Source: Ranitomeya imitator
Lineage: Eukaryota
NCBI RefSeq assembly: GCF_032444005.1
Contig: NC_091286.1
Span: 654,782,001-654,815,046, forward strand
DNA length: 33,046 nt
Direction of reading: 5' to 3'
Shown piece by piece: positions 1 through 33,046 of the stretch. Position numbers and translations under genes: made by a program. A model generated the notes under the pieces. It was not told the origin of the DNA. It did no database searches and worked only from the letters and a program-made list of their open reading frames with translations. Position 1 is the stretch's first letter, and each line of letters begins with the position of its first letter.

Positions 1-326
1 GGTATAAACGCCTCCCCCAAAAGAAATTCATGAATAGCTGGTTTTTGGTCATTCTGCCTCACAAAAAATCGGAATAAAAAGCGATAAACTGTCACGTGTC
101 CAAAAATGTTACCAATAAAAACGTCAACCCGTCCCGCAAAAAAACAAGACCTCACATGACTCTGTGGACCAAAATATGGAAAAATTATAGGTCTCAAAAT
201 CTGGAGACGCAAAAACTTTTTTGCTATAAAAAGCGTCTTTTAGTGTGACGGCTGCCAATCATAAAAATCCGATATAAAAAACGCTATAAAAGTAAATCAA
301 ACCCCCCTTCATCACCCCCTTAGTTA

Positions 327-682
327 GGCTAGGTTCACATTGCGTTAATGGGTTAACGCTAACGGACAGCGTTGCACAGCGAAAATGTCACAATTAACGC
401 CGTGCAACGGGACCGTTAGCACACCCATTGACAGCAATGTGATTTTCGGGTGTAGCGCATCGCTAGAGCGTGCCATTTTCGGCTCGCGCTAGCTAGGTGC
501 TGTTCTTTTGTGGCGCGCCTCGGACGCTGCTTGCAGCATCCGCGGCGCGCCCGAGGTCCGATCCCCGATCTTCCAGAGTGGGGACGTTAACGCGACCACT
601 AAACGCGACACCTAAAAAGACATTGCATTAGCGCAATCCGCTAGCGCTAAACGGATTTCCCTAAAGCAATGTGAACCTAGCC
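327..682. mobile_element. PIF/Harbinger (Tourist-like) MITE inserted in copy 1
   Basis: Perfect 17-bp TIR GGCTAGGTTCACATTGC / GCAATGTGAACCTAGCC. TTA on both sides (324-326, 683-685). Absent at the homologous site of copy 2 (~9350). Confidence 0.85.
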
Positions 683-730
683 TTAGGGAAAAATAATAAA
701 ATTAAAAAAAAATGTATTTCCATTTTAGTG

Positions 731-814
731 TTAGGGCTAGGGTTAGGGCTAGGGTTAAAGCTAGGGTTAAGGTTAGGGTTAGGGTTAGGGCTAGGGTTAG
801 GGCTAGGGTTAGGG
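731..814 (+). repeat. Telomere-like hexamer array (TTAGGG/CTAGGG/TTAAGG variants) inside the DNA element
   Basis: 14 consecutive hexamers counted: TTAGGG interspersed with CTAGGG, TTAAAG and TTAAGG, followed by degenerate G-rich units to ~930. Confidence 0.9.
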
Positions 815-959
815 TTTGGATTACATTTACGGTTGGGATTAGGGTTGGGATTAGAATTAGGGGTGTGTCAGGGTTAGGTGTGTGGTTAGGGTTACAGTTG
901 GGATTAGGTTAGGGGTGCGTTTGGATTAGGGTTTCAGTTTTAATTGGGGGGTTTCCACT

Positions 960-2000
960 GTTTAGGCACATCAGGGGCTCTTCAAACGCGACATGGCGTC
1001 CGATCTCAATTCCAGCCAATTCTGCATTGAAAAAGTAATAGTGCTCCTTCACTTCCGAGCTCTCCCGTGCGCCCAAACAGGGGTTTACCCCAACATATGG
1101 GGTATCAGCGTACTCGAGACAAATTGGACAGCAACTTTTTGGGTCCAAGTTCTCTTATCCTTGGGAAAATAAAAATTTGGGGGGCTAAAAATCATTTTTG
1201 TGGGAAAAAAAGGATTTTTTATTTTCACGGCTCTGCATTGTAAACTGTAGTGAAACACTTGGGGGTTCAAAGTTTTCACAACACATCTAGATAAGTTCCT
1301 TGGGAGGTCTAGTTTCCAATATGAGGTCACTTGTGGGGGGTTTGTACTGTTTGGGTACATCAGGGGCTCTCCAAACCAACATGGCGTCCCATCTTAATTC
1401 CAGTCAATTTTGCATTGAAAAGTCAAATGGCGCTCCTTCCCTTCCGAGCTCTGCTATGCGCCCAAAAAGTGGTTTACCCCCACATATGGGGTATCGTCGC
1501 ACTCAGGACAAATTGCACAACAACTTTTATGGTCTAATTTCTTCTCTTACCTTTCGGAAAATAAAAAATTGGGGGCGAAAAGATCATTTTTGTGAAAAAA
1601 TATTATTTTTTATTTTTACGGCTCTGCATTATAAACTTCTGTGAAGCACTTGTTGGGTCAAAGTACTCATCACACATCTAGATAAGTTCCTTGAGGGGTC
1701 TACTTTCCAAAATGGTGTCACTTGTGGGGATTTCAATGTTTAGGCACATCAGGGGCTCTCCAAACGCAACATGGCATCCCATCTCAATTCCAGTCAATTT
1801 TGCATTAAAAAGTAAAATGGCGCTCCTTCCCTTCCGAGCTCTGCCATACGCCCAAACAATGGTTTACACCCATATATGGGGTATCAGCTTACTCAGGACA
1901 GATTGTACAACAACGTTTGGCATCCATTTTATCCTGTTACCCTTGGTAAAATAAAACAAATTGGAGCTGAATAAATTGTGTGAAAAAAAGTTAAATATTC
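960..2000 (+). repeat. Internal ~390-bp tandem subrepeats (about 3 units) of the TTAA element
   Basis: The motif ACATCAGGGGCTCT...CTCCTT(C/A)C(C/T)TTCCGAGC...ACATATGGGGTATC recurs at ~968, ~1357 and ~1746; equivalents at ~9751, ~10144 and ~10521. Confidence 0.8.
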
Positions 2001-2994
2001 ATTTTTATTTAAACATTCCAAAAATTCCTGTGAAACCCCTGAAGGGTTAATAAACTTGTTGAATGTGGTTTTGAGCACCTTGAGGGGTGCAGTTTTTAGA
2101 ATGGTGTCACACTTGGGTATTTTCTATCAATATAGACCCCTCAAAATGACTTCAAATGAGATGTGGTCCCTAAAAAAAAAAAAAAAAAAAAATGGTGTTG
2201 TAAAAATGAGAAATTGCTGGTCAACTTTTAACCCTTATAACTCCCTAACAAAAAAATTTTGGTTCCAAAATTGTGCTGATGTAAAGTAGACATGTGGGAA
2301 ATGTTACTTATTAAGTATTTTGCGTGACATCTCTGTAAATTTTTATGCCCTTAAATCAAAGTTGGAAAATTGCGAAATTATCTAAATTTTCGCCAAATTT
2401 CCATTTTTTTCACAAATAAACGCAAGGTTTATCGAATAAATTTTACCACTACCATGAAGTACAATATGTCACGAGAAAACAATGTCAATCACGGGGATCC
2501 GTTAAAGCGTTCCAGAGTTATAACCTCATAAAGGGACAGTGGTCAGAATTGTAAAAATTGGCCCGGTCATTAACGTGCAAATCGCCCTCGGGGCTTAAGG
2601 GGTTAAGGCTAAGTGCACACGTTGAGTGTTTAATGAGTTTTTGAGGAAAAGTATAATTAAAAACTGCTGAAGTGGTGCATTTTTCTCACTCCTGATTTGG
2701 CTTAAATACCCATATTGAAACCTCACCAAATAGGCCATGTGAACACATTGACTACAGGTCGAGGAATGAGTTAAACAAACAAAAATGTTTTTCTTTAATT
2801 AAACTATGCCTGTCTTTCACAGTATGTTTTGCCACTATTGATCCTCAAAAGCAATTTTCAATCTTCTTTCCAGCTTGACTTCTATCCATTCAGTCCCCAA
2901 TACCACAATGTATGGCTGTATTGTGCAGCGTGCCCCATGCGACTGCATGTATTGGAAGCTATGTCTGTGACATACATGGTTCCATAGATATAAG

Positions 2995-4319
2995 TAGAGT
3001 TGAGCGACTTTTTTACTGTTTTAGGATCGAGTCGGGTTTCGCGAAACCTGACTTTGTCAAAAGTCGGGTTGGGTGAAATTGGCCGATTGCGAAAAGTCGG
3101 GGGCCGACCGAAACCCAAAACCCAATGCAAGTCAATGGGAAATCAAAGCCGGCTGTGAGTGGAGGACAGGAAAACACCTACAGTGTCCATTTTAATGCCA
3201 AAAACATCAATTCTTATTTCTTAAGCTTGTCAATCTTAATTTACTTTATAATAAGTTAGGCATTCAAAACAGTGGGTCATTTGGTTAAAGTTGTGGGGGG
3301 GTAGGGCTGGCTCAAGATTTTTGTGGGCCCAGTAAACGCGGAATATGTCACGGCGGTGGAGCAGGGAGAGTTAAGTATTTAAACTTTGCAAGTGCTGTGA
3401 TCCTGAGCAAGCAGGGGGGCCCTCTTGTTTGCCCTGGCACAGGGCCCTTCATAGTACGGCAGTGTGTTTGACTGGTGGTGCCTCCCACTGCCAGACACTT
3501 TTGCGTACAATGAGGGGCCCTGTGCCAGTGACGTCGCCAACGAGTATGCCCCCCTCACCTGATGAAGGAACCTGTACTTTCATCTGCACTTTCTTTGTCC
3601 CAGTGTAAGGTGGTATAGTATGCGGGAAGGGGAACCTGACTTTACACAGCCAGAATCTGACCCTGCTGAAAGTCAGGTTCCCCTTCCCGCATACTATACC
3701 ACCTTACACGGGGGCAAAGAGGAAGGTGCAGATGAAAGCGCAGGTTCCTTCATCAGGTAAGGGGGGCATACTCGTTGGCGACGTCACTGGCACAGGGCCC
3801 CTCATAGTACGCAAAAGTGTCCCTGGCAGTGGGAGGCGCCACCCACTGTCAAACACACCGCCATACTATGAGGGGCCCTGTGCCAGTGCCAACGAGTGGG
3901 CCCCCCTGCTTGCTCAGGATCACAGCACTTGCAAAGTTGAAATACTTACCTGTCCCTGCTCCACCGCCGTGACATATTTCGCGTTTCCTGGGCCCATCAA
4001 AATCATAAGCCAGCCCTACCCCCCCACAACTTTAGCCAAATGACCCCCTGCTTTCAATGCCTAACTATTATAAAGTAAATAAAGATTGACAAGCTTAAGA
4101 AATAAGAATTGATGTTTTTGGCATTAAAATGGGCACTGTAGGTCTTTTCTTGTCCGCCACTCACTGTCTACTTTGATTCCCCATTGACTTGCATTGGGTT
4201 TTGTGTTTCGGTCGGCCCCCGACTTTTCGCAATCGTCAGATTTCACCCGACCCGACTTTTGACTGTCGGGTTTCGCAAAACCCGACTCGATCCTAAAAAG
4301 TATAAGTTGCTCAACTCTA
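2995..4319. mobile_element. 1.3-kb foldback (whole-length inverted repeat) non-autonomous element with hAT-like TAGAGTTGAGC termini
   Basis: Left arm 2995-3643 is the reverse complement of right arm 3669-4319. The innermost 41 bp are perfect and flank a 25-nt spacer. No convincing 8-bp TSD (GATATAAG vs ATCATAAC). Confidence 0.8.
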
Positions 4320-5466
4320 ATCATAACGACACCATGTGCCTCACAGAATTTTATACCATTGAGTGGTGGAAGTAAAACTAAAAACTTGTGGCTACAAATT
4401 TTATTTTTACCACTAAAACTTTGTTTTTCTAAGGGCAAATAGGAACTTTTTTACAACAAATGGAGGTCCATTATTTCCTGAGTGCGCCAATACCCTACAT
4501 GTAATAGGGGAAATATTTTTCAGGCACAGTGCAAAGCTCAGAGGGCAAGGAGCATTAGGTTTTACAGTTATGGTTTGCAGGTGCCATGACCCACTGCGAG
4601 AGCCCATAAAGTATTAGGGTCACTTATGGGGGGTTCTGCTGTTCTATTTTACAAACTACCCCTGAATTCATCTAGGAATGCAGTGATCATATTGACACCA
4701 CGGGTGTCACAGGATTTTGTACCTTGGGCAGTGAGGAAAACTAAACCTTAACCATAAATTTATTTTTAGCCCCAGATTTTACATTTTTACATAAGTGGTA
4801 ACGATTCTGCATTTCAGTGTAATTATGGCAATAACAGACTTGTAGAGTGGTGTGGGTTTTTTTTTTGGGGTGGGAGGGGGAGATGACGCCTAAAAATCCT
4901 GTAAGAAAGTGTCTCCAGTTTGAGACCCATTATTCCATGGTTGCTGAATGAGGGCTTGTTTACTGCATGCTGAGCTGACTCCCTTTCTACAATGAGTCCT
5001 CTAAGGAGTGGTGGGATCCACCAGCTGTAGACTCCTGGAATTTGCCTTGGGCCTATACTGTCTGCCCATCCTCACTTTCCATAATAGCATGCGCAGTGTT
5101 TTGTATAAAAGATGTAAGAAAAGAATAATCTGACAGCAACAAATCATTAATGTTATGCAAGTGTCCACAAAACCCAGGTAATGAGCTGTATTTGCCCCAT
5201 GGACACTCGTTTGTATCAGGACATGATACTAGGGAGATGTTCTCAGCTAAGCACAAGGCTCCATCCTGGGGGATGAAGGGGGTGGATAATACCTTCCTCA
5301 TGAAAAGGGTTTCACTACTTTCCTTAGACTTGAGCTGCCTACAAGATGCCAGTGTCCCGGTGCAGGTGGCTCAATGATGTCATGGCATTGCACCACTCAT
5401 ATTATGGGTGCAGTAAGAATTATATTATTTCAGAGGTGTTGGCACAAAAGAAGTTAATACTTTCTA

Positions 5467-6179
5467 AAGGCCCCTTCACATTAAGCGACACCGACAACTA
5501 TGTCGATCGCTGCAGCGTCGCTGTTTGGTCACTGGAGAGCTGTCACACAGACCGCTCTCCAGCGACCAACGATCCCGAAGTCCCCGGGTAACCAGGGTAA
5601 ACATCGGGTTACTAAGCGCAGGGCCGCGCTTAGTAACCCGATGTTTACCCTGGTTACCAGCGTAAAAGTAAAAAAAAAAAACAGTACATACTTACCTACC
5701 GCTGTCTGTCCTCGGCGCTCTGCTTCTCTGGTCTGGCTGTGAGCACAGCGGCCGGAAAGCAGAGCGGTGACGTCACCGCTCTGCTTTCCGGCTGACCGCT
5801 CACAGCCAGTACAGGAGGAGTGCAGAGAAGGGCAGCGCCGGGGACAGACAGCGGTAGGTAAGTATGTAGTTTTTTTTTTTTTTACTTTTACGCTGGTAAC
5901 CAGGGTAAACATCGGGTTACTAAGCGCGGCCCTGCGCTTAGTTACCCGATGTTTATCCTGGTTACCAGTGAAGACATCGCTGGATCGGCGTCACACACGC
6001 CGATCCAGCGATGTCCATGGGAGATCCAGCGACGAAATAAAGTTCTGGACTTTGTTCAGCGACCAACGATCTCCCAGCAGGGGCCTGATCGTTGGTCGCT
6101 GTCACACATAACGATTTCCTTAACGATATCGTTGCTACGTCACAAAAAGCAACGATATCGTTATGTGTGAAGGTACCTT
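5467..6179. mobile_element. Palindromic MITE built of nested hairpins
   Basis: Termini TA|AAGGCCCCTTCACA ... TGTGAAGGTACCTT|TA. Perfect 42-bp central palindrome at 5751-5792. A 72-bp hairpin at 5587-5658 is mirrored at ~5895-5967. Confidence 0.85.
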
Positions 6180-6919
6180 TAGAGGGCATTTGAGGGCAAT
6201 ATAACAGGTTTAGGGTCTGCAATATTTGCCTTTCTCATGGGTCTGGCTACACTGTTAAAACAATATTGATGGTACAGTAGATAAGCGTTAAATGGGTGTG
6301 ATCTCCAAAATCCTATTCCAGTATGTAGTAGGTGTAATAACATTGGTGAATCATTAGCAAATACCTTCAATTAGAATTGTAGTGTAATAGAACTGTACTA
6401 CACTACAATTCTACCTACTACATATTGGGATAGGATCTTAAAGATAGGAATATTTTTTTTTTTACCTGTTAGTAAAAGGTCCAGATTTTACTCAAGAAGT
6501 AAAGTAAAAAAACCTTTGTTTGTGCAATGTTGAGTTGTTTAAATAGTTAGCAACTTTTAGCATTGTCACACAAATTATTCCCAGGTCTGCCAGTGTCTGG
6601 AGCTGGAGCAGGATGAGCCTCGTGCCATAGCTCCTCCGATTCATGACAAGCTGTTGGGTTCCTTAAGCCATAATTATTACTCTTGTCTCCAACTCTGCAC
6701 CTCGCCCCAAATCTCTCGCTCTCTAGAGGCGCTGATCACTTGTCAGACATTGCTTGCGCCTCTTATTGAATCAGGCTGTAATGTATGTAGTCTTGATAAA
6801 GGGACGTATTTGAGTCAAACGCTCCTAAGTGCTCAAAAAGAAAGACATTCAGTCCATTTTGGAACAGGGACATGGATCACACTCCCAGTTCAAATCAATG
6901 GATCTGTAAATAAAATGGA

Positions 6920-7930
6920 CGACCCGCTATGCTATGTGGTGATTGCATGCTGGTGTCAGCTGTGCCCACAATTGCCGTCATTTAACCCCTCTGATACCGC
7001 TTTCAGTAATGACAGCAGAATAGAGAAGCATCGCGCAGGGAGGAGGCTCCCTGCGCACTTCCAGCAAGTCTACGTGATGCGATTGTGTTGGCCTGATAGT
7101 CTCCATGGAGACCTCTGGCACAAAGATTGCCGTGGGGTCCTTCTGGATGCTTCCTTCCCTGCCTGTCAGGTCCTCCTCTGATACTCTGCAGTGCAGAGTA
7201 TCAGATCCTCGATATGACATTACATAGTGAGACATCATACTGTACTGGGACAATGTTAAAAGTGTATTTAGGGATTTTTTGTAAAAAATGTTTATAGCGA
7301 AAAAAAATAAAAATTTTCCCATAAACAAATTTGTGAATAAAAAAAGTACACATTTGGTATCATGGCGTCCATAACAACCCACTCTATAAATTCGTCCCAC
7401 TAGTTAACCCCTTCAATAAAAACAAAATAAAACTAAAAAACAAAACAAACAATGCTGTATCATACCGACGAACAAAGTGCAATAAAACGCGATAAAATAG
7501 ACGGAAGTAAATAAAAAATTGTACCGCTGAAAGTTCTTATCCTGCAAAAATCAATCCACCATACAGCTTCATCAGCAGAAAAATATGTGATAACTCTCAG
7601 AATAAAGCGATGCAAAAATTGGTTTTCTATAAAAGTTTGTGTAAAAGCGCCAAAACATAAGGTTTCACTGTAATCGTACTGGGCCAAAGAATAAAGCTGC
7701 CTTACCAATTTTACCACATGTGAAACGGTATAAAAAAGGCAATTCCTGAATTGCTGGTTTGTTAATTTGGTCTCCCAAAAATCAAAATAGAAAGCGATAG
7801 TCATGTGCCTGAAAATGATACCAATAAAAACATCAGCTCGTCCCACAAACAAGCCATAACATGACTGTCGGCCGAAATATAAAAATATTAGAGCTCTCAA
7901 AATATGGTGGTACAAAAACTAGTTTTTGCA
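6920..7930 (+). mobile_element. Older diverged relative of the TTAA element, left part (host of copy 2)
   Basis: Colinear but diverged matches to 8060-9260, e.g. AGCATCGCGCAGGGAGG.GGCTCCCTGCG, CCCACTAGTTAACCCCTTCA and CTCTCAAAAT.TGGT. Confidence 0.7.
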
Positions 7931-7934
7931 TTAA

Positions 7935-8502
7935 CCCCTTTCTGCCATTAGACGTACTATTCCATCCATGTGGGGTGGGCTCTACTTCCCAAGGACGGAA
8001 TAGTATGTCATAGGCGATCGGCTGCGCTCACGGGGGGAGCGCGGCCGATCGCGGCCGGGTGTCAGCTGCTTATCGCAGCTGACATCTGTCACTATGTGCC
8101 AGGAGCGGTCACGGACCGCCCCCGGCACATTAACCCCCGACACACCGCGATCAAACATGATCGCGATGTGCCGGCGGTGCAGGGAAGCATCGCGCAGGGA
8201 GGGGGCTCCCTGCGTGCTTCCCTGAGACCCCCGCAGCAACGCGATGTGATCGCGTTGCTGCGAGGGTCTCCGTACCTCCCTCCTGCAGCAAGTCCCGGAT
8301 CCAAGGTGGCTGCGGATCCGGGTCCTGCAGGGAGGGAGGTGGCTTACCAAGTGCCTGCTCAGAGCAGGCACTTGGTAACGCTGCAGCGCTGTTTGACAGA
8401 TCGGTGATCTGTCAGAGTGCTGTGAAAACTGGCAGATCACCGATCTGTATTGTCCCCCCCCCCCTGGGACAAAGTAAAAAAGTAAAAAAAAATTTTTTAC
8501 AA

Positions 8503-8542
<40 letters not shown>

Positions 8543-11366
8543 TAAATAATGAAGAAAATATATATATATTATTCCCATAAATACATTTCTTTATGTAAAT
8601 AAAAAAAAAACAATAAAAGTACACATATTTAGTATCGCCGCGTCGTAACGACCCGACCTATAAAACTGGCCCACTAGTTAACCCCTTCAGTAAACACCGT
8701 AAGAAAAAAGAGGCAAAAAACAACGCTTTATCATACCGCCGAACAAAAAGTGGAATAACACGCGATCAAAAAGACAGATATAAATAACCATGGTACCGCT
8801 GAAAGCATCATCTTGTCCCGCAAAAAACGAGCCGCCATGCAGCAACATCAGCAAAAAAATAAAAAAGTTATAGTCCTCAGAATAAAGTGATGCAAAAATA
8901 ATTATTCTATAAAATAGTTTTTATCGTATAAAAGCGCCAAAACATAAAAAAATTGATATAAATGAGGTGTCGCTGTAATCGTACTGACCCGAAGAATAAA
9001 ACTGCTTTATCAATTTTACCAAACGCGGAACGGTAAACGCCTCCCCCAAAAGAAATTCATGAATAGCTGGTTTTTGCTAATTCTGCCTCACAAAAATTGG
9101 AATAAAAAACGATCAAAAAATGTCACGTGCCCGAAAATGCTACCAATAAAAACGTCAACTCGTCCCGCAAAAAAGACCTCACATGACTCTGTGGACTCAA
9201 ATATGGAAAAATTATAGCTCTCAAAATGTGGTAACGCAAAAAATATTTTTTGCAATAAAAAGCGTCTTTCAGTGAGTGACGGCTGCCAATCATAAAAATC
9301 CGCTAAAAAACCGGCTATAAAAGTAAATCAAACCCCCCTTCATTACCCCCTTAGTTTGGAAATAAATACATTTTAAATTTTTATTTTTCCCTTTTTCCCA
9401 TTAGGGTTAAGGCTACGGTTAGGGTTAAGGCTACGGTTAGGGTTAAGGCTACGGTTAGGGTTAAGGCTACGGTTAGGGTTAAGGCTACGGTTAGGGTTAA
9501 GGCTACGGTTAGGGTTAAGGCTACGGTTAGGGTTAAGGCTACGGTTAGGGTTAAGGCTACGGTTAGGGTTAAGGCTACGGTTAGGGTTAAGGCTACGGTT
9601 AGGGTTAAGGCTACGGTTAGGGTTAAGGCTACGGTTAGGGTTAAGGCTACGGTTAGGGTTTGGATTACATTTGCAGTTGGGATTAGGGTTAGGGGTGTGT
9701 TTGGATTAGGGTTTCAGTTATAATTGGGGGGTTTCCACTGCTTAGACATATCAGGGGCTCTCCAAACGCGACATGGCGTCCGATCTCAATTCCAGCCAAT
9801 TCTGCGTTGAAAAAGTAAAACCGTGCTCCTTCCCTTCCGAGCTCTCCCGTGTGCCCAAACAGGAGTTTACCCCAACATATGGGGTATCAGCGTACTCAGG
9901 ACAAATTGGACAACAACTTTTGGGGTCCAATTTCTCCTGTTACCTTTGGGAAAATACAAAACTGGGGGCTAAAAAATGTTTTGTGGGAAAAAAAGATTTT
10001 TTAATTTTCACGGCTCTGCGTTATAAACTGTAGTGAAACACTTGGGGGCTCAAAATTCTCACAATACATCTAAATAAGTTCCTTGGGGGGTCTAGTTTCC
10101 AATATGGGGTCACTTGTGGGGGGTTTCTACTGTTTAGGTACATTAGGGGCTCTGCAAACGCAATGTGACGCCTGCAGACCATTCCATCTAAGTCTGCATT
10201 CCAAATGGCGCTCCTTCCCTTCCGAGCCCTCCCATGCGCCCAAACGGTGGTTCCCCCCCACATATGGGGCATCAGCGCACTCAGGAGAAATAGGACAAAT
10301 TGCACAACAAATTTTAGGGTCCAGTTACCCTCGGGAAAATACAAAACTAGGGGCTAAAAAATATTTGTGGGAAAAAATTTGTTTTATTTTACAGCTCTGC
10401 GTTATAAACTTCTGTGAAGCTCTTGGTGGGTCAAAGTGCTCACCACACCTCTAGATAAGTTCCTTAGGGGGTCTACTTTCCAAAATGGTCACTTGTGGGG
10501 GGTTTCAATATTTAAACACATCAATGGCTCTTCAAACGCAACATGGCGTCTCATCTCAATTCCAGTCAATTTTGCATTAAAGTCAAACGGCGCTCCTTCC
10601 CTTCCGAGCTCTCCCATGCGCCCAAACAGTGGTTTACCCCCACATATGGGGTATCGGCGTACTCAGGACAAATTGTACAACAAGGTTTGGGGTCCATTTT
10701 CTCCTGTAACTCTTGGCAAAATAAAACAAATTGGAGCTGAAGTAAATTTTTTGTGAAAAAAAGTTAAATGTTAATTTTTATTTAAACATTCCAAAAATTC
10801 CTGTGAAACACCTGAAGGGTTAATAAACTTCTTGAATGTGGTTTTGAGAACCTTGAGGGGTGCAGCTTTTAGAATGGTGTCACACTTGGGTATTTTCTAT
10901 CAATATAGACCCCTCAAAATGACTTCAAATGAGATGTGGTCCCTAAAATAAAATGGTGTTGTAGAAATGAGAAATTGCTGGTCAACTTTTAACCCTTATA
11001 ACTCCCTAACAAAAAAAAATGTTGGTTCCAAAAGTGTGCTGATGTAAAGTAGACATGTGGGAAATGTTACTTATTAAGTATTTTGTGTGACATATCTGTG
11101 ATTTAATTGCATAAAAATTCAAAGTTGGAAAATTGCAAAATTTTCAAAATTTTCGCCATGTTTCCATTTTTTCACAAATAAACGCAGGTAATATCAAAGA
11201 AATTTTTCCACTATCATGAAGTACAATATGTCACGAGAAAACAATGTCAGAATCACCGGGATCCGTTGAAGCGTTCCAGAGTTATAACCTCATAAAGGGA
11301 CCGTGGTCAGAATTGTAAAAATTGGCCCGGTCTATAACGTGCAAACCACCCTTGGGGGTAAAGGGG
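7935..11366 (+). mobile_element. Complete ~3.4-kb non-autonomous piggyBac-like element, copy 2
   Basis: TTAA (7931-7934) CCCCTTT ... AAAGGGG TTAA (11367-11370). Removing it restores TTTTTGCA-TTAA-AAACCATCTT, which matches the family's own internal sequence. No transposase. Confidence 0.85.
9401..9658 (+). repeat. Perfect 18-bp higher-order telomere-variant array (TTAGGG TTAAGG CTACGG)x14, plus one TTAGGG
   Basis: 9401-9652 is 252 bp, i.e. 14 identical units by direct count. Confidence 0.95.
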
Positions 11367-11370
11367 TTAA

Positions 11371-13050
11371 AAACCATCTTCGTGTGCCAGCAGTTAACAT
11401 AAAAACCGATATAAATCTGGTATCTCTGTAATCGCACCGACCCGAAGAATAAAGTCGCCTAAACTTTTATACTGCACGATGAACGGCATAAAAAAATATT
11501 AACAGCAGTTAAAGAATTTGTTTTAATTTCATTGTGCCTCCCAAAGATCACAGTAAGGCTTGGCACACATTTATCCTGCCCTCTGCGCTTAGCACTTACA
11601 CCGGGGTTTCATTGTAAATATGTGATACAGACAGAAACCCCGATGGAAAATTCCCTATAATGAGGCAGATGGAGTCACTGTGGACGCCATAGGACCCATG
11701 ATCCGGCAGTGTGTCTTTTCAGGATTGCAGAGTTTTATGCATTTGTGAAAAGGACACTGCTGAACAGAGGCCAGATGGAGTCCAGAGTAAATCTGCTGCC
11801 TCATTATACTGAATGGATATCTTCGGGGTTTCATCTGTCACATCACTTGCAGATTTAGATGGAAACACCAAAGTAAGTGGTCGGCATTGAGCGCTGGATA
11901 AATGTGATCCCAAACATTATGTAAAATGTTCCCAATAAAAGCTTCAACTCAATCCACAAAAAAAGCAAGTTCTCACTCAGATTTGTTATCTGTTAACGGA
12001 AATATAGGGGACATCCACGTTACTGGTAGCACAAAGGCTCTGGAAAAGCAAAATGGCTCCTCACCCGCCAAAAGAAATTGAGCAAAATCTCTGCTTCCAA
12101 ATCCAAATGCCCCCCTCCCTTCTGAGCCCCAGTGTGCCTAAACAACTTTTAGCACCCACATGTTTGGCATGTCTATAGTGATAAGAGCCTGCATAATTTA
12201 CAGGTGCGTGTCTCCAGAAGCATGAGCTGGGCATAATGAACTGGTCGCTACAACGGTAGTTTGCAATTTTCACTCTGCAACATCCACTGCTGCTGTTTCT
12301 GGAAAACACCGATGATGTCAAAATAGTCCTTACACCTGTAGATAAATTCCCAAAGGGGTATAATTTCCAAAATATTGTCACTTATGTGCTTTTACCAGAG
12401 GAAACCCCACACAAGGGGCTCTCCAAACGCGACAAGGCATTCGCTAAATATTCCAGTAAATTTTACATTCAAAAAGTCAAATGGCGCTCCTTCCCTTCCA
12501 AGTGCCACCGTGTGCCGAAACGGTAGTATCCCCCACACAATGGATATCTGTGTACTTAGGAGAACTTGCACAACAAATTGGATGGAGCAATTTCACCTGT
12601 TACCCTTATTAAAGTGCAAAACATGGAGCTAAAAATTTTTTTTTTACATTTTTCAAAAATAAATCTAACTTCCATGGCTCTACTTTATAACTTTCTGTGA
12701 AGCACCTGTGGGTTTAAAGTGCTGAATACACATCTAGATAAGTTCCCTAAGTGGTTTCCAAAATGGTTTCACTTGTGGGGGGGGGGTGTTCCTCTGTTAA
12801 GGCACACCAGGGGCTTTCCAAACACGACATGTCAACTGCTAATTGCATTCAAAATATGAAATGGCGCTTCTTCCCTTCCAAGCCCTGCGCCTAAACAGTG
12901 GATTTTTTTTCAACATATGGGGTATCTGCATTCACAGGAGAAATTGTACTACAAAATGTATGGTCCATTTTCTCCTGTTACCTTTGCAAAAGTAAAAAAT
13001 ACTGTAGGTCTATAGGAAAAAAAATTGTGAAGGTAAAGGTTTTTTTTTTT
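11371..13050 (+). mobile_element. Older diverged relative of the TTAA element, right part
   Basis: Degenerate versions of the family motifs (GACCCGAAGAATAAA, GGCGCTCCTTCCCTTCC, CTAGATAAGTTCC, GGGGCTCTCCAAAC) in the same order as copy 2. Confidence 0.6.
11557..11912. mobile_element. Degenerate Harbinger-like MITE
   Basis: Imperfect TIR CACATTTATCC ... GGATAAATGTG, preceded by TAA, with internal inverted repeats. Right end is decayed. Confidence 0.45.
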
Positions 13051-13703
13051 TCATCTACACATGAATTTTTGTATTGTGGAGGTGAAGTATCTGAAGGGTG
13101 TCTAACAAACAATGAAAAAGGGTGAACTTGCCAAATGAAAGTTAATTTTTAAAAGGGTTTTTTTCTCAGTTAGCTTTTGTAAGTATAAAATGTATACCCC
13201 ACTGGTGTTGAAGGTGCACTTGTGCATAATAGCTATCTAAAATCCATATAACCCAAGGAGTAGATACGAATAACGAGAGATCAGTATGATACCCTATCCT
13301 CACTATTTACCCCTGGAATGATCAATACATATAGATAACAATAACAATAACTTCCTAATGGACTTAAATAAGGTCCTATCTATACTACTGCTCTGATATC
13401 TGCAGTTCCTCATAAGGCCATTTAGACCAGGTAAAATAACCTTAAAGATTATGTCTAAATGTATGCACATCTATCGTGATACCTATAGTTGTTCAAATTT
13501 CTTTACTCCCAAAAACAGCGTTTAATAAGGGACAGCGCACTTAGCACATCTATCTGATGGTCTACCTACTAGCAGAGGTTGGCACCCTAAGATGACGTAC
13601 AATTGCTTTCCCTAAGCTCCTATTCACACCCCGACAGACCACAATAGAAGAAAGAGCCAGATTGGCGTGTGTCCAAGTTTTCTGTTGGGATCTATGGGCA
13701 GCT

Positions 13704-14330
13704 TGGCAAATTAAGTTTACAGCTGAAATACACAGGGAATCGATCGCATTTCTAGATCTCACAATAGGCAAAGATGGGGATGGTTACATCACCAAAACAT
13801 TCTGGAAACCAACATCAACAAACCGTCTTACACTGGGATAGCCATCACCCAGTCCTCAAACGGGTTATACCTAAAGGACAGTTTTTACATATTAAAAGAA
13901 ACTTTTAAGAAAATCGTGATTTTTGTGTGGCACAGGCACATGATCTCAGCCATAGGTTCTCAAAAAGGGGTTACCCAAGACAAGTAATTGATGAAGCATG
14001 AGATCATGCTGCTTGTCAGAACCGACGTCAATTACTACACCCAAGACAGTGATGACCTAATGGATATACCCAGAATAATTGGTACATTTGATAGCCAGTC
14101 CGGGGCTGTCTTTAATATCTTAAAGAAATACTGAGGAATCTTGGGAGCTGAACCAGAATTAAAAAAATACTTACCAGCCACCCCAAAATTAACCTATAGG
14201 AAGGGGAGATCCCTTAAGGACTGTTTGGTCCATAGCTTTTATCAAAGGCCTCTACAACAGGGGACATGGCTGGATCAAAAGCCCTGTGGCACATTCAAAT
14301 AGGGTGATTGAACATGTGTATGCATGGGCA
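13704..14330 (+). pseudogene. Penelope-like element RT C-terminal/linker remnant
   Basis: Manual translation across frameshifts and stops: IKFTAEIHRESIAFLDLTI..TKTFWKPT / LHWDSHHP..IPKGQFLHIKRN / FSKRGYP / TYRKGRSLKDCLVHS. These motifs are typical of the PLE RT thumb and linker. Confidence 0.8.
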
Positions 14331-15169
14331 AAATTTACAAAGTTTGGATGCATCTGCACTTTATTTATGGACGCACTATAAATTGGGGGTATGTCACAGT
14401 AAAGAAATCCACCCTCTCCATTCTATTACCACCCAATATTTTTCTTGTTAAAATGATATTAAATTATTTTATAGGACTATTTAATATAGGTGTAAATGGG
14501 GTGTAATGTTCAATTATGGTATTGGCATCTACCCTTACCCTGGGGTACCGTACAGCAGGCACAAGCAGAAATCATGCAACCCTCTCGGACTAACATCCCT
14601 CACTATTGGTGTCCATAAACATAAAATGGGCACAAATACCTATCCATCACAATATATCCTGACAATATAGCTAGCCAACACAATAAGGGTGGTATGAATC
14701 TCCAAATTTTTTTATTCATTCGCTTTTGGCTGACAATCTATGGCATGACAATAAACAATGGGAAAAATCATCAAACATTTTTAAAAATAAATTTTCACAC
14801 AGCTTTCGGTCCTCCCGTATAGCATTGTATCCTTCTGGGTAAGTAGTAAAGTGTAAAATTGATTCTTATGTGGTGACGATGTATCTGAAAAAATAAACAC
14901 ATAAATCATAATTAAAACTTATAAAATATCATTAGGGATATCAAACCCCCATTTATACTAATACTCATAATATGAGGAAAGAAAGATATACATACGTTGA
15001 CTCATATAGCAGACTGCATTTTAAAACCTAAATTCAAACCCTTAGGTCTAAGGGTATTCAACTCCTAAATCCATTGTAATTCCCTACGTTTCAGTAGGTG
15101 GGTCCTGTCGCCTCCTCTCCTCTGCTGAGGGGTCACATCAAACATACTGAGAAACAGATCTGGTTTAGA

Positions 15170-15430
15170 ATTATTGAATTCAGTGAAGTGTTTAGATCCC
15201 GGAATATCTAATCCTTTTTTCTAATGGTGTATCGGTGGCGATGTATCAAAGTTGTGAAGCCGAACGTCGTCTCACCAACATACCACAAATTGCATGGGTA
15301 TTGAAGAAGATAGATGACATGATCAGGATTACATGTCAGAAAATGCTTTTCATATGATAAAAGGATCATCATTTTGCCATCCTCATACCCATGAAACATA
15401 AGAGACCAATTTCTACACATTAGGCATGGA
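15170..15430 (-). pseudogene. PLE GIY-YIG endonuclease remnant
   Basis: ORF 15208-15420: FLTCNPDHVIYLLQYPCNLWYVGETT...HRHRYTIR, matching the VIY..CPC..YVGET pattern. Confidence 0.8.
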
Positions 15431-15649
15431 AAGCAATCTTTCCTCTCTACCCCCGTCAGGGAGATTTGATGGGATTTTTAAAAATATCTGACTATTAGTC
15501 TCTATTTTTTTTTTTGTAAGAAAAAGTGGATGCCTTTTGAAAAGTGAAGGAATTTAAAACCTCACCAGTTAGCATTCCCCAATGTTAATTCATTATATCT
15601 GCCACATTCCTACTCTTACAAGTCCCGTTAGTATCAACGTATATGGAAG

Positions 15650-16523
15650 TGTGACGCCCAAGAGACCGGGGTACCCTGCACCGGACCAATGGGGTCTGTC
15701 TCTTGAGGGGGGTGTCACGGGTGGCTTGACCCGGTGCTGTGGCCTCAGGCAATGCACAGTGTAAGGGGTATCGTGAGGGAACAGGCACTTACTTGATCAG
15801 CAGCAGGTTCTCCCAGCGGTGATGATCCCAATCCTGGATAGATGGCTATTGTCCAAATGAAAGACTGAGGCACTGAAACGTTTAACCAGTTTACTTTAAC
15901 AAAAAAGGATTTACAACCAGTCCTGTCACCGGAGTCTGTATGGGAACTCTGAGTTACTTTGACCCTGCCGGGGTCTTCGCCTCTTATTGTGGCCCTGCTG
16001 CTGTATGTGAACTGGCTGCCGGCCCAATCTGTCCCCTCCGGGTCCTGGTTCGACGGGCAACCCGAGTCCTTTTATCGGCTTACCCCCTCCGGGAGTACCG
16101 CTGAACTCTGTGTCTGTTGCTGCATCCGACCCTAGTGAAGCTGATATCACCTCACGTTTTTCCGGTTGCTGTATTATATGTAATGAATACAGCCACGGAT
16201 CCGGTATCCGTCTTTGCGCCTGTTCTGGGTAGTGATTAATGCTACCCGGTTCTCACAATGTCCTTTTTCTCTATCCCTCTTCTCCTCAGGCCGGTGATTT
16301 AGGCCTGGTAACAGTCACAGGGCTGTTAGAAATTCAACTGTATGACCTCTCACTTTCAGCTCCTTGGCCCAACTGCCAGTTCTTCTCTCAGACCAGAATG
16401 GATCAAGGGGAGTCTCTGGAGCTCCCCCTTCTGGCCGGAGGTGGTAGTGCAGTCTTGCTATTTTAGTATTTGCATTTACTGTCAGTAACTATTTTTGTGG
16501 CAAATACCCCTAGGGGTGCCACA
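15650..16523. mobile_element. Solo LTR (874 bp), Gypsy- or ERV-type
   Basis: TGTGACGCCC ... GGGTGCCACA ends. 4-bp TSD GAAG (15646-15649 and 16524-16527). No internal region. Confidence 0.85.
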
Positions 16524-16559
16524 GAAGCATTTTTACTTTTTAGATTTGGTTCCTAAAAA

Positions 16560-16900
16560 GGTGGTTCTCTCATGCTTCAATATTTTTCTTTTGTTGATCT
16601 AATAGTGCATCATGATACCCTCTATGCTTAAACTTTTTAATCCAAAGTATATTTATTTGAGGTCATGGAAAAGTGTGCAAAAATTTTTTCCAGCGAACAA
16701 ATTTTGACGTATATTTGACCGCAGCCCCCTTGGAACTTTTCATTCTCTATAATATTGGCCCAATGTAGTAAGGTGCAATTGTAATGTTTTAATCCGTTTC
16801 AGTTCATTCTCATACTTGTGTATCATATCTAGTACAGATGGTGTTTTCAATAATGTTGCACCTCCTATTCTCCCCTAGAATCAGTTCCTCGTCCTCAGTC
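16560..16900 (-). pseudogene. PLE ORF N-terminal remnant
   Basis: Manual translation: MIHKYENELKRIKTLQLHLTTLGQYYRE*KVPRG/LRSNIRQNLFA...NKYTLD. Resembles the LH..TL.EY...PRGLR N-terminus I recall from amphibian PLE ORFs. Confidence 0.55.
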
Positions 16901-17170
16901 TTAAAATGAAATACGTCAGGTTCCTTAATATTTTCATTCATGGTCTTTGGAAAATATTCCTATAGTTATAAAAAAAAAAGTGAAAAAAATTGTACAAAAA
17001 AATTGCGGATGTACATAGAATAGAAAAAAGTAAAACCGCACAAAATTTACATAAGCGGGTGCACAGGCCTTCCCAACAGTTCATCCAGTACTTGTCGAAG
17101 TCCATAAAAAAGAGCAGCACATCGTATAGTTCAGGTGAAAAGGTGGATTTTATTCAGACCCACATGGCAT

Positions 17171-17208
17171 GGCGACATTTTGGCTCTCACTGAGCCTTTT
17201 TAAAGCAG
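17171..17208 (-). ncRNA. Decayed minimal hammerhead ribozyme (PLE pseudo-LTR)
   Basis: Minus strand reads GC TTTAAAAA GGCTC AGTGA GAGCC AAAATGTC GC. Stem II is intact; the core differs from TTGAAAA...GAAACGTC at three bases. Confidence 0.5.
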
Positions 17209-17971
17209 TGATTTCACCTTATAGGTGAGTATATACAAATTTAATTCACAATTATCAATGATGATAAACATAAATAGTATAAAGGTGCAAAATAATCCAT
17301 TCAATTTTTAATCATGAATACATTCCGTATTCTCCTAGAAAGTGATAGTGCTTTGTGTACATAGACAGTAAAGCCTAATACACATCATTCACTCCCAATT
17401 CCATTATCCGTGCAGCTGCTTAAAAATTAATTCATACAGGGTGAGTGAATTAAAGAATGTGCACATGGGGGACCCCAAATAAACACTTTAGTCAGCGTTC
17501 TGCTGACTGTGCGTGTCACTGTGCGTCTCAGACTACCAGCCAATAGTAACGTCCGTTATGAGGCAGGCTGTCAAAACAAAACACCTACTGCACATATCTT
17601 GATGCTTATTAGATTAATAACTCTATCTGTTATGACAAGATGGAGATGGTGTTGAGGAATATTAGTGATGGATATTGTATAAATAGAAATGTCAATATGA
17701 TATATAATCGGTATTTTGCGTGTTTATTTTTCTGTACTTGTATTGATTGAATAAATTGGCGTGGGATACCAATTTTATCAACCAGCTGAGGTAAAGCAGA
17801 CAGCTGGCGGCTGGTGTTCTGGTTAGGGGCTGATGTCCATAAAGGTTCCCAGCTTAATATCAGCTTGCATCTGTCTGCATAGCCTTTACTGTTCATTTTT
17901 TGGTAGTACCCCCTTTTTAATTTAGTGAGGTCACCCCTATTTTTTTAATAACCAGCAAAGGCTAAATGGAT

Positions 17972-18233
17972 AGAAGAGGATTCTTTACTGTTAGGGCAGT
18001 GAGAATCTGGAATTGCTTGCCTGAGGAGGTGGTGATGGCGAACTCAGTCGAGGGGTTCAAGAGAGGCCTGGATGTCTTCCTGGAGCAGAACAATATTGTA
18101 TCATACAATTATTAGGTTCTGTAGAAGGAAGTAGATCTGGGTATTTATTATAATGGAATATAGGCTGAACTGGATGGACAAATGTCTTTTTTCGGCCTTA
18201 CTAACTATGTTACTATGTTACTATGTTACTATG
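17972..18233 (+). mobile_element. CR1 LINE 3' end
   Basis: Encodes FFTVRAVRIWNCLPEEVVMANSVEGFKRGLDVFLEQ. Ends in an (ACTATGTT)n octamer tail at 18204-18233. Near-identical to 31060-31310 on the opposite strand. Confidence 0.9.
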
Positions 18234-18585
18234 ATAGCTGTGGAATGATCTTAATAGTCTGGAAGGGGGGCCATGGGCCCCTTCCCAACCGAACACCAGC
18301 CCTCAGCTGCCCCCAAAATGGTGCATTCATTAGATGCACAAATTCTGGCGGTTGGTCTCTACTTGCCACCGCACTAGGGCAAGCAAGAAAAGCAAATTAA
18401 TTGTTTATGGGGTTGATGTCTGCTGTGTAATGTCAGACTATGGTGTTACTAATGGAGAGGTATCAACAAAAAGCATGTGCACAGCTCTATGTAATGGTGC
18501 CCAGGTAGGTTCCAAAACCGTAGTGATCAATATAAGAAAACCTGGCACTCAACTTTATAAAGGTATTAATTTTATTCCAAGCGGA

Positions 18586-18870
18586 AGTTATGATCCGGTG
18601 ACCTTGGAGCCGCATGGAACTTTCTCTGGAGTTGGTGTAAACTGTACTGACCGCAAATCCTGAACTTACACCGCAACTAGAAGTAGCCGTGGGGTGTACC
18701 TAACAAATCCTAGACACCTCGACACAGCCGGAGGACTAAATACCCCTATAGATGGAAATGGGAAATCTACCTTGCCTCAGAGCAGAACCCCAAAGGATAG
18801 GCAGAACCCCAAAGGATAGGCAGCCCCCCACAAATATTGACTGAGTAGTAGAGGAAAAGACAAATGCAGG
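18586..18870. mobile_element. Truncated LTR fragment
   Basis: Begins (A)GTTATGATCCGGTGACC, resembling TGTTATGA- LTR starts I recall from frogs. 19-bp tandem duplication at 18782-18819. No second end or TSD seen. Confidence 0.4.
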
Positions 18871-19254
18871 CAGGAAAAGCAACAGCGCGCATGCGCTCGG
18901 CCGCGCAAGTAATCAAATAAATATGGTATTTCATAGAGCAGCATAGGAAAACGTATAGTAGCACACAAATAGAAAATTAAGACAGCAATAGTCAAAGAGT
19001 ATTGTGACGTCACATCCATGGGTCATCTAAATCCGGCCGTAATATCGTACAAAGCTGAAGTACTGGCGAAGAGGATAAAAGATTGAACATGAAAAGGAAA
19101 ACTTGACCACTCCATAATCATTAATGGCACTAGATGATGGACAAAAGACAACAAAATAATTAAATTAATATAAACAAATATAAAAACAAAAGCCATCTAG
19201 AATGAGGGTATGCAAGATGTGTAGAGGGGACATATGAAAAGACCATGCCATTTC

Positions 19255-21190
19255 TTATAAACATGAGGCAAAACTTAGGTACTCATTTAGACACTGGGGG
19301 CCATGGTATCCAGGGTCATGACGTTTGGCTCAGAAAGACCAAATGGATCTTTTATAATTACCCCCTCTGATTCCCAGATGTATAATGTCAATACCCCTCA
19401 CCTTAAGTGTCTTGGCGTCACAATCATGATACGTCTTAAAGTGACGGGGAGTGGTTTTAAGGTCAAAGATTGGCCACTGTCTTGGCTGCACAAATGTCCC
19501 ACAGATGCTCATGCACCCGCATGCATAGTTCCCTAGAAGTCAAACAAATGTATATCATGGAGCACCCGCATGTAGCATAATATATCACATTGGTGCTACC
19601 ATATGATAGATGCTGTCTAATTTGAATTTGTTTGGAACCATCAGATGACTGAAAGGTAGAGCAACGCAGGACATTTGGGCAGGCAAGACAATAGCTGCAA
19701 GGATTGGAACTGGGAACAGAACCCCTGGTACCAAATGGGTTGGTCGTCTCGGGAATATAATGGATCTTAACCAGTAGGTCATTGGTAGTTTTCCATCTAT
19801 GACTTCTAGGATGTCAAAAAACTTCAATTGATGGGCTTGTCACTGAGAATAGCCCAATGTTTTGAGTATAATGTGATTCCGCTCAAGATTAAATGTGGAG
19901 ATGACATGTTTTTTCACCACCACTACTACTCCTCCCATCTTGTGGGTATAAAAGATCATTACAGGGGGTCCTCTAACCTCTCATTATACACCTGTTACTG
20001 TAACCACGATTCTGGAAGTGTGCCCTGAGGTCCAAGGCCTGCCTCTCAAATCGATCATCAGTGGAGCAGATCCATTTTATCCTCAGGAACTGTTCAACCA
20101 GGACTGCTCTAATGTTTGCAGAATTGTGTGAAGAATAGGCATGTATAAGAGCTTTGACCAAAGTTGGCTTCCTATAGACTTCTGTCTGCGTTGATGAGTA
20201 TCAATCAGACAGACATCCAGGAAGGCAATAACATTGGGATCAAACTTGTAAGTCAATTTGATGTTAAATGAATTCACATTAAGAAATGCCATAAATTCCT
20301 CGAGCTGATGCACCGTCCCATCCCACAAAAATAAGGTGTCATCAATATATTGCAGCCAGCACAGCACATGGGAGGGAGGTGGCTTGGCCCCATAGCCAAA
20401 AAGGATCCCTCCCAGGAGCCCAGGAAGAGATTAGCATATGAGGGCGCACAGGCTGTGCCCATGGCTGAGCCATGCTTCTGTAGATAAAATTTGTCTTTGA
20501 AGACAAAAAGAAATTGTGGGTGAGAACAAAGTGCGTGGGCTCAAGGATAAGTTCACACATAGGGCCGTCCAGGTTGGAGGTCCCAAAGAAGAGGCGGATT
20601 GCATCCAAACCATGTGTGTGGTCAATACAGGTGTATAAGGATTCAATATCAGCCGACAGTATTGTTATCCACAAGGATGCAGTCGACGCACTCCAGAACG
20701 TCCATCGTGTCCCGAATGAATGATGGTAATGATTAAACAAGAGGTTTTAAGTAAAAAAACAATACATTTACAAATTGACTCTCAAAGGCCCACAATCCCA
20801 GACACGATGGGGCGTCCCGGGGGGTCGAGGGCATCCTTGTGGACCTTGGGGAGAAGGTTAAAGATGGGGATCTTGAGGGACTTTACCATAAGACTCTCAA
20901 AAACCACCATAGTAATAACATTACCTTCGAAAGCTCGAATCAAGATCTGCTGAAGTTCCAGTCAGAAGGAGGAAACCGGATTATATGATTCACTTTTTAT
21001 ACAAATGGAGGTCCCTCAATTGGTGAAAGGCCTTCTCCTCATACTGTGCAGTTGGTCAGACGATGTTCTCTCCCTTGTCCGCGAGTTTAAACACCACACC
21101 AGGAAGTGACTGTAATTCAGTAATAGCCCGGCGCTGCGCATGTTATGGCCGGACTTAATGACTATGGAGGAAACCTCGTCGATCTGGGCA
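19255..21190 (-). pseudogene. Penelope-like element RT plus GIY-YIG, frameshifted
   Basis: In order on the minus strand: LLPKVHKD..PPGRPIVSG; SADIESLYTCIDH; MGTACAPSYANLFLG; WLQYIDDTLFLWDG; AFLD; FLRIKWICS..RGYS; C..C..C linker; VIYYATCGCSMIYI.LTSREL; HFKTYH..RGGN; LDTMAP..LNE. Confidence 0.92.
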
Positions 21191-21215
21191 AAATGGTAGA
21201 GAGACTTACCCCAGC

Positions 21216-21770
21216 TATTATTATTATTATTATACATTGTTATAGTGCCATTTATTCCATGGCGCTTTACATGTAAATACTGGGCAAATACATTAAACAT
21301 GAGCAAATAACAAGGCACATGGGTACATGAGGGAGGACCCTGCCCGTGAGGGCTCAGTCTGCAGGGGATGGGTGATACTGAACCGCCGCACAACCTGCCC
21401 TGTGTAAGCTCAGAATCACTGCAGGTTGTAAGCTTGTCGGAAGAGGTGAGTCTTCAGGTTCTTTTTGAAGGTTTCTATGGTAGGCGATGTGAGTCTGATG
21501 TGTTGGGGTAGAGAGTTCCAGAGTATGGGGGAAGCACAGGAGAAGTCTTGGATGCGGTTGTGGGAAGAAGAGATGAGAGGGGAGTAGAGAAGGAGATCTT
21601 GAGAGGAGCGGAGGTTGCGTGTTGGTAGGTACCAGGAGACCATGTCACAGATGTATGGAGGAGACAGGTTGTGGATGGCTTTGTATGTCATTGTGAGGGT
21701 TTTGAACTGGAGTCTCTGGGCGATAGGAAGCCAGTGAAGGGATTGACATAGGGGAGAGGCTGGGGAATAG
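21216..21770 (-). mobile_element. L2-clade LINE 3' fragment
   Basis: ORF 21416-21832 contains LHWLPIAQRLQFKTL..YKAIH..P.Y..RNLRSS..LWNSLP..FKKNLKTHLF. The 3' tail reads GTAAAGCGCCATGGAATAAATGGCACTAT..(AAT)n on the minus strand. Confidence 0.88.
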
Positions 21771-21859
21771 CATGTTTTCTTGTAACCCTCCCCCCCCCCC
21801 CCCCCCCCCGATCCCCTAATGAATGGTGTCAATTCCTCTTACTTGAAATGAGGAAGGAT

Positions 21860-22000
21860 CACAATTGTGATACAAAAAAACATTGGCACAAGTAGAAGCC
21901 AAATGGATTGTTGTATTGGATACTATGGCTCCCAGAGGCATAAATGAGTCTATCATTTGCATCTTTCTTATAAATTCTTGCCATTTTTAATTTATTCCAA
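21860..22000 (-). pseudogene. Short PLE RT C-terminal remnant
   Basis: ARIYKKDANDRLIYASGSH..PF resembles the LY.K.TD.N..LH..S.HP motif. Confidence 0.4.
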
Positions 22001-22693
22001 CTATGCTTCCGCCCCTCTGATTTTTTTTTTTCCTTTAACATGTATTGTGTCCTCCCCCCTCCATGTGGTATTGGCTTGTCCCCTTGTTTTTAAATATTTT
22101 AAATTCTGTTTTTATTTTTTCTTATTGTCTTTATGATCTTTGCAGCTGGACTGATGCTATGGTCAGATTCTCTATATGACAGACCTTTTGATGGATGGAC
22201 TTAGTATATATCCGAATACCTGCCGCAGCGGGCTGAAGAGGATACCAATATCCACATAATCATCTAAGAGATGCAACAGCACTTACTTGATATCTGAACA
22301 TGAATTTGTTATTAAATTATTATGTTATGTCCCATGCCTGATATTGTGGTGGTGCATTTATAGCATTATACCTGCTCTCTGTGGATTAGATGGAATTACA
22401 AGTTATTTACCGTTACTACTCTGTCATGGTTGAGACCACGGTGGTTGTGCGCATGCACGCCACGTCTCTGGATTCCTGATGGACGGCGACGTGTCTTTTT
22501 GCTCTGCTCATGCGCGGGGATATTTCTTTTTCTCTCCGCGTGCACAGTGCTTTGTGAGGCCGAGCCGTGCCATGTAGGACCTGTGGGACGCTGCGCGCAT
22601 GCGCCGCCTATAACCCGCCATGATTGGCTCTATTAACACCATGTGACACACCATGTGACCATAAAAGGTCCTTGTCGGTATACCCTCTCATTA

Positions 22694-22738
22694 CCCTTGA
22701 TAAAGCGGTGTGGGAAGCACGCGAAACGCGCGTTGGGG
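22694..22738 (+). ncRNA. Candidate minimal hammerhead ribozyme, U3-A8 core variant, in a PLE pseudo-LTR-like region (~22300-23050)
   Basis: CCC TTGATAA A GCGGTG tgggaag CACGC GAAA C GCGC GTT GGG: stem I, core, stem II, GAAA, palindromic stem III and a GUU site. Followed by a GGTAAGT donor-like site (~22791) and AATAAA (~23023). Confidence 0.65.
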
Positions 22739-23209
22739 TTGTTTGGCGGCCAACTAACACCCTATTGGGGGTCTTTATACCTCTGCCTGCGGTAAGTCTT
22801 CTCTGTTAAATTGTTTTGAACTATAGTGATATTACTTATCAGAATGGGGATCTTACCCTAGCAATATGATGCACTTTCGCACAGGCACTTTAAATGCACA
22901 TATTTCCATCTACTCTATTAGGCAGTAGTATTGAAGTACCCCCTTATTACCATTGCTGCCTTTTCCTGTATTTAAGTATTTTTGATGAATTGTGGTGATA
23001 TACTGGGATTTTTTGAACTTTCAATAAAACTTGTGTTTATTAATCGTACCTGATTACTCTTGTTCCTCTGGTTTTATATAGCCTACTTAAAACCTGTAAC
23101 TGTATATCAGTGAGAATCAGAGGAGAGGTTCAGTACCTGCAGCCCTCCCTGGGCACCACCTGAGGCAAATCTCCCACCAGAAACTTTGTTCTTAGTAGAT
23201 GGTCTAGTA

Positions 23210-23371
23210 GAGGGGTCCCCAACTCCAGTCCTCAAGGCCCACCAACAGGTCATGTTTTCAGGATTTCCTTTGCATTGCACAGGTGATGCAATTATTACCT
23301 GGGCAAGACTAAGGAAATCCTGAAAACATGACATGTTGGTGGGCCTTGAGGACTGGAGTTGGGGACCCCTG
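23210..23371. mobile_element. hAT MITE (162 bp)
   Basis: Long TIR (G)AGGGGTCCCCAACTCCAGTCCTCAAGGCCCACCAACA. 8-bp TSD GTCTAGTA (23202-23209, 23372-23379). Confidence 0.92.
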
Positions 23372-23439
23372 GTCTAGTAGTAATGCGCTTAGTTTGGTGG
23401 ACACTCTTCTTCAGACCCACTTACTGAGATGTCTGAGGT

Positions 23440-23991
23440 GGTATATCAACATAAAACATATTAGATTTAGTTGAAGCTGATCTGGAATGAGAAGTGTTGC
23501 TATATTGCTGATGGAATCGGTCATTGGGGTTACTACACCAATACACCCTAGAGGAAATCCTGTCCTGGAAATCACTTTAAATTTTTTTTTTTTTAATAAC
23601 TTGAATTTCATTGACCCAGAGCTCCAAAAATGGGCCAATCTCATCATTGAGTTTTTTGAGAACATCGCCCGTCATACCTTTCTGTAAGGTGATCTGCAGA
23701 GCCTCAATTTCTACATCCATGGATTCCAGAGAATTTTGATTCATTGCTTTAAGAAGTTCCAAAAACCCCTTTGAAAAGGTGTTCATTAATTCCTCCGTGG
23801 GATCAGATCTTTTTGGATATTTGTCCAGGAACGCATTGTTCCACTATATACGGGTCCTCCTCTTAAGTCCTTAAAATGATAAATAGCCTCCTGTTGGTCC
23901 CCGCTACACCCATCCGTACCCCACGATTGCGGTCTTGGAAAGCGTCTTTAATCTGTGCATGCCATGTGCGGTCGCGTGCACGAAAATCCAT
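23440..23991 (-). pseudogene. PLE ORF start and N-terminal domain remnant, probably the 5' part of the 19255-21190 element
   Basis: ATG at 23991 gives MDFRARDRTWHAQIKDAF..; then WNNAFLDKY../IPR; ORF 23577-23786 (..LELLKAMN..LWVNEIQVIKKKK); then RVYW. Same strand as, and upstream of, the RT. Confidence 0.6.
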
Positions 23992-24330
23992 GAAAAGGCT
24001 GGGATAAACTTTGTATATTGATTAGTTCTGTGTTTTTCACAAAGGAAAACCCAGTGGCATTTTAAATGCAAATGGCGGTATTACAGAATAGTAAACCACC
24101 ATGACAAAATTATTTTTAACTCCATAGATGCAAGCAAAAGCAGGAGAAGAAACTGAGTATCCAATAAGTCAATAAAAAAGTACAAATTTTATTGGAATAT
24201 AATTAAATCCATTAAAGAGATAAAGAATGACATTGATGCGAGCCAGGCTATATGGGACATCGACCAAGGCAGAAGCTCGTACTCACAGCCTTCACACCTG
24301 GACTCTTCAGCACTCCAGCATTGCCTAGAT

Positions 24331-24514
24331 CAGTGTTCCAAGTCCGGTCCTCAAGAGCCACCAGCAGGTCATGTTTTGAGGATTTCCTTAGTATTGCACA
24401 GGTTATAATTTCATCACCTGGACACGCAAGCATTCAATGACCTGTGCAATACTAAGAAAATCCTGAAAACATGACCTGTTGGTGGCTCTTGAGGATCGGA
24501 CTTGGGGAACACTG
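24331..24514. mobile_element. hAT MITE (184 bp), related to 23210-23371
   Basis: TIR CAGTGTTCC..AGTCCGGTCCTCAAGAGCCACCA. 8-bp TSD GCCTAGAT (24323-24330, 24515-24522). Confidence 0.92.
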
Positions 24515-24642
24515 GCCTAGATGATTCATGAGAAGTTATAAAACTTTCACTTTCTGTAGAATTTAACAGAAAAAAGTAACCACTTCATCATTGGTGAAAA
24601 CTGAATAGTACTTATTGCCCTATTTTAAGACCTTTCTTTTAT

Positions 24643-25690
24643 TTAAACATGAATGTTTATACACAGGTCTCTGTCATCAGAGCTTTCTCTGACCAGGCTC
24701 GCGTAACTCTTCATGTAATTTAGAACTTGATCAGATGTCCCTTCACCCATCTTTTTGATGACTGAGCTGATATCCTCTTTATCGTGGGCTTGGATAGCTG
24801 CATCCATTGCCGCCTGGAAACTGGTGATTCTATTGAGACCAGAGCGAGACTCAATTACTCGATGGGAAAATATAGGATACATCTAATTGGTTATACAAGA
24901 ATATGAAAGTGTGTATATGATATATTATATATATTTTCCAGACTAAAATGTAAAATCTCTGTCCAGTATAGCTTTACTAGAAAGGGGCATAATTATTGTA
25001 AGGCCATAATGAGAGAAGATCCTGAACCTATTGTAAAACGAATTTATATGTAATTTAGTTTTTGGTTTTTTTTGTGAACTTGAGAAGACTACTTGGGTTA
25101 TTTGGGGTCTGATCCATGAAGTTAAATACCGCTTTATGGGTTGAGAACTTTTGGTTCTCACTGAAAGATCATCTACACAGGTTTTCAGATGTAGATAATT
25201 TGCCCTCATAAAGCTGCTAATGTAACGATGGGTAAAGGCCGTTCACGTTACTTGGTTCATGTTCATCTAAAGACATCTCTGCCCAATTCAGTTTTAGTAC
25301 AGGCCCAGCGGAAATCCAAACCTGCTCACAAATCTCATCCACGGTCTTAAATAAAAAAAAAAAAAAAAGTGTGCATACTTGAATCCTTCCTAAGTGATTG
25401 ACATTTGCATTTAAGACCAGCTGTAATCTTTCAATTCAGAAACCAATGCAAATTAATAGTAAGCGTCATGGAAGATTTACAGCCCGTCCCATCTTAACTT
25501 CTTAGCATTCTGAGCTCCAAGTCGTGGAGCGATCACTTTTGCTTTTCTCATGACTCCGCTGTCTGTGGTTTCGTGGGCGATCCCTTTGGCCATACCCCAG
25601 AAGTAGAAGCGATTTGAGTGCTCCGATGCCCGACCACTTGTTCTATTTTAGGATTAGGAAGTGGCAGGGCATTACAGCTACCACCAGCTC
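24643..25690 (-). pseudogene. Decayed coding-like sequence of unknown origin; candidate endogenous viral element (nucleoprotein-like)
   Basis: ORFs 24943-25209 and 24643-24882 share one frame, separated by 20 codons containing stops. No TE motif recognised. Only by-eye similarity to pneumovirus-type N. Confidence 0.3.
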
Positions 25691-25692
25691 AA

Positions 25693-25968
25693 TACCCAGA
25701 TCCAACTAAAACCTTTTTAACCACAGCAGCTTTAGTGTATGCTACTGGAGCTAGAATTACCGCATCTGCTGGCACCAGACTCGCCTTCTACTTTAAATCC
25801 TTTTCTATCGCTCATTCCAATTAGAGGGCCTCTAAAGCATGCTTTTTTGCTGTTTTTCATCACTTCCTCACTAAGTTGGGCTTGAGTAATTTGTACAACT
25901 GCTGCCTTACTTGGCTGGTAGCCATTTCTCAGTCTCCCTCTCTGTTATCAAACCCCTGATTCTCCGTT
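25693..25968 (-). pseudogene. Diverged 18S rRNA fragment (rDNA-derived pseudogene)
   Basis: Minus strand reads GAGAGGGAGACTGAGAAATGGCTACCA...AAGGCAGCAG...AATTGGAATGAG...AGTCTGGTGCCAGCAGATGCGGTAATTCTAGCTCCA...GTTAAAAAG..TAGTTGGATCT, colinear with the conserved SSU region around the 530-loop equivalent. Many substitutions. Confidence 0.9.
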
Positions 25969-26279
25969 GTGGTATGGGGGTGAAGGTGGTCAGAAGGGAA
26001 AGTGGCTGGAGAGGTGCAGGCAGGTCCTAAAGTGACAGGTGTCCTGAAAACTACTCTTGCACCAGGTAGGTGAGGTGACTGGCCTACAGAGGAAACCACA
26101 GCCACCATCTCTCATAAGCCAAAGGGTCGCCTAGGTGAGGGCGTGGGGGTTTATGCAGTGTCTCCATCAGGTTTAGACCTGCCTCCACTATGGGATGTCA
26201 TCGACAAACCAGCGGATGGGCGTGGGGTTGAGAAAAGGAGGGTTGTAAAATGAACTTCTCTGAAAGTCTGTTCTGAATC

Positions 26280-26344
26280 CTGCACCGAACACTAGGTGTT
26301 TGGTACAGACACCGAACTTTACAGTTTGGGTTTGCTCATCCCTA
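26280..26344. mobile_element. Isolated terminus of a hAT-like non-autonomous element
   Basis: ...CCGAACTTTACAGTTTGGGTTTGCTCATCCCTA, the reverse complement of a TAGGGATGAGC-type end. Confidence 0.45.
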
Positions 26345-26989
26345 TTAATAATGAGATAATATAATTAAGGAACTTGGTAATTTTATATTTAGTTTGGGTA
26401 TATTACTGCTCTAAGTGACGTATGTACATAATTCAATGAAAAGGAATGACAGCGATGTCTGAAAACTCCCACTCAAATGATGCGCACAGTGCATGCAGCC
26501 CATAATACATACAAAGAAAATAAGCCCATAAAGGCAAGGTATCTCGAAAATGTAATAAAAAAAAAAAGGGAGGACATCGTATGACCCGAGTAACCCATAT
26601 ACATATCTGTCTACGTCAGCGCTCATGACTTAATATATAGATGGAGAAATAGTATGTGTATACGCCATACATCATAATAAAGTAGTTCATACTCCCAAAG
26701 GGGAGGTTTACTAGAGTACAATTATCCCATCAATGATTCAAGATAAATTGAAACAATCCTGAGAATCCAATGATCCTAGAAGTCCAGAGTACAGTGATCC
26801 ATAGAATTCTAGAGGGATCCCAATGGGTGTTTATCCAGAATGTATATGTAGTAGAAGCCAACAAAATTGAAACTAAAAGCGAATGACTGTAGTGTTTGTA
26901 GCCGCCCATCAGTATTAGCAAGTGCACTAGATGTATCTAGATACCAGATAAGCCGACCTCGGCCTCCCTCCCTACCAGAAATCCGGTAT

Positions 26990-27910
26990 ACAACAATTCC
27001 TTGTTAAGGCCAGAGGGCAATAGAGACTCAAGATTAAAGATCCATCTGGACTATCTGTAGGCGCCTGCTATGGCATTCGCCACCTTTAGTGCTGGTGTTC
27101 TCTATTTGCAGCCCAATAACCCTAATGTTGCTGGGTGTACTTTGATGATATTGGAAAAAATGTTCAGCAACCGAGGTCAAGGTTTTTCCCTTAAGGATAT
27201 CAACCAGTGTCAGATTGATGGTAGAAATAGGCTTGCTTTTTTTAATTTTTTTTTTTCTAACCTCCTGCAATGTCTGGCTGACTTAGACATTGTTGCAAGC
27301 ACATACAGTATGATGGCATTAATCAGATTTTTAGTCTTGCAGTTAATACTGTATATGCCTTTTAGAGAAAAACATTTACAATGTGTGGGGTTGATGAAGG
27401 AATCCCTCGTAGGGAGCATAAGAGGGCATACATGGGAAGGAGCCCCTAAGGGACATACCCCTAGTCAATTTCTGGGTCGGCCTATGGAAGTGGCTCATGG
27501 TGAAGTGATCACCCAGATTTTGGGCCCTTTAGGCAGTTGAGGGTGACCCCTGACAGCTTATCTGGTCTGTATCCTCCAGTGATCCTTTGGAATTTCCTTC
27601 ACCTTACAACATTAAGTGGTGTTGTAGTCTGTAACGAACCAGATATATCCCTCATCTCAATCCCTAGATTGTAATTTCTACAAGAGTGCTTTCGCTCACT
27701 GGAAAGGAGAGGACAGGTATCCCTGTTGCTTGAAACGATCAGTCAACCCATGTTCATGATGTAGAAAATCCTCATCTCTGGTACAATTGTGTCTAGTCCT
27801 CAGGAACTGGTCCACTGGCACTCCCTTTTTTGTATGTGATGGATGGAAGCTAGAAAACTGAATCATGCTGTTTGTTGCCATAGGTTTACGAAACGGCTTG
27901 GTACATCTTT
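26990..27910 (-). pseudogene. PLE RT C-terminus plus GIY-YIG remnant
   Basis: RKPMATNSMIQFSSFHPSHTKKGVPVDQFLRTRHNC..FKQQGY; INCKTKNLINAII; QEVRK; SVAEHFFQYH..IRVIGLQ..KGGE. Confidence 0.85.
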
Positions 27911-28507
27911 AAACGTATGCCTGTTTTGTCATAACGTTAGTCAGGCACATTATGGAGCACCCTATAGAGAGTTAATGGTTGTGCATCCGGCTCCTGTTCA
28001 TCTGCCCATGTAGATGAGGAGCCGCTCTCCTCACTGGCTGCAGCGCTATCTGTGACCTTGTTTGCAACAGCGGAGATACTGCACTGGACCTGGGGAGAAT
28101 GAGTGAATTGTATATTTGAGATATATATTTATATTTATATTTATTTTTTTATTTTTTTTATAAACTGCAGCTTGGGTGCAAAATGTGTTTTCGAGTTTTA
28201 GAAACCTCTTTACAGATATGCTCTAGGTGACTAGTACCATATAAAACCAAACGATCATGAAGGAAGGTCCAGCTCTGCGATATCCATAAAAAATTTGTAT
28301 TCATAATTCACTACAAAAATCTTTTCGATGCAATCCGCATAAATGTCACCAGCTCCCTATGTGAAGGTGTATAGAAGCATACGCACTTCAATCCTTGCGG
28401 TTCTTAATCATTGCATGCTATACCAACATAATCCTCAACATTGCATAGCCCACCCGATTAAATCAACTGACCAAGGTAACAAATCATTAGTGCCTGATCG
28501 CAGCTAA

Positions 28508-28769
28508 GGTTACTTTCACACTAGCGTCGGAATCTCCCTGTCGCAATGCGTCAGGGAGAGATTCCGATTCTAGCGTTTAACGTACTGCACAATGGAGGCA
28601 GCGGATGCATTTCTCTGGCGCATCCGCTGCCCCATTGTAAGGTGCTGGGAGGTGGGGGTGGAGTTCCGGCCGCGCATGCGCGGTCGGAAAAAGCGGTCCA
28701 TCAGGAGCAAAAAACGTTACATGTAGCGTTTTTTACTCCCGACGGTCCGCAAAAGCACGACGCATCCGT
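28508..28769. mobile_element. Truncated Harbinger-like MITE (left part)
   Basis: TAA|GGTTACTTTCACACTAGCGT start. Internal hairpins GGAATCTCCCTG../..CAGGGAGAGATTCC and GCAGCGGATGC../..GCATCCGCTGC. No right TIR. Confidence 0.6.
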
Positions 28770-29974
28770 GGAGCCCTAGTTTGTAGAACCTATATGCACC
28801 AAGATTCCCTATTGAGGAGCTTTCTATGGTGATCTTGTTTTATACCTATAACCCTACAATTTGTATTATCCCCCATCGTGGAATGATAAATGTTTAGTGG
28901 CTTCTAAGCACTTTTCAAGAACCATTTTGTTTATAGCATCTGATAAGTGGCTTCTTATTCTCACTTAAAGTTGATTTGTTGTACAACCGACATATTGTTA
29001 AAATGTAGAATTTGTACATTTTGTAACTTACAATAAGAACTTTTTATATGCAATTAATTTTCTATGATTTGTGTAACTGTAGAATAAAATTCCTTAGTAT
29101 TTTCCATGATTTCAGCATGTACATACTGTAGTGTTAACACTTACATGAACCCACTGTGTGGAGCCGAATTTTATCCCTATCGATCTGTTGGTTTAATATA
29201 CAAAAAAACTGACCGGCACCTCCTAATTGTGAATATGTGCAAGCTGCCAGACTGCATTATATAGAAAAAAAGAAAGCACAGCAGCACTATGTTTAAGTTT
29301 AGGCCATGTGAAAACAAAGAAAACATTAAAAACATTTAATCTAGATTTTACTACTTCGAGAAAAATTTTTTGAATTTTTTTTTTACTTACGGAAATTAAT
29401 GAAAATGAAGGTTCTTGAGCATACATGAATTGGCCAATTTATGCTCTATCAACCACGGCAAGGTGACCTCCCTCTGATGGGTACCTGTTCTACTGTACAT
29501 GCCTTCTCTTGGACGATCAACCTACAATTTTAGACACGTCTACTCTCTGGTTTAGCCTACAATTTATGGGCAAGTAGAGCTGATTATGGCCACATGAAGG
29601 TCAATGGGAGTGCAGAATCTCCCATTCCCTAGTCTTGATATAGACTAGGGGATGGGAGATTTCCCAGAGTAGGTGCCTTCAAGTGGAATATCTAGATTAA
29701 GTATTTAATTTGTCATTTTGATATATAATGGGTTTTTGTTTTTCTTATAATCCCCTTAATTTCTGAGAACTGTGGGCTATACGGTGTAACAAACGAAACT
29801 GGATGGTGAAGTCATTTTCTTTTGTAGTTTCTTTTTTCTCTTTCAACCTATTGTCTCTGTTGCTGTGGGTTACTACAGTTCTTGCCCTGTCCATCATCCA
29901 CTTGGCGTATCCTCGTTCTTGAACTCTAATTTTCACCTTAAGAGCTTATTCATTGAAGGTGACCTCCTGTGATG

Positions 29975-30855
29975 GGCTGATCTAGTTCTGTGGTACTGGA
30001 TGGACATTGTTCCCCACCGCATGTAAATGGGTTAGAGTGTGATCCTGATCTTCCTGAATCGTCACTCAGATAAGTTCTCTTAAATGCCTATAAGTATGTC
30101 TCCTGATGAACTGATTTCAGGGAAACGCGTCGAGATTTTCATACTTTAAAGAGAATTTTATTCTTGGTATTGCACGTTTTGGATTTTGTTTATTTTATTT
30201 ACACTGTTTGCAGTGCCATTTTGGGATTTGTTATGTTTTATTCTTATTGAGTATTGTTTTTGCCCCTAACTGTACATCTTATATAGTATTTTGTTATCCC
30301 CTTACAAGTAGCCTAGGGTTTTAATAGGGGTAGACTACATGGAGTGGGGGCGCCATTTGCGCAGGATCTTAGGGTGCCAACCCCCACTGGCAGGTAGGGG
30401 GAACTAGGGTGCTGATATAGGCTTCCTTAGTTTGTTGCTTATTACTACTTATGCAACATCCAAACGAGTGTTGGGGTATGCACTTTAGTATCTGGGTAGT
30501 GCAATATGTTTATCTTTAGTTACTGTTAGTTTGAGTGTATGCTCTGCTGTTTGATTTTTTTCTTGCACGTAAGGGTCTATTAGGGCGATTTAGGGATAGC
30601 CTACGTTGAGCGGGGGCGCCATTGCGCAGGTTATATAGGGTGCCAACCTCCGCGGCAAGGTAGGGGACAGATAGTTGGGACCCTAGGGATCGAGAGCACC
30701 CTGTATCTTTAACTTATATCTCTGTGTCAAACAGTAGATACTGGTTTTAGGTTGTATGTGGTATGTGTTTTTTATCATAATAAAACTTAACATTTAATAA
30801 TTTTCTTTGTGTATCTTATTCTATTCATATATGGTGTTCCTTCGCTGTGAATTTT
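29975..30855 (+). mobile_element. 881-bp non-coding hammerhead-bearing retro-insertion (solo pseudo-LTR or retrozyme-like)
   Basis: Flanked by an exact 15-bp direct repeat TGACCTCCTGTGATG (29960-29974, 30856-30870). Interrupts the PLE coding remnant. Contains a hammerhead and AATAAA (~30779). Confidence 0.7.
30099..30135 (+). ncRNA. Minimal type I hammerhead ribozyme
   Basis: TCTC CTGATGA A CTG attt CAG G GAAA C GC GTC GAGA: 4-bp stem I, canonical CUGAUGA and GAAA core, palindromic stem III, GUC cleavage triplet (after 30131). Confidence 0.8.
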
Positions 30856-31048
30856 TGACCTCCTGTGATGTATAGCTCCTAGAGCAGATAAAACAATAAA
30901 AAAAAAAATCCTACTTGGTGAATTTGAGTGACAAGATGTAGCATAAAGTGTGGAATTTAGTGATTAGTTACCCCGTTTAGGAAAATGCAAAGTCCGCTGG
31001 GGCAAAAAAAAATTCCAAATATCAAAAAAATCATTTTTTTTAGGTTGT

Positions 31049-31627
31049 ATGTAACATAGTAATATAGGAACAGTTAGCAAGGCCGAAAAGACCTTTGTCC
31101 ATCCAGTTCAGCCTATATTCCATCATAATAAATCCCCAGATCTACGTCCTTCTACAGAACCTAATAATTGTATGATACAATATTGTTCTGCTCCAGGAAG
31201 ACATCCAGGCCTCTCTTGAACCCCCTCGACTGAGTTCGCCATCACCACCTCCTCAGGCAAGCAATTCCAGATTCTCACTGCCCTAACAGTAAAGAATCCT
31301 CTTCTATGTTGGTGGAAAAACCTTCTCTCCTCCAGACGCAGAGAATGCTCCCTCGTGACCGTCACCTTCCTTGGTATAAACAGATCCTCAGATATTTGTA
31401 TTGTCTCCACTTATATACTTGTACATGGTTTAGATCGCCCCTTAGTCGTGTTTTTTTTTTTTTTTTTTAGACAAAATAATCCTAATTTTGCTAATCTCTC
31501 TTGGTATTGGTTTCCCCCATCCCCTTTATTAATTTTGTTGCCCTCCTTTGTACTCGCTCTAGTTCCATTATATCCTTCTTGAACACCGGTGCCCAAAACT
31601 GTACACCGTACTCCATGTGCGGTCTAA
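31049..31627 (-). mobile_element. CR1 LINE 3' fragment inserted in the PLE
   Basis: [36 protein letters not shown] ... RRGFFTVRAVRIWNCLPEEVV, with a decayed CTATGTTAC tail. Confidence 0.92.
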
Positions 31628-33046
31628 TGTTAAACATAAAACCCAAATTCCTATCATTATGGTTCATACATGTCACAAATTCTCCGGCTGCCTCTTCCGT
31701 CCCCTCCTAGATCAGGAGGAGGTTGTCAAAATAGCGGCCATACCACCTGATTTGGGAGCGGAGGTCGGACGCAGCTGAGAAAATAAATGCCTCCTCCCAA
31801 ATTGCCATGTCAATATTAGCTAGAGATGGTGAAAAGCCCGTGCCCATTGGGCTCCCTGTTTCTGAATGTGAAAAATACTATTAAACGAAAATTGTGTGGT
31901 AAGGGCTACAGAATTTTAAGATAAATGTTTTTTATGGACACAGTATAATTACTATATAATTAAAAAAAATGACAGATTTAATTGCTAAGGTATGGGGATA
32001 CTAAGATGTAGGCCAGTGACATTGCATGATACCCATATGGGAACCATCCAGGGATGAAATTACATGTTAGGTGTCTCTTAATTAACAAGGAATATTTTTT
32101 TTTATGAAGTGCTTAAGATGCATATCTAACCATGAACTAAGTTTTTCTCCTAAATTACCTATCCCTGCTACAATGGGATGTAGAGGAGGAGGAAACTGAC
32201 CCTTATGAATTTTTAGGGAGGGAGTGAAAAATGGGGGTAACTGGAAAATGTACTAAGAAATTGTCAGAAGATTTTTTTTTTTTATCACCGCTCCCATTTC
32301 AACATCCTCCTGTAATACATTTTCCAAAGCCTTTAGGAACTTCGTCAAATGTATCAAAGCTTGACCTTTGAACCTACTACTGTCTTAAAACTTAACCATA
32401 TTTAATTTTTCATATAGTTCTGCTTTCAGAATTACTACTGCTGCCTCTTATCAGATCTTAGTATGATCATGTCCTTAGCGTTTGAAAGTTCTTTCAATGC
32501 TTTTTTTTATTTTTTACACATTCGATTTGGATTGTTCTTTTCCAGTATTTTTTTTTTTTTTCAATGTATGTAAATCTTTTCCCACTAATTCCTGAAAATC
32601 AGGGACTGCAGGGGATATATATATATATTTGTTATTATTATTCTATATTGAGAAATAAAACCAAAATATTGGAAGTGCACAATTCATACTTAAGATTTTA
32701 CAGAATATAAACCCATAAGTTTACCCCCAGTGCGGCATGTACCGGTATGAAGTCCTGAGATGTGTGAAGAGCAGATGTGTATGGGGGTACGGTACTTTGC
32801 CCACCGTGCTCCTACTAAGGCCCTGACACGAACGCTGGAGACGTGCAAAGTTAAAAATGTGTAGGATCATCTAGACCGGATGATGGACATCGAAATCCTG
32901 AGCGCTGTTTAGTATTGTGTGTGATCTTCACTGCTCATGGGGCGGTGGCTGCTTTTATATTTTCACTTGATGTATGATGTGGATGGAGTATCGGCAGAAG
33001 CGGTTGGCGTGACATGAGAACACATGCTAGAACTCCTTTCTTCAAA

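Follow-up and report, generated by a model that had tools for sequence, protein, structure and literature searches.

A conserved 73-nt element in the end repeats of one clade of Neptune-type Penelope-like retrotransposons: a candidate protein-docking site on the transcript

The Insertion and the Element to Which It Belongs

The window analysed here is a stretch of 33,046 nt of Ranitomeya imitator DNA, the features of which are listed in Table 1. Two copies of a motif, designated A and B, were found at the places given by the original prediction. Both lie within a single insertion, the ends of which are the positions where matches to dozens of other copies begin or stop. The insertion is flanked by a direct repeat, one to three bases of which are common to the element ends.

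Table 1. Positions of the motif copies and of the associated features in the window.
Feature	Position	Strand	Description
Broken ORF2 piece, Penelope-like element	13715..14310	+	back to back with the inverted pLTR piece holding the third motif copy
Third, decayed motif copy	13556..13641	-	3' half kept, 5' strand deleted
15-bp direct repeat, left copy	29960..29974	+	likely target-site duplication
pLTR piece of Neptune-type Penelope-like element	29975..30855	+	881 bp, from the likely transcription start to the element 3' end
Minimal type I hammerhead motif	30098..30136	+	CUGAUGA ... GAAAC; predicted cut after 30131
Motif copy A	30326..30398	+	5' half 30326-30355, variable middle, 3' half 30371-30398
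Motif copy B	30592..30664	+	5' half 30592-30621, 3' half 30637-30664
15-bp direct repeat, right copy	30856..30870	+	flanks the insertion 29975-30855

The two-copy stretch was compared with the frog's own genome (5.96 Gb), which gave 42 matches from the 40 scored of 2,580 candidates, and many of these matches sit as inverted or tandem pairs. In the full-length relatives L034 and L036, the inserted stretch corresponds to the end part of a repeat present on both sides of the open reading frames (ORFs). ORF1 of these relatives has ~270 codons, and ORF2 consists of a reverse transcriptase (RT), a CX2-5CxxC linker, and a GIY-YIG-type C-terminus. The ORF2 proteins of L034, L036, and L163 gave an RVT_1 match scoring under the curated cut-off; the YIDD and GVVYLF..YVGKT motifs were read directly off the translation. 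Many homologues of ORF2 are labelled as RT or GIY-YIG proteins, and the closest database proteins are those of hyloid frogs.

Judged by the features named in the available text of PMC8557442, the insertion is a Neptune-type Penelope-like element (PLE). The RT is followed by a C-terminal GIY-YIG endonuclease in all three ORF2 proteins, the linker lies between the two (CGRCKFC in L034), and the pLTRs carry a minimal hammerhead and occur as tandem or inverted copies. According to the same text, the linker is a feature of Neptune, and Nematis has it as well.

The elements carrying the motif differ from the Neptune PLEs, as these appear in the available parts of PMC8557442 and PMC4209133, by an extra 73-nt pLTR element (the motif) unmentioned there and by the N-terminal ORF1 region, which is either fused or split off. 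In the window's family, ORF1 and ORF2 overlap as ATGA (stop-start; L034:2192-2195), which possibly allows stop-restart translation. In another carrier family, ORF1 and ORF2 are fused into a single 1068-aa frame (L163:4728-7931), and the sister clades described below likewise have single frames of about 1,050-1,080 aa. A young array of carrier elements with a 5,059-bp period and units in both orientations was seen at G000:C1:9404000-9426000 (L152-L164); at least one of its units has an open 1068-aa frame.

The Motif and Its Copies in the Genome

The predicted ~65-nt copies were correctly located but too short: the conserved unit spans ~73 nt and starts further 5' (30326 and 30592) with AGGG-NN-AGYC-NN-CG. 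The consensus of the 5' part reads AGGG NN AGYC NN CG NN GAG Y GGGGG CGCC A. Next come a variable middle of 10-26 nt, in which CG(Y) is found, and the 3' part, U AGGG YGCC AA CCYCCRC (N) GNN AGGYAG. The 17-nt exact minus-strand match to copy A, from which a third, decayed copy had been proposed, was also recovered (13577-13593); this copy, however, lies in a pLTR piece of a different family (13126-13713, minus) and has lost its 5' strand through an internal deletion. Copies A and B scored 86.6 and 85.7 bits with a covariance model that had both of them in its training set, and the third copy scored 17.9 bits.

Genome-wide, the core pattern gave 2,480 exact matches, the 5' half alone 8,337, and the 3' half alone 10,501, with 0 matches for the reversed pattern in each case; the recurrence is far above chance. 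When one base of the 3' half was forced to be different, 189 further matches were obtained, compared with 1 in the control. The 3' half was found no more than 50 nt after the 5' half in 30/30 loci fetched by the 5' half. The free positions also stayed fixed, as 97 of the 100 3'-half matches listed read YGCCA, four loop positions being unconstrained by the pattern. Each half thus remains conserved when the other half serves as the bait.

All fetched loci together contained 251 distinct complete copies, which formed 110 contexts when grouped by their flanks; the earlier context sets comprised 44, 69, and 91. These counts exclude copies lacking either half by the patterns, and 33 partial ones were kept apart. 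Between 91 contexts, the 30-nt core is 89% identical, a value inflated because the patterns picked the copies, and the flanks are 27% and 30% identical. Meanwhile, the ORF2 proteins of the carriers are 41-58% identical to that of L034 outside L034's own family group. Each repeat holds one to three motif copies.

The terminal AGGYAG is exact in 199/211 copies. The density of AGGG is 39/kb just upstream of the motif and 21/kb just downstream, compared with 2-8/kb further out. These tracts were seen at -36, -26, and -16 from the motif start and at +10 to +30 after the motif, with a spacing of ~10 nt. The tracts do not conform to the usual G-quadruplex pattern: four G3 tracts separated by loops of at most 12 nt were present in 1/91 contexts, compared with 8.6 in shuffles, and in 1/91 in the predicted fold. 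Exact-pattern scans of viral, metagenome, and prokaryote contigs gave 0 matches each, and a protein scan of metagenomes returned a single 27% match.

Carriers of the Motif Form One Clade

In a 60-row ORF2 tree built with FastTree (SH-like support), the motif carriers form one clade of 33 rows with a support of 100, and the motif belongs to the conserved parts of the end repeats of this clade of Neptune-type PLEs. The clade also holds proteins of Hyla, Anomaloglossus, Dendrobates, and Phyllobates, the motif status being taken from Ranitomeya imitator DNA alone. The 40 loci of two sister clades (36-39% identity), taken with 1.5 kb on each side, gave 0 motif matches with the profile or the covariance model at E<=1. 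The motif is likewise absent from the tandem pair L223/L224 of a sister clade, the whole spacer of which was covered. One apparent outside carrier, L115, with an ORF2 piece of 32-34% identity beside the motif, belongs in fact, in decayed form, to the carrier clade itself. The ORF2 pieces of L104 and L175, at 30-38%, fall in other clades, and these loci were not counted as carriers.

A hammerhead lies on the same strand within 1.5 kb of 126/246 motif copies (upstream of 102 and downstream of 24). It is found on the opposite strand only in 23/246, which inverted insertions would explain, and is missing within this distance in 97/246. Two layouts were distinguished. In the first one, to which the window belongs, the motif lies in the 5' leader between the hammerhead and ORF1. 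In the second one, the motif follows the ORF2 stop at a distance of 35-80 nt and precedes the promoter-like region. As the families with the second layout form a single subclade (support 100), the motif likely moved once. It is position-independent, being found in the 5' leader in some families and shortly past the stop codon in others. On a read-through transcript, only the post-stop part would hold the motif in both layouts.

One Pair of the Motif Covaries, Probably on the Sense Strand

The difference noted originally between the inner stems is present in the window: positions 30345/30386 of copy A form U-A, the corresponding 30611/30652 of copy B form C-G, and there is a G-U besides. The positions that differ, the Y of GAGY and the R of CCRC, form the top pair by corrected mutual information. 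In the 110 contexts, the pair is C-G in 55, U-A in 27, U-G in 24, and other in 4, with C-A in 0; C-A occurs in 2 of the 251 copies. The 40 held-out copies, which were fetched afterwards and later included in the 251, gave C-G 17, U-A 15, U-G 6, C-A 0, and other 2. The two columns change ~24 and ~19 times on a rough tree of short rows, which argues that the covariation is not one inherited event. Both bases stand in CpG contexts. CpG decay does not explain the pattern, because decay alone would give C-A as often as U-G. The commonness of U-G and the absence of C-A point to pairing on the sense strand, and the motif probably pairs in RNA rather than in single-stranded DNA.

Apart from this pair, which alone covaries, the proposed pairs show either no variation or changes in one partner only. 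The originally proposed 7-bp stem is 96.5% paired. An alternative fold, in which a 5-bp stem is joined through an AACC bulge to GGCGCC/GGYGCC, is 95.5% paired with several one-sided changes. The constrained energies of the two folds lie within 2 kcal/mol of each other in 71/91 contexts, and beyond the covarying pair two near-equal hairpins fit the motif.

Several details of the predicted structure are confined to some families or did not hold. The outer CTAC/GTAG stem is family-specific, as its two middle pairs form in 9/69 and 20/69 contexts. The proposed switch pairing of TGCC with GGCA is no commoner than in shuffles (36.6% of cells paired vs 37.7%), and the motif may still be a two-state element by other pairings. 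The predicted GCGC hairpin is general in its CG(Y), with CG in 94/110 contexts, and not in the rest, the third pair forming in 37/67. CGY is kept in the middle of 59/69 contexts, compared with 11 in shuffles, and could pair with GCG or with a second molecule.

RNAalifold gave a weak consensus (-3.9 kcal/mol) without the covarying pair, and the folding energy is no better than that of shuffles (mean z -0.23; -0.36 and -1.61 for the window copies). Duplexes of the upstream part with the tail and of the middle with the tail (p 0.68 and 0.12) were dropped. The covariation and the conservation between unalignable flanks support the prediction of a selected element pairing on the plus strand over a simple recent duplication. 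The motif is real and under selection, and it is likely an RNA element.

The Rfam 15 covariance models gave no match over the motif (window, E<=1; 29974-30857, E<=10), as the original prediction had expected, and the sensitivity of these scans is limited because they missed the minimal hammerhead. Twister, twister-sister, pistol, hatchet, and hairpin ribozymes gave no match in these Rfam scans and were compared with the motif by eye, through their consensuses. In the same way, tRNA-like structures, kink-turns, twister, xrRNA, and CTCF and YY1 sites were set against the column counts, and none of them fits.

The Hammerhead and the Ends of the Copies

The motif lies 230 nt downstream of a minimal type I hammerhead, which the original prediction had missed; such hammerheads in PLE repeats are described in the available text of PMC4209133. 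The 5' end of the window copy lies 32 nt past the TATA-like box of the full element L036, and this copy therefore likely reproduces the 5' end of the transcript. In a sample of 30 loci from the window's family, which includes the window itself and some members of inverted pairs, three copies begin at the likely transcription start, two at the hammerhead cut site, and two more at one other place upstream of the hammerhead. The start ends correspond to L036:7916-7919 (window 29974) and the cut-site ends to L036:8075-8076 (window 30132). These shared ends possibly record the RNA start and hammerhead cleavage in vivo. No 5' end within the motif is shared among the 30 loci, as the nine ends located in or close to motifs all differ, and the junctions in the 33 partial motifs are scattered with no common 5' end.

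A hammerhead-like motif with the core CCGAGGA instead of CTGATGA was seen in a sister clade (L224:4497-4535), immediately 3' of a TATA-like box and a short way ahead of the ORF.

A Protein-Docking Site as the Preferred Reading

A docking site is the best fit for a sense-strand, partly paired, position-independent, and almost invariant motif that is present in one to three copies and restricted to one clade. We tentatively regard it as a protein-loading signal on the element's RNA, most likely for the element's own ORF1/RT protein. This candidate role agrees with the RT-recognition or packaging signal put forward in the original prediction. On the sense RNA, the motif would likely fold as an irregular hairpin, in the lower stem of which GYGGG would pair with YCCRC. 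The stem would be continued by two more G-C pairs and a small GCG/CGY hairpin, or by GGCGCC/GGYGCC over the AACC bulge. The invariant purine-rich flanks AGGG..AGYC..CG..GA and G..AGGYAG would make up the recognised surface. Loaded in this way onto the full-length transcript, the protein, most likely the element's own ORF1/RT, might capture its own RNA more readily, ahead of the internal start of reverse transcription at the 3' end of the repeat.

The element's own protein is ranked first because the motif tracks one protein clade, adjoins the stop codon in one subclade, and has an analogy in Poseidon-type PLEs. As described in the available part of PMC11167929, the protein of a Poseidon-type PLE needs a defined RNA segment, and reverse transcription starts internally. 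In the anole Poseidon element PAc studied there, this requirement of the protein concerns a cis-acting RNA near the pLTR, which resembles the frog motif by description. The needed PAc segment is the first 172 nt of the ORF beside the start site; the frog motif, in contrast, is non-coding, often doubled, and 0.2 to >1 kb away from the 3' end. Two observations speak against docking of the own protein: the sister clades, with related ORF1 and RT, manage without the motif, and the distance from the motif to the 3' end differs by >1 kb between the layouts, unlike the fixed Poseidon site. The near-invariance of the motif across proteins that are only 41-58% alike could be explained no less well by a host factor or a catalytic core.

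Alternative Readings of the Motif

A host factor that binds the motif and exports or stabilises the unspliced transcript, like the retroviral CTE or other post-transcriptional elements, ranks second and is rather unlikely; in its favour, the motif is position-independent, sense-strand, often doubled, and nearly invariant across diverged proteins. The CTE of MPMV/SRV-1 and of NXF1 intron 10 is likewise a bulged hairpin in two copies that works independently of position and has a conserved 5'-splice-site-like sequence close by (available parts of PMC4338338, PMC4330390, PMC4330393, and PMC4174252; the CTE is also treated in PMC4588558). The likeness does not extend to the details. The AAGACA in the internal loop, by which the NXF1-binding CTE is defined in the available text of PMC4330393 and PMC4174252, is present in 0/91 contexts (GACA at the last four loop places in 12/91), and the pairing register differs. 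The 3' half of the motif resembles one CTE strand with a local score of 18.1 vs 13.3 in shuffles (p 0.01, the choice being post hoc), yet a profile test of this strand was not significant (p 0.10), and the other strand shows no likeness (p 0.62 and 0.76). This comparison rests on two printed primers, because searches of 60 kb next to the best NXF1 match and of 20 kb next to a weaker one did not recover the CTE of the frog's NXF1. It is unlikely, in our estimation, that the motif is a dimerisation signal, in which the CG of the apical loop would kiss the same loop of a second copy and so pair two RNAs. In its favour, 94/110 contexts have retained the loop CG in the face of CpG decay. The tetranucleotide around it is self-complementary in 56/94 vs 45 expected, and the CG sits in a tetraloop on at least two pairs in 54/94 vs 42 expected, both without correction for kinship. 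Among the 94, the loops read GCGC in 34, CCGC in 15, GCGT in 10, TCGT in 9, ACGC in 6, TCGA in 6, and ACGT in 5, with others making up the rest. This reading would further connect the motif with minimal hammerheads acting as dimers, as proposed for PLEs in the available text of PMC4209133, and with the copying of two templates into inverted insertions. The GACG-loop dimer and packaging hairpins that link retroviral RNAs (available part of PMC516450) are alike in being tandem hairpins with a conserved loop CG. The motif loop, however, is larger, variable, and not GACG, and 38/94 are not self-complementary. Intramolecular pairing with GCG explains the same CGY, with Y after CG in 85/94, and the sister clades have hammerhead-like motifs without this element.

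We consider it decidedly improbable that the motif represents, in addition to the hammerhead, another self-cleaving ribozyme belonging to a new class, an idea also raised by the original prediction. Such a ribozyme might have an HDV-like core and either lack its substrate helix or receive it in trans. The motif's many invariant unpaired bases, short helices, and variable insert are as in small ribozymes, and a core with a P2, a 3-bp P3, a CC/GG, and a C-N-A strand can be drawn. In HDV-like ribozymes, a P1 helix directly after P3 holds the cleavage site, and L3 follows a consensus with a U.G pair and P1.1. In the motif, an HDV-type L3 is found in 0/91 contexts and a P1 directly after P3 in 16/91. 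A 6-7 bp P1 anywhere upstream, at 55/91, is no commoner than in swapped controls (66), and the P1-type duplex signal is weak (p 0.03); membership of the HDV class was therefore rejected. The minimal HDV-like (theta) ribozymes of PMC10879173, as far as the available text describes them, resemble the motif in that an order mimicking P2, P3, P1.1, and the C-N-A strand without P4 can be drawn; the motif differs from them in having neither a P1 nor an HDV-type L3, and it gave no Rfam match. The same text places the catalytic cytosine at the start of J4/2; the candidate C at this position is kept in 90/91 contexts, also in a family with changed neighbours, and most neighbours are equally kept. Retrotransposons often carry ribozymes (available text of PMC6765202), yet no common 5' end was found in the motif, in the 30 copies of one family or in the 33 partial motifs, and a cut just past the stop codon would separate the ORF from the repeat needed for copying. 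As the sample of ends is small, slow or paired cleavage may still occur. There is little chance that the PLEs of hyloid frogs carry, besides the hammerhead, an undescribed small ribozyme, present at >10,000 places in this genome, whose HDV-like core would lack a P1 of its own and cleave slowly or else require a pair of copies. A still smaller chance is given to an RNA-processing element, in which AG/GYAGG would serve for 5' splicing or U1 binding under the control of the adjacent AGGG tracts, which are hnRNP-type sites. The constancy of AGGYAG and the enrichment of AGGG next to the motif agree with this reading. So does the occurrence of introns in PLEs (available text of PMC4209133). The second intron base, however, would be C in 34/69 contexts. 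Spliced genomic copies were looked for and rejected, as 0/43 and 0/37 alignments end at the two donor-like sites, and no GT..AG joint was seen among the joints listed in the run contigs described below. The stem would also be left unexplained. Least of all do we expect a DNA element (a promoter, an enhancer, or a site of the element's endonuclease) with incidental pairing. The ~10-nt spacing of the AGGG tracts, the unremarkable folding energy, and GCGGGGGCG, which we take to resemble an EGR-type site, count for it. Double-stranded DNA, however, does not give the asymmetry of common U-G and absent C-A, the length of the spacer ranges between 10 and 26 nt and shows no 10-nt periodicity, and the motif stands on either side of the promoter.

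Novelty and Meaning of the Motif

The host element is of a known kind, and the motif is an apparently undescribed cis-element of it. No report of such a motif in PLEs was found in the open literature searched. The papers retrieved with the core 11-mer concern other topics, judged by their titles, and neither the core 11-mer nor the words Penelope, frog, Xenopus, and amphibian occur in the main text of a 2026 ribozyme preprint. In their available parts, the PLE papers describe the hammerhead and the priming region only (bioRxiv 10.64898/2026.07.22.740005, PMC11167929, PMC4209133, PMC8557442, PMC6765202).

How PLEs handle and recognise their own RNA is largely open, and the in vitro system of PMC11167929 merely brackets the binding region in the part of the text available. 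The motif has sharp limits (73 nt) and naturally occurring variants; it is present in one clade and absent from sister clades, occupies two positions, and has young intact carriers (L163, L034). With a defined motif, its natural variants, and carriers next to non-carriers, RNA recognition in a telomerase-related retroelement becomes directly testable. If the motif is a protein site, it will be a modest but real addition to the anatomy of PLEs; if it is catalytic or a dimer signal, it will be a new RNA class in vertebrate genomes.

Additional Sequence Features

Six sequencing runs gave shares of 0.05-0.09. At 80% likeness, the contigs of four runs (three studies) cover both motif copies and mostly continue into unlike flanks; they carry no information on expression because the RNA nature of the runs is only guessed. 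Two of the runs, X3 and X5, gave one contig each on L036:8295-8630 with a depth of 458 and 602, far above the others, and these contigs carry two motif-like stretches.

More decayed PLE ORF pieces, 24-38% identical to L034, lie in the window at 19472-21139, 27699-27905, and 31632-32342 (minus). Long fold-back elements were seen at 3019-4298, 5587-5968, and 23203-24521, and two copies of an element with 18-bp and ~390-bp tandem units at 677-2606 and 9347-11370.

Near the 3' end of the inserted element, a 33-nt A/T-rich near-palindrome (window 30776-30808) has a self-match in most copies. A short AGGG..CCCT hairpin stands 3' of the last motif copy in the window (30673-30703) and in L041-L068, covering many families of the GCGCAGG type. 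Its loop is often GCAC or GGCAC, which is complementary to GUGCC of the motif.
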